Shown piece by piece: positions 1-64,000 of a DNA stretch of 64,000 nt. Location of the stretch: NCBI GenBank assembly GCA_024137785.1, contig JAHRHZ010000102.1, forward strand, positions 1 to 64,000, given 5' to 3'. Made by a program: the position numbers and the translations under genes. Positions within the stretch are counted from its first letter, which is position 1. Each line of letters begins with the position of its first letter. The notes below the pieces were generated by a model. The model had not been told where the DNA came from. It saw only the letters and a program-made list of their open reading frames with translations, and did not search any database. This DNA comes from Ginglymostoma cirratum. Lineage: Eukaryota.

Positions 1-190
1 TATCCGCCTCCCCCTCTCTCCCTATTTATTTCAGAACCCTCTTCCCCTCCCTCATTTCTGATGAAGGGTCTAGGCCCGAAACGTCAAGCTTTCCTGCTCC
101 TATGATGCTGCTTGACCAGTTGTGTTCATCCAGCCCCACACTTGGTATCTCGGATTCTCCAGCATCTGCAATACCTTTTATCTCTGATTA
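1..190 (+). mobile_element. 3' terminus (pLTR-like) of a Penelope-like retroelement, truncated by the window edge
   Basis: Nearly the reverse complement of 13277-13430, the end of the GIY-YIG-encoding element; contains a hammerhead core. Confidence 0.8.
55..88 (+). ncRNA. Minimal type I hammerhead ribozyme motif
   Basis: CTGATGA-A-GGGT(CTAG)GCCC-GAAA-CGTC: core boxes, stem II, palindromic ACGT in place of stem III, GUC cleavage triplet. Confidence 0.65.
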
Positions 191-269
191 TAGAGGTCTC
201 CAGCACAGAAAAAGACCCTTTAGCCCATCAGGTCTGACCAGTTGAACTCAAGACCCTGACTGTTCTCGG

Positions 270-368
270 AAAAAAAACCAAAATTGCTGAAAACGCTCAG
301 CAGGTCTGGCAGTATTTGTGAAGAAAAATCAGGGTTAATGTTTCGGGTCTGGTGACCCCTTCTCAGAA
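270..368 (-). mobile_element. Short Penelope-terminus-derived insertion with a degenerate hammerhead core
   Basis: Reverse strand reads AGTTCTGAGAAGGGGTCACCAGACCCGAAACATTAAC; flanked by an imperfect direct repeat CTGACTGTTCTCG / CTGACCATTCTCG. Confidence 0.6.
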
Positions 369-597
369 CTGACCATTCTCGTCTCATTTCCCAGCACATG
401 GCTCACAGCCTCACCGTAGTTGGCCCTGCAAGTGTATATCTTAAAATACGTTAACATTTATGATGGTTTGTGCTTGTTCTACCATGACAGGCAGTGAGTT
501 GCCTTTTCCCACCATAGGCAATCTCAGTGAAAAGTTTTGTTGTCGCTGCTTTGACTTCTGTCGCAAACGGCCTTTGCATTTGTTATCAGCTTTCACG

Positions 598-679
598 TGT
601 AGTCAGCAGGGCTCACACCGGCACAGGAATACCCCAATGGATTTCAAGTCCATCGCCTTAACCACTCGGCCATGACTGC
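598..679 (-). pseudogene. tRNA-Ser(UGA)-derived, T-loop/B-box disrupted
   Basis: GCAGTCATGGCCGAGTGGTTAAGGCGATGGACTTGAAATCCATTGGGG...; T arm reads GGTGTGAGCC instead of GGTTCGAATCC. Confidence 0.85.
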
Positions 680-2166
680 AGGGGATAGTGTTATGCTGTT
701 TATCTTTTCAGGTCGTTTCCCGTGCCCAGTCGAGCTGTGGATGGATGAATTATTGCTGGGTTTGTTTGAATCCAATCACTTCGTAGATTTCTAAAGTGTT
801 AAATTTGGTACATGGTGATTCTGGTTGTTTCATCCCAGTAGAAAAAATAAATGTTCATTTACAAGCGAAAATATAAATTGCAGGAAAAAAACTCAGCGGG
901 TCTGGGAGCATCTTCGGGCAGAGAGTTTGAGTCAACGTTTCAGAACTTCTTCAGAACTCTGTTTTCTCCTTTCTGTAATGCAGTTTCTGTTTTCGCTTCT
1001 GATTCCCAGCTCTTTACGGTAGCCATTAAAGCAACATAGAAATACCTTCGTGATCACTCACCGGACAAGATTTACGTCTGGGGAACATTTTCCTGACTGC
1101 ATTAAAACCCATAACTGTATAGTCAAAAGGGAACTGGCAGAGTGAGAACAGCACTTGTTACTTCCTCAGTGGCCTCAAACCGCCAACTTCACATTTCCCA
1201 GTCGAATTGCACAACAGAAAATGACGAGCTCTTGCAGCAGCCCTTAAAGCGGGCTCGTAGTGAATTCAAACATCCAACTGCCTCGCTTGGAATGATAATT
1301 GTCTTGTATCAGCTGTACTTTTCCAAAATGAAACCTGGGACATACATTGAGGAGACATGGGTTCAGTCTGCTCCTACCCTTAGCAGACCCATCCATATCA
1401 CCGGGAACCAGCTCTCCTACAACTGGGCCTGTCTCCCTTTGACCCTTTCAGTGTCTTGTCTATTTCTGAGTTTTCTCATTGTCGCGGAGCCGATTTGAGA
1501 TTTGAATTCCTGATGTGCAGGAATGAGAATTCTTTCAATGTCTCAGATCAGTTCATGTCCCGATAATATCCGAGTCAGTGTCCCGGCCTTTTAAAAGAAG
1601 TGGCAGGTGTCTGGACTGTTTATGCTCAGTCGGAAAGTTCACTCTTCATTCTCCTGTGATTCCAGTTCCCAAAACGTTTCTAAAGATTCACAAAGCTGGA
1701 GGCTGGGTTTTCTGTTTCGCTTCCTTAACATTTTCTCCCCAACAACTGACTATATTTTCCCAAAATCTCTTGCACCATGTCAAGAGATTGGGAAGTACCG
1801 TTTGGTGGACAGAAACCCAAGGCCGGGAATGTTCTCTTTGGAGCAAAACCGGAGATTTCCTGGGGCTGTATGTAATGATGGGGTTGGTTGGGAGTGCGGA
1901 TGAGCGGGTTGATCATCGTGAGAAACTGTGCCAATGACAAGGGTCTGTTGCCAGAGGACTGGGATTGAAGATAATTCATGAAAAACAGCAATTATGCAGA
2001 ATAAACACGCAGAATACTGCAGAAATTCAACACGTCCAGCTGTGTCGGTGGTAAGAGAAACAGAGCGAAGGTTTTGAGGACAGCGAGATTCTTGTCCAGA
2101 ACACACGTTCCCTGAACGTCAACACACTACCGGACCTGAGAAAACATCAGTTCGTTTTGACAGAAA

Positions 2167-2250
2167 CATCGTCAGTAGAATTTGAACCTGTGCGGGGAAA
2201 CGCCCAACGGATTTCAAAATCCATCGTCTTAACCGGTCGGCCACGACTAC
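2167..2250 (-). pseudogene. tRNA-Ser(UGA)-derived
   Basis: GTAGTCGTGGCCGACCGGTTAAGACGATGGATTTTGAAATCC...GGTTCAAATTC; two 1-nt insertions and stem mismatches. Confidence 0.8.
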
Positions 2251-2659
2251 TGGCCAAGGTGGAGCTTTAATATTTCTCAAGAAAAGGTTTAACAGGAAAG
2301 GTGAGTATTCGACTTGTGATGTCTGTCCAACGACCCTAAATTTCACTGTCACCATGGACTTGATCAGAACGGAGTAGGCTGTGGTGGAATTGAATTGAAC
2401 TAAACACATTGATGAACGACAGAGTGGATGGAAAGGATCCATTTCCATGAGCGGAGAGATTAATTATCAGGGCAATGGATCGAGAAAGAATTATGTTCTT
2501 GTATTTTCATCGCGCCTTTCACCACCACTGAAATCGAAGCCAATGAAGTACGTTTGGAGCAGATTCGTCTTTGGCGAATCTAATGTGCAAATCAGGGCAG
2601 TTGGTTTAACTAGAGGTCTAAAAACAAAATGTTTAAAATACTTACGACTGGCGCTGGAG

Positions 2660-3350
2660 ACGCCAGTGAGTTCATACTTAACTTTGGAGGCTTGTTGCGC
2701 TCTCATTTTTACCCGGGTGTGTTATCTCCAAGAAACGAGTTGCCCATTTAAATCAGAATTAAGGTGAATTTTCTCACGCTTAGGGAGAAGCAAATCTGTG
2801 GAATTCTTGAAAGCAGCGGCTGTCCTGTCTAGGTATATTCAAGGCTGAAACAGCCAGACATTTCGTCATTTCGGGAGTCAAGGGCCACGTGGATAAGGCA
2901 GAACATGGTGTTGAGGATCACCAAATCAGCCATGACCTCGTTAAAAGGTATAGCTGTACTGATTGGCCAGATGGCTTCAATCTGCTGCAATTGCTTATCT
3001 GTCATTTGGAAAATGCTCGGGAACAATGTAGAGGACGAAATAGCAGAACATTCACCAAAGATGACTGCAGTCAAACTGAGTCAACATTGTTTGCTGAAAG
3101 AAAATCTGCACTTGACAATTTTCCAAGAGTTGCCTGCTAATGTTAAAAGCAGAGTTCATAAGGGAAGCCCGTAGATGAAGTGTACTTGAATTTTAGATAG
3201 CGGTCGAAAAAGGGGTCATATAAAAAGTCATAGCACAAGGTCAGAATTCACGGTGTTGGGTAATAAATGAGCATGGATTTCCTATTGTTTAATTAACAGA
3301 AGACAAAGAATCGGGATAAAGGGTATTTTTAAAGTTGAAATATCCAACCC
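2660..3350 (+). mobile_element. Degraded CR1-like LINE fragments (3' end plus RT region)
   Basis: Resembles the other CR1-like ORF2/3'UTR pieces in the window; many stops. Confidence 0.55.
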
Positions 3351-3759
3351 CCCACAACCCATGCACCATACTCTTAAGTACACTATTTGATGGACACTTG
3401 GAGATCTTTTAACTTAACGTAATTCATGGAACCTGCCACATTACACATTACCAGATCTAAATTAGCCACATCCCACATCCTACCCGTAATGCATCTTTTG
3501 CCTCTTTGAACAGTTATGGAAACGTTTTTCTCTGAAATTTATCACCTTCATCGAAAAGGGCTTTATGGTGAAGGAAAAATCGTAAACCAATCTTTACTTG
3601 GCACAGATTTATTCACAGAGTGCAACATTACAGGTATGCAGTTCCTGACTCCACTCATTGTCTGTAAGTGTCTTGTTATCAGTTCTCCAGTCACCAAAGA
3701 ATGTGTACATAATATTTGATAAAAAATGGGCAACTACAGTGAAGGCCACTAAAACATTT

Positions 3760-3990
3760 ATCATCTGTGTGGCTGCCAAGATGTCTCAGTAAGTGTCTCA
3801 GACTGATTGAATCCTTTCCCACACTCAGAACAAATGCATGGTTTCTCTACCGTGTGAATTCGCTGGAGAGCAGACGGGAAGACTGACGAGATCTCTTCCA
3901 ACACTTGGAGCATTTGATCGACCTCTCCTAAGTGCGATCTCGCTGGTGTGTCAGCAGATAGGATGTTTGAGTGAACCCTTTCTACACAAA
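3760..3990 (-). pseudogene. C2H2 zinc-finger gene fragment
   Basis: Translation LQRIHTVEKPCICSECGKGFNQS matches the H-T-G-E-K-P linker and CxxC; frameshifted. Confidence 0.75.
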
Positions 3991-4009
3991 AAGCAATTAT
4001 AGAGTTCGA

Positions 4010-4470
4010 GAGATATTCAGCGCAGAAACAGAGCCTTTGGTTCAACTAGTCCATGCCGACCAGATATCAAAAATTAATCTAGTCCTGTCTGCCAGCATTT
4101 GGCCCTTATCCCGCTAAACCCTTCCTTTCCATGTATCCATACAGATGCCTTTTAAATGTTGTATTTATACCAGCCTCCACCATTTCCTGTGTCAGTTCAT
4201 TCTTTACACACACCATTCTGCGTGTCAAAACATTACACTCTACGTCCCTTTAAAATCTTTACCCTCCAACCTTAATTCTATAACCTCAAGTTTGGACTCC
4301 CCTACCCTGGGAAAAAAGACCGTATCGCTACCTCTCATGATTTTATTAACTTCTATAAGGTGACCCCTCAGCCTCCAACATAAATAGCCCAGTTTATTCA
4401 GCCTCTCCCTCCAGCTCAACTGCTGAAACCCTGGCAACATCTTTGTAAGCCTCTTCTAAACCTTTTCATC
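4010..4470 (-). mobile_element. CR1-like LINE 3' end
   Basis: ORF2 C-terminus ERLNKLG...RLRGHLIEVNKIMRG followed by 3'UTR. Confidence 0.8.
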
Positions 4471-4800
4471 TTTACTTGAGCAGAGAGAATAGAATTGAAT
4501 GCAATATGTGAGGTTTCGTATGTGGGTATTGACGTGGTTAGTGGGTGCAGAGAAGAACATCCTCTTTATCTCGCCAGTTTCAATTGTGAAAATATCGGTT
4601 TTAAAGCAGTGTCAGAGGAAATTGTCTCTTTCTGTGCATTTTCACTGGAAATGTTCAGCTGTGAACTGTCCGTCTTTACAAAAGCCGTATTTGACTTAAG
4701 TTCTCACTGAGTCACATTGAGATAGAAAAAAAGCATCAAGTTTCTGTGATCGGGTGTTTAAGTACATGAACATGTGGATAGGGACAGAATCAGCCTGTTT

Positions 4801-4874
4801 GGCGCTGTGCCTTATTTAGTTAAAGTGCCCAGCTAATAAACAGGAGATCGTTGTTTGCGTCCCAATAATGCCTA
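4801..4874 (+). pseudogene. tRNA-Thr(AGU)-derived, degenerate
   Basis: GGCGCTGTGCCTTATTTAGTTAAAGTGCCC...AAACAGGAGATC...TGCCT; paralog of 34397-34470. Confidence 0.75.
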
Positions 4875-5401
4875 CAGCTCAGATTGAGGGTATCTTGTCT
4901 AAACTTCTTGCAAATAGCACCAGTTGCTTGATTCTTCGAGGTGGCTTGCTTCTTACATTTATACTCAATGCATTATTATTCCTCTGCTCCCGATCCAGTT
5001 GTCTGAGCTTTACCCAAGTGGCTGTTTTGTTTGTTGCTGTTTTGTGAACTGTAACAATTAACAATTGTCAGCTAATCAGAGAGAGAAATTTTGATAAATA
5101 TGCCGATTTGACAGATAAAGCTGATAATTTCGCCTAATATTATATTATTGAAATACATAACTAACCTAGTTCAAATTAACGATCTGTGGACCCGAAAGGT
5201 TACCTCTCTTTCTCTCCACAGATGCTGCCAGGCCTGCTGAGTTTCTCGGTCAATTCCTGTTTCTCTTTCAGACTTTGAGCATCTGCAGTTCTGTTAACTT
5301 GAATAATTTCTGGGACAAAACAGTACATCTACAGGCTCCACAGCTTCTTTCTCGTTCCTGAAAATCAGTCATCACAATAAACGAGCAGAATAGAACTGCC
5401 A

Positions 5402-5473
5402 TTCCCTGACTGAAAACGGAACTCAGCCTGCGGCAGTGAAAGCGCCAAATCCTAACCACGAGATCACCAGAAA
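5402..5473 (-). pseudogene. tRNA-Glu(UUC)-derived
   Basis: Reverse strand ...GTGGTTAGGATTTGGCGCTTTCACTGCCGCAGGCTGAGTTCCG...TCAGGGAA. Confidence 0.8.
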
Positions 5474-5554
5474 GCGTGCTTCAGACTCTTGTATCTTTTC
5501 TCAACGACACTGCTTCTGACTTTTGATTTGCTGTCACTTTCACCAAAATTCCAT

Positions 5555-6720
5555 TTTCATTTTTAATGACCTGCTGCACCTGCAATCCTATGTTTAGTGA
5601 TTCATGCACAAGGACACCCAAGTCCCTCAACACAGCAGCGTGCTGCAATTTTTTTACCATTAACACATAGTCCTTTTTGCGTTATTCCTACCAAAATAGA
5701 TGATGTCACACGTATCAACATTGTACTCCATCTGCCAGACCTTTGCCCACTCACTTAGACTATCTATATCACTCTGCAGACTTTCAGTGCCTTCTGCACA
5801 CTTTGTTCTACCACTTGTCTTAGTGTCATCTGCAAATTTTGATACACCACACTTAGTCCCCAATTCCAAATCACCTATGGAAATTGTAAACAATTGTGCT
5901 CCAAACACTGACCCCTGAGGCACGCCACTAGCCACTGACCGCCAACGAGAAAACACCCATTTACCCCTCTTCTTTGTTTTCCACTGGTCAACCAATCCTC
6001 TATCTATGCCAATACACTACACGTAATACCGTGCAACTTTATCTTATGTAGCAGCCTTTGGTGTGGCATCTTGTCAAATACCTTCTGGAAATTCAGACAC
6101 GCCACATCCACAGGTTCCCCATTGTCCACATTGCAAGTAATGTCCTCAAAGATTCCACCAAATTAGTTAAACATGACCTCCCCTTCATGAACCCATAAAA
6201 ACCAAAAGGACTGCTGATGCTGTAAATCAGGAGCAAAAACAAAGTGGCTGGAAAAGCTCAGCAGGTCTGGCAGCATCTGTGGAGGACAAAACAGAATTAA
6301 CATTTCGGGTCCGGTGACCCTTCCTCAGAACTGGACCTGATGAGCTTTTCCAGAAACTTTGTCTTTGGTTCATGAACCCATGCTTGGTGTTCCCAATAGG
6401 ACAATTTATATTGATGCCTTGCTATTTCTTCCTTAATGATAGATTCAAGCATTTTCCACTGCCGAGGTTAAGCTAACTGGCCTAAAGTTACCTGCTTTTT
6501 GTCTACTTCCTTTTCTAAACGGTGACGTCACATTGGCTGTTTTTCAATCTGCAGGAACCCCCCCAGAGTCCAGTGAATTTTAGTAAATAATTCCTAGTGC
6601 ATTTGCTATGTCCCCCATCACGTCTTTTAGTATCCTGGGATGCATTTCATCAGGGCCAAGAGACATGTCTACCATTCGCTCCATTACCTTGCCCAGCACT
6701 GCCTCCTTTGTGATAATGAT
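5555..6720 (-). mobile_element. CR1-like LINE reverse transcriptase fragment
   Basis: WRSVASGVPQGSVFGAQLFTISIGDL...SKFADDTK (RT motifs); interrupted by the insertion at 6197-6368. Confidence 0.9.
6197..6368 (-). mobile_element. Penelope-terminus-derived insertion with a hammerhead core and a 13-bp TSD
   Basis: Reverse strand AGTT-CTGAGGA-A-GGGTC(ACCG)GACCC-GAAA-TGTT-AATT; TTCATGAACCCAT at 6184-6196 and 6369-6381. Confidence 0.8.
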
Positions 6721-6839
6721 AATATCTATACGAATCAGTGAGGGTTTCACATCAGAGGTGAATTAAATGGGAAGAAACACTGAAATCCATTGCTTTCATC
6801 AGCTCAGAAACAGTACTGCAAAAAATGCTCTTTATTGAA

Positions 6840-7200
6840 ACATACAGGTGTGATTAGCGATGTAACGGATTGGATGCAGAAAGGTTAGTTCCCTTCTGGG
6901 GCCGCCTCGGAACGGAGTGTCTGATGTCAGAATGGAGGTCGCACATTTAAGGCAGAGTCGAGTTAAAATTTATTCTCTCAGATGGTTGTGAATTGGTGGA
7001 TTCTTAAACAGAAGAGGGTTGTCGAAACTGGCCCAATAAGTATATTTAAGGCGGAGATCGAAAGATTTTTAGTAGCAAGAGTATCAAAGGTTACGGAAAA
7101 ATCCAAGAAAGTGCAGTTCAGGATTATCAGATCAGGATTATCCGCTCATTTAATAGCAGAGCAGACTTGATGGCCAGAGTTGTCTCTTTCTACTCTAAAA
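6840..7200 (+). mobile_element. CR1-like LINE 3' fragment
   Basis: Typical FSQ.VVN.W / IFKAEIERFL ORF2 tail. Confidence 0.65.
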
Positions 7201-7629
7201 TGCATGATGTTAATATAAGTCTGCAAAACTGACCGGAGAAAAATTCGCCAACTTAAAAATGTGTGGATCCCTTCGGGGCACTGAACCGAGGTGAGATGTG
7301 CAAAGGGCAGCAAACAAGAGGGCAGTCCTTGTGGTTGGTTATTCCGGAGTGATCTGTATACCAGGGTAAACAGGAAAAACCAGATTTCGGTGCACATATT
7401 GAGCCTGGCTCCATTAGGCCCACAGTCAACTCTCACAAACCACCATTGCCCTTCACTTTTTCTGACCTCCCCTCTGTTCTTGTCTTAAACAAATTGCACG
7501 TCAGGCAATTACAGCTGACATTGCTGATGCAGAACTGTAATATGGATTGAAGCAATACCGACTGGTCTGCGGCATAATTCTGCTTCTAAAGATCAGTCAA
7601 TATTTCATAGTTATTATTGTAAATTTTAA

Positions 7630-7686
7630 CCACGAACACGCCATGGCAGTGAAGGCACTGAATCCTAATCAGTAGATGACGAGGGA
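7630..7686 (-). pseudogene. tRNA-Glu-derived remnant
   Basis: Reverse strand TCCCTCGTCATCTACTGATTAGGATTCAGTGCCTTCACTGCCATGGC; 3' end eroded. Confidence 0.55.
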
Positions 7687-8513
7687 AGACTTCTATCTGT
7701 ATCACCGTGGCCACTGCCTGATTCAGCATTGCATCGCTCATCCTTCTGCACATGATTCCCTCTGATCCATTTCGGTTTTGTCGCATTGTCTTGGTTTATA
7801 ATGTACAGACTATCCTGTTATCTATTACATTGCAGTTTCTAATGCATGAAACCCGACCTTACTGGGAACAGTCTTCGTTCTGTAGCGCAGCATTGAAAGC
7901 AATGGTCTTGTAACGCATAGATCATGAGTTTACTTCTAACTGGAGCATATGAGAATGTTTGTACAGCTGCTGCATCCAACATCCAAAGGAGCAATTTCAA
8001 TATCATCTGAAATTATGCCAATGTCATTTCCTCCACAGGCCAGCAGGTAGCTGAGGTGAGATATTATAAACTGCAGATTGACAAGGAAACAATGGGGGAC
8101 CAACCCGAGAGGGGAATGGCCGAATGCTTTTTTTTTTCTTTGCCGTAATCAGATTCTGGTTTTGAAGTGTGAAACGGGACAACATAACACAAATAGGTGA
8201 AATCCTACTTTCTGGGCGTTGGTCTCTGCTGAGGCCTTTGTCACCTTCTGGGAAATATGCCTGTGTGTTACCTTCTGAGGGTGAAAATGTGGTCCAGTTC
8301 CCCAGGGGAACATGACCATCTCAAATGGCCGGTCCATCGCCTCGGAGCACACAAGGTGATGGGCCAAGGCGAGAAACTGGGATGTTGATCCTCTTTCCGT
8401 GCTGTAAAAACACGATGATTCAATCATTTTGGAGGAGAAACAACAGTCATAGAAAGGAAAAAAAAAGCCGGAAGTTGTGTCATTAAGAAACGATGCACAT
8501 CAACCTTCCATTA

Positions 8514-8557
8514 TCCCTGATGGTCTCGTGGTTAGAGTTCGATTCCCGGTCAGGGAA
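8514..8557 (+). pseudogene. tRNA-Glu with a 28-nt internal deletion (anticodon arm lost)
   Basis: TCCCTGATGGTCTCGTGGTTAG|AGTTCGATTCCCGGTCAGGGAA. Confidence 0.85.
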
Positions 8558-9365
8558 TCAAGTTTTATTGTTCCTGATGGTGACAACAGCAAAGGCAGCG
8601 AAGCTCTGTCCGCAATCCTTTCAATGTCAGTTAATGTCTCCGAGAACATCAGAGTCCATATTCCAGCCGCTTAAAGAGGGGAAAGGCGCCTTAGCCGTCA
8701 CTGCTCAGTCAGGCTATTCACCTTTGCGTTGTGTTGTTAGCAGGGACATCAGCAGTCATAGTAACATTCACAAGATGAACAACCAGTAAAGATAATCACT
8801 TTCGCTACTTCAATTCAATTGTCTCCCCTTTGTAACGCGGTGAGTTTCACTGGCATTTGTCGTCAGGAAGCTGCAATTCACCCTGTCGAGTCTGCTTAGC
8901 CATTCAAGGAGATCACTGCTGATATGATAAATGGCGACTCTGCTTTCCTGCTTTCCCTCCATAACCTGAGGTAACCTCGAGCCAAATCACAACATCATAT
9001 ATTACTGATATTTTTCTGAAGTTCAGATTACTTCAGTGACCTGTACATGTTTGCATGAAATTGAATAATATGAAACGAGCAAAAAAAAGCCCTCCCCGCA
9101 ATTCAACCCAGTGCAGGGTCAGCCGTGTGACAAGAGTTAGAAAGCGAAAACGTTACCTCCAATTCTCCTAACACAGATTTCTCTCTTGACGAGTTGAATA
9201 TTTGCAGCATTTTTCATGATAATTGTGACATTTTCAAGGACAGATCCTCCCTCAATCCAGAAATAACTGTGCTGCCAAAAACGATTTTGACTCAAATTAG
9301 AAGTACTGAGCATCTTTTCATACAGCTTGATGCCCCAATAATCCCTGCTCCATGTCACTAAAAGC

Positions 9366-9460
9366 TGCTCCGGGCGAGGTTGGAGCTCACGGCCTCGGCA
9401 TTTCACCACCTCGACACCGTCAGAGAAGGAGCGCGCGCTCACAGATTGCGTCACTTCGAT
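9366..9460 (-). pseudogene. Intron-containing tRNA-Ile(UAU)-derived copy, anticodon reads TCT
   Basis: AGTGACGCAATCTGTGAGCGCGCGCTCCTTCTC[21-nt intron]ATGCCGAGGCCGTGAGCTCCAACCTCGCCCGGAGCA; 5' acceptor strand replaced. Confidence 0.75.
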
Positions 9461-10035
9461 CTGCATCACCCTGGTCACTGCCTGACTCAGCATTGCATTC
9501 TCCAATCCTTCTGCGCATCATTCCCGCGGCTCTATCTCGGTTTTGTCACATTTTCTTGGCTCATAATGCACAGACTATCTCGTCAGCTATTATCACAGTG
9601 GATGTCCATACGCTCATTGCCGTCCCCATTTCCGGTTATATCTTCGCGGCTGGGCCAACTGAGTTTCTCTGGTTCCGGACCCGGGAACTGGAATTATATG
9701 ACCGCACGCAGCAATGGTTACTTCCTTGTGTGAGGGAACTGGTGAAGTATCCGATGTCAGATTGCTATTGAAAAGTACATTTCAACAAGAGCCTGCACTA
9801 TCCCCTGAGCTTTTGATATTTTGTAGGAATCTATCAATCTCAGTCTTCAACATACTCATTGATGGAATCTACACAACCACTGGTCGCATCGTAATTACAG
9901 ATTCCAGCCCTTTGTGAATCCCCACATTAGAGTGCACTGTTTGTAAAGAATTCCTATTGTGGATCTGGTGCTGTTCCTATCATATCCGCTGCCACTGTAG
10001 TTACTATGCTTTACAAGCAGGTTTCTTCATGTGGC

Positions 10036-10107
10036 GCCGTGATCGTGTAGTGTTTAGTACTCTGCGTTGCGTCCGCAACAACCTCGATTTGAATACGAGC
10101 CACAGCA
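10036..10107 (+). pseudogene. tRNA-His(GUG)-derived
   Basis: GCCGTGATCGTGTAGTGTTTAGTACTCTGCGTTGCGTCCGCAACAACCTCGATTTGAATACGAGCCACAGCA; anticodon and B-box mutated. Confidence 0.85.
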
Positions 10108-10659
10108 GTGATTGTTTCTTGTAATTATTTTTTTTGAGACTGGCTATAGAAATGCGGTAAGTATCACACATTTTTATGTGAAAATATTCTTTGAGGTGGC
10201 GACAATCATATCTCAACACCTTGCTCTCTCACATATCTGCATTTGATGTATCAGGATTCAAATCCACAACTTGGAGATTTCTCTCCCTCCCACAATCACT
10301 AACTCTCTTTTCCATTCCTCCTTCCACTTCACTGAGGCACTGCACAATCTAACATCCATTTTCACATTGACATCGTTCACTCTGTCCTGTTGCTCTCAGT
10401 GTTGCTGTGTGAACGTTTCCTGGCTCACAATCGAGAACTTTAAACCAGACAATCCATTTAGATACTGCGGCGGTGAAATCAAAACTCGTGTGGCAGCTTT
10501 TACTGACATGGGCCAGTGATTATTGGAGCATCAGACTTAGGAAAATGACACAGGGCAATATTGACCAAAATAGACTTTATCGGAAAAGACCAGTTTCTGT
10601 GGCTTTCTGCATCATTTATTTCGTTTGTTCATTTGGCTGTAGCTAGAGTATTGTGTGCA

Positions 10660-11110
10660 GTCTGTGATTTACATTATTGCGGGGATTTAAAATCACGATA
10701 AATGGTGCAGGAGAGATTTACCAGGATTTGTCTGGGCTGAAGAGTTTCAGTCTGAAGAGAGATTGAACAGACTTGTGGTTGTTTTCCTTCGAGCAGAGGA
10801 GATGTACAAAATAATGAGGGATATTGATAGTGTAGACTCAAATGAACGCTTCGCCTTGATGGAAGGATTGTTCACCAGGGACCATAGATTTCATGCAAGA
10901 GATCGGAAGGTTGGAGTAAGTATGCGGAAAAACGTTTTCAGCCAGTGGGTGTTTGGAATCTGGAAGCTACTGCCTGTAAGTGTCCTGGAGGCAGATATCT
11001 TGATGACTTTAAGAAACATTCAGATGTGAATTTGTGATGCTAAGACATTGACGGCTGTGGACTCAGCGATAGAATTAGAATTAGGATACTTAAACAATTG
11101 TACATGATTG
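10660..11110 (+). mobile_element. CR1-like LINE 3' fragment
   Basis: EMYKIMRDIDSVD...TRDHRF...RKNVFSQWVFGIW ORF2 tail. Confidence 0.75.
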
Positions 11111-11140
11111 GTACACTCTTAAGGAGTCATTGGTTCAAGG

Positions 11141-11212
11141 TCCTCGGTAGTACAGTGTTTCGTATCCTTGCCAGACACGTGCGAGACTGGGGTTCCATTC
11201 CTCGCCAAGGAG
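11141..11212 (+). pseudogene. tRNA-Asp(GUC)-derived
   Basis: TCCTCGGTAGTACAGTGTTTCGTATCCTTGCCAGACACGTGCGAGACTGGGGTTCCATTCCTCGCCAAGGAG. Confidence 0.8.
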
Positions 11213-11229
11213 GGTCCAAGCATTTTTGG

Positions 11230-11440
11230 GCCCTATCAGCGAAAGGGACCCAAGCTTTGATTTCAGCTTGAGCTGATGTCTGTGTGGAGTTTGCACATTC
11301 TGGCCGTGTCTGCGTTGGGATGCTTCAGTTTCTTCCCCCAGTCTGACCTTATGCAGGGTCGGTGAATTGGCTCCGGGAAATTGCCCCGTTGTGTGCAGGG
11401 AAGAGCAGGCCAGGTTGATGAGACACTGTAAACGCGGGTT
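11230..11440 (+). mobile_element. HE1/V-SINE-like fragment
   Basis: GTCTGTGTGGAGTTTGCACATTCT...CGTGTCTGCGT...TTTCTTCCCCCAGTC V-domain; compare 52141-52474. Confidence 0.7.
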
Positions 11441-11454
11441 TATGAGGATTGGCG

Positions 11455-11697
11455 GGTGTCACTATTTTATTCTTGGCTCCGGATGAGAATGGTCACTGCT
11501 TCATATCAGGCTGTGGGGTATAATGTTCACTCTTTTATGCTGGACTCACTGTTTTATATCGGACTCTGAGTGAATGTTTTCTGGTTTATATTGGGCTGTG
11601 GGAGGGAATGGTCACGGTTTTATATCGGGCACTGGGGCCAAATGTTCACTGTTGTGTATCCGGCTCTCGGGGAGATTGGTCACTCGTTGGTATCGAA
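11455..11697 (+). repeat. Degenerate minisatellite, unit of about 33 bp
   Basis: Recurring AATGGTCACTGTTTTATATCGGGCTCTGGGG-like unit, about 7 copies. Confidence 0.65.
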
Positions 11698-13274
11698 CCC
11701 CCTTCTCCTCCTCCTATACCTTCGCGGGTGTGATATACGCTGCAGCAAATACCCACAGCCCTTCAATCAAAACAAAAATGAATGGCAAGCTGAACGCATA
11801 TTTTGAGACTCGGTGACCAACAAATGCTATGTGTCTGTGAGGATGTTATTCCGATAAAGAAAATACGAACTGCACGACATTTCTGGGATTTAGATTTTCA
11901 CGTTAGAATATGATTCGATCCCTTGTTTGAAACAGAATAAATTTCTGGTGTAAGTGAACACAATCAGCACCGGACTGCAGGGAAAATGCACAAAGCCGAG
12001 CGAACCACGTACAAAATGACATCGTGCAACATACAGCTATTAAGCCTGTATTGCACAATAAACAGTCCGAAAAAAAATCCTTTGTCTCGAATGTTAAGCA
12101 GATTTACAATCCAAGAATGGCAGATCTGATCGCAAAATTGTTCTAGAGGCATTGCAGCTACGAGCTATGTTATCATAATTCCTTTCACTTTTCCTGTCTT
12201 TCTGCTTAGCCGGCTGTATTCTGGCGAAGATTTCTGCTTTTGGGCAAGAGCAAGCACCAGAGGGCACACGACACCGTGTTCTCCGAGTGGTTGTGTCAAA
12301 AATAATTTTTCCGATGTTGCTGCCGCAACACAACAAAAGTGAAGGCACCGAGAAAGGCATCAAGGGACCCTGTCTTCCTTCTCCATTTGCTTAACTACTC
12401 AGCTATGCCCGGCTACAATATCAATTTCCCACCAAATGCCATTACCCTGAAGTCAAAACAAAAATCAATGGAATGCTGAACGCATCTTGCGAGATTCGAT
12501 TGAGCAACAAATGTAATGTACCTGTGAGAAACAATAAACAGGTATGCTTTCGCATTTACATATTACCCGAAAAACACCGGACGACCAGGAAAATGCACCA
12601 AGCCGAGCAGGCCGTGCACTAGATGATACCGTTTGGCATACTTACAGTTGCCACAAGGAGATACGAAGAACTGCCGATTCTGGAGTCAGAGATAACGCAG
12701 TGTGAGGCTGGAGGAGCACGGTGGGCCAGGCACGACTGTTTTGCAGAATAAGTGGATCAAAGATAATCCTCCATCTGAAAAGCTGAGTAAGCATTACAAT
12801 CTGAGCACATTGTGAAGCTGTTCGAACCTCGACGCAGGTATGAGTTGCCATTTCCCTTGTCATTCTCCTCAACCATCCGTTTTCCTGCAGAAATCTCCAG
12901 ACCCGGGCATGGGCAAATGTCATACGGCAACTAGCTGATATGGATACCTGCGCGGGAAACGAAGAAAAGTGGCTCAATAAATTTTACTAAACTCCACGGT
13001 GCTTACATAGAGATGCACAAAAGGCAGGTTCTAAACATAGTGACGAAAGTAAAAGGCGATCAGACCAAAGAGGTGCTTACAGCATGTGATTGCTTTTTGC
13101 TCAAGAAGTGAAAAGCTGTTGCACCTGAGTGGCCATCACGTCTCTTGTTGCTGACTGAAGAAGATAAAAGTAGTTTCACTTGAGCTGCATGTGGCTCGCT
13201 TTCCTATCCCTCATTGTTTAGATTTTCTTGAGCCTCTGCGATATAAAGGGAAAAAAAGGGCACAATATCATTTA

Positions 13275-14674
13275 TAGATAACAAGGTATGGGGCTGGATG
13301 AACACAGCAGGCCAAGCAGCATCATTGGAGAAGGAAAGCTGGACGTTTCGGGCCGAGACACTTCATCAGAAATGGGGGAGGGGAAGAGGGTTCTGAAATA
13401 TATAGGGAGAGAGGGGGAGGCGGATAGAAGATGGATAGAGGAGAGGATAGGTGGAGATGAGGCAGAAAAGTCGAAGAGGCGGGGATGGAGCCAGTAAAGG
13501 CGAGTGCAGGTTGGGGTGGGGGAGCTGGGAGGAACTAAGTCAGTACAGGGAGGATTGACAGGTCAAGGCGGCGGGATGAGGTTAATAGATAGGAGATGAG
13601 GGTGGGGCTTTTTAGTGGGAGGAGGGGATAGGTGAGAGGAAGAACAGGTTAGGGAGGCGGGGACGAGCTGGGCTGGTTTTGGGATGCGGTTGGGGTAGGG
13701 GAGATTTTGAAGTTTGTGAAATCCACATTGATACCACTGGGCTGCAGGGTTCCCAGGCTGAATATGATTTGCTGTTCCTGCAGCCTTCGGTGGCATCACT
13801 GTGGCATTGCAGGAGGCCCAGGATGGACATGTCGTCTGAGGAATGGGAGGGGGGTGTTGAAATGGTTCGCGACTGGGAGGTGCAGTTGTTTATTGCGAAC
13901 CGAGCGCAGGTGATCTGCAAAGCGATCCCCAAGCCTCCGTTTGGTTTCCCCGATGTAGAGGAGGCCACAACGGGTACAGCGGATGCAGTGTGCACATTGG
14001 CAAATGTGCAGGTGAATATCTGTCTGATGTGGAAAGTCTTCTTGGGGCCTGGGATTGGGGTGAGGGAGGAGGTGTGGGGACAGTTGTAGCACTTCCTGCG
14101 GTTGCAGGGAAAAGTGCCGGGTGTGGTGGGGCTGGAGGGGAGTGTGGAGCGGACAAGGGAGTCACGGAGGGAGTGGTCCCTCTGGAAAGCAGACAAGGGT
14201 GGTGACGGAAAAATGTCTTTGGTGGTGGGGTCGGATTGCAGATGGCGGAAGTATTGGAGGATGATGCGTTGGATCCGGAGGTTGGTGGGGTGGTACGTGA
14301 GGACCAGGGGGATTCTTTTTTGCTAATTATTGCGGGGGCGGGGTGTGAGGGATGAGTTGCGGGAAATGCGGGAGACACGGTCGAGGGCGTTCTCGACAAC
14401 TGCGGGGGGGAATTTGCGGTCCTAGAAGAATGAGGACATTTGAGATGTGCGGGAGTGGAATGCTTCATCGTGGGAGCAGATGCGGTGAAGGCGAAGGAAT
14501 TAGGAATAGGGGATGGCATTTTTTACAGGAAGGTGGGTGGGAGGAGCGGTAGTCCAGGTAACTGTGGGAGTCTGTGGGCTTGAATTGGACATCGGTTTCT
14601 CGGTGGTTACCCGAGATGGAGACAGAGAGGTCCAGGAAGGAGAGAGAAGTGTTGGAGATGGTCCAGGTGATATC
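13275..14674 (-). mobile_element. 5'-truncated Penelope-like retroelement (RT C-terminus, Cys-rich linker, GIY-YIG endonuclease, hammerhead-bearing 3' end)
   Basis: SLSFLDLSV..FKPTDSHSYLDYRSSHP (RT), PCNRRKCYNCPH, CIRCTRCGLLYIGETKRRLGDRFADHLRSV..PVANHFN (GIY-YIG); frameshifted; 14-bp TSD CACAATATCATTTA at 13261-13274 and 14675-14688. Confidence 0.92.
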
Positions 14675-15362
14675 CACAATATCATTTAGTAGCCTGTCTT
14701 GTCATATCTTCAGTTTCCAATCCAACATGGCTTAGATTCAAGAGCACACTTTAATATAAGTTTCTGTACAAGAGCGCGCGTCCGTGAATCCATTCAGTGA
14801 CGTCTTTGACTGCATAAGCAGCTAATAATGTGTCCGGTGCTTAGAAATGCGACAATGTTTCTCAACTCCAAAACATGATTGAGGACTTCTGGTTTTGATT
14901 CACGCACTTTGAAACAGGGCAGACAGCAACGGAATTGGACCTCTCAGAGACTACTTTGAGATGCATTTGACAGAAACGGTAAATCGGGAACGCGTGGTGC
15001 ACTGTGACACCAGCACATCAGGCTTCTTCCTGACTTTGAACAGGGACGCTCTCGCATCAGAAGCAAATGTGATGCTGCTGCACTACAGAAAGAACACGGG
15101 CACACCAAATGCACCAATGTAAAGAGTGAGGATCGGTGCTCGACAAATCGGCCCATATTCAGGAGCGGGAAGGAAAGAAATGTAACAAAGCTTTCCACCA
15201 CAATGCATTGGAATTACCCTCCTTTCCACAACAAAAGTGTTACGACAACAGCAGTTTTGGGTGGCTTACCAGAATGAAAGGCTCGCTGACGACAAGAGCC
15301 AGGCAAGGCAGCTCTGTCCATGGAAATGCAAAAACTTTTTGTTGCAATAAGAGAAGACACAC

Positions 15363-15435
15363 TGTTTCTGCCTGGTTTCGAACCGGGGACTTTTCACGTG
15401 TGAAGCGAATGGGATAGCCACGACACGACAGAAAC
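15363..15435 (-). pseudogene. tRNA-Val(CAC)-derived, B-box intact
   Basis: GTTTCTGTCGTGTCGTGGCTATCCCATTCGCTTCACACGTGAAAAGTCCCCGGTTCGAAACCAGGCAGAAACA; D-arm mismatches. Confidence 0.85.
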
Positions 15436-15569
15436 ACAGCGACAAAGATGCCTACCCGGCTGTCCTTCGAACACCATTGAAATTTGCAGCCGTTCAACGT
15501 TTGATTTCTCTGTTTTAAATAGATTGATGCTGTCCAGCGTTATTGACATTGTTAAAAGTAAAAGATACC

Positions 15570-15960
15570 ACGTAAAATTGCCCAGAAAATGATCACGAGG
15601 ATGTTGCCAGAGCTGCAGGGTTTGGACTGTTGGGCGAGGCTGAACCGGCTGGGGCAATTTTTCCTGGAGCATCACAAGCTGAGGAACGACCTGATAGAAA
15701 TTTGTAAAATCATGAGGGATATATATAGGGGGAATAGTCAATGTCATTTTCCAAGAGTGGGCCCGAGCGCAAAACGAGAGGGCATATATTTCAGATGATA
15801 AGGGAATAAATTCCACGAGTTCTGAGGGGCATTTTTTCACGCCGAACGTGGTACGTGTATGGAGTGAACTGCCGGAGGAAGTGGTGGAGGCTCGTAAAAA
15901 TTACAACATTTCAAAGGCACCTGAATGCGTATATGAACCGGTTGGACTAAGAGGAATAAG
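15570..15960 (+). mobile_element. CR1-like LINE 3' fragment
   Basis: TRMLPELQGL..RLNRLGQFFLEHHKLRNDLIEICKIMR. Confidence 0.8.
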
Positions 15961-16669
15961 AGCCTTCCACAGGCGATGTGTTCGTTCACTTTAGCCAAAA
16001 ATGACCATTCTCTGTGACACCTTCCCAGGTTGTCAGTGAGGATTTTGGATTCAGGAAGATTCCTCACAAACCGTGTTTGCACCTCATGTCTCGACTGAAT
16101 CCCCTAACAGGCGGATCTTAACGCGCAACAGAAGCAAAAATGACAAGGTGAACGCATTTCTATACACACCGAAGCGCAAATGCTTTCTGTGAAGCACCTT
16201 TAGTTAAGAACTACTCATACAACTGGCATCAGGGCAATTCCAAATTGCTCCTCCAAATGTGCTGGAGGTTTAGTGCAACGCCACTTACTGGAAACTGCTC
16301 GAGTCAGGAAATAAAAGAATTGAGTAAGAATGTCCCTCGAAAATTGAATGCAAGCAATCACAGTCTCGATTAGATTAGGTTTCTCTTCTGGTCAGCAATG
16401 CGGGTGTGCCTGCACCGCATCCATTTCAGCGCGTCAGGAAAGTGGCTCATCAGCTCCTTTCTTGAAGGAAGTGAAAGAAATTTCACATCGAAATTACCCT
16501 CCTTTTCACCAAAAAAATGGCAAATAACTGCGAGTCGGTTCAATGCAGGATTTTGTTTCACAGCAGCAGCGAAATAACGATCTGCATTCACTTGCACCGT
16601 AAGAGTATAGCAACGCAACTTGCCTGGAACGTGAAGCTGCAGCACAGCCTGCTTGTGCCCGCTGTCATG

Positions 16670-16711
16670 CTGGGGGAATGCCGCATGTGTTAACCACTGC
16701 ACCATGGAAAC
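16670..16711 (-). pseudogene. 5' half of a tRNA-Val-derived sequence
   Basis: GTTTCCATGGTGCAGTGGTTAACACATGCGGC; 3' half not recognisable. Confidence 0.5.
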
Positions 16712-16799
16712 ACGCCGTTCACGCTGACCTATTGGAGGCTTTGTGCTGTCGCACATCAACGATAGCTTTGGGCAAAACAAAAGGGAGCTGAACATAGCT

Positions 16800-17880
16800 C
16801 ATCCCTGTTCTCTGCCTGTTTCACGTGTCTCTCTATTTACCACTTAAAAACTTTGCTTGCATTTCTGCTATGCCACCTACCCAGGCACTTCCTACCCTCT
16901 GTGGAAGAAAACTTTCCTCGCGCGTTTCATTTAAAATTTTCCCCTCTCACCCCAATCCTATCCCTGCTAATATTTGACGTTTCCCCCGGCAAAGAAATTC
17001 CCATTTTCCACACTATCCATGCCTCTCTTCATTTTGTATACCTCTCTTAGGCCACCCCTCAGCTTCTGTGCTCTAGCGAAATTAACTCCATATTTGTCCA
17101 CCATCTCCTCATAGCTCAATCCAGCCCACTCCAATCCAGCCAACATCCTGATAAACATCTTTTGCACACTCTCCAACGCCTCCACGTTTTTCCTGCAGTG
17201 TGGCGAAGAGGAGTGCGCACAGTACTCCAAATGCGGTCGAACTGAAGTCTTAAGTAGTTGCAATATGACTTGTAAACTTTATACTCACAGCTTCGATCGA
17301 TGAACGCAAGCATGCTGTATGTTTTCTTTACCACTTCAATCAATTGTGTTATCACATTCAGGAAGCAATGAATTTGCACACAGATCCCTCTGTACATCAA
17401 TGGTCCTAACCCTCCTGACATTTACTACAATCTTTCTTCCTATATTTTACCTCCAAAAATGCATTATACGTGTCCAGACAACTTTCCAGTTGATCTATAT
17501 CCTGTTTTATCCTTTGGTATCCTTCCTGCCAATCCACATGTCTACCAATTTTCTTGTCATCAGCAAACTTAATCAGACGATCGACATTATGATCTCAATT
17601 GCTCACAAAAACTTCAAACAGAGGTCCCAACATTATCCTTGTGAAACACCACTGGTAACAAACCTCCAGTCAGGAATACACCCCTCCATAATTATCCGCT
17701 GATTTCCCCGACCAAGCCAATTTTGTGTCCAACTTGCCAACATTATGGATTCCATGCGATTTATTCTTCCGGACCAAACTACCAGTAGGAACCTTGTTAA
17801 ATGTCTAAGTAAAGTCCATGTAGACAACATCCATTGCCTTAGCCGAAATAATCATCTTTTCCATTTCCTTTGGTTTCCCT
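16800..17880 (-). mobile_element. CR1-like LINE ORF2 fragment
   Basis: LLKTSVRPHLEYCAHSSSPH..LESVQKMFIRML; WRFVTSGVSQG. Confidence 0.85.
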
Positions 17881-19042
17881 TGTGCGAGAATCTGTAACCG
17901 GAGGGCATAAAATCCCAGCAAGGGCTGACTCATTCAAAACGGAGATGTGAAGGTTTGTCAGTGATTTTTAAATCTGCCTCAGAGTCTGTCACAGACTTTC
18001 GGTTATGTTCTTTTTGCAGAGTCCTTCCTTTACACTTAGAAAATGCTGGGAATACTCGCAATCTTGCCCCTCCTCTCCTGAAAAAATATTCACTGATCAA
18101 ACTAACACCGGTCACACAGGAAGAAAAATCTTCAGTGTCTTGGAAAACGTTCAGAAGGAGTCCTGTCATTTCTCTGCTGTAATCTTAGCAAAAAGATCAT
18201 TCTCACTTGGATTATGTTTGCCACAGAAAGTGCAGGGAAAGGGCGGAGACTTGATGCGATCTTCAGTGCGTCCTAAGGACAAATGTTTGCCCACAAGTTT
18301 TATTCACTCGGTTTCATGACCTGTTTCTGAAATTTCAATATGAGGCAATTTTCAGGTTTCTAACTTTAGACTCACTGTTCTTGCAATAAAGCCACATGAG
18401 ATATATTTCCTGGAGAGTTTGCCTCTAAATCAGACAGCAATCAGGAAGGGGACAACATCAACCAACATTCGAACTGAACTTTTTATTTGCCATTGGAGTT
18501 TACCGACACAGTTTATAAAATTCAGCCTCACTGTTAACGTGAAGAGGGGCCGTGGGATTGCAGTTTCCTCTCCTGCAGTCGAATAAAGATCATTTTAACT
18601 GTAAAAGGAATTGTTGTAGTTTGGAAATTGTTGTAGTTGAATTGTTGTAGTTTCAGGATCAGGAGATTGTAGTTTTCTCCCTGGCTCGATTGCAGTTCAC
18701 AACGTCCTTATACTTCCAAGTCAATATTATTCATCCGACTGAAGCCGTGATGAGGTTTGACTTTCTGTTGCATACGAACGAGAATCCTATCATTGTCTCA
18801 CATTTGTAAACGTCACCAAGAACATCCGAGTTAATGTCCCAGCAGCATCAACGGAAGTGAAGCTGAAATAGTCCCACAAGCTGCGAGTAGTCACTTTTCC
18901 ATTTCCTAAACCCACTGACCCAATCATGCGGCCCCCGGGAATGGCAAGGAAACAAAACAGAAAACCAAGTCTCAGCTTTATGAATCTTTAGGGTCTTTAA
19001 AGGGATTCCTGTCAGAGCTGCTCTGCTTCTGCTGTGGTTACT

Positions 19043-19112
19043 ATCATGAACCAGGAATGGAAGCCAAGTCATAGCGGTGAAAGCACCGAATCGCAACCAA
19101 GACCGAGAAGGA
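19043..19112 (-). pseudogene. tRNA-Glu(UUC)-derived
   Basis: ...GGTTGCGATTCGGTGCTTTCACCGCTATGACTTGGCTTCCATTCCTGG. Confidence 0.65.
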
Positions 19113-21001
19113 ATCAATTGCATGAATATTTCTTTCGATTTAATTTCATCAAACATACCCTTTTCATGTCTCCATTTGATGTTAGAATAATAAATACGTT
19201 CATCCATCCATTTGAAAGCGGAGCGATAACACACCTCTGGGAGAATTTGAATCCACTCGAGAAAAGGCACCAGATAGAAGCAGGAATTGTGTCTCCGAGA
19301 GACGATTCACTTCCTAATTATTAGGGCATAACTTTCGTTTCCAATTACAAAATAAACTCAATTCCGTTGATAATAGTCCACGGGGACACAGACGCCACAC
19401 ATTTCAAAACCATGAATTGTTTTTATTGTCAATGCTATTCAGCTGCATGCTTTCACGAAATGTATTTCCAACTAAATTTCTTTTATCTGTTTTTAAAAAT
19501 CTTAATCAGTTCTGTCGCAATATATAATGGGCTTCACTTTCGATAATATGCCGCATTTTTCAAAACCAAGAGCGTTTTCAGTCACTCTTCATCATCTGTT
19601 CACAAAATTTCTTCACACCTAAAGTCATTCAAATTCGAATTGATTTCCCCGCCTGACCCTGCCACCACCCTTGCCCTGCCACCCACCATTCGCCCTGCAC
19701 CTCCCCACAAGATCCCCGTAAGACCCGGCCATTGACTCTCTCCCCTTGTGAAATTCATTCCTTGTATGTTTGCTCATATTATTTTTAAACACTCTGGAAT
19801 AATTTAAACACTCTGGAATCAGCTTCTACCTTTATTTCTGGAAAACCGTTGCCAATTTAAATAACTCTCCGAGTGAAAGAAAATCTGCTCTAATGTTTTC
19901 TTCCTCATTCACTGATAGTTTTGAATCTCTAACCTCTCTGAACTTGATTCTCACGAAAGAGGGAATGCTCCTCCTGTACAGGCATTCTGAAACTCGCATC
20001 GTCAGGAAAATCTACATTAGTTTACTTCCAAATTTTCTAAGTTTCAGGTGCAACTTTTCCAACTGTTGCAACATCACATAAACATAATCCTGCGTCCTGT
20101 CCACTATCCCAATATAATCATCTGTGCACTTTCTAACCTCTGTGTTGGTGGTGAAGACTTATGACAAAGATTACATGCAATGATCCAATTGAGGCTGAAC
20201 TACAGACATTGCAGTTGTAAAGTGATCTTTCGCTTAATTAATATGATTTTTCCATTTATAGTCTCAACTAACTCAAATTATTGTCTAACCATCATGGACA
20301 ACATCTCTATGTGGACTAAATGCTTTCGACTCATCTCCTTTGGTACTTTCAAGGAATTTGGGAACGGCTTGTAAGGTCAACATCCCTAAATACCCGTAAC
20401 CCGAGTGACTCTCAACAATTTCCAAGGTAAGAGATATTCAACCACCTCTCTGTGGGGCTGTAGGCACTTCCAGTGCAGACTGGTCAAGGAAAGTCAATTC
20501 CTTCACCAAAGGTCAAAATGTATCTGAAATTTATATTGAAGAAAAAAAACTCTCCTGCCTATTGTGTATGATATTTCGATGTTGATGCTCCGTTTGCGCA
20601 TCACGTTGTGCTTCCCTGTATTGAATTCTACTGACTGGTTACTTTCTGAACGAACATATTTTCCTCACCTCTCGATATTCTAAACTGTGTAGCTCATTGA
20701 CTGATATTATTTGTATGCTCTCAGAGGACAGTCCTCACATCCCTGGGATGAATCCTGAGGTGAACTCGAAGGCAAGTATTCATTTCTCCGGGCTAGGAAA
20801 TCATTACTGTACTGACCTGCATTTGTGCGCTCATTCAAACCAAGACTGTTGCAGAAAGACTTTTACATTCACTTTTTGCAATCTGATTTACATGAAGGTT
20901 GACCCAACCCTTCACTGTCGTTCGTCTACTGATGGTAACATTTCCTGTATCATTTAGAATGACATCCAAATTTGTCTGAACACGGATGTCTTAACATCCA
21001 A

Positions 21002-21205
21002 GATAAAAGGTACTGCAGATGCTGGAGAATCCGATACAACAAGGTGTGGGGCTGGATGAACACAGCAGACCAAACAGCATCATCAGAGCAGGAAAGCTTG
21101 ATGATACAGGCCGAGACCCTTCATCAGAAATTTCAGAAACGTCAAGCTTTCCTGCTCCGATGATGTTGCTTGGCCGGCTGTGTTCATCCAGCCCCACACC
21201 TTGTC
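21002..21205. mobile_element. Fold-back insertion of two inverted Penelope termini with a 16-bp TSD
   Basis: Arms of about 55 bp at 21039-21093 and 21140-21204 are near reverse complements; ATGTCTTAACATCCAA (20986-21001) / ATGTCTGAACATCCAA (21206-21221). Confidence 0.85.
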
Positions 21206-21365
21206 ATGTCTGAACATCCAAATTCGCTGTTCTATTTTCATCATCCCATTAAGTATTTTAACATCACATAATTTTGTCAGTTTGTCTTACTTTGCCAACA
21301 TTTTCAAACAATTTAAATCGTAGTTACAAAACTGATAGAATCTAGTAGTTTAGTCAATTCGTAAA

Positions 21366-21437
21366 CGCCACAGAAGCAAGTGGGAGTGCGTTGGTCACGT
21401 AAGTCGAAGGTCATGGGTTGGATCCCTCCCTGTGCCT
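21366..21437 (+). pseudogene. tRNA-Thr(CGU)-derived, degenerate
   Basis: ..CAAGTGGGAGTGCGTTGGTCACGTAAGTCGAAGGTCATGGGTTGGATCCCTCCCTGTGCCT. Confidence 0.65.
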
Positions 21438-23296
21438 CCTACCGTATGAGTTGTTAATTCCCGACCCAAAATGTCTGTCATTCTCCTTTTGGCCCCTGAC
21501 CCTTCCTTGGAGTGAACTCGGCAGATGTGATCTTAGTGTGACTGAGTTTCCCGTTTGCTTTGAAGGAGTAAAGACGAGCGTTTCAAACCTTAAAAGGGCA
21601 ATGGCATCAGTACGAACTTAGGACTGAAGTGAAATGGAAAATTAAGTTAAGAATTGACCCAGTATAGGTGCGATTGCGGAGATTTAAGTACCTATTTCAG
21701 AATGGAAAAGAATGCCATTGTCTTCGTCAGTTTTCCAATGCATTTGAAGATGAGCACACGTTTTTTGCAGCCTCATCTGGCTTCACAATTCCATTGCATC
21801 ACATCACCCAGAAGGTAAGAGTCAGGCAAATAGAGACGCAGAAGGAGAAAAACACCTTCAGTGCACGTGCAATGACAGATAAAGTGCTGAGGAGACACGC
21901 AGCACGGTGAGATGAAGCGAGATTATTTATGTGAAAGGGTTCCTTACATAACCTATGTTACATGAAGACTCCCCTACATTGGAAAAATATATTTCCTTCC
22001 ATGAAACTCTGATGAATAACTAAATATTTGCCTCGCTACAGCACAATGCTTTGAGGCAGTGACGTAATGTCTTCTGTAGCAGTGTGGCCTTGTGAAAGGA
22101 CGCGAGGACTATCAACCGAATTCAATGCACTAAAGGATACCTATGAGATGTAAAATGTATTTGCTGCTCCTGTAAGTTGATTTCAATCGCTTTATCCTCT
22201 GTCTTCCTCAGTTTCCTGCTTCCAGTAAGCACTTCAAACCCGAAAAATGTATCATGTGTTTACACTTCCACGCTTTATTGTAACCACCCCCCACCCGAGC
22301 TGACACATGGACGATTGACAGATTGGCCGTCTCTGAGTCTCTCACTCTGGCATTACCTGAATGGTAATGTGCAATTTACCTGATCCACAGAACACAGTGC
22401 AGCACGTTCCCACGTTGATTCAGAGAGCGCCGTTCTCCCATTGACATGCACATGCTGTGCAGATATGGTTCGTTTGTGTAAATATAACCCTTGTCTAACT
22501 TTTCAAATTCTGCTGATCTGATTCTGATTTCACACAGAATCACAAATTTGTCACAGCGCTTACGTAGACTATGCAGCCCAGCTTAGCTGTGCCCATTCTC
22601 CACAATGAGTGCATTGGTATACCTTTTAGTGTCATTCTCTTGACTTCTCCCTGGAACTCAGTGCTACTTTGAACATAACGAACTAATTCACTTTTCAATA
22701 ATTTTATTGAGCCTGCTTTTTGTCACAATCAGACAGTGATTACAGATCCTGGTCACTCCCTGAGTGAAAACATTGTTTCTCATGTCACTTTTACTTCTTT
22801 TCCCAATCACTTTAATTCTCTGCCTAATTGTTCAAGATCCTTTCACACATGGGAGCATTTTCTCCTTGCTGACTCTGCGTAGACCCCTCATGACTTGGAA
22901 AGCTTCAAATAGACCCATTTTAACCCTTCGGTTCTCCAAGGAGAACTGCCACAATTTTCCAATCTATCTTCACTGCTGACATTCCACATACAGAGCACCA
23001 TTCATGTGAACCTGTTCAGCTCTATCTCCACTCACTTCGCGTACCCTTTTACTGACATTATCCACCCAAATCATTGTGATAGCCCAAGTGGAGCATAGCT
23101 CAACGTCAGACTGCGTGGATAAATAATCTGAATGAATTGTTTTGACTTTCAATACATGCGTTTCTGGGCCATGCTCACGACAAAGACACCTCTGCTCCAG
23201 AAGCTCAATCCTATTTCAAGAAGCCCAACTTCATGAAGTGCTGCCCAATTTCAAAAAGCTGATCGGGAGGCCTGGAAATCTAAAATCAAACAACCA

Positions 23297-23355
23297 GAGC
23301 TCGTCCGACATTTGAATCCAGGACCTCACACATTCTGGTTGACTGCAAATGAGCC
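23297..23355 (-). pseudogene. tRNA-Pro-derived, internal deletion removing the anticodon
   Basis: GGCTCATT...AGAATGTGTGAGGTCCTGGATTCAAATGTCGGACGAGCTC; retains AGAATGTG as in the 63760 intron. Confidence 0.65.
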
Positions 23356-24379
23356 AGTAAAACTCTTGCATTTCTACCATGGAACCAGGTGTGAATCAGA
23401 AGACCGTTTCAAGAACATCTTCCCATTCTGTCTCCCTGCTCCCGGGCGGTATTGTTACTCCCTTGCCCTGGGACCGAGCACTCGCCACTGGTGGCACAAA
23501 CTATTTTCTTCCACTTGCAAACAGTTTTGGGAGAGAGAGGCGCGCATGCACTCTTCTGATCCCTCGCAAATTCTTGAGGGGCGGTCACTGACACACAAGA
23601 CACGCAGGAAATTATCAACTTTGGTTGGGAACTTCCGACAAATGTCTGTCATCCGAGACAGAGAAAGATGCTGAGCTGCTGAAAAAGAGAGAAATGAACA
23701 CCAGAGATTCTTCTCTCAGGTAAATCAGCGTGAATTATTTTTGTGCAGCCTGATTGGTGTTCAGAATTCGTCTTCACACAGCAAACCTGCGTAAAAACTT
23801 TTGCAACGCGGCCATCGGTTTCTTTGCTTCTTTGGGCAGGAGTTAATATCTGACGCCAGAAATCCCAGATTAGGAGCATCCGAATAGAACTCTCACTCAT
23901 GGCGTCAGTCCTGTGCAAAAAGAATCTGTTAAGCACATCGATCCCGCGGAGAGTACCTGTCACTTTTATCTCACTGTGGTTATTCAGGAGTGTTGATATC
24001 TGTCCTAATAATGGCGCCTGTGTTGCCATGCTGTCTCCGATAGGCTGATCCATCACTTGATTTATTATTGTCATGATCCTCTTGTTGTTCACAACTTTCC
24101 ATTTCATCGGGAGGAGCCTGTTGTCTGAAACAGCGCAGAGAATTAATGCAGGGAGTCCAGAGCATCGAAAACACTGCAATTAATGCGTTTCAACCTCATT
24201 TGTTTTGTACGGAGGTTTCATCGGATTGCTTGTGCTAACATCCTGAGATATCTGTTTTCGTTATCAACAAGTGCTTCCGTTTGCTCTATCCTGACTTCAG
24301 GAAGTCCGAACTCATTGAACACCGTTTTTTTGAGCGGTAAGCTGATCGGGAAATTTGGCAAAACAGATAGAAGCAATAA

Positions 24380-24468
24380 GGGATCATCTAGGATTTGGGC
24401 CCGGGACCTCTTGTATGTCCACTCTGCACAACCCCAAAGCAAGATTCATACCACTAAACCAACGCGCC
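24380..24468 (-). pseudogene. tRNA-Pro(UGG)-derived with a 17-nt intron (24416-24432)
   Basis: GGCGCGTTGGTTTAGTGGTATGAATCTTGC TT TGG G [GTTGTGCAGAGTGGACA] T ACAAGAGGTCCCGGGCCCAAATCCTAGATGATCCC. Confidence 0.85.
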
Positions 24469-25508
24469 AAAACGACCAGGAAGACCTTGCGACAAATGAG
24501 CCATTGCCACCAATTTGATCCCAGCCCTGAACCAGCTGAGACTCCCTCACAATGAAGCGCATTCCACGTTGCTCCTGGAATTCAAAAGAGCAAAGAGCTT
24601 CAAGAATATCTTCTCATTTTGTCTCCCTGCTCCTGAAATAGTTTATAAAGTTCGGGCTCACCGTTAATGTGAAGAAGTGCGGTCAGGCTGTGGTTTCCGC
24701 TCCTGTTGTTCGATAAAGATCACTGCAGCTGTTTGAGGTGAAAGGAAATGAATTACTGTCGGTTGGAAATATTTCTTTCCGAACTCATTGTCACTCTGCT
24801 GCAACAAGAGGAGCTGGAAACGCCTGCAAATTGCAAAATAAATTGGGTGTATATAGGTTAAGTGATAAAAGTTGAGTATAATATTATTAACACGGCGCTG
24901 TCACCAACTGAAAGAAGATGCTGCCAAGAGGGAGGCGGCTGTGTGTCCAAACCCCATGGTGAACAGTCGGTGTTTTCCTTTGCACACTAAGGGAGCCGAG
25001 CAGTCTCTCCAAGACAATGGGCACACCAAATCCCGAAACATTATCCTCGTGTAAAAGTGACAGCAAATTTGAAACCAATCAAAAACAAGACTTTGATCAA
25101 GCTGCATCGTCGCCAACAACCTCCATCCTCGCATCGACTCCAGGACGGATCCAGGACTTATTCTGGACTCTCTTTCAGGTACAACGAGAGAGGAAGGATC
25201 TGAGAGGGAAGAAACAACTGACGAGATTCCTCTATCCGGATATTGTTCGGTTAATTCAGACACCAAAACACAATATTTCTCCCAATTCGCCAAGAAAAGC
25301 ATCATGCATATCATTAATAGAAATATAGAATCCCCAGAGTTGCTTAACTCGAGGCCAGACACGAAAGTGCCTGTGGTTGTCATGCACTGCAAAGACACTT
25401 TGGGATCTCAGACAGACTTCGATTTTAAAATGAGCCGCGTTCACAAGATCTAGAAGATTTTCATGAAAAAAGGCATACAGGAAGAGAGTACACCGCTGCA
25501 GATAACAA

Positions 25509-25593
25509 TGGCTCGCCTGGGACTTGAAACCTCAGCCTTTCACCGGTGCCACAGTGACCCGAAGCGAGAATCATACCGCTCGACGAACGAGCC
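25509..25593 (-). pseudogene. tRNA-Pro(CGG)-derived with a 13-nt intron (25545-25557)
   Basis: GGCTCGTTCGTCGAGCGGTATGATTCTCGC TT CGG G [TCACTGTGGCACC] G GTGAAAGGCTGAGGTTTCAAGTCCCAGGCGAGCCA. Confidence 0.85.
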
Positions 25594-26379
25594 AGCTTCA
25601 GCTTTCATTTATCATCTCGGTGACACTCATGCAGTGATATTTTCCCAACCTCGGATATCGGAGACTGGGTTCAAGTTCCATCTGCTCAAGAGCTGTGTAA
25701 TAACATCTTTGAACAGGTTGATCATTTTTTTAAAAAATCCCAGTTCGGGCAGTGAAAGCAACAAACGAACAGTTTCTTCCCATTCTGTCTCCCTGTGCCC
25801 GGGCTGCTGCTCTTTGCTACTTTCCCCGACGACAGGGCTCTCTTCAATCGCAGATGGATTAAATCATTTCCCTCCACGGGCAGGCTGTGCTTGAGGATGA
25901 TATCCGTTTTACAGCTCCTTCTTCAACGCTGGAAGGGCGAAGAAGCAGAAGAGACAGAATCAGATGTCAGGAAATTATTAACAACGGTTGTGAACTTTCA
26001 TCAAATGGCATTAATCAGAGACAGAGAGAAGTATGCAAAGCTGCTAGAAAAGAGAGAAGTCTAAATTGGGGATTATTCCGTTTAGAAACTTAATATGGGA
26101 TCTTTCTGTGCAGTCTGTTTGATTTCAGGTTTCGACTTCACACAACAATCTTGCAGAAAAAAAAAATTACAAGCAGACATCGGTTTCTTTGCTACTACCC
26201 GGCAGCAGTTAATTTCTGACACCAATAGTCCCAGATTAAGAGAATTGGAGTGAAACACTTATTCATTGAGTTTAATCCACAACGGACTAGAGCTGCGGGG
26301 CTGCAAAGAGTTCAACATGGAAGGGAGAGTTAAAAATGAGCCATTGTTTCTTCCCCACTCGCCTACTCTGTCTCAGAGA

Positions 26380-26510
26380 CAGTGGGGAATGTCAGAAGTC
26401 AAATGACACCAGGTTATAGTCCAACAGGTTTATGTGAAATCACACGCTTTCACAGCGCTGCTCCTGCATCAGTTGAAGTGAAACTTTCCACCGGCATCTC
26501 CACGTCACAG
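26380..26510 (-). mobile_element. Short repeat of a second Penelope-terminus-like family with a degenerate hammerhead; similar copy at 61765-61890
   Basis: CTGATGCAGGAGCAGCGCTGTGAAAGCG..AAACCTGTTGGACTATAACCTGGTGT. Confidence 0.55.
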
Positions 26511-27653
26511 CGACAGGGAGAGTGACGTCATAAACCCATGGCGTCATTCCCGCGAAAGAAGAAGCCGTTCAGCCCATCGAGTCCACGGCGACTCTCTGTC
26601 CCTTGTATCTCTCTGAGGTTATTCACTTTCGCTGATGGCTGTCCTAATAATGGTGAACTGTGCCTGTGCCGTGACTTTTTCTCCGACATGATGATCCTCT
26701 TGTCATTCAGTACTTTTCATTTCACCGGGACGATGCTGCTGTCTGAAACAGGAGGGCGTCCTGCGCGTGGAACACACCTCAACCGATATGTTTCAAATTC
26801 AACAATTTACTCCTGCCATGTCAGAGAACAGCTTTAACAAATCAGGTCATTGGAGACCGACAGATAGCAGGAGAAGACCATTCAGACCTTCACAAGTTTC
26901 TCACCTCACCAGTGTAAACTTGGCCCGTATATCAATATGAGATATTTATTTCAGATGCATGGTGTTACGGGAAGCAGATCAAAATGCATCAAAATGATGA
27001 GGTCTGAATTTGATGAGATCGAGGCCAGTCTGAGATCCCTGGGCGTCTTTGCACTGAAGATATCGCACATGGGGAAGAAGGAAGCAAGATGGAAACAAAC
27101 TCTGCCCATAACCAACAGACATCGCCACCGTGGTGAAAAGTTCGATATAAATGCAACTTTCTGTATCTTCAATGTTCTAAAATCCCATCCCCCGTTTACT
27201 GATCCTGATCTGACTGTTTGCTTCATCCAGACACTAGCGCCATGAAATCTCTATTTAATGTTCTTTGCACTAAACAGAACAATCCCGGGCTTTGGGGTCT
27301 CTCCACAAATCTAAACTCCCTCAGCCTTGGGCATGATGAAGCTTGAGAATTGCGTCGCGAATTTGGGAACAAAATTCATATGATAGCTGGAAACATGGAA
27401 GTGAAACAAAACAGAAATCCAATCTGCAGCTACGTGAATCTTCCAAAACTTTTTGTAATCCAACTGGAAGAAAATGATATAATAATCTGTCAACGGAGAG
27501 AACCCGGTGCCAGGAGAATGGGCCAACAGAACCGTCCGAGGAGCAGGGAGATTGAGAAGAAAATATTCTTGAAACTTTTCTGCTGCTTTGAATTCCGAGA
27601 ACAATGTGAAATTTACCGCACTCTGTGTGGGGGCAGAGTGACGCTACGCAGGT

Positions 27654-27743
27654 GGCTCGTTGGTGTGGTGGTATGATCCTTGCTTAGGGTTATGCACGTT
27701 GTTGATATGCAAGAGGTTCCGGGGTCAAATCATGAACGAGCCT
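27654..27743 (+). pseudogene. tRNA-Pro(AGG)-derived with an 18-nt intron (27690-27707)
   Basis: GGCTCGTTGGTGTGGTGGTATGATCCTTGC TT AGG G [TTATGCACGTTGTTGATA] T GCAAGAGGTTCCGGGGTCAAATCATGAACGAGCCT; T-run downstream. Confidence 0.9.
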
Positions 27744-27989
27744 GTTTATTTATTTTCACTATCACTTTCGCAAAAAAACAAACTTCCTTCAATGAAGCCA
27801 GGCAATCCTACTCTGAATGAATCCGCAGATAGCAAGAACTGCAAATTGTAGAGTCAGAATCGTCACAGTGTGGTGCGAGAGGAACACTGTTGGTAAGACA
27901 GCATCAGAGTAGTAGGAAAGTTGATGCTTCGGGCCTGGACCAATCATCAGAGTGAATCCTGCAGCTGCATTATTTCTCAATTATATGCA

Positions 27990-28510
27990 TATGAACGTTG
28001 AGGAAGCTGGGACGGGAAGCAATTCGAGACAGCGCCGAACAAGTTCACGTGAATGGTGACGTGTGTGAGCAAAGTCAGCAATAGAGATTGGAAAGTTGAG
28101 ACAGTTTTGCTTGGAGAACGGAAAACTGGTTTGATTGAAGCTTCCCAAGTCATGAGGAGTATGAACAGCAAATAAGGGGCTGAAAATGCTCACACGCCTG
28201 AAAGGATCGAGAACGATTAGGCATAGATTTAAAGTCATGAGGGAAACATGTAAGACTGACAGGAGGAAGAGCGTTTTTTTACACAAGAAGTAATGAGGGT
28301 CGGACAATGACTGTCTGACTGCGACAGAGACAGATTCATTCGCCTAAAAACGGAATTCGTTGGTTATTGTTAAAAGTAACAATATGCAGAGTTACAGGGA
28401 GAAGACAAAAGAGACACACATTTACTCATTTTGGATAGCCGGCACAGCCGAGGCTGGCAGCAAGGCCTTCGGTTGCATTGTGACAAATTTTGTGATTCTG
28501 AATGGAATCA
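27990..28510 (+). mobile_element. CR1-like 3' fragment carried within the duplicated cassette (copies at about 30270-30910, and inverted at 22530-23150 and 63000-63400)
   Basis: Shared CACGCCTGAAAGGATCGAGAAC.ATTAGGCA.AGATTT. Confidence 0.7.
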
Positions 28511-28691
28511 GATTTCGACCAACAGAACATGGGAACTTAGACAACTGTTATATTTACACAGCCGCGACACGTCTGTGCAACAGAATAATACACAACAACA
28601 GTGAAGATCTCTTGACATCATTCTTGAAGGTGCATTCCACACACCAGATGTAAAGCTGAATCCTTGACGAAGCATACCCTCAGTGCCCGAT

Positions 28692-28763
28692 AGCAAAGTG
28701 GTGTAATGGGAGCATGCTGGGCCCTCAACCCTTGGGTGGAGGAATCAAAACCATTCTGTCCTA
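28692..28763 (+). pseudogene. Initiator tRNA-Met-derived, anticodon mutated
   Basis: AGCAAAGTGGTGTAATGGGAGCATGCTGGGCCCTCAACCC...GAATCAAAACCATTCTGTCCTA; iMet-type GATCGAAACC T-loop relic. Confidence 0.8.
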
Positions 28764-29947
28764 TTTGCATCATGTGCATCGCGTTTTGTTCTGTGCTTTG
28801 ATCAATTTTCCGCTTCCCATAATTTCATGTGTGTGAAATTAAATATCTCATATTGATACACGGGCCAAGTTTAGACAGGTGAGGTTACACGCTTGTGAAG
28901 GTCTGAAAGGTCTCCTGCTATTCTCTGTCGGTCTCCTCTGAACTGAATTGTAAATCCTTTTCTCTGAGAAAGGAATAAACTGGGCAAGTTGAAACACATC
29001 AGTTACACATTTTTCCATGCTCTGCAGTAATTCCCCACGCCATTTCAGGTGTTAATTTTTAGAAGATCAGCATGTCGGAGACAGTATCACGGCACAGACA
29101 CTACTATTAGGGCCAGATATCACCGATTGTGAAAAAACCTCATAGAGTTACAAACGACAGAGAGTCGCCGTGCACTCGATGGGCTGAACGGCTTATTTCT
29201 GCACGTGAATGACACCACGGGTTTATGACGTCACTCTCCCTGTCTCTGTGACGGAGCGGGTGAGGGAGAAACAATGGCTCATTATTAACCCTCCCTTCCG
29301 CGTTGTACTGTCTGCAGCTGCGTAGCTCAGGGCCATTGGGCATGTCTCTCAGTGCGTGAGTGTTTCACTTGGATTCTCTTAATCTGGGACTGTTGGCGTT
29401 AGAAATTAACTCCTGCTCCGGAAGCAACAAAGAAACCAACACCCGAGTTGCAAAAGACTGTCTGCGGGATTACTGTTCGAAGACGAATTCTGAACATCAA
29501 ACAGGCTGCACAAGAAAATAACTTATTTTAATTTAGCCGAGGGAAGAGTCTCCTGTGTCCATTTCTCTCTTTCCCGCTAGCTCACCATCTTTCTATCTCT
29601 CGGATAACAGATGTTGAGAGAGAGTTCACAATTTGATAATTTCCTGCGTATCCGTGTAACTGACTCACCCACCCCAAGTGACTGAGAGGGTGGAGAAGAT
29701 CGAAAGGGCACTGCCCTCCCACAGCACTGCTTGCAGGCAGAAAAACAATGGTTTAGTAATCAGCCAAATGAGATTCACCCGGTCCTGATGAAATGGACAA
29801 ACAGCACCGTCCCACAGCAGAAAGACAGAATAAGAAGATTATGTTCTGGAAACTGTTTGCTCCTTGGAATTCCTGAAGCAGTATGGAATATATGTCACAC
29901 AAAGAGAATCTCAGCTGTCTGAGGAGTCGACTGTTTGGCCTGCAGGT

Positions 29948-30037
29948 GGCTCGCTGATCCAGTGTTATGATTCTTGCTTTGGGTCTCACAGCATTTAGAA
30001 GTGCCAGAGGGCCCTGTTTCATATCTCACACAACCAC
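29948..30037 (+). pseudogene. tRNA-Pro(UGG)-derived with an 18-nt intron (29984-30001)
   Basis: GGCTCGCTGATCCAGTGTTATGATTCTTGC TT TGG G [TCTCACAGCATTTAGAAG] T GCCAGAGG; 3' end degenerate. Confidence 0.8.
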
Positions 30038-31064
30038 ACTTGTTTTGTCAAAATATCCAATTAATTATCTCAAAAAGCTGCTTCGTGAAATGAGGTTGAA
30101 CTGCTTGACTTTGGGATAAAGTAGAAGTACCTTTGCATCGAACCCGGCAAAGGGGTACACTTGTTCAAACGAAGAACAAGAGTTTTAGGATGTTCATACG
30201 GCAATTCGACTCTGGACGAATCCTCCGGCTAACATAGTGCTCAATTCTGAGTGCGAAACTTCAGAAAGCAGGAACGTGAAATGATTGGAGGTAGCGCTGA
30301 AAAGGATCGTGCGAATGGTGGTCAAAGAGGAGACTGGAAGAATACAACAGGCCAGGCTGCATCAAAACAATTATTTCTGGACAAGGTGCTGTGAGTATAG
30401 AGGATCGAAGTTAGGTACAAATTTTGAAGGTTTAAAATGCACCTGTCTGTCAGAAATGAAGATGGATTGGAAGTTGAGACAGTTCTCCTTGGGGAACAGC
30501 AGGCTAAAAGGTGGTCCGATTGAAGCATCACAAGTCACTCGGGGTCTAGACAGTGGAAATAAAGGCGTGAAAGTGCTACCACACCACGCCTGAAAGGATC
30601 GAGAACAATTAGGCAGAGATTTGAAGGCATTAGAAAAAGAAGTAAAAGTGACATGAGGAAGAGCGTTTTCACACAAGGAGTGGTTCGGGTCGGTAAATCA
30701 CGATCTGACAGCGACAGGGACAGATTCAATCAACACAAAATGGAATTGGATTCTTATGTTAAAAGTGCCTGTGCAGATGTTACAGGGAGAAGGCAAAAGA
30801 TCGATACTAAAAGAGATAATCTTTTGCTTATTGTGGAGACGCAGCAGAGCTGAGGTAGGGTGCGTGTCCTCCGTCTGAGCTGTGACAGGTTTTGTGATTC
30901 TGAGTGAAATCATAGGTCGACGAATAGAATGTGGGAACTTAGACAGAGGTTAAAGTTACACAGCTGTGACACATCTGTGTAACAAAACAACAGTGAAGAA
31001 CTTTTGACATCATACTCGAATGGAAATGCTGCAGTACAGATGAAAAGCTGAAGACTGGCCTGAG

Positions 31065-31141
31065 AGCATTGTGGGTCAAGGTAGCAGAAGCGTGCTGGGC
31101 CTATAACCCGGAGGCTGATTGATCAAAACCATCCTCGGCTA
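31065..31141 (+). pseudogene. Initiator tRNA-Met-derived
   Basis: ..GTAGCAGAAGCGTGCTGGGCCTATAACCCGGAGGCTGATTGATCAAAACCATCCTCGGCTA; anticodon reads TAT, insertion near the 5' end. Confidence 0.85.
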
Positions 31142-32399
31142 TTTCTTATGTGTGAGTGTTGCGGTTTGTAGTTGCCTGTGCTGCACATTTTAATCAGCTG
31201 TCTGCTTCCCGCAGCTTCATGTAACTGAAATACATATGTCATGTTGGTTCACTGGCCAAGATCAGACAGATGAGCTAATACACTTTGTGAAAGTCTGAAC
31301 GGTCTTCCCCTGTTCTCAGTCAGTCTGCTCCGAACTGAGTCGTAAAACTTCCTCTCTGAGATGGGAATAAACCAGTGAAGTGGTAATACATTACCCGCAT
31401 TTTTTTTTTCGTGCCTGGCAGTAACTCGCCACGCTGTTTCAGACGTGATTGAGAAAAGGATCAGGATATCGGAGACTGCAGCATGGCACAGATACAGTTC
31501 ACCATTACGAGGGACAGATATACCGATTGTGAATAACTACTGAGAAATACAAGAGGCAGAGAGTCGCTGTGGACTCTATGGGCAGAATGGCTTCTTTCTG
31601 CACGGGAATGATGCCATGGGTTTATGACGCCGCTCTCCCTCTCTCTGTGAGTGAGCGGGTGAGGGAGAAACAATGGCTCATTATTAACCCTCCCTTCAAC
31701 GTTGTACTGTCTGCAGCCCCGCAGCTCAGGGCCCTTGGGGATGAATCTCGTTGCGTGAGTATTTAACTCAGATTCACTTAACGCGGGACTGTTTGTGTCA
31801 GACGTTAACTCCTGCTGTGGTGGTCACAAACAAACGGACGTCCTGTGTGCAGACAAATTCTGAACATCAAACAGGCTGCACAGAAAGATCGCATTTTAAG
31901 TTGCTGAAGAGACTAATCTCTAGTTTCGATTTCTACCTTTCCCAACAGCTCTCCATCCTTCTGTCTGCCTCTGATAAATGTGATTTGATGAAAGTTCCAA
32001 ATCGCCGTTTACAATTTGCTGCACAAGTCTGATTCCACCCCTTCTGCTCTTCCTTCTTCTTTTGTTTGAGAGACAGCGACAAAGTGTATACCATTCCTCA
32101 GCACTGCCTGCCTATGGAGAAAAATGGTTTAATCCCTCTGACAATGGAGAGAGTTCTGTCCCAGGGGAAGGAACAAATAGCTCAGTCCAAGGGACAGGGA
32201 GACAGCACGAGAAGAAGATGCTCGTTGCTGCGTTCATTGAAGCAACGGGGAATAGAATTTTACAAGCATCATGTTCAGGCATGTTATTGCATACCTCTGC
32301 AGCAGATAGAACTTGAACTCTGTCTCCGACATCCAGCTAGGGACACGATCACTGCCTGAGTGGCACCTCATTTATTGTTAAGTGGGCCATCCGTAGACT

Positions 32400-32484
32400 G
32401 CGTCATTGGTCTTGTGGTCTGATTCTCACATCAAGTGGTCGTTCGCAATGTGAGAAGTTGCTGGCTTGAATCCTGCATGAGCCG
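32400..32484 (+). pseudogene. tRNA-Pro-derived (paralog of the CGG copy) with a 13-nt intron (32436-32448)
   Basis: GCGTCATTGGTCTTGTGGTCTGATTCTCAC AT CAA G [TGGTCGTTCGCAA] T GTGAGAAGTTGCTGGCTTGAATCCTGCATGAGCCG; flank 32270-32380 mirrors 25600-25720. Confidence 0.7.
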
Positions 32485-32907
32485 TTGTTGCCTCTGACGT
32501 TTTTATAAATGTCTGGGAGAGCATGGGTGTGGTTCTTGATGAAATTGATTTCAGTCTCTGTTCCCGAAGGGTGTTTGCTGCGAATTATCACATGCATCCA
32601 CTTCACCTGACGAAGGTTTAGGGTTAGTCACAGTCTGAAATTACGTTTCGTTTCATTGTTTGGTAAACTCGCGCAGTAACTGCATAAAACGACGGCAAGT
32701 CTCAGTGGAGAGAGAGGTGACAGTGAATCAGACATCTGAGGATAAATGTGTTTCTTTTGCAAGTGAAATTTACTGCTTCCCAAAGTGTGGTCCATTGAAC
32801 TGAAGTAGTGATAGAGATTAGATTTGCTGGTCCTCACCTCGTGAATCACAGTTCCATGTTGGTCCCTGTCAGCATCACAATTCGACAAGAAGCTTCGAGC
32901 ACACTGT

Positions 32908-32980
32908 GGCCCTGGGGCGTAATGGATAACACGTCTGACTTCGGATTTGAAGATCGCTGGCTCGAGTTCTGCCTGACTCA
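32908..32980 (+). pseudogene. tRNA-Arg-derived (ACG-type body, anticodon reads TCG)
   Basis: GGCCCTGGGGCGTAATGGATAACACGTCTGACTTCGGATTTGAAGATCGCTGGCTCGAGTTCTGCCTGACTCA. Confidence 0.8.
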
Positions 32981-33650
32981 AGGGCAGCTGATTGCTTTCC
33001 TGCGCTTGCAAGTTGATACGTTCTTCCAATGTAGGAATTTGTGCCCAGCGGTTTTGTTGTCAGATTCCGAAGAGCTGAAGTGATTGGGAAATGAAATGTT
33101 GCGCATGATTGGCATTTGGGACACTTTCAGCTCACTGTCCACTTAATTTTCAAGCTCACAACAACAGTTCTCATTTCCTGGAGAACTTGCTCGTGGTCCA
33201 AGTAAAGCTGTCTTTTTTCGGGGAAAGGTGTGGGGACAAAGAGTGAACGTGAAGCAGCTGGAGCAGGTGTCAACCTGAGGCCTCTGTCTCCCTCGTGGAT
33301 GTGTCTGTGTGTATCCCCCTGTGGCTAAACATGAGGATGAGTTCCATAAGTGGGCTGTAACACAGTTTTACTGTCACGAAAACTCAGTCCCGTTTGTAGA
33401 TTACAGGGATATTCTCATTGATGTTTGCCCTTGATACGTCAGAACGCGCAACACGGTGGGCCAAATGCTGGCAACTGAGATCACAATAGACAGATGCCTG
33501 ATGACACGCACCGACTCGATGGGCCACATAGTCTTTTTCCACGCTAGAAAAACTCGAATACAGGGAGAAACTGACCTGTCACCAAAAGGAGCAAAAATGG
33601 AAAGGCAAAAACCATGTCGCTGAGAAATGATACAAGCATCTCCAGCGCGT

Positions 33651-33722
33651 TCCCTGGTTGTCAAGTGTTCCGGATTTGGCGCTTTTTGAACCACGGCCCT
33701 GGTTTGAACTATCGAGTGGTAG
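33651..33722 (+). pseudogene. tRNA-Glu-derived, degenerate
   Basis: TCCCTGGTTGTCAAGTGTTCCGGATTTGGCGCTTTT..CCACGGCCCTGGTTTGAAC; upstream 250 bp paralogous to 36290-36520. Confidence 0.6.
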
Positions 33723-34396
33723 ATTTGCTGACTCATTGTACTTTTAGTCATTAACTGGCATCACTGGCTCAGCAGCATTTCTTCAATCAACCGTATTGCT
33801 GTGGGTCTGGAGTCACATGTCGGCCAGACCAGGTAAGGGTGGCAGTTTCCTTCCTTAAAGGACATTAATGAAACGGATGAGTTCTTCCGCCAATCGATTG
33901 CATGGATTGCATCGCCTCCCCTGTGAGGAGAAGGAAAGGGGCTGTGAGGTAACTTATTGTGTCCCAAATGATATTCAAGCTGACATGAAACAAAGAACTG
34001 CGAATGCTGGAAATCTGAAACAAAAACAGGAATTTATAGAGAAACCCAGCAGGCCTGGTAGCATCTGTGGAGAGAAAGAGAGGTAACCTTGGAACTGGGT
34101 TAGTTATGCACTTCAATAATGTAATGTTAGGCGAAATGATCAGCATTATCAGTCAAATCAGCATATTTATCAAAAACTTCTCTCTTTGATTAGACTACAA
34201 TTGTTAATTGTTACAGTTCACAAAACAGCAACAAACAAAACTGCCAATTGGGTTAAGCTCAGGCACCTGGAGCAGGAGCAGAGGAATAATAATGCATTGA
34301 GAATAAACGCAAGAAGCAAGCCAACTGTACCTTCAAAAATCACACAACAAGCACTATTTGCCGAAACTGAGAAAACATACCCGCAAACTGAGCCAT

Positions 34397-34470
34397 AGAC
34401 ACCGCTCGAACTCGAACCCAGGATCTTCTGTTCACTGAGCAGGCGCTTTAACCAACTGAGCCACAGTGCC
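34397..34470 (-). pseudogene. tRNA-Thr(AGU)-derived, relatively well preserved
   Basis: GGCACTGTGGCTCAGTTGGTTAAAGCGCCTGCTCAGTGAACAGAAGATCCTGGGTTCGAGTTCGAGCGGTGTCT. Confidence 0.85.
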
Positions 34471-35289
34471 ACAAGGTAGAAACCCACTCCATTCCACATG
34501 TTCATGTACTTCAACGCTTGATCACAAACGGTTTTTCATTTCAATCTCAATGTTATTCAGTGAGAATTTAAGTCAAACATCGCTTTTGTAAAGACGGACA
34601 GTTCACAGCTGAACATTTCCAGTGAAAATGCACGGAAAGAGACAAACTCCTCTTACACTGCTTTAAACCGATATTTTCACAATTTAAACTGGCAGGGTAA
34701 AGAGGATGTGTTCATCCTCTCTCATCCCATTAACCATGTTAATACACACAGATGAAACCTCGCAAACTGCATTCAGTTCTTTTCTCCCTGCTCGAGGAAA
34801 GTTGAAAAGGTTTAGAAAAGGTTTACAAAGAAGTTGTCAGGGTTGCAGCAGTTGAACTGGTAGGAGAGGCTGAATAAACTCGGGCTATTTACACTGGAGT
34901 GTTGGAGGCTGATGGGTGACCTTTTAGGAGTTAATAAAATCATGAGGGGCAGTGATAGAGTCTTTTTTTCCCCAGGGTAGGGGAGTCAAAACTTGAGGTT
35001 TTCGGTTTTATGTTTGATGGTAAAGCTTTTAAAGGGGAGTAGGATGCAGTATTTTGACAGGCAGGACGGTTTGTGTATGGAATAAACTGACACAGGAAAT
35101 GGTGGAGGCTGTTGCAAATACAGCATTTAAAAGGCATCTCGATCTACATGTATAGGAAGGGTTCAGCAGGATATTGGCCAAATGTTGGCAAACAGGACCA
35201 GATTCAGTTTGAATATCTGGTTGGCATGGACGAGTTGGACCAAAGGCTCTGTTTCTGTGCTGAATATCTCTGTGACACTAGAATTGCCT

Positions 35290-35520
35290 TATGTGTACAA
35301 AGGGTTCACTCAAACATCCTACCTGCTGACAAACTAGCGAGATCACACAGGAGAAGTCGATCAAATGTTCCAAGTGTTGGAAGAGATCCAGCCAGTCTTC
35401 CAGTCTGCTCTCACACCAGTGAATTCGCACGGGAAAGAAACCATACATTTGTTCTGAGTGGGCGAAAAGAATCAATCAATCATCCCACTTGCTGAGACAT
35501 CTTGACAGCCACACAGATGA
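35290..35520 (+). pseudogene. C2H2 zinc-finger remnant (inverted paralog of 3760-3990)
   Basis: CACCAGTGAATTCGCACGGGAAAGAAACCATACATTTGTTCTGAGTG = HQ*I.TGKKPYICSE. Confidence 0.65.
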
Positions 35521-36545
35521 TAAATGTTTTAGTAGCCTTGACTTTAGTTGTTTATTTTTATCAAATGTTATATACACATTCATTGATGACTGGAGAACTG
35601 TTAACGAGACACTTACAGACGCAGAGTGGAGTCAGGAAATACATACCTGTAATGTTGAACTCTGTAAATAAATCTGTGCTAATCCTTTCCGATTTGTCCT
35701 TCACTATAAAGCCTTTTTTTCATGGAGGTGAGAAATTTCAGAGAAAAATGTTTCCTTAACTGTTCAAAGAATCAGATGATGCATGAGGGGTAGGATGTGG
35801 GATGTGGCTAATTTAGATCTGGTAATGTACAATGTGGCAAGTGTAATGAATTACATCAAGTTAAAAGATCTCTTAGAGAACAATGCCCATCAAGTAGTAT
35901 ACATAAGAGGAGGGTGGGTGAGTTGTGGGAGGTGGTGTGGACTGAAGTAGCATTCGGCAAACTAATGGCACTAATGGCCCTTGGCCCTGAAGGCTCACAT
36001 TCAAGGATTCCAAAACAAGTCGATCCAGATTGCGAGGATGCGTTGGTTGTAATTTTGCAAACATGCTTAGATTGTGGAATAGACCCAGCAAATTTGAAAA
36101 TGTCAGTTTATTCAAAAAGTCGGGCTAACTGCTGGAATGTGAGAGAAACAACATGAGACAGAGTTTCAGTCAGAAATGTGCACTCACAGCCCTGCCCTCA
36201 ATTCACGCTGATTTCTGGAGGTTTCAGTGTTTGACTGGGGTAGACCAGGTCAGCAGCCATACTACACCAGGTTATGGTCCCAATTGTGGTCAATTGAAAT
36301 TACAGGGATAAGCTCATTGCCGTTTGCCCTCAAAATGTCAGCACACAAGGCTATGGGCCAAATGCTAAAAACTGGGACGAGAATAGATGGTTGTTTGATA
36401 ATCTGCACTGACATGATGAGCCGAATGGTCTTCTTTCATGCCGGAAAAATTCGAGAATGGAGAAATTGATCTGCAGTGAAAATGGTCACAAATAAAAATG
36501 CAAAAGCAGTGTTGTTGCTAAAATGTACCATGCCTACTGTCCCTT

Positions 36546-36617
36546 TCACTGGTCGTCTAGTGGCCAGGATTCGGACCTCTCCCCTCCCCGGTCCAGCTTT
36601 GATTCCTCGCCAGGGAG
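36546..36617 (+). pseudogene. tRNA-Glu(CUC)-derived
   Basis: TCACTGGTCGTCTAGTGGCCAGGATTCGGACCTCTCCCCTCCCCGGTCCAGCTTTGATTCCTCGCCAGGGAG. Confidence 0.75.
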
Positions 36618-37883
36618 TAGACACTCTGCTGTGCTATTTTATCGCGGTGACAGCACTTCTAACTGATCCTTCAGGAGATGGAATGTGAACTGTTTCGTGC
36701 TATACGATACTCAGATTAAAATAAAACAAAGAACTGTGGGAAATATGACACTAAAAAAGTAATTGATATGGAAGCTCAGCAGGTCTGTCAGCATCTGTGT
36801 CGAGAAACAGAGTTAACGTATAAGGTCCTGTGATCGTTAATCAGAACCAGGTTAGTTATACATTTCTGTATTATAATGCCGGGGGAAATTATCGGCTTTA
36901 TCCGCCAAATCAGCATATTAATCAAAATTGCTCTCTCTCATTAGCTTACAACTGTCAACTTTACTGCTTTAAAGGGATTTCATCAGCTCTGATGCTGCTT
37001 CCGATCCCCTCAGTGGTGAAAGGCTCTGCTGAAACGGTTTCTTTTTCTTTTCCTTTGTGTCAATTAGCAGCCATGTCAAATGGAGAATTGGTTCTTTCAG
37101 TGGCTCTCTCAATTTGTCTCTCTGTTTGTCTCTCTGTGTATCCACCTCACCATCTTTCATATTCTCCGACTCTCCTTCTGTCAATATCCCTCATTTCCCA
37201 TTCCTGTTCTGTATAAAGTCAGAAATTCAAAGATAGTTTGAGAGTGGAGCTGTTGGGAGACTTTTTCCTCCTTGCTGCAGTGTTTAGAACTGGGCTCACA
37301 TTGCCTCGGTAATGTGTCTGTCACTTAGGATGGAGATAACGAGACATTTCTTCTTTTAAAATATTGTGAATCTTTAGAATTCTAAATAAAATTCTGAATC
37401 CGCCAGAAAAAAAAAACAGTCCACCACAATGATAGGATTATAGTGATGTATTTTCTGTTGGTGTAAAATGAATGAATGGTGAGAGCAGAGAGTGAGGGTG
37501 ATCAGCTCGTCCTGTCTGTGTCATTACCCCAACATTCCCTGCTAAACCTGCAGTTTCTCCCGCCTCACCTCATTATTCCTGCCAAACTGGGAATGAAGGG
37601 ATGCGAATAGAAGAAAAGGAGAAGCAGATATGTTTGTGGAACAGCTGAAACGAACTTCATGAAGAATCCAGCAGAAAAAGAGAAGACACTATAGCAGCCT
37701 TCCGACGAGAAATACATTTTCTTTGATTGTAAAATTCACCACTTCACTAAGCGGGAACCATTGAACTGAAGCAGTGCCGGTGATTATCTTTGCTGGTTGT
37801 TTATCTTGTGTCCACCAAACTATTGCTGCTCATGTCCCTGTCAACACCACAAGCCTGCCACATGGAAGCGTTGTGCTCACATG

Positions 37884-37956
37884 GGTCCAGTCGCACAATG
37901 GATAAAGTGCCTAACTATGAATCAGGTGATTGTCGGTTTGACTCCTACCTAAGTCA
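37884..37956 (+). pseudogene. tRNA-Arg(ACG)-derived
   Basis: GGTCCAGTCGCACAATGGATAAAGTGCCTAACTATGAATCAGGTGATTGTCGGTTTGACTCCTACCTAAGTCA; upstream flank resembles that of 32908. Confidence 0.7.
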
Positions 37957-38415
37957 AGTGTAATTCACAAACTCTTCACACTTCCAAATTAATCTTCCTC
38001 ATTGCTCTGAAAGTGAGCTGAGCTTTGAATTCCTGACCTGCAGGCAGGAGAATTCTTTCCGTGTCTCACATCAGTAAATGTGAATATCAGAGGAGGGGCA
38101 GCTGAAGTTGTCCCCGAGGCTTCAGTTCAATTTCCCACACCCACCGACCCAATCAATGCTTTTCCTGCAAATGGAAAGAGAACAAAAAATGAAACCAGTT
38201 TCAGCTTTGAGTCTTTAGGAACTGGAATCAGAAGAGAATGAAGGCGGTTTTGCCAACTCAGCAGTAACAGTCGAGGAAGCTTCCACTTCTTTCAGAGGCT
38301 GGGACATTGACACTGATGTTCTCCGGGACATTAACTGACCTGAGACACTGAAAAGATTCCCATCAGAGACTAGTCTGTATTTGATTTAGTTTCTGTCAAG
38401 AGCAATAAATCCTGA

Positions 38416-38487
38416 TTCCCTAACCAGAAATTGAACCCGGGCCACAGCAATGAGAGCGCCAAGTCACAACCACGAGATCACAAGGGG
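38416..38487 (-). pseudogene. tRNA-Glu(CUC)-derived
   Basis: ..GTGATCTCGTGGTTGTGACTTGGCGCTCTCATTGCTGTGGCCCGGGTTCAATTTCTGGTTAGGGAA. Confidence 0.8.
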
Positions 38488-39452
38488 TGACAGTGGAAAA
38501 GCATGCTTATTTTCTTACTGACACAGCTTTTGGCCTTTTTTTCACTGGAGAAACGCTTCTCCTCCAGAATAATTGAGTTACTGAGTTTGTACAGAATGGA
38601 AAGAGGCCCATCATCCAATTTCCCAGCTCTTAGCCTGCAGCCTTGTGTGCTCTGACGTTTTAAGCGTTCATCTCAACCACATTTTTCCTGTAATGTTTTA
38701 ATCTCAAGTGATACAAAGAATGGGACTGAGATTTGAGGTGGTAAAATAGTGTTCACGCCCCCTCAGGGAACTGAACCACATTTTCACCCTCACGGAGAGA
38801 GGCTCAGACATATTGCCCCAAGAGTGACAACGGCCTCAGGAGAGACCAACCCCCAGCAAGCAAGGATTTCACCTGCCGAGCTTATATTGTCCCAATTTAG
38901 ACTTCAAAACCAGTGTCTGGTGACAGCAAAGAAGGGAAGAATTCGGCCCCTCCCCTGTCCATGTCACTCCCCCATTATTTCCCTGTTACTCTGCAGTTTA
39001 TTCTGCGTAATTCGAACGTTGTTCACGTCAGCTGCTTTCTGTCCTTCCAAAAGATCTTCCTCAAGTACCTGAAAGGACAAACGGGAATGTAGTGTTTCAA
39101 ATGCATTTCTGGATGGTTGATGAAATGACATGGTTGTTTTAACGCTATTTAATGAGAAATAATTTCCAACGACATTAAAGAGCTTCTTTGGTTGTTTCCA
39201 GCCTTTTAATGGTTAACATTTACATGAATAAATAATAAATACTGACTAATCTTTAGAAGCAGTATTATGTCATGGACCAGTCAGAATCACTTCACTGCGT
39301 ATAGGTCCAGATCAGCAAAGTCAGCTGCAATTGCCTGACGTGCAAATGGATTAAAACAAGAAGGGAAGGGACGTCAGGAAAGTGAGGGGCCATGGTGGTT
39401 TGTGAGAGCTGACTGTCGGCCGAATGCAGCCAGACCCAGTGTGGGTTCTGAA

Positions 39453-39604
39453 GGCAGGAAAGCTGACGTTTTGTGTTCTGAAGAAGGGACCAGACCCGAA
39501 ACGTCAGCTTTTCTGCTCCTCTGATGCTGCTTGGACTGCTGAGTTCATCCAGCTCGACACCTTGTTCTCTCAAATTCTCCAGCATCGGCAGTTTCTACTC
39601 ACTC
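39453..39604 (+). mobile_element. Penelope-terminus insertion with an intact hammerhead core and a short 5' inverted repeat
   Basis: CTGAAGA-A-GGG(ACCAGA)CCC-GAAA-CGTC at 39478-39505; GCAGGAAAGCTGACGTTT is inverted relative to AAACGTCAGCTTTTCTGC; flanked by TGGGTTCTGA. Confidence 0.75.
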
Positions 39605-40754
39605 TGGGTTCTGAGGACTGGTTTTCACTGTTTTCCCTGGGATATAATCACTCTGGATCAATCACCCACAATGACTCCCCTTTGTGTATTGTCCTTTGCA
39701 CGTCTCACCTCGTTTCAGAGCCCAGAGGGGATCCTTGCATGTTAATGTGGCAAATTTCACTCAGGTCAGCCTAACAGTCTCGTATGAAGACCATAAACTT
39801 TAGGAGCAGAACGAGACCATCCAGCCCATTCAGTCTGCTCCACCATTTACTGATCTTGTGTCTGATATGATAATCCTGAGCTGCACTTGCTTGCCTTTCC
39901 CCATAACCCTTGATACCTTTACTGATTAAAAATCTGTCGATCTCACCGTTGAATACACTTAATGACTCAGATTTGACAACCCTCCGCTGTCAGGAATTCC
40001 ATGGATTCACCACCATCTGAGAGAATAAATGTTTCCTCATCTGTCTTAAATGTGCAACCCCCATTCTGATATTAGGCACTCTGGTGCAAGATTGCCCAGA
40101 AGGAAAACTGTTTTTTTTGTGTCCAACATATTAAATCTCAAAGAAATCTGTATGCTTTAATAAGGACCTAGTATAGTTTTTGTAGTACTGTATCTGAGCA
40201 CGTGGAGTCAACGTATTTCAGCAGTTCCTCCTGTTTGGTTTCATCCCTGATGTAAAACTTTCACTGATTCTGACAGAGCTATGTCCTTTTTGTATTTTAA
40301 TGTCAGCAATTCATGTTCATTTTTAGAGTTTCAACAGGAACAATAAAATCCTTATTCCTATTTCGGAATCAAACCGACAACACAGCAGTTGCAATGCTGA
40401 ATCAGAAAAAGGAAGGTGCACACAATACTTGCACCTTTTTGTCTTGACACTGCTTTTGACCTTTGTGTCAGTTGCGAAATGTTAGTCAGTGAGATTTTAA
40501 CACCACGGAGAAAGACCTTTCAGCCCATTATATCTATACCAGTCATCAAATATGTCATCTCTCATCCCAGTTTTCAGCACTTGGCCAATCACCTCATTTG
40601 CTCTGACTTTTCATGTGCTCATCCAAATAGGTAGTCAATGTTTGAGGGCATCAGTGGAACAAAAACACTTTCTTCAACAAACGACAGGAAAGCTTTGCTG
40701 TTTGGTACAACATGAAATCTGCAGTTTCCTCTTTGAAGACAGCTATGAAAGCCA

Positions 40755-40960
40755 AACTCTTTCTCAGAGCCGTTTGCCAGTTTTCCTCATGATGCCAACA
40801 GTGTAGAATGAAATCCCACACCGCCTGAGGTTACCAATAATGACTCTCTACTTTCAACATCTCTGGTGACATGAGATGTTGTGTCCTCAGGTTAAACCAT
40901 CACCAGTTTTGTCTCTCTGATAAGAAAGCAGCCCTGTGACCCAGAACATGCGTGGTGACT
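40755..40960 (+). mobile_element. tRNA-headed SINE-like repeat (second copy inverted at about 43205-43400); family name uncertain
   Basis: Shared GATGCCAACAG..CTGAGG..CCTCAGGTTAAACCATCACCAG..GAAAGCAGCC organisation; the 43 kb copy begins GGCTAGCTCAGTTG. Confidence 0.55.
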
Positions 40961-41129
40961 CAGTGTCAGACTCAGTGTGGCTCAGTGTCAGACATTGCAA
41001 ACGGCACGTTTATACTCTATTAAATGTATTATATATGTCAATTCAGGAAGTAAAGTGAAACATTGCTTGTGCACAACAAATAAGATTTCGTCTTCACAAT
41101 GGTGGGCACTTAACCCAGAATTCCAAGCG

Positions 41130-41480
41130 CTGTGCACGGCATTGCTGATCACTGCGCAGGCTCAGTATGTTCCCGCGTGCTCACAGTCCAGTGCATGCGC
41201 AGTCGGAGCGATCCTGAGAAGCAGTTGCTCTCTTCCTCGGCTCCACAAAAGGTAATAATAAGGCGGGACAGAAGAGGCGATGGACCGGGCGGTAGACGGG
41301 GAGGCTTTCGAAACACTTTGTGGATACAACAGACTCCGCATAAAGAAACTATCTGTCCCCATTTCAGAAAACGGGACAAATTGAGGCTCCGTCTCCATGA
41401 CAGGCCGTGGGTAACGACCGCCATCTTTGTAGGAGGCAAAGGTCAGCAAAGCGCATATGCGTTCACCGTCGGCCAGGGGA
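41130..41480 (+). promoter_or_regulatory. CpG-rich Pol II promoter-like segment
   Basis: Locally high CpG; YY1-like CCGCCATCTTT (41418-41428), NRF1-like TGCATGCGCA (41192-41201), GC-box-like GGGCGG near 41287. Confidence 0.5.
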
Positions 41481-41492
41481 GAGAGAATGTTG

Positions 41493-41592
41493 ATTTTCTG
41501 ATGAAGGGTCCAGGCCCGAAAGTCAAGCTTTCCTGCTGCTATGGTGCTGCTTGGCCTACTGTGTTCATCCAGCTCCACACCTTGTTATCTAT
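41493..41592 (+). mobile_element. Solo Penelope terminus of about 100 bp with a hammerhead-like core and a 12-bp TSD
   Basis: CTGATGAAGGGTCCAGGCCCGAAAGTC; GAGAGAATGTTG at 41481-41492 and 41593-41604. Confidence 0.8.
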
Positions 41593-41714
41593 GAGAGAAT
41601 GTTGTGAATGTGTCTCCTGGACTGAGAGGGCTGGAGTTTATAAACTCCTTTAACAGGGAGTGAGGAGGGGAGGATTTACTGAGTGAGATGGATCTTGTAA
41701 AGTTTTTTTTACAG

Positions 41715-41822
41715 CATTTTAGAAGAGGATTTGCAGATTGGAAACTCATACCAAAAATGATACACCAAGATCTAAGTGAGCTACTTTATTCATTCGGTCC
41801 TGGATATCATTGGCCTTTGAAT
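41715..41822 (+). other. Candidate exon, similar to the leader of the ZNF remnant at 50.5 kb
   Basis: TTTTTTTTACAG acceptor and GTAAGT donor; GAGGATTTGCAGA..AAACTCA resembles 50513-50540. Confidence 0.4.
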
Positions 41823-43569
41823 GTAAGTATTGAATAAAATAAAAGTAATGTAAAGTTTCTTCCTTCTATCTCCCAGTAACTATTGCCCAATATCTTAAAT
41901 CTGTGTCTTTCATAGTTTTACTACCAGTGAAGAAAATCAGCTGCTCTTTATCTGCCTTATTTAAACCTAGACATTTCATCAAGTCTCATCTCAATCTCCT
42001 TTGTTCTGTGCAGAACAACTTCAGTTTCTCCAACCTGACCACTCAACTAAATATCCCTTGGTTGTTGAGCCAGTCTGATTCTTCTCCTTTCAAGTCTCTT
42101 CTCAGACCCTCTCATTCTTCGTGGAAATCCCCTGTTTGTGCAGGCCCAAATGCTCTGTGTTCAAGTGGGTGATGACATCACACACAAGCAATTGCTCACT
42201 GACATCACCCTGATTCCAGGGTGTTTCCTGAACTGTGAGTTTACTCTGACCCCAGTAGTTCTGATATCTTTTGAGCTGCAGACTCTGGTATTTGATTTTA
42301 AAGTTGAACACAATGAAATTATTTCAATATTTTAAACCAGTAATCGACACCATTAAGCTTCTCCTGCTTTTTTCAGTTATCTGACTCTGGAGCTAATGTG
42401 ACTCATTTTGTCACCCCCTCGTTATGTGGCTGGTGTCAAAAGCTACTTTCTAACACCATCCATTGTGACCATCCATTATTCTGGTTCCTCTCTGTTCTCC
42501 CTTATCAACTCTGTCATTTTCTAACCCGCTCTGTCTTCAATAATGGATGTAACTGTCTTCAGGTATTGTATTGTTACTCCCATTGACTCTCTTTATGAGG
42601 TTTTTTACAGCATAACATTCGCCTGCAACAAATGGTCAGGCATTACCTTCCCTGAGCAGCTCCCAAAATGCTCTTTACGAAAGGAGTTATTCACCAAGTG
42701 ATGACGAAGGAACTGTGATATGTGTCCAAATCAATGGCAAATAATGTGTATCAATATGGTGCCCTTCACATAATGGAAACTTCCAAATTGTTCCTTGGCA
42801 GTGTTATAATGCAACTTTGGTCCCTCGAGACACAATGAGATATTAAGGTAGTGACAACATGTTTAATGGTCAAATAAGTTGTTTTCAACCAGTATTTTAG
42901 GGTGCAAAACTGATGTTGAGAGAGAGTGTTTTAATGAGGACATTTCACAGTTTGTCACCTTGACAACTAAAGGTTGAGGGCACCAGATGTGGGACAGTTA
43001 AAATCGAGAATGCCTGCGTGCACCTCATACCGTTGTAATTTCCTCTATTTAGATTTTGGCTCCGAGTCTCAAAATCAACTCTGTCACTCTCCAGCTTAAT
43101 GAAGAGTTCTATCATAAACAGGTCTTCACTTTTTTTCACATGAGGCCTTTCACAGCTAGATTGCCAATTAATCTACTCTTATTACACAATTAAAATTTTG
43201 AAATAAAGTTACCGTAGTATCCGAAGACTATAGGACTGTTCTCTCACTTCAGAGACAGAGATGACAAATGGTGCTGAAACCTCACGCAATGTGAAGATGG
43301 TGGGACCTTCATGGTGTCCTCAGCTGTTATAGGAATTGAGCACATGCTGCTGGAGTCAATCTGCATCACAAATCAGCTGTTCAGACAACTGAGCTAGCCC
43401 GCCCATGACCATTACGCCGTACACCTTTGTGGATAGCCTGTCCTCTCTTTGGTCACTCAATATATAGATGTGGAAAACCATCTCGTACACACTCCAGGAA
43501 TTTCTCCTCTGTGGTGTTGTTACTGATTTGATTTTCTCAACCTATGTGCAGATTGAAGTCACCCATAAT

Positions 43570-46500
43570 AACCATGAGCACAAGATATAGGAGCAGAATT
43601 AGGCTATTTGGCTCATTAAGATTGCTCCACAATTTGATTGTGTCTGATATGTTTCTCAACCCCATTCTCCTGCCTTCTCCCACAACCGTTGATCCCCTTA
43701 TCAATCAAGATAATTATCTGTCTATCTCTGTTATAAATACAATCAAGGATTTGGCCTTTACAGCCTTCAATAACAATGAGTTCCACAATCACCACCCTTG
43801 GGCTAAAGAATTTCCTCTTCATTTCCGTTCTAAAGGGTCATTCCTTCACTGAGAAGCTGTGCCCTCAGGTTCTAGTCTCTCCTGCAAAAGAAACATCTCC
43901 ATGTCTAATTATTCAGGCCTTTCAGTATTTTGTAAGTTTCAATCGTGTAGCGTCATAGAGTCTGACAGCACAGAGGCAGATCCGTCGGTCCAACCAGTCC
44001 ATGCTGACCATGTTCCAAAACTGATGTAATCCCATCTGCCTGCACATGGCCCATGTCCCTCCAAACATTTCATATTTATGTACTATCTAAACATCTTTTA
44101 AACATTGTAAACTCTACCTGTATCCATTATTTCCTTTTGGAAGTTCATTCCACCGACGAACCACACCCTGGAAGTGGGGAAAATAGTTTCCCCTCATGCC
44201 TTTTCTCAATCTTTCACCTCTCATCTTAATAATATGACCCTGGTCTTGAAATCCCCCACTCTAGGGAAAAGACACCTGCTATTCACGTTATCTATACTCT
44301 TGAAGGACAGGACTGAAACATGACCCTGGGTAATGTTGTATCTGGGTACCTCTGTACCGAACGTGGTGCCAAAAGTGGCACCTTGTAAACTTTTCACTGT
44401 ACTCGTGTGAGTATATGCGACAATAAAACTTATCTCGTTGATTAAAATTATGCCCCACCCCGACCCCGGAGAAAGGACACCTGCCAATCAACTTTTTGTT
44501 ACCCTCTCAGGATTTCACAAACCACTTTCAGGTCAAACTCAATGTGCTGCACCCCTATGAAAGGAGTCCCAGTCCCCCATTATGACTCAACCCCTCCGTT
44601 CACAGCAACGTCCTGGTAAATCTCTTCTGAGCTCTGTCCAGCTGAATAATATCCTTGCTATAACAGGTAGACCAGAACTGGACACAGTGCTTCAGAAGAG
44701 GCCTCACCAACGTCCGAGACCACCTCAACATGACGTCCCAACTTCTGTACACAACGGTCTGAGCGATGAAGGTAAGCATACTAAACACCTTCTCAACCAC
44801 CCTGCCTATGTGTGACGCAAATTTAGAAGAATTAGGTAACTGAAACCTGAAGTCTCTCTGTTCCTCAATACCCAAGGCCCTATTTAATTTGTAAGTGGAT
44901 TTCTTCTGGGTGATCCAGTTTCCTCCCACAGTCCAAAGATTTGCAGTTTGGCTGGATTGTTCATTCTAAATAGTGCGTAATGTTCTGGGATGTGTAGATT
45001 AGGTGGATTATCGGTTTATGGTTCTGGGTGGGATGCTCTGAGGGTCGGTGTGGAATTGTTGGGTCCAAGGGCCTGTTTTCACACTGTAGGGATTTCGATT
45101 TTATGATTTTCTATGAAGTCCTGCCTCCCTTTGGTTTACCACGATGCAGTACCTTGCATTTATTCAAATTAAACTCCATCTGCCAGTCCTCAGCACATCG
45201 ACCCAAATGATCAAGATATCTTTGAAATCTTAACCTAGTTCAATGTCCACTCTCGCATTAATTTTGGAGTCATTTGCACTAACCATGCCTTCTGTATTCT
45301 CATCTAAATCATTTATATAAATGTAAAACAAAAGTGAACCCAACACCGATCCCTGCTGAACACCAGGCCTTCAGTCCGAAAAACAACTCTCCACTTCCAC
45401 AGCCTGTCTCCTGACGTTAAGCAAATTTTGTATCCAATTGGCAAGCTCATCCTGGATCCCATGTAAGCTAGCTTTACAAATTAGTCCACCACTTGGAACC
45501 TCGTCAAAGGCTTTACGATACTCCAAGTAAACAATGTTTACTGCTCTGCCCTCATCAATCATTTTGGTTACTTCATCAAAAACCTCAATCAAATTTGAGA
45601 GACACGATTTCTCTTGCAGACAACTATGCTGATTATCCATAATCATTCCTTGCCTCTCCAAATGCTATCTTTCAGGGTCACCTCCAACAAGTTATCCACC
45701 ACCAAAGTCAGACTCTCAGAACAAGAGTTCCCAGGCTTCTTACATCATTCAAATGAAGGCACAACATGAGCCACTCTGCAATCATCTGGCACATCACCTG
45801 TAGTTATAGATGATAGGATATTTCTGCAAGCGACACCACATCTTCTCTTTTAACTTTCCACATGATGGGATGCACGAGAGCAGGTCGTAAGATTTAGAGT
45901 AATACAGTGTGGAAACAGGGCCTTTGGCCCAAACTGGTCCATGCTGACCATAGTACCCACTCAGCTAGTTCCAATTGCTGGATTTAGTCCATGTCCCTCT
46001 AAACCCTTGCCATCCATGTACCTATCCTATTATTTTTTAAATGTTGCTATTGAATCTGCCTCAACCACTTTTGCTGGCAGCCCGTTCCATAAATGCACCT
46101 CTTTCTGCATGAAGAAGTTGCCCCTCAGGTCCTTCTTAAATCTTTCACCTCTCACCTTAAACCTATGACCTCGAGTTTTTAATTCCCCATCCCTGGTAAA
46201 AAGACTACATGCATTCATCCTATCTATGCTCCTCATGATTTTATACACCTCAATAAAATCACTCCCTCATTCTCCTATGTTCCAAGTAATAAAGTCCTAT
46301 CCTGACTAACCTGTCCCGACAACTCGGGCCTGGCAACATCCTAGTAAATCTTCTTTGCACAATTTCCAGTTTAACTATGTCTTTCCTATAACAGGGTGAC
46401 CAAAACTGTACACAGTGTTCCAGTGCGGCCTCACCAATGACTTATACAGTTGTAACATAACACCACAGCTTCTATACTCAATGCTTCAATCCATGAAGAC

Positions 46501-47700
46501 TCATATGTTAAATGCCTTCTTCACCACCCTTGACACCTGTGACACTGCTTTCTATGAACTATGTACTTGTCCTTCTGGGTCCCTCTGTTTCACAACAGTC
46601 CTCAGGACTTTACCATTTACTGTATAATTCCTACCTTAACTATATTGAATTGCATTTTCCAATCCTCAGCCCACTTTCCCATCTGATCAAGATCTCTCTG
46701 TAAATTTTAATAGCCTTCCTCGCTATCAATGCTACCTTCTAATTTTATATCACCCACAAACTTAGTGATCATGCCTTGTATATTCACATCCAGATCATTT
46801 ACGTAAATAACAAATAACAAATCTACCAGCACTGACCCCTCTGGCACACCATTAATCACAGGCCTCCAGTCTGAGAAACAGCCTTCAACCATCACCTTCT
46901 GCTTCCTGAAACAATTTTGAATCAAATGAGCTAGCTATCCCTGGATCCCATGACTAGCCCATGATGTGCGGGATCTTGTCAAAGGTGTACTAAAGTCAAC
47001 ATAGACAACACCCACTGCCCTGCCCTCCTGTATGCTCTTGGTTACCTTTTAGAAAAACTGTTAAAAAATTGTCAGACATGACTTCCGGCACACAAATCCA
47101 TACTGACTATCCCTCATCAGACCTTGGCTGTCCAAATGTTGGTTGATCCTATACCTCAGTATCCTCTCCAATAACTTGCCTACCATTGCTGTCAGGCTTA
47201 CTGGCCTATAGTTCCCTGGCTTGTCTTTGCTACCATTCTTAAACAATGGAACAAAGTTAGCTGCCCTTCAGTCTTCCAGAACTTCACCAGTGGTTAAAGA
47301 TGAAGCAAAAATCTCTGCAAGGACCTCTGGAATTTCCTCCCTAGCCTCCCGCAATGTCCGAGGATGGATTTGATCAGGCCCAGGGAATTTATCCACTTTA
47401 GTGCGCTTAAAGGCAGTCCAAAACATCTGCACTTGTTTCCCTTATTTCCTCAGCATCCATGAATCTCTTCTCAGTATCCAATAATCTCTCCTCAGTAAAC
47501 ATTCAGGAGAAGTAATCGTTAAAAATCCCGCCAATCTTCTGTGGCTCATGTGAACTTGTTTTAAAAATACAATATTTCTTTCCCTGACATCTTTAGCCTC
47601 CATTTCTTTCTCCACAGTCATAACCGATACAAATATTCCTTTGATGTCTCCCTCATCTCCTGAGGTTCAATACAAACATGACCTCTTTCATCTTTACAGG
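43570..47700 (-). mobile_element. Stack of nested CR1-like LINE fragments
   Basis: KDKPGNYRPVSLTAMVGKLLERIL, DWRPVINGVPEGSVL, KSCLSNLIEVFDEVT..IVYLEYRKAFD, RTLVRPLLKHCVQFW; several 3' ends. Confidence 0.9.
44897..45116 (+). mobile_element. HE1-like SINE, 5'-truncated, nested in a CR1 fragment
   Basis: TCCAGTTTCCTCCCACAGTCCAAAGAT..GGGCCTGTTTTCACACTGTAGGGATT. Confidence 0.75.
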
Positions 47701-47779
47701 GCCTTCCTTGGTGAACAAGCAAATGGGTGTTGGGCAATAAGAAAGGACTAAGTGATAATCAAGTTGAGTGTGGGCCCTT

Positions 47780-49340
47780 AAGGAAAAGTGACGACAGGAG
47801 ATTGAATTCTTCATGAAGATAGAGAGTGATATTGTTGGTTCCGACTCTCTGGTCCTGTAATTAAATGAAAGAAGTTATACTGGTATGACGCGTGAGCTGC
47901 TTGTGATAAATTGTGGATCAGTATTTCAATGGATGATGGGACATGGATAATGGTAAACGTTTAAAGAGGAAGTGGACAAGCTATGAAAGTTATTCATCTC
48001 AGTCTGGCATTAGAACAAAATGGGAAACATGGTCAAACCATGGCAGAGAAAGGGAAATGAATGGGTATTAAGTTTAAGGAAACAGCATTCAAATTAGGTA
48101 AACAAAATAACAGACCTGAGGATTGGGAACAGTTTAGATTTCAGCAAAGGGAGTCAAAGTGACTTAATAAGAGGGAGAAAATAGAATATGGAATGCTCTT
48201 GCAGAGACTGTACAAACCAATCGCATTTTTCTTTATTCATTCACAGGACGTGAACATTGCTGGCTAGGCCAGAATTTATTGCCAATCCCTGATTGTCCGG
48301 AGGGCTGTCAAGAGTTAACTGCATTGCTGTGGGACTGGAGTCACTTCTAGGACAGACCGAGCAAGGATGACAGTTTCTTCCCCGAAGGATATCAGTGAGC
48401 CAGATGGGTTTTTCCTGACAATCAAAAACAGTTTCCTGATGATCATTAAACCCTTAATTGAACATTGATAGCAAAACATTAGTCAAGAATAAATTAGGTT
48501 CTCCTTACAATCAGAAACATGGACATTATAATGGGGTACAAAATGATGGCAGACCAATTACGTAAGTCTTAGATTTTCAAAAAAGAGGACACAAATAAGA
48601 CCCAAAATTAAAGGGTTCCCAGGGTCTCACGGGAAGGTAGAATTGAAAGAAATTACTATTAGTAGGAAAATGGTATTGAGAAAGCTCATGGGATAACCGG
48701 CAGACAAATCCCCAGAGATTGATAACCTTTGTCTCAGAGTAACTTAGGAAGTGGCACTCGAAATGGCTAATGCATTCGTGGTTATCCTCAAATTCTCTTG
48801 ATTCAGCAAGTTCCTATGGATTGGAGGGTACTTAACGTTGCCCAAGTATTTAAGAAGGGAATCAGAGCGAAAATCAGGCATTTTCAAAGCATTGATGGTG
48901 GGAAAAAGTGTTAGGGTCTACTGTAAAAGTTGGGATAACAGAGTACTTGGAAGATAGTGACAAGATCAGACAGAGTAGGCAGAACCTTTGTCTGTGAGAT
49001 CTCTGAGACTCTCTGTTGGGCATGAATTCCCTCCACGCGACTTTCCATCCTGACTTGAAGATGTATCACTCTTCCTAAAGAGTTACTGGGACAAAATCCT
49101 GAATTCCCTCCCGAACAGCATTGTGGGTCCACCTCATGGACTGTAGTGGTTCACAAAGGCAGATCACTGTCATCTTCTCACTGGCAACTCAGCTCGGCAA
49201 AGTCCACAGAAATTTAAGAAAATCATTATCAAGGCCAACTGGGGATATGGAATTGAAAACGAAATAGATCAGCTTTGACCTTTTTGAGGCTCACTGGGCA
49301 GAATTAACTGCTCTGACTCCTATTTTCCATGTTCTCAGCT
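47780..49340 (+). mobile_element. Degraded CR1-like ORF2 region with nested SINE pieces
   Basis: Relics of the endonuclease-RT linker (GACAAATCCCCAG, CCTATGGATTGGAGGGT); SINE fragment at 48230-48470. Confidence 0.55.
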
Positions 49341-50499
49341 CTTTGTATCAAAATGCATCCCAGCGGGAATGGTGCATTCCCTGGAACTTCGAAGGATGAG
49401 GGCTGATTTGATTAAAATTTTCCAGATGTTAATTGAAGCTTGGTGGGGTGATCGAAAGTATCTAATCCATGTGTGGGTGAAGTGAGAGCTCAAATACCTT
49501 CCTTGCCTGCAGTAGTCAGACAAGACTTGTGTTTCTTTATCCTACGATTTATTTGAACATCTGAATGAGGAACAAGAGTGGGCCACTTCGCCCTTCGAGC
49601 CGACGCTGCGACTCAATAAGATCACAGCTGATGTGATTTTAAACTCTGTTCCATGTACCTGCATTTCCCTGAACATTTTTTCATCTTGGTCATCAGAATC
49701 TGTCTGCCTCTGCATTAAAATAACTTTAAAGATTCTGCATCCACTGCCTTTTGATGAAGGGAATTACAAAGATTCTCAGCCCTCTGAGAGAAAGTAAATA
49801 TTCTTCACCATTTCAAATGGATTCACTCCCAGCTTTAAACAATGACCCTCAGTTCGAGATTCTCCAACAAGGGGGATCATGTTTTCAACATTGACCTGTT
49901 CAGGTCCCCTCAAGATCTTTTAGGTTTCAATTTAGTCTCCTCTTTCTTATCTAAACTTGAAAGGATACCGCCCTAGCCTGTCTCGCCTGTCTAGCCTGTC
50001 GAGCCTTTCCTCATAAGGCAATCCACTCATTCACAGTATTAGACCATTAAATCTTCTTTGAAATGCTTCCAACGTATTAACAACTATGTATAAGTACAGT
50101 GACAAGTACTAAACACTGTATTCCAGAAGCAAGTCTCACCAGTAAAAGGGGGACTGCTTGTATCTGAAGGTGGCCCATGAATTCCCACCTGCTTACAGTA
50201 ATGCTTTTTCAGCAAGCTGAGGTTAGTTATATTTATCCAATTACAGACTGACACAGGTTCTGGTTAGATAGTTGTACAGTTTGCATTATTACAAAGACAG
50301 CATTGTTGCTGTATCACTCAAACCACCCACTCTGCTGGATCTGCACAAATAATGACTGGCTCTGCAGCCAATTCCCGCAGCCTGATTTGACCTGTATTTT
50401 TCAGCCTCTGTCCCATCAAGGACATTACTGATTCAGGTGGGTTTTCATGATAATCCAGTAGCTTTCATTCCCCTTTTGACTGTTTTAAATTTATTTTCC

Positions 50500-50740
50500 T
50501 GGAATTCAAAAGGGAGAATTTACAGACGGGCAGCTCAAGTCAAACATTGTATGAAGAGCTTCCAGTAAAACTGAATTCTCAGGAGCTTTGAACATGGAAG
50601 GAAACCGTACCATTCACAGTGAAGAGAAACCGTACAAGTGGACTGTGTGGGAAAAAACCTTCAATCAATCTTCTGGACTTTTGAGATGGAAATGCAGTGA
50701 AAACAGGGGGACAACGGTGACATCAAGCTTTCTTTTGTAA
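50500..50740 (+). pseudogene. C2H2 zinc-finger exon remnant; 48-aa ORF at 50594-50740
   Basis: MEGNRTIHSEEKPYKWTVWEKTFNQSSGLLRWKCSENRG...: linker, F and L retained, Zn ligands lost. Confidence 0.7.
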
Positions 50741-51569
50741 CATCATAGTCATAGATCTCAGTTTGAATTAAGCAAGGGCCACTCAGCTCCTGATCTCTCG
50801 ACATTCTTGCTGCAAACACAGATCGAACAGCTGAATTCCAAATATGGGAATGACTATCTGCTATTTTAAGGCTCCGTTTGACAGAGCATTGAATCAAGGA
50901 ATCATAGCAAAACTAGGATCAACAGGAATCAGAGAATATTATTCTCCTTTGAAGGCAGGTATTTGAAAAGATTGCATCTTCAGACATGGGTAGATACAAA
51001 CAATGTGAATTTATTCAAACTTTTACCACATATGTGCAGAAGAGATCTCTCATTCGAGTGTCTCCAGCTTCGGGACAATCCACTATTTACAGCTCAAAAC
51101 AGAATAATGAGACATTTTCGCGTTAGACTGGTTCCATGTAACATTGGAACAAAATAAATTTATATGTCAGTTATTTACTGCATGAACAGGATGCTGTTCA
51201 GTTTTTTACAAAGTTCTGAGTTCTCTAATTTCAGCAGTGCTTCCACTTCTACATTATCTTCAAAGCTTCTCTCTCCCCACCATCAGACCACAGCATGCAA
51301 GCTTTCCTTTCTGAATAATACATACGTGAGTATCTTAAGATGTACAGATGTTCTCTGAACCCGAAGTAACTGCTGACGGTTCACTGTTATTGATATGTAG
51401 TTAAACTACCTCAACTACAATAACTATGTACTTGTATGGTTGTATTTGACTGTTAGCCCATGCTGCAATGCTCGTCCAAACTTATTTCCTATTGTTCTGT
51501 GTTTTAATGTTCTGCTTCTTTCCTTTTATATTCCCCTTGTCCACTCTCCTATCCTCCTTCCCCTACACC

Positions 51570-52800
51570 ACCCTGGTTGGGTAATACTGAGTACAGAGGG
51601 AGATGCTTGTGATTACAGGAGGCCAACCACCTCACCTGCAGCAGTTCCTCAGGATCGGGTTCTTGTCCCAACCACGTTCAGCAGTTTCATCAATGGTCTT
51701 TCCTGCGTCATCAGGTCAGAAATGGGAATGTTTGCTGCTGATTGCACAATTCTTAGCACCATTTGTGACTGCTTGGATACTGAGTCAGTAGATATCTCAA
51801 TGCAGTGTGCCTGGACAACATTGAAGTTAGCCTGCTATGTGACAAAGAACATTTGCACCAAAATACCAACCAATAATGAACAAATCTGACAGATGAGAAC
51901 CTAACATTTAGTAACATTCAATGGGTTATCTTCACTGAATTCCCCACTATCATCATCCTGGGTGCTAATATTGATGAGAAAATGAACTGGACCTGCATTC
52001 CAAATATTGTGCCTACAAAAGAAGTTCTGAGGGAAGAGATTGATGATTAATTCAACTTGTGACTCCCCAAAGTCTGCATCATCATGATTGTAACGGAGTA
52101 CTCTCTATTTGCTGGGATGGATGCAGCTCAACAATTGACGAATCATAGAATCCCTACAGTGTGAAAACAGGCCATTCAGCCTAACAGGTCCACACCACCC
52201 CTCCAAACAGCATCCCACCCAGACCCATTCACCTATCCTGTACCTTACCATTTCCGATGTCTGATCGACCTAACCTACACGTGCCTGGACACTATGGGAA
52301 ATTTAGCTTAACAATTCCACTTGATCTGCACATCTTTGGACTGTGGGAGGAAACCCATGCAGACATAGGGAGAATATGCAAACTCCACAGAGACAGTCAA
52401 CTGAGGGTGGAATTGAACTCGGGTTCTCAGTGCTGTGAGGCAGCAATGCTAACTCGTGGACCACTGTGCTGCCCCAAAAAACCAACAATACTCAAGAAAC
52501 CCTACCCTATCCAGCACAGTGCAGTCCACTTAACTGGTGCCTCATTCAGTACCTTCAGCATTTTCTCCCTTCCTCACTGAGGTACAGTGGCAGCAGAGTG
52601 CAACATCTACAAGATGCACTGCAGTTACTCACCCACTCCCTTGACAGCACCTTCTAAACCTTCAAACTGTAACACCTGAAAGCACAAGAGTAGAAGATCC
52701 ATCTGCAAGTTTCCCTCCAAGGTGCATACTGACCTGAATTGGAGTGATATTGGTGATGATCTCATTGAGTGGTGCAGTGCCCGTGATGGGCCAAAAAGCC
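51570..52800 (+). mobile_element. CR1/L2-group LINE RT fragment
   Basis: AAVPQDRVLVPTTFSSFINGL..MGMFAADCT (RT motifs, YADD degenerate). Confidence 0.75.
52141..52474 (-). mobile_element. Near full-length HE1/V-SINE-like element
   Basis: tRNA-like head GGGCAGCACAGTGG..TGCTGCCTCACAGC..CCCGAGTTCAATTCC, V-domain GTGGAGTTTGCATATTCTCCC, LINE-like tail ending GATTCTATGATT. Confidence 0.85.
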
Positions 52801-53524
52801 TATGTCTGCTTCTGTGTCTTCTATTTCTTCTATCATGATTTTTTAAAAAAGTTGATTCATGCAGTGACCAGACTTATGCTCAGTCCTCTAAACTGGTGTT
52901 TGTTAAGCCTCTATAATCATTTCCCTGGTGTTATATTCCAGCCTGTGGTCAAGAACAGAAAGTAGCTCAAAACCCTGTTGACCCCCTGATGTCCCTGTCC
53001 AACCACCTTCACAGATATGTGAATCTCCACTCCCAGCTCTCTTTGTCCTTCTCCACCACTCAGTATTCCCCATTTTCATTGTTCACTCTCCCTGAATTCA
53101 CTATCACTCACTTCTCTGGATTGAATTCTGTTCACCATTGTTTTTCTTTCTACCTGACTGATATATTCCTGCATTTCATGGCTTTCTTCCTCATGGTCAA
53201 CTGCGTGGTCAATTATTGCGTGCCATCTCTCGACTTCCAAATTATGGCTCTTGCAACTAGGATTTGATTATTGTCACAGATCAAAAAACCATGGAACTGT
53301 CTGGGTAAAAACTGAAAGGACTGTAATTGCTGTAAGTCAGAAACAAATCAGAAACAGAAATTTCTGGAAAAGCTCAGCAGAACTGGCAGCATCCGTGGAG
53401 AGAAATCAAAGATAACATTTCTGTTTGATTCGCCCTCAGAATTCCACATGAAGCAGGCTTGTAGACATAGCCAATTCATAGTTGGGGATTAACAGCAGCA
53501 AAAACAGCAGAATATAACCCTTAC

Positions 53525-53790
53525 TGTCGTATGTGAATTTGCTGGTGCCGTTGGAGGTTGATTTTCTGAGTGATCCATTCCCACACACGGGACTGGTGAA
53601 CAACCTGTCCCAAGTGTGACTGAGTAAACGAGTTTCCACCTCAGTGGGTAATTGAATCCTTCTCTCGGTCTGCACATTTCCCTGGTTTATCTGTGGTGTG
53701 GGTATCCTTCCGTCTGTCCAAGTTGGGTGATCAGGTGAATTTGAATCCTTGCATACAGTAAGCCATTTTTCCCTGTTGTGAATGTGTTTT
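53525..53790 (-). pseudogene. C2H2 zinc-finger array remnant
   Basis: SHTWDRLFTSPVCGNG and, in another frame, NLQRHQQIH. Confidence 0.7.
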
Positions 53791-54125
53791 TATTCTTCCT
53801 TTTTCTCCCACGGATGTGAGTATCGCTGGTCAGGATATCATTTTATCATTCATACCTAATTCACCTTGAACTGATTTCAGAGGACAGTTAGAGGTCAACC
53901 ACGTTTTTGTGGGTCTGTAGTCATTTGTATGCCAGACCGGGTAAGGACTTCCCTCACAAAGGGACATGAATGAATGAAATTTCACGAAATTAGAGTCATG
54001 GTCTCTGTTCCTGAAATCAGGTTTTCATTCCAGATGGTATTCATCGAATTTAAACTCCAGCAACTGCTATGTCTTCGTACCCAGGGTTAACTAGGAGATA
54101 AATCACCACTATGCTGCTATCTCCC
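53790..54125 (-). mobile_element. tRNA-headed SINE-like repeat (partial copies at 33780-33910 and 48230-48470); family name uncertain
   Basis: Shared GTGGGTCTG.AGTCA..TGT..GCCAGACC.GGTAAGG core; head GGGAGATAGCAGCATAGTGG. Confidence 0.6.
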
Positions 54126-54352
54126 TGCAGCATTTTTTCATTGTAGAGAATAACCTTCTCTGTTAAGATCAACCCAGAGTGACAAAGAGGAGAAGGCCAT
54201 TCGGACCACCAGACCAGTGTTAGTTCCCGGTACGAAATGGATTGAGTGAAAGGGAAAAGTATCAGCTGGTGGATGTTTACAACATTTACAGTGTGTGTGA
54301 TATTTCCCACAGTCTGATGTCCCAAAAATCCCTGCTCCGTGTCAATGAAAGC

Positions 54353-54448
54353 TGCTCCGGGTGAGGTTGGAGCTCACAGCCTCGGCATTTCACGCGCCTC
54401 TGTGCCGTCATGGAAGGACCGCGCGCTCACCGATTGCGTCACTGGAGC
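54353..54448 (-). pseudogene. Intron-containing tRNA-Ile(UAU)-derived copy, anticodon reads TCC
   Basis: GCTCCAGTGACGCAATCGGTGAGCGCGCGGTC CT TCC A [22 nt] A TGCCGAGGCTGTGAGCTCCAACCTCACCCGGAGCA. Confidence 0.85.
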
Positions 54449-55055
54449 CACAGAGTAGCTCCGCTCACTCATTGCCATCCCCACTTCCGGTTGTTCACGT
54501 GATTAGGGTAAGGTGCTTTCTTCACTGTGCCCCCTGGATTTACATTCCAGATGGGGAATGACTCGGCATTGCTGTTGTGAGAGTGGTCACAGTGGGCAGG
54601 GCTTCAAATGAAATAGTAAAACAATTCGACCGGTGTTTGTGGGATGAGACTGACAGTTAATCTTCCAGCTGATGACCGCTTCATCCAATTGGAATAGTCC
54701 GGACTGTCTCAGGTGGGAAACAAATGCAGAGGGAGGGGAGTGAAAGCGCTGGGACTGGCTACAAGGCGTGAGGGATAAACCAACTGAAGAAATGATGAGT
54801 CAAGGCTAAACGGAGGTAAGAATGTGATGAAATTTCTTGTTTGGTTCATTATTCCACAATTCTCACTCAGAATGAAGCAATCACAACTGCTGTTTCAAAG
54901 AAACGTGGTATTTTCTCAGATTTTACTGATTTTATTATTCTTCTAAAATCAGAAACGTAATGGTGTGGATTGGATTCCGATGAGGAAATTTCTCATCCTC
55001 CATCTTCCTCCCATGAGATCTTGATGATATCGCATGTCAACTGCTTTCCACGTGT

Positions 55056-55137
55056 GAGGACGTGACCGAGAGTTTAAGGCAATGGATTATAAATACATTG
55101 TGGTCTGCCCATGTGGGTTTGAATCTCGCCGTCGTTG
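55056..55137 (+). pseudogene. tRNA-Ser(GCU)-type body, degenerate
   Basis: GAGGACGTGACCGAGAGTTTAAGGCAATGGATTATAAATACATTGTGGTCTGCCCATGTGGGTTTGAATCTCGCCGTCGTTG; downstream flank matches that of 57582. Confidence 0.75.
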
Positions 55138-56709
55138 GTGTTTCAGGCCATTATCACTGTTGTCATTCTTCTTTGTATATAACACATTTGTACAAATTGG
55201 ACTTGACGCCCAATTCTCATCAGTTTATGTCAGCAGAGATTCTTGAATTGTCGACATGACAGTAAAGTCTAAATTAAGAATTACAACCTATCACGTTAAA
55301 ATAGTTAAATTACAGATTAAACTGGAATAGGGAAAAGGAACACAATTTTCCTTCCCGTCATTTCTTCAGTCTGTGGTACGTAGAGTGCCATTTGTTGCCT
55401 CCAATCATATTTGTTCTTCATCAGCTGATGAAGCTCGTTACTGAGCTGTCTGATCAAATACATCGACCTTTTCTACCACTTCATCCAACTCCTTGACAAT
55501 TTTAAACTTTTCGATCAATGGGACCATCGGCCAAATGAAGCTGAAGCAGAAGTAAGCCGGTTGGTTCATGAAGTCTGCTCCGTTATTCAATGGCGTCAGG
55601 GCTGCTCTGATAATCTTCAACTCCATTCTCCTGCTCCACGTGAATAACCCTTGATCTCCTTACTGATTAAATATCGGTCTCGCTCAGCTTGAAAATAATT
55701 CAGAGCGAGAATTCCAGACAATTACTGGGCACTGAGCAACACAATTCCTCCTCATTTCAGAATTAAATGGGCAACACCTTGTTCTGAGATTGTGTCCTTT
55801 GCCCCTCGACACTCACACTAAGGCAAACTACCGGTCCATATCTACTCTTTCAAGGTCCCGAAGAATATTGAATGTCTATAAATGTTATTGTGTGGTTATA
55901 AATCTCCCGGCCCCTCGCCTCCTTTGTTCCAAGGAGAACAATCCCAGCCTAACCAAGCATTCCATTCCATTTTATCCAGTCTTGGGAAAATGCCAGGATA
56001 TCTCCTGTCGTGTCCATGAATATTTTAAGGGAGATTGACGATGATTCTGTGAAACAAGAGGTTTAGCATTTATCAAGCATAGGTAGGGGTCGGGATTTAG
56101 GGTCAGAATTAGATTTACTCGAAAATATAGAATCGTGGGGCATTGAGTTTCTCTGGTTCTAGGCCTGGGAACCGGGATTATGTGGACGTCTGCAGCCGTA
56201 GTCACTTCCATTTCTGAAGAAACTGTTGGGAAAACCGTTGTAAAACTCAAATGCTCATTGAAAAATACACCCAATATCGTAATCCAGCAAAAAATCATAT
56301 CCACATGAAAATGAATTACATTCACTATGTGAATATAATGCAGAAGGTCTTCCTTTTAAACTGGAAGAAATAGGAGTATGATGCAGCCACTCAGCACTTC
56401 GAGCCCACCTTGCCGTTTAATGAGATCTTGGACGTCGTACGACTTTAAAACCATTTTTTCTACACTATTCGCTGAAATCTTGATTTTTTAAAAAAAATCT
56501 GTCGAAATCTATCGATGACAGCTTTTTAAAAACTTAATACTTAGCATTTATGACTTCCAGGGCTCAGAATTCCAAAGATTCACCTCATTGTGCGTTCCCT
56601 CATCTCAGTCCGCTGTTTGGCAAGTATTCCTGTCGTGTGCCTGGTGCTGTTCCTGTCACACCCCCCAACACTGCGCTTATTTCCTGTTCCCTTAGGACTC
56701 ATTGTGCGG

Positions 56710-56781
56710 GCCTGTGACGATATAGTGGTCCTTACTGTCTGATGCGGCTGCAGTAGCTCTTGCTCGAATCTGACGAAGGCA
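56710..56781 (+). pseudogene. tRNA-His-derived, highly degenerate
   Basis: GCCTGTGACGATATAGTGG..TACT..GGCTGCAG..CTCGAATCTGA..GGCA; downstream 56905-57020 paralogous to 10490-10610. Confidence 0.55.
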
Positions 56782-57249
56782 TTAACTGTGGTATTCATTT
56801 TCCCTGTAACATGTGCTAAAGGAACGCAATGAGGGATTAATTTAAATTCCAGAAAGCATGCTCGTGAAGGTGTGTTCAATGCCGATGTTGTGAGAACAAG
56901 CATCACCCAGAGCCACTTTTATTAGCATAGGCCAGAGATTCTTTCAGGGTCAGGCTCAGGAAAATGACAAGAGAGCGATGTTCAGCGCAACAGATTTCAT
57001 TATAAACGAACATTTTCTGCATTGTGCAGTTCATTTGTCAGATTTGTCTCATTTAGCATTTTGAAATTGTCCGCTCTGTAAACAAGCAAGCGTCATTAAT
57101 ATCTGTTGAGTAGAGAGCTGGTCCCAGTACTGACTTCTGGAAACAGCAGATTGTACTCTCCTCGAGTACAATTCCTCACAGACAATGTCACATCCCCACT
57201 GTCACCAGGCTCTTCGTTAAATCGGCTTCAATTCTTTGTCGAATTCGAT

Positions 57250-57365
57250 TCAATAGATCATAGATTGTAGAATCATAGAATCCCTGCAGTGTGGGAACGG
57301 GTCCTTCGGCCCAACAAGTCCACACCGACCCTCAGAGCATGTCACCCAGACCCATTCCCCTGAAA
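57250..57365 (-). mobile_element. HE1-like SINE 3' tail
   Basis: AGAATCATAGAATCCCTGCAGTGTGG..CTTCGGCCCAACAAGTCCACACCGACCCTC. Confidence 0.75.
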
Positions 57366-57581
57366 CCACTTCCTCTTGCCATTGAGAAATTTCTTCATTT
57401 GTGTTCAGCTCCTGCGAGCAGTGTGTCGCAATGGGTGTGACCAAGAAGCCATACCATACTCTGGAAATCATACCCCACTGCATATCATTTCACAAACACG
57501 AGTGAGAAATACCTGCTGTTTTACGCAATTTACTTCAGTGAGAGAAACATGAGGCCTTGATAAGATCACATATCAGTATGT

Positions 57582-57663
57582 GACGAGATGGCCGAGAGGT
57601 TAAGGCGATGGACTGCTAATCTATTGTGTTCTGCACGATTGGGTTCAAATCCCACTCTGGTCG
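57582..57663 (+). tRNA. tRNA-Ser(GCU), best-preserved copy; functionality uncertain
   Basis: GACGAGATGGCCGAGAGGTTAAGGCGATGGACTGCTAATCTATTGTGTTCTGCACGATTGGGTTCAAATCCCACTCTGGTCG; A and B boxes present, a few stem mismatches. Confidence 0.7.
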
Positions 57664-57664
57664 A

Positions 57665-57670
57665 TTTTTT
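57665..57670 (+). terminator. Pol III terminator (T6)
   Basis: TTTTTT begins 2 nt after the 3' end of tRNA-Ser(GCU). Confidence 0.6.
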
Positions 57671-58100
57671 GCTGCTGCTGACCTTCGTTATGTCTCATGA
57701 GCTTTCCCGAAAGTGAAGCTGGAATTCAATTCTTGTCAGTTTATCTCGCTGGAGATTCTTGATCAGTCGACTTTGCGGTCGAGTCGAAATCAAGAATTGG
57801 AACTTGTCTGAAATCTATTCAAATGTCGGTTGAATTTGGACAGTAACAAGGAAGACGATTTTCCCTCCCATTATTCCTCCCAAGTTGTGCTCCAATGAAC
57901 ATCCACAGAATGAAAGAGAAGCAGGTAAAAAAAAATGACGAAATATCGGAAGCACAGGTTTATACAGTGGGATTGTTGATGAGTATTTTAAGCTAACACA
58001 AAGTTCTGACTAATATTTCAAACAGTCCTTACGAAACCGACGGCGAGACAGATGCTTGATGAAAGACGCGAACACAACAAGCCAAGGGCAACTTGAGGGT

Positions 58101-58177
58101 GGCTCTTGTCGCAATGGGCAGCGCGGTAAACATTTGTGATTTAAAGGTCGTGTGGGTACAAAAAACACCCAGAATCG
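58101..58177 (+). pseudogene. Possible tRNA-Arg(UCU)-derived remnant
   Basis: GGCTCT..CGCAATGGGCAGCGC...ATTTAAAGGTCG..CCAGAATCG; anticodon arm unrecognisable. Confidence 0.45.
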
Positions 58178-60012
58178 AAATTCAATTCAGGTTCTAAACG
58201 AATCAATGGTGTTCTGTGGAAACTGCTTCATCTTCACGTCCTGTCATCCGGAATTCCAGTCCCCGCTGCTGACCAGAGGACGTTCGTCAAAATCCCACGC
58301 AAGTTTTCAGAGAATAGTTCGACCAGAGATGACTGTGTGTCCGACAAATCTGCATAGTTGACAGGGAAATTCAACATAACATTCCCGTTATACATTTGAT
58401 TTTTCACCTTGAATATACTTAGAGATCTTTAAATCCAGATTCTCGATGTGGGTTGTGAGGATGGGATAGGAAAATCCATTGAAGTTTTAGATCAGCGATC
58501 ACATTAAGGAATGGCGGGTCAGCGGAGCCAGGTTGAATGGCCTCTTCCTGTTCCCATGTTCACATCTTTCGGTGTTGTTTCAGGCAGACAACTGTCAACA
58601 GTAATGTGGAAGATGAAACAGTGCAACATAGGTTTGTGCCGAATGCTATTCTGAACTGAACTGATCCCACTTGCCTGCCAATAGTTGCGTATTTCTCTAT
58701 TACCTTCCTGTGCACGTGTCTGTCTAAAATACCTCTTAAACGTTGCTATCATGATGATGAGAACGGTTAATCGACAACATTGAATATCAAGTTTATTGAA
58801 TATCAAGTTTCTCACGTTTACCCCACCGCTCTCACAACTGGAATGGACAGCTCCTGTTGCAGTTTTAGGTCAGACAGTGGAGGATGCTCACAGGCGCTCG
58901 ATCAGACAGCACGCTCCTTCACATAGGTTTCTAAATGGGCATAAGGAACAAGTTGCCATGCAGATGTTGGGGCTTCAGGGATAGATTTCTCAATTGTCTG
59001 GTTGGAGTTCTGGCTGTGGTGCTAAACATGATATTCTGATATTCTAAATCCAGTTCTGGCCTCTTCTTAATTTACAATTTTAAATGTGAAATTCAATTTA
59101 ACTTTGTGTTACATTCTTATGCATTCACTCTTCATGAAAATCTTGGAACGTGTCCTTGAGTGAAGTAATGGAGAAGGTTGATGACGGCGGGTGTAGTGTG
59201 TGTCCTGTCGGTTGTGTGAATTTTGCAAACGAAGTTGGTGAATTGTTGCCGAATCGAATTCTGTGAAGAATTTTTGCGGCATGAAAGGCCCATGATAGTT
59301 GGGATGTAACGTTATCTGTGATGAATTGTTTTCCTGACTCGAGGAGAGTGCACAGTGCTGTTCCCAGGAGTCAGTATTGGCAAAAACCTCTACTCAGGGT
59401 AGATATTAATGAACCACATTTGCGTACAAAGTGCACAGTTTCAAAATTCTAAATGAGGCAAATCTCGCAAATAGACGAAACAACGCAGAAAGCCTCATGA
59501 ACTGCTTTTTACCAAAGAAAATTATCTTGCTGGACATTGCTTTGTGTTCTTTTCCTGAGTATTGTGACACGTACTCATGACACGATCGGGGAACACTTCA
59601 GCAAGTGTCAAAAGAGTGCAGTGCCAGAGGGCATGCCGGGAGCAGCACGAGGTACACGGTGAAGTTAATTTCCCACAACAGGAACATGCCCCAAAGAGCA
59701 GACTGAGGTGAGAGCACTCAGAGTGAAGTGAAGCTTTGAAATTCGGTGCCCCAGAAACTGTGGAGGTCAGTTGCTGAGTCTGTTCAAGAATGCGATTGAC
59801 AGATTTCTACACAGTGAAAACATCAAGGGCTCTGGCGACAGTGGAGGAAAATGTTGAAAACATACATTTCAATGTAGTTTAGCACTGTGTAATTAAGCAA
59901 GTTCCTCGAACAACTTAGGAACGACGAGTGAAGACGATCATGTCCCAGGTCAGAGGCAATTTGCCAACCATTAAGGTATAATTCAAAATATGGAGGTGTC
60001 CCAACGCATCCT

Positions 60013-60124
60013 GCTCCAGTGGCGCAACCGGTGAGCGGTATTTATATGAGCGGTGCGGTATTTATATGACAATACCGAGGCGTGTGAAATGCCGAAGTTG
60101 TAAATTCAAACCTCACGTGCAGTG
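60013..60124 (+). pseudogene. Intron-containing tRNA-Ile(UAU)-derived copy with an internal duplication
   Basis: GCTCCAGTGGCGCAACCGGTGAGC..CGGTA TT TAT A [22 nt] A TGCCGAAGTTGTAAATTCAAACCTCAC. Confidence 0.8.
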
Positions 60125-60869
60125 GTTTTAGTTTGTCATGGCACAAGAGGGTAATGAGGAAAGTCAATTCTGAACAAAGTTTGCGGGAAAACACGTTTCT
60201 GTGAATTGGAAAATGACTCAACGGTTGACAAACATTCTGCGAGTTTTCAAAATGTGAAGAAATATCTGCGGAGAGCGAAAAGAAGGCGATTCTTTTCATC
60301 TCCAAGACATTTCTCACATGGGTGACTGCGCTGAGTTAAATTTCTGGAAAAAGCTGTTAAACTCGTTTCAATTTATTCACTTAGCTGCAAACTTGCACAG
60401 GTCATTGAAATAATTAAAAAGGAATCAGATTTATCTCGTTCAGACGTTCGAATGTGACATTCTACTCGAGTTAGAAAATTTATCAGCTTAAAATACAGAG
60501 CTGCTGATAAGAAGGGTGGGTTCAAAATGCAAAAAAAAGGACAGAATCTTGTTGTGGATTTCTTGGATGGAGTTCAGAAACTATGAAATGTACCTGTAAT
60601 CATCGGAATGTGGTCAAATTTTTAAGGTAACAGTTTAAAGCGGGAGTTGCGTCTCTCAGCGACAGTTCCCTTCCAACTCGAAAAGGCCTAACTTTACTTC
60701 TTAAATTGAAAACATGTTCAGTTCCATTTATAATGCTTCACGGAGAATGAACTGCCAATCTTATTCAGCTGCACGTGTACAATAAATTTCTTTGCACGTG
60801 AAGTCAAAGAAATTTGAAACTATTCCCCACCCACCCAAAGACTTTCTCTCACTGTTATGGTGCCTGTTT

Positions 60870-61350
60870 AGGGACCTTAGGGTGAAGATACAGAATTCTT
60901 TGAAGTTTACGGCACATATAGAGAGGTTAAACAGGATTTTGGCACGCTTACTTGCATTGCTTAATCGTTTGAATTTAGGAGTTGGGAAGTCATGTTAAAG
61001 TTGCACAGGACGTTGGTGAGGCCTCTTCTGGAATACAGTGTGCAGTTTCGGTCGCACAGTTGGAGGAGGCATATTATTAAGCTGGCGAGTATTAAAAAGA
61101 CGTTTACCAAGATGTTACCTGGTATGGAAGTTTTGAGTTATAAATCAAGGTTGGATAGACTTGGACAGTTTTTCCTCTGGTTCTTAGGAGGTTGAGAGGC
61201 GACCTGACAGAAGTTTATAAAATAACGAGACGTGTAGACAGTAATAATGGTAGTTTCCTTTTCTCTGGTATGGGAGATTTGAAGATCAGAGGACATTTTA
61301 AAGTTGTGAGGAGATATTCTTAAGAAAAGATACGAGAGGCAGAATGTCAC
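60870..61350 (+). mobile_element. CR1-like LINE ORF2 C-terminal fragment
   Basis: MLKLHRTLVRPLLEYSVQF..FTKMLPGMEVLSYKSRLDRLG. Confidence 0.85.
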
Positions 61351-63759
61351 AATGACTGTGAATAAAACAATGGCAAGTTCCTGCAGAGAAACAGGTGGCT
61401 AATTTTTAGAAGCAGGATAGGCGCTGTAAGGTAATCTATTTTATCCCACACAATAATCAAGCTAACATGTAACAAATAACTATGGATGCTGGAAATCTGA
61501 AACCAGAAAAAAGCGAATTGATAGACACTTTCAGAAGGTTGTTGTTGTTGTCCTCAAAAAAGGTTGTCCCAACCGTTACATTCCTTACTTGTCATTTGTC
61601 TGTGGATGGTAACATTTCCAGAATCGTGTACAATGACATTCAAATTTGTCTGACAACTATCAACAGCTGTTCTTTCATTACCATCCCGCTCTGTGTTTTA
61701 ACATCACGTAATTTGACAGTTCATCTTACTTTTCCAAACGTTTAAAACAATCCTATTCGTGGTTACGATGTGGAAGCGCTGGTATTGGACTGGTGTGGAC
61801 GCGAACAGAAGTCTCGCAACACCGGGTTACAGTCCAGTGAGTTTATTTGAAATGACAAGCTTTTGAGTGCTGCTCCTTCTTCATGATAAAATATACCTTC
61901 ATTGCAACAGTACATTCTACATTCAAAGAGGACAATGAGAGTGATCAATGACATCAGAGTGTGGGAACCTCGATGTTGCAGTGACCACAGTGTAACTGAG
62001 TTTCACGTTTACTTTGAGGTAGGGCAGTTTGAATCTAAGACGAGCGCTTTATACCTAAATAAAGACAATGTCACCACTTGAAGTGAGGATGGCCAAAATG
62101 AAGTGAAAGATTAAGTTAAGAAATTGTTCAGTGCAGACGCAATAGCAGAGATTTAAGGAAATAGTCCAGAATACACAAAAAACCCCAGTGTGTCTTTGTC
62201 AGTTTCCCATCGGTTTTGAAGATGAGCAAGCATATTTTCAGCCTGACTCTTGTTTCACAATCCCATTGCGTCACAGCACCCAGAAGGTAAGGGTCAGATA
62301 AATGACATGCAGAAGGTGAAAAGTACATCACGACACGCACAATGACAGATAAAGTGCTAAGGAAGCACGCAACACGCTGATATGGAGCGTACTTATTTAT
62401 GTGAAAGGCTTTTGTATATAATCCCTATTTCATAAAGACTTCCCTCACATTGGAAAAAAAATGAATTTCCGTCCGTGTAACTCTGATGAACAGCTAAATA
62501 TTTGCCTTGATACAGCAAGACTCTGTGAGTCAGTGACATTCTACCTTCTGTAACAGCGTGGTCTGGTGAAAGCGTGCTGCCCATCAACCGGAACTAAATA
62601 CATCAGAGGTTTCCAAAGTTCTGAAGAATGTATTTACTGCTCCTGCCGTCCCCTGTTACCCTATATCACCTGAGGTTCCCGCTTCCAGTAAACACTTCAA
62701 ACCCGGACAAATCTATTATATATTTCACATAGCTTTTGTCCCCAACTAAACTGTCAGAGGTATGATGAACCGATTGGCCTTCTCTGGCTCTCTCACTGTG
62801 GCATGACCGAAATGGTAAAGTGCATTGTGTCTCATCCACAGAATACCCTGCAGTATTTCCCCACGCCGAATCAGACAGCACCTTCCTCCCTGTGACATTA
62901 ACATGTTGTGTGATAATTTGTCGAGCAATGTGTCCCGCTGTGTCAATATCACCTTTGTCTAACTTCCCACATTCTGATGGTCAAACACTGATTTCACTCA
63001 GAATCACAAATTTATCACAGTGCAGATGGAAGCCATGCAGCCCTCCTCAGCTGTGCCTGTTCTCCACAATGAGGAAATGGGTCATTCTCTTGACGACTTC
63101 CTGTAACCCTGCACGTTGTTACTTTTAACGTAACCATTGAATTCGTTTTTTAATAACACGATCGAACCTCACTCTTTGTCGCAATCAGTGATTACAGTGA
63201 TTACAGACTCTAACCACTCCCTGTGTGAAATCATTTTACCTGATGTCACTTTTGCTTTTTCAAATGAACCTCTGCCTAATCACTCTCGATCCTCCCATGC
63301 ATGGGAACATTTTCTCCTTATTGATTCTGTGTCGACCCTTCATGACTTGGAAAACTTCAGACAGACCAGCTTTCAACCTTCCAGTCGATCTTCATCGCTG
63401 ACATTCCACACAGGCGATTCGATTTATTACTGTCATGTTTCTCTTGTTATTCACAACTCCGTTTATCACTTGAAAGACGCTGCTGCCTGAAACAGCGTGG
63501 GGAATTATTGCAGGGCGCCCTGTGCATGGAACACACTGCAACTAATTCGTTTCAACTTCACTGGCTTTTTGTGGAGGTTTCATTCAATGTTCGATGGCAT
63601 GGGCAAACATCATGAGGCATGTTTTGTGTTTTGCTTTGCCCTGTTGAACGCAATGGCACCTTCTGTCTCATTCGTCCTTCAAAAAGTCCGACCTGATTGA
63701 ACACAGTCTCTTTTTCGGAAAGCTGATCAGCGATTTGGCAAAACCCAAAACGGCAATCA

Positions 63760-63848
63760 GGGCTCATCCAGGAATTGACTCCAGGACCTCTCACACATCC
63801 ACATTCTACCATCCCCAAAGCACGAAGCATGCCCTAGACCAACAAGCC
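63760..63848 (-). pseudogene. tRNA-Pro(UGG)-derived with an 18-nt intron (63796-63813)
   Basis: GGCTTGTTGGTCTAGGGCATGCTTCGTGC TT TGG G [GATGGTAGAATGTGGATG] T GTGAGAGGTCCTGGAGTCAATTCCTGGATGAGCCC. Confidence 0.85.
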
Positions 63849-64000
63849 ATTGCCAGAGTTCCGTAGGCAGGGCTGAACCAGCTGGAACTTTCTCAGTCTG
63901 AAGTACATTTCACCTTGCTCCTGGGATCCAAAGCAGCAAAGAACGTCAAGAACAATCTCTGATTCTGTCTCCCTGCACTTGACACACTGTATAAAATTCA

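What the first reader, a model, noticed from the sequence alone, without database searches (positions are those of the whole stretch)
24380..32484. A family of intron-containing tRNA-Pro genes spanning all three anticodon classes in a vertebrate
Seen: every full-length tRNA-Pro-derived copy has an insert between positions 37 and 38, one base 3' of the anticodon. These are 24380-24468 (UGG, 17 nt), 25509-25593 (CGG, 13 nt), 27654-27743 (AGG, 18 nt), 29948-30037 (UGG, 18 nt), 32400-32484 (CGG paralog, 13 nt) and 63760-63848 (UGG, 18 nt). Removing the insert restores a 71-72 nt vertebrate-type Pro body. No intronless Pro copy occurs in the window. Established: 37/38 is the canonical TSEN splice position, and vertebrate tRNA introns are typically confined to Tyr-GUA, Ile-UAU, Leu-CAA and Arg-UCU (Pro-UGG introns are known in yeasts). 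Inference: this lineage gained or retained introns across the whole proline isoacceptor set, which could make proline decoding depend on splicing. The copies here are decayed, so functional source genes would lie elsewhere. I cannot tell whether this is already described.
Basis: partly seen in the sequence, partly recalled or inferred. Interest (0 to 1): 0.88.

Follow-up and report, generated by a model that had tools for sequence, protein, structure and literature searches.

The report
Intron-bearing proline tRNA genes in shark
These are dead copies of proline tRNA genes with a short insert at the standard tRNA intron site; the same genome, probably a shark's, also holds two intact insert-bearing proline genes that are likely spliced, a type I could not find described for vertebrates, but intact intron-free genes exist too, so proline decoding would not depend wholly on splicing.

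Summary
Observation confirmed. All six window copies carry a 13-18 nt insert exactly at 37/38, and all are pseudogenes in a cluster of decayed tRNA genes.

The inserts look like true TSEN-type introns. Among 108 genomic copies, U32 pairs with intron base -3 in 96. Base 34 pairs with base -5 in 93, and the two change together with the anticodon. Fifty dispersed copies look like retrocopies of unspliced precursors (short leader, intron, trailer; 37 of 50 fused to a SINE-like head), so the family was probably transcribed.

Two intact intron-bearing Pro-AGG genes with perfect cloverleaves lie between TNPO3 and a calumenin-like gene on another contig. The human Pro-AGG gene that I recall at that locus is 72 nt long, hence intronless.

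Splicing itself was not observed.

[quoted passage not shown] Ten searches found no description of vertebrate Pro introns. The scan's earlier notes showed no such vertebrate case. Verdict: new variant of a known kind, interest 0.55.

The parts
24380..24468 (-). tRNA-Pro(UGG) pseudogene; exon 1 24468-24433, 17-nt intron 24432-24416, exon 2 24415-24380
   Evidence: 59/72 to intact gene, U32:A(-3) kept, 15/20 stem pairs, B box broken
25509..25593 (-). tRNA-Pro(CGG) pseudogene; exon 1 25593-25558, 13-nt intron 25557-25545, exon 2 25544-25509
   Evidence: 57/72, U32:A(-3) and C34:G(-5) kept, 16/20 pairs
27654..27743 (+). tRNA-Pro(AGG) pseudogene; exon 1 27654-27689, 18-nt intron 27690-27707, exon 2 27708-27743
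   Evidence: 60/72, U32:A(-3) and A34:U(-5) kept, 17/20 pairs
29948..30037 (+). tRNA-Pro(UGG) pseudogene; 18-nt intron 29984-30001; second unit of an old local duplication of about 2.3 kb
   Evidence: 55/72, 11/20 pairs; flanks about 70% identical to the neighbouring units
32400..32484 (+). decayed Pro copy, anticodon now CAA, 13-nt intron 32436-32448; inverted paralog of the 25509 copy
   Evidence: 50/72; flank 25619-26368 matches 32367-31649 at 71%; 32:-3 pair lost
63760..63848 (-). tRNA-Pro(UGG) pseudogene with a 1-nt deletion in exon 1; 18-nt intron 63813-63796; paralog of the 24380 copy
   Evidence: 59/72 gapped; flank 24059-24653 matches 63421-63999
23297..23355 (-). seventh Pro remnant: five bases of exon 1, an 18-nt intron-like stretch and exon 2 (internal deletion)
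   Evidence: read directly; its flanks match the fourth intron-bearing family seen in L019, L061, L081
21500..32500 (.). run of repeated Pro-bearing units of about 2 kb inside a larger cluster of decayed tRNA genes; the cassette recurs many times on a few small contigs
   Evidence: self-comparison; 40 of 55 and 40 of 74 candidates scored as spacer matches, on C101, C102, C109, C110, C127, C134, C163, C200, C201, C235, C6

Best explanation
The window holds dead members of a once-large family of proline tRNA genes with a short insert at position 37/38, and the genome keeps at least two intact genes with such an insert, which are likely transcribed by RNA polymerase III and likely spliced by the ordinary TSEN/RtcB pathway into normal tRNA-Pro, alongside intact intronless genes. 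Shown: insert position, anticodon-intron pairing, decay of the window copies, intact genes of both kinds. Inferred: (1) one 18-nt intron arose in, or was kept by, a Pro gene of the big tRNA cluster and spread to AGG, UGG and CGG genes by duplication and anticodon change, with base -5 retuned to keep the anticodon-intron helix; (2) those genes were transcribed in the germ line, because unspliced precursors were retroposed, joined to SINE or LINE RNA; (3) most cluster copies then died; (4) the C46 pair is still under selection and supplies part of tRNA-Pro(AGG) through splicing. Splicing is a partial, not an obligatory, route to proline decoding.
For: Pairing 32:-3 in 96 of 108 inserts of 11 nt or more, purine at -3 in 98 of 108; pairing 34:-5 in 93 of 108 against a permutation mean of 53, maximum 72 in 10,000; A34 goes with U in 41 of 45, U34 with G in 36 of 46. 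This is the A-I pair and helix described for TSEN substrates (PMC8479045; PMC10275265 section 11). Majority introns of AGG and UGG, and of AGG and CGG, agree at 11 of 18 places (p about 0.002 each). The C46 genes are 71/72 with 20/20 stem pairs, intact B box and a T-run behind them, while their introns differ (12 and 19 nt); the 19-nt precursor folds into an anticodon-intron helix with a 3-nt bulge at the 3' site. Dispersed copies: 0 of 50 share upstream flank, agreement starts about 7 nt before and ends about 10 nt after the gene, 37 of 50 run into a SINE-like head; cluster copies: 55 of 56 share flanks, 0 of 56 have the head. One intronless retrocopy (L013) carries T-loop, leader and trailer marks of the intron-bearing AGG family. 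Decay is CpG-led: 306 of 924 CpG places against 519 of 4543 others in 77 copies.
Against: No splicing or transcription was observed; reads were not tested on the intact genes, and two RNA runs put no reads on three window copies, which says little because one is poly(A)-selected and the other laid one read in all. A pattern for spliced junctions with the family's T-loop found 0 copies against 10 unspliced, so L013 stands alone and could be a chimera or a conversion product. The copies share descent, so the pairing counts are not independent events; they reduce to three or four family states. CGG copies covary less cleanly (G at -5 in 5 of 9). One C46 gene has a young repeat 3 nt upstream, and its 12-nt precursor does not show the clean helix in the minimum-energy fold. 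The C46 introns are not detectably related to the 18-nt family (246 of 300 and 56 of 300 shuffles score as high) or to each other (165 of 2000). No intact CGG gene of either kind is visible, so the visible gene set is incomplete.
Confidence: 0.8

Rival explanations
1. Proline decoding in this animal depends on splicing: all working Pro genes carry introns.
For: Intron-bearing copies outnumber intronless ones 13 to 4 in a pattern search blind to the intron, and no intact intronless CGG gene is visible.
Against: Three complete intact intronless genes, two AGG at 72/72 and one UGG with a compensatory stem change, have T-runs behind them. Seven more decayed intronless copies include two CGG-type and one retrocopy of the C16 UGG gene.
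Confidence: 0.03
2. The inserts are not spliced. The family was a Pol III-transcribed, tRNA-Pro-derived repeat with an inactivating insertion, and the C46 pair are recent or conserved non-tRNA loci.
For: 107 of 110 insert-bearing copies score 67/72 or less. Retrocopies keep the insert 10 to 0 in matched patterns. No spliced read was seen.
Against: Exact 37/38 position, A-I pair and anticodon-linked change at -5 are hard to explain without selection on the precursor. The C46 exons are near-perfect while their introns differ in length and sequence, and the locus is single-copy.
Confidence: 0.1
3. The 18-nt family is still active as a large homogenised array that is hidden in this assembly, so intron-bearing genes supply most tRNA-Pro and the window shows only the dead edge of the array.
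For: One cluster gene (L040, UGG) keeps 70/72 and 20/20 pairs. Contigs of a second species cover the spacers at about 92% identity and at depths of 520-1230, against about 8-11 for other pieces. Only seven intact or near-intact Pro genes are visible, against 21 listed for human, and some of the genome is unreadable.
Against: Spacer searches reach only decayed genes. The closest paralogs of the window share its damage, so duplication went on after decay. Depth of contigs is not a copy number, and the state of the genes in the second species could not be read.
Confidence: 0.2

Closest known systems
Human canonical intron-containing tRNA genes (Tyr-GUA, Ile-UAU, Leu-CAA, Arg-UCU), TSEN substrates (PMC10275265 section 11; PMC8479045 passages)
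   Same: Short intron at 37/38, pyrimidine 32 paired with the purine at -3, anticodon-intron helix; mixed intron-bearing and intronless genes as for Arg-UCU and Leu-CAA.
   Different: The isotype is proline, in all three anticodon classes; proline is not among the four human families named in these papers; most copies here are dead.
Abundant intron-containing tRNA loci in shark genomes (Squalomix preprint 10.1101/2025.06.08.657570, all five tRNA passages read)
   Same: Same phenomenon at the level of counts; large tRNA clusters in sharks and rays.
   Different: Its text names no isotype and does not separate live genes from pseudogenes or retrocopies; Fig. 3A and the supplements could not be seen and may show more.
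Human 95-nt Pro-AGG entry on chr16 (trna4_ProAGG_16, listed in PMC5318995)
   Same: A vertebrate Pro-AGG entry longer than 72 nt, so an insert-bearing Pro prediction has a precedent.
   Different: One entry among 21, the other 20 being 72 nt; its spliced form is 7 nt longer than normal in that listing. I recall it as a low-scoring pseudogene. No family and no covariation.
Fungal tRNA-Pro(UGG) introns
   Same: Same isotype and position; four metagenome contigs gave an intact Pro-UGG gene with a 24-nt insert, fungal-type by my recall.
   Different: Different acceptor stem and intron sequence; no sign of common origin.
Chimeric retrocopies of small Pol III RNAs with LINE or SINE RNA, such as U6/L1 chimeras (recalled, not read here)
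   Same: Full small-RNA precursor at the 5' end joined in the same sense to a retroelement.
   Different: Here the passenger is an unspliced pre-tRNA and the partner is a SINE-like head or a LINE piece; target-site duplications were not examined.

Membership tests
Canonical eukaryotic (TSEN-type) tRNA intron | Insert one base 3' of the anticodon, between 37 and 38 | tested here: met
   Best register in all six window copies and in the intact C46 genes
Canonical eukaryotic (TSEN-type) tRNA intron | A-I pair between base 32 and intron base -3 | tested here: met
   96 of 108 copies; 5 of 6 window copies; both C46 genes
Canonical eukaryotic (TSEN-type) tRNA intron | Intron bases complementary to the anticodon loop, 3' site in a small bulge | tested here: met
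   33:-4 in 93, 34:-5 in 93, 35:-6 in 73 of 108; clear fold for the 19-nt C46 precursor and L040, not for the 12-nt one
Canonical eukaryotic (TSEN-type) tRNA intron | Exons form an intact mature tRNA domain with A and B boxes | tested here: met
   Met by the C46 pair and L040 (20/20 pairs); not met by any of the six window copies (11-17/20, B box broken)
Canonical eukaryotic (TSEN-type) tRNA intron | Removal in vivo by TSEN and ligation | tested here: inconclusive
   No reads tested on the intact genes; one candidate spliced retrocopy, 0 further ones; the six-frame search for the endonuclease domain found nothing, probably because the domain is split into exons
Functional tRNA gene (window copies) | Conserved cloverleaf and Pol III promoter | tested here: not met
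   50-60/72 identity, broken stems and B boxes
Retroposed pre-tRNA chimera (dispersed copies) | Homology limited to leader, gene and trailer, then a retroelement in the same sense | tested here: met
   0 of 50 share upstream flank; 37 of 50 have a SINE-like head; 3 of 9 further tails tested hit endonuclease, reverse transcriptase or esterase models, two of them weakly
Retroposed pre-tRNA chimera (dispersed copies) | Target-site duplications around the whole chimera | not tested
   Copies are old; not examined
Ortholog of the human chr7 Pro-AGG locus (C46 pair) | Same neighbouring genes | tested here: inconclusive
   TNPO3 exon (E 1e-22), calumenin-like EF-hand exons and a GARIN/FAM71 exon flank the pair; the human gene's coordinates are from PMC5318995, but its position beside OPN1SW, CALU and FAM71F, and the name calumenin, are recalled

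The most novel reading that the evidence does not exclude
Sharks carry a fifth class of spliced vertebrate tRNA, proline, and one ancient locus next to TNPO3 and calumenin has introns in shark but none in human: a datable gain or loss of a tRNA intron at an orthologous vertebrate gene. A separate 18-nt intron swept all three proline anticodons, retuning its pairing each time, and left a fossil record of retroposed precursors. [quoted passage not shown]
Probability: 0.4. Interest if true: 0.72.

Novelty: new variant of a known kind. Interest (0 to 1): 0.55.

Why it matters
How eukaryotic tRNA genes gain and lose introns is open (PMC4090602, section 18), and the human set is confined to four families in the reviews I read. 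This genome offers intron-bearing and intronless genes for the same tRNA, a candidate orthologous locus that differs from human, and over a hundred fossil copies in which intron base -5 follows the anticodon. That makes gain versus loss, and selection on the anticodon-intron helix, testable by comparing genomes. It also widens the natural substrate list of vertebrate TSEN. It does not change the mechanism of splicing, and it does not make proline codons hostage to splicing.

Tried and rejected
Default ARAGORN and Rfam miss the window copies. The metagenome pattern scan gave four fungal-type genes and no vertebrate ones. Two RNA runs gave no reads on three window copies, which is uninformative. 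The dip in the second species' contig depth over the tRNA bodies is not used. The search for the splicing endonuclease domain found 0 matches, uninformative in an intron-rich genome. Homology between the C46 introns and the 18-nt family was tested and not found. The Wnt gene beside the intronless C16 pair could not be typed to subfamily. No host gene was found near the C264 gene among 40 of 138 frames scanned. Rejected: chance (shuffles reach 41/72), an assembly artefact (over 100 differing copies on many contigs, one joint in a second species), obligatory splicing, and the C46 pair as source of the window copies. Supplements of the tRNAscan-SE 2.0, zebrafish and TSEN papers gave no intron tables for fish or sharks; those of PMC5318995 and PMC11417395 could not be read.
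Full report
SETTING. The window is the first 64 kb of contig C102 of G000, a 4.36-Gb assembly in 289 contigs. I take the animal to be a shark or ray. The window is a cluster of decayed tRNA genes: Rfam gives six tRNA matches at E<=1, none above 46.4 bits, and a relaxed ARAGORN run shows worn Ser, Glu, His, Asp, Val, Thr, Arg, Ile and initiator-Met-like copies (isotypes partly recognised from memory).

OBSERVATION. I scored both strands against an intact intronless Pro gene of this genome (L014), allowing 0-40 nt after position 37. No intronless copy scored in the window. All six have lost the GTTC core of the B box and 3-9 of 20 stem pairs, so they are pseudogenes. A seventh remnant lies at 23297-23355. 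The copies sit in units of about 2 kb that are about 70% alike. The same cassette recurs on about eleven contigs, nearly all small (40 of 55 and 40 of 74 candidates scored).

ARE THE INSERTS INTRONS? Searches of the genome yielded 114 distinct Pro-like copies at 53/72 or better, 110 with an insert and 4 without. That ratio is inflated because most queries held an intron; a pattern blind to the intron gave 13 with and 4 without. Of the 110, 72 are 18 nt long. [quoted passage not shown] Among the 108 inserts of 11 nt or more (two shorter ones left out), 32:-3 pairs in 96 and -3 is a purine in 98. Base 34 pairs with -5 in 93, against a mean of 53 and a maximum of 72 in 10,000 permutations; A34 goes with U in 41 of 45, U34 with G in 36 of 46, C34 with G in only 5 of 9. 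The copies are related, so this is three or four family states, not 108 events. The majority introns of AGG and UGG, and of AGG and CGG, agree at 11 of 18 places (p about 0.002 by shuffling); UGG and CGG agree at 8 (p 0.05). One intron therefore probably spread over the anticodon classes. Decay is CpG-led, 306 of 924 against 519 of 4543 places in 77 copies.

INTACT GENES OF BOTH KINDS. Two Pro-AGG genes at C46:19,769,922-19,770,005 (-) and 19,771,021-19,771,111 (+) carry introns of 12 and 19 nt. Both are 71/72, with 20/20 stem pairs, an intact B box, U32:A(-3) and a T-run behind them. Their single difference, C at position 20, is shared with an intact intronless UGG gene. The 19-nt precursor folds into an anticodon-intron helix with a 3-nt bulge; the 12-nt one does not in its lowest-energy fold. 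The locus is single-copy apart from a young 90-nt repeat just upstream of one gene. Perfect exons around differing introns point to selection, but the introns match neither the 18-nt family nor, significantly, each other. One cluster gene (L040, UGG, 18 nt) is 70/72 with 20/20 pairs. Seven more decayed intronless copies turned up among 16 loci examined, two of CGG type. No intact CGG gene was found, and 14,926 of 527,996 fetched bases were unreadable at that point, so the visible set is a lower bound.

FOSSIL EVIDENCE OF TRANSCRIPTION. I split the 106 intron copies outside C46 by contig, by hand, into 56 cluster and 50 dispersed copies. Cluster copies share both flanks in register (55 of 56) and never run into a SINE-like head (0 of 56). 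Dispersed copies share no upstream flank (0 of 50); agreement begins about 7 nt before the gene and ends about 10 nt after it, and 37 of 50 continue into a SINE-like head (controls upstream and further downstream 0 of 108). Of the other 13, nine tails were scanned and three hit endonuclease, reverse transcriptase or esterase models, the last two weakly. I read these as retroposed, unspliced precursors joined to retroelement RNA, which implies germ-line transcription of the intron-bearing genes. The mechanism is inferred, and the head may belong to a LINE family with a tRNA-type head, as two earlier notes suggest (untested). One intronless retrocopy, L013, has the T-loop base, leader and trailer of the intron-bearing AGG family and may be a copy of a spliced precursor. 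Matched patterns found 0 further spliced and 10 unspliced copies, so this is a single, weak case.

OLD LOCI. The C46 pair lies between a TNPO3 exon (E 1e-22) and EF-hand exons that I recognise as calumenin-like, with a GARIN/FAM71 exon beyond. For this I scanned the 150 longest of 309 frames, then 150 of 368 shorter ones. In teleosts TNPO3 and CALUA flank the SWS1 opsin (PMC3116502, passage). A human Pro-AGG gene is listed at chr7:128,423,504-575, 72 nt and so intronless (PMC5318995, passage); that it lies beside OPN1SW, CALU and FAM71F is my recall. As a check, I expected the intronless C16 pair to lie near a Wnt gene, like the human chr11 pair near WNT11 (recalled), and Wnt exons were found about 20 kb away (70 of 209 frames scanned; subfamily unresolved). 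The intact genes thus seem to sit at old vertebrate loci, one of which has introns here and not in human. Gain or loss cannot be told without more genomes.

A SECOND SPECIES. Contigs of organism B (runs X7, X13) lie along window 24250-27900. Several spacer pieces are about 90% identical and have depths of 520-1230, against about 8-11 for others, which hints at a high-copy array but is not a copy number. One low-depth contig in each run joins a Pro exon 2 to a 13-nt insert of the CGG type, so the family is probably shared. The two RNA runs put no reads on the three tRNA copies and are uninformative. Expression and splicing of the C46 genes remain untested.

WHAT IS KNOWN. Phizicky and Hopper name Tyr-GUA, Ile-UAU, Arg-UCU and Leu-CAA as the human intron families (PMC10275265, section 11 read). 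Yoshihisa treats intron gain as open and notes that genes of one isodecoder tend to be all with or all without introns (PMC4090602, section 5 and the first part of section 18 read). [quoted passage not shown] The human list holds one 95-nt Pro-AGG entry among 21. Ten searches (eight aimed at this question) and passages of PMC10485636, PMC8450103, PMC4033280, PMC13578239, PMC6614914, PMC2888827, PMC7954030, PMC11574265 and PMC11417395 gave no description of vertebrate Pro introns. Schmidt and Matera 2020 was not held, and GtRNAdb and RefSeq could not be consulted; automatic annotation may already list such genes, also in bony fish. The scan's own notes gave 0 hits for the narrow query, and the 8 shown of 709 for a broad one were archaeal, bacterial or fungal.

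VERDICT. Real, canonical in anatomy, unusual in isotype for a vertebrate. The window itself is dead sequence; the interest lies in the intact C46 pair, the covarying 18-nt family and its retroposed precursors. Splice-dependent proline decoding is not supported. New variant of a known kind; interest 0.55.

Noticed in passing
window 54353-54448 (-) and 60012-60125 (+): Decayed Ile-UAU-like genes with an intron, the ordinary vertebrate intron class, in the same cluster (isotype recognised from memory).
   Followed up: partly
window 28685-28765 (+) and 31060-31145 (+): Decayed initiator-Met-like genes inside the repeated Pro units (recognised from memory).
   Followed up: partly
window 3347-5292 and 33994-35933: A 1.9-kb inverted duplicate at 81% identity, part of a larger mirrored block of tRNA pseudogenes.
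   Followed up: no
window 21037-21205: A long hairpin that draws weak microRNA-family matches on both strands and overlaps a repeat also found at 54-183; probably a repeat.
   Followed up: no
L070:1501-1590 (-) and downstream: A tandem chimera: a UGG precursor copy followed by a partial second intron-bearing Pro copy and then a SINE-like stretch.
   Followed up: no
L011:2381-2452 (+) and L246: An intact intronless UGG gene with a compensatory change in the anticodon stem; L246 looks like its retrocopy, with the same leader and a SINE-like head behind.
   Followed up: partly
L019:2618-2707, L061, L081, L059, L107: A fourth intron-bearing Pro family (AGG or GGG anticodon, different 18-nt intron, mostly G at -3) about 1.1 kb from UGG copies in the cluster; the window remnant at 23297-23355 belongs to it.
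   Followed up: partly
L165:2413-2964 (-): Two adjacent, similar EF-hand exons, as in the alternative exons of calumenin (recalled).
   Followed up: partly
L113-L116: Four metagenome contigs with an identical intact Pro-UGG gene and a 24-nt insert, fungal-type by recall.
   Followed up: no

Follow-up and report, generated by a model that had tools for sequence, protein, structure and literature searches.

The question raised by this locus is whether a short insert in the anticodon loop of a decayed proline tRNA gene is the relic of a spliceable intron, and whether the intron base facing the wobble position of the anticodon follows that position when it changes. The gene, a decayed tRNA-Pro(AGG) copy at 27654..27743 on the forward strand, lies in a window of 64,000 nucleotides, which is the whole stretch of DNA that was analysed (contig JAHRHZ010000102.1, positions 1 to 64,000) and comes from the 4.36-gigabase genome of the shark Ginglymostoma cirratum. 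An 18-base insert at 37/38 (27690..27707) separates G37 (27689) from U38 (27708) and directly follows the anticodon-loop positions 32-37 (27684..27689), among which U32 is 27684, A34 is 27686 and the AGG anticodon is 27686-27688. Counted back from the 3′ end of the insert, A at −3 (27705), G at −4 (27704), T at −5 (27703) and T at −6 (27702) can form all four pairs with positions 32-35. [quoted passage not shown]

Pro gene copies in the window

The five other copies were located with a profile search that left the position of the insert free. A decayed Pro(UGG) copy at 24380..24468 on the reverse strand holds a 17-base intron relic (24416-24432), and two further decayed Pro(UGG) copies, at 29948..30037 on the forward strand and at 63760..63848 on the reverse strand, hold 18-base relics (29984-30001 and 63796-63813, respectively), the latter copy having lost one D-loop base; all three retain four of four pairs. 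The decayed Pro(CGG) copy at 25509..25593 on the reverse strand has a 13-base relic (25545-25557) with two of four pairs, those at 32 and 34, and the most decayed copy, at 32400..32484 on the forward strand, belongs to the CGG lineage with an anticodon that is now CAA and has a 13-base relic (32436-32448) in which A32 and C at −3 are unpaired. A covariance model built from the six copies recovers the same six together with a half-lost seventh at 23297..23355 on the reverse strand, of which the 3′ half alone is recognisable and whose upstream flank is homologous to that of the 29948 copy. A small tandem duplication on the reverse strand at 24469-24510 has placed a second leader, with the first bases of the gene, some 35 bases upstream of the 24468 copy.

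On re-reading, every base that the initial annotation gave for −3 to −6 in the six copies proved right. Position −3 is A in five of the six, the exception being the 32400 copy with C at −3 and A32; −4 is G in four of the five copies with A at −3, and −6 is T in four of five. At −5 a T stands opposite A34, G, G and A opposite the three U34 bases and G opposite C34. Across the six copies 20 of the 24 cells at 32-35 are pairable, a figure that shuffled inserts equal in 0.024% of 100,000 trials (p 0.00024) in a test that ignores relatedness. The caveat of shared ancestry that accompanied the claim does apply, as the segment with approximate ends at 27500..27615 on the forward strand has homologues ahead of every one of the six genes, at a distance of 100-230 bases. 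In addition, the 24468 and 63848 copies share flanks with each other, as do the 25593 and 32400 copies, and both the 27654 and the 29948 copy share flanks with the AGG-type loci L007 and L011; on both sides the window copies have kilobase flanks in common with paralogues, and they have no SINE tail. Judged by these flanks, the six copies are dead paralogues of one ancestral gene in approximately three groups, not six independent cases.

The flagged 27654 gene is a pseudogene, with 12 exon differences from the intact intronless gene L032 that include A14, U54 and three T-stem bases. The five window copies without an indel differ from the intact gene at 12 to 22 exon positions and the sixth carries the D-loop deletion; none of the six retains an intact mature tRNA body, and none is called by ARAGORN or Rfam at threshold. 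A relaxed ARAGORN threshold gave 384 calls, mostly spurious, which were discarded. Folding of whole decayed copies did not recover the helix, the predicted probability of the 32-35 helix being 0.00-0.01 in the folded window precursors and 0.00 in the flagged copy. Since the window copies are broken and the helix is not predicted in them, their pairing is likely inherited rather than maintained. Two RNA runs over 24300-30100 gave zero depth in the four bins with Pro copies and no joint, one run being poly(A)-selected and about 24% read and the other contributing 4 reads.

Decayed tRNA genes are scattered through the window, among them two Ser genes above the Rfam threshold and weaker relics of Val, Thr, Ala, Glu and others. 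A 271-base intergenic piece of the window has at least 40 genomic matches (40 scored of 86 candidates), nearly all on ten small contigs, which makes the window part of a multi-megabase, much-duplicated tRNA cluster. Paralogous kilobase blocks with decayed tRNA genes occur in direct and inverted orientation at 71-81% identity (28074-29607 and 30449-31977; 21527-22929 and 61981-63381; 3347-5292 and 33994-35933). The repeats of the window resemble what we take to be the shark SINE and LINE tails HE1 and HER1, and at 21039-21204 two copies of a retroelement tail form a 166-base imperfect palindrome with sub-threshold matches to miRNA families. A decayed tRNA gene at 54353-54448 on the reverse strand carries a 22-base insert at 37/38 with C32 opposite G at −3; ARAGORN calls it Gly, and its body looks like what is presumably Ile(UAU), a known intron-bearing isotype. 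No protein-coding or viral context was found by eye in the window or around the intact gene pair on contig C46 described below, where the open reading frames are short or retroelement-like.

The intron-bearing Pro family

Pro genes with a 9-24-base insert at 37/38 were found at 189 or more places in the assembly by a pattern allowing up to two mismatches, against 12 places for Pro genes without an insert, and the reversed-pattern control gave 0 in each case; the two patterns differ slightly, and both counts are lower bounds. Under the exact pattern the figures are 16 and 3, respectively. Insert lengths of 9-24 or 8-30 bases were allowed in the searches, and as the patterns behind the genome-wide counts force the gap to 37/38, the insert position is given by construction for most copies. 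The analysed set comprised 100 of the 189 matches together with the earlier loci, the other 89 places lying outside it; 126 copies were parsed, 124 were distinct, and removal of 12 intronless copies and the very divergent L013:2048-2133 left 111. Base 34 in these is A in 54, U in 43, C in 8 and G in 6, and the insert is 11-24 bases long, with 18 bases in 79 copies. The exons are identified as Pro by the ARAGORN calls for matching intronless genes of the same genome, and hence belong to none of Tyr, Ile, Arg or Leu. The copies occur in three settings, namely as cluster paralogues, as SINE-joined copies and as the isolated C46 pair. In dead copies about 10% of the non-CpG exon positions have changed, and 24-46% of those at CpG sites. 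A separate cluster lineage (L101, L102, L108, L109 and L006:427-514) has G at −3 (U32:G) and a different intron body.

The enrichment of purines at −3, on which the initial annotation had staked its reading, is present in this set: −3 can pair with 32 in 101 of the 111 copies, as it can in five of six in the window and in both genes on C46, and among the 18-base inserts purine/pyrimidine change there is no commoner than neutral exon decay (2.5%, with 1.3% at −4, 4.2% at neutral exon positions and approximately 11% at the median intron position). Base −4 can pair with 33 in 105 copies. The 32-35 helix has a mean of 3.47 of four pairs in register; five shifted registers give means of 1.48-2.08 and shuffled inserts 1.96, and all four pairs are present in 66 of the 111 copies in register against 0-6 in the shifted ones. 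Along the 79 inserts of 18 bases, entropy is lowest at −3 and −4, and this is still so in the 73 that are left after thinning of close paralogues. Still, the conservation signal at −3 and −4 is modest: the unpartnered −1 varies hardly more than they do, the majority base at +4 is just as well conserved, and +6 is also conserved. With T at +4 in 86 and at +6 in 79 of the 111 copies, and with the upstream segment common to the six window copies, the inserts show kinship in their 5′ parts as well, which corrects the initial remark that these differ strongly. The other introns, which are the 12- and 19-base ones on C46 and the 13-base and TTCAATTAG groups, mostly have a purine at −3. The low entropy and low change rates at −3 and −4 suggest to us source genes whose intron bodies varied while these two positions did not.

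TSEN reads the tRNA body, measures out the splice sites and needs a pair between C/U32 and the third-last purine of the intron, by which a 3-base bulge is left at the 3′ site; splicing drops if the A-I pair is unpaired or the helix is too strong, and in animals the exons are ligated by RtcB (PMC10275265, PMC10485636, bioRxiv 10.1101/497545). With U32:A, U33:G or A, a 34:−5 pair and G35:U or C, in a weak helix of the right register, the Pro introns fit these rules.

Two intact Pro(AGG) genes lie on contig C46, divergent and approximately 1.1 kb apart, with introns of 12 and 19 bases that are different in sequence. Their exons differ from an intact intronless gene at one of 72 bases, the variant being common to an intronless UGG gene; T-runs follow downstream, and the two have no flank in common beyond the gene. 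Both have an intact mature tRNA body, and the U32:A(−3) pair is kept in both introns. A search of sequencing runs for this pair returned no RNA run that contains it, a result that has no bearing on expression. For the 19-base intron, which has A34:U at −5, a 6-pair helix with a 3-base bulge is predicted with a probability of 0.83-0.90, whereas the 12-base gene has A34 opposite G and forms no helix in the minimum-energy model; the helix is predicted for the 19-base gene only, with a probability of 0.00-0.01 in the 11 other folded copies. Dead copies decay, yet the C46 exons are intact around two different introns, which argues for selection on this pair. Two intact Pro genes that lack an intron, one AGG and one UGG (changed 30:40 pair), form another divergent pair at L030:1477-1548 on the reverse and L030:2385-2456 on the forward strand; its UGG gene carries the single exon variant of the C46 pair, which is likewise divergent and about 1 kb apart. 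Given at least 189 insert-bearing copies, with two inserts in intact genes, it is predicted that sharks likely splice an isotype outside the four listed for human.

Descent, the wobble base and retroposition

The part of the original claim that saw canonical tRNA introns rather than chance insertions is upheld by the register, by −3 and −4 and by the C46 pair, whereas the tracking of the wobble base is only partly upheld as evidence of selection. The proposed covariation check gives a divided answer when applied to the genome-wide Pro introns. Bases 34 and −5 can pair in 91 of the 111 copies against 54 after shuffling (0 of 10,000 shuffles), with A34 opposite U in 45 of 54 copies, U34 opposite a purine in 36 of 43 and, in the CGG lineage with its 13-base inserts, C34 opposite G in 4 of 5. 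On the other hand, a tree that accounts for descent yields a single independent contrast on supported branches and 7 on all branches. The tree covers 81 of the 111 copies (at most 8 and 11 exon mismatches) in 107 columns, with base 34 and −3 to −6 masked, and sorts them largely into A34/U and U34/purine groups; as 11 of its 78 forks are starred and 47 are open, the contrasts may be undercounted. The per-copy permutation (0 of 10,000) and a 28-row pair count were rejected as covariation tests because they ignore descent, and the rule-based lineage labels misplace a few copies (L090, L111, L129 and L143).

It is quite possible, though it falls short of being likely, that the introns are real and spliceable and the −5/34 match is a lineage marker passed on by descent, with only 32:−3 and 33:−4 mattering. 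Such a reading touches the wobble claim alone and is compatible with real introns. It agrees with the single supported contrast, with one lineage in which A34 stands opposite A or G in all five copies, with the A34 opposite G of the intact 12-base gene, with the copies in which base 34 alone has changed and which mostly retain the parental −5, and with the association of base 34 with −8, which is not its partner (z 4.7, against 6.7 for −5). Three C34 copies of the AGG lineage still have U at −5. In fly reporters, too, a single added pair of the distal helix had little effect (bioRxiv 10.1101/497545). Against it, the three large lineages are each complementary and a swap of their states breaks the pair; the 19-base C46 intron, unlike in sequence, also has A34:U; and by our estimate the chance of three complementary states arising from uniform bases is 1/4 × 1/2 × 1/4, approximately 0.03. 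For the most part the tracking thus appears to go back by descent to two or three old switches of the anticodon, and the complementary −5 that each switch seems to have left is suggestive of compensation, not proof of it.

A further alternative, possible if somewhat doubtful, is that in this species the lineages with 18- and 13-base introns have died out, that the C46 pair alone is still spliced and that the window is an ancient cluster without working members. Searches of the assembly with the exact 5′ exon (9 places) and the near-exact 3′ exon (7 places) found no intact gene with an 18- or 13-base intron and no intact CGG gene of any kind, the best gene of the 18-/13-base lineage being L012 with two exon changes. 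Extinction would also agree with the divergence of the copies from the intact exon, about 10% at non-CpG positions, and with the 80 kb around two cluster loci and beside the window, where the tRNA genes are all decayed or low-scoring. However, near-intact Ser genes, searched for as a control with a 40-base core and at most two mismatches, are scarce too (12 places), which together with the missing CGG gene fits arrays that are absent from the assembly. A second organism whose contigs cover 30 of 30 bins of 24300-30100 at 85% likeness likewise speaks against extinction, as word depth is 865-1036 in four of its intergenic contigs (189-332 bases) and 12-15 in others. Such depths would suit a young array in many copies in that organism, possibly of some tens of near-identical units. 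The window counterparts of these contigs, whose word depth is 60-90 times that of neighbouring contigs, are 24989-25281, 26869-27121, 28392-28723 and 28800-28988. Two other contigs of the second organism join a UGG-type 5′ exon to an 18-base insert and a CGG-type 5′ exon to a 13-base insert, each followed by a Pro 3′ exon and with A at −3, at depths of 12.6 and 11.5; joints at 85% likeness can arise from paralogues, as here.

In our judgement, the insert at 27690-27707 is probably an inherited intron of a Pro tRNA family with precursors that would be cut by TSEN and rejoined by RTCB, a family multiplied in a cluster, carried through anticodon switches, copied back in SINE-joined form and now dead in the window. 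One ancestral intron-bearing Pro gene would have multiplied in a large tRNA gene cluster, and its anticodon would have been remodelled at least twice, with a −5 that in each case came to match the changed base 34. In the working source genes, selection would have preserved a purine at both −3 and −4 and let the rest of the intron drift, cleavage by TSEN at 37/38 would have been followed by ligation by RTCB, and Pol III precursors with a short leader, intron and U-rich trailer would sometimes have returned to the genome as copies fused to a SINE. The window would then be a dead part of the cluster that carries inherited pairing only. That the family goes back to a single chance insertion, never spliced and paired by accident, in a Pro pseudogene or gene that segmental duplication and a tRNA-headed SINE then multiplied is very improbable, since the homology of the 18-base inserts, the one ancestral flank common to the six window copies and the joining of more than half of the copies to a SINE would accord with it, but the intact C46 exons around two different introns, uniform exons beside introns that are diverse except at −3 and −4, the agreement of −5 with each of three anticodons, exact intronless copies with intron-lineage marks, a tRNA-SINE junction unlike that of a single SINE family and the same chimeras made by intronless Pro genes would all be left unexplained.

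Of the 111 intron copies, 57 run directly into a SINE, from a few to about 30 bases past the gene (range −16 to +119), and upstream likeness among the SINE-joined copies stops approximately 7-8 bases before the gene. With their leader, intron and trailer, the 57 resemble precursor RNAs that were retroposed, an indirect hint of transcription by RNA polymerase III; the reading is taken from their anatomy, as target-site duplications of 9 bases or more are scarce (1 of 58 SINE-joined copies). A tRNA-headed SINE family with a fixed head-body junction and a shared 3′ tail does not describe them, given the range of the junction and the tail-less window copies. Intronless precursor-like Pro copies sit on the same SINE at L049, L051, L053, L054, L057 and L153, and retroposition in this genome seems to yield tRNA-SINE chimeras quite generally. 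In L019 and L088 there are 117 bases from gene to SINE, and the trailer crosses an apparent second tRNA-like sequence; these trailers may record read-through of a two-gene transcript.

Intron-lineage marks were sought at 14 intronless Pro places, and in two of them, L031 and L056, the insert is absent exactly at 37/38, yet such marks are present. L031 has C59 and an AGG trailer, as in 16 of 23 AGG-intron copies, where the nine reference intronless copies all have A59 and none C59; L056 has T59 and a TGA trailer, as in 7 of 13 UGG-intron copies. A flank classifier, which in leave-one-out trials placed 35 of 36 intron copies correctly, assigned L056 to the UGG lineage (2.3 against −11.5 bits), placed L050 slightly nearer to that lineage (0.1 against −4.0 bits) and left L031 undecided (−1.5 against −0.1 bits for intronless genes), as the SINE cuts its trailer after 6 bases. 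L031 and L056 may have arisen by retrocopying of precursors that had been spliced but not yet trimmed, or they may stem from sister genes without an intron. It can be tentatively suggested, more as a conjecture than as an expectation, that the Pro intron was gained in sharks and spread by tandem arrays to three anticodons with compensation, so that most Pro tRNA is spliced, and that the 57 unspliced and 2 spliced retrocopies are fossils of germline processing in which splicing can precede end trimming.

Comparison with known tRNA introns

While the flagged 27654 copy is dead, the interest of the locus lies in its family. [quoted passage not shown] Three anticodons, hundreds of dead copies and an intact pair make a natural series for which intron-anticodon pairs TSEN needs, and allow one to ask whether an intron survives an anticodon switch only with compensation, and whether proline decoding or the modification of A34 to inosine depends on splicing. 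A literature search of incomplete coverage, from which absence from print does not follow, found no report of an intron-bearing Pro tRNA in a vertebrate. A shark genomics preprint describes many intron-containing tRNA loci; proline, tRNA-Pro and isotype are absent from its main text, Fig. 3A or the supplements may name Pro, and A-I pairing is not discussed in its available passages.

The chimeras have a counterpart in the U6/L1 and tRNA/L1 chimeras, in which a Pol III RNA stands 5′ of a retroelement through template switching or RtcB ligation (PMC11838501), and the layout here is similar. In contrast, the tRNA/L1 chimeras are described there as mostly antisense halves with target-site duplications, whereas the shark copies are whole sense precursors on a SINE in which such duplications are, as noted, scarce.

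Among tRNA introns, whose lengths span 6-133 bases (PMC4090602), the 11-24 bases of shark Pro lie well inside the range. Budding yeast has a canonical intron in tRNA-Pro(UGG), with 10 intron genes (PMC4090602), so that Pro with such an intron is shared with shark; the yeast introns are fungal and, as stated in that source, in UGG only, and they are likened here by kind, not by homology of the intron, all the more as intron spectra of tRNA genes do not track phylogeny (PMC4090602). The human intron-bearing families are Tyr(GUA), Ile(UAU), Arg(UCU) and Leu(CAA), and the canonical features are an insert at N37/N38, C/U32 paired with the third-last purine and complementarity to N33-N35 (PMC10275265). 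Shark Pro resembles the human four in its short N37/N38 intron, its pair between 32 and the third-last purine, its complementarity to N33-N35, its variable introns and its intronless siblings. It differs in the isotype and its three anticodons, in a U32:A or U32:G pair with weak U:G neighbours, and in that its copies are mostly intron-bearing (189 against 12) and nearly all decayed. Taken together, the sequence comparisons point to real, canonical tRNA introns in an isotype that is not listed for human, with an A-I pair that is itself textbook.
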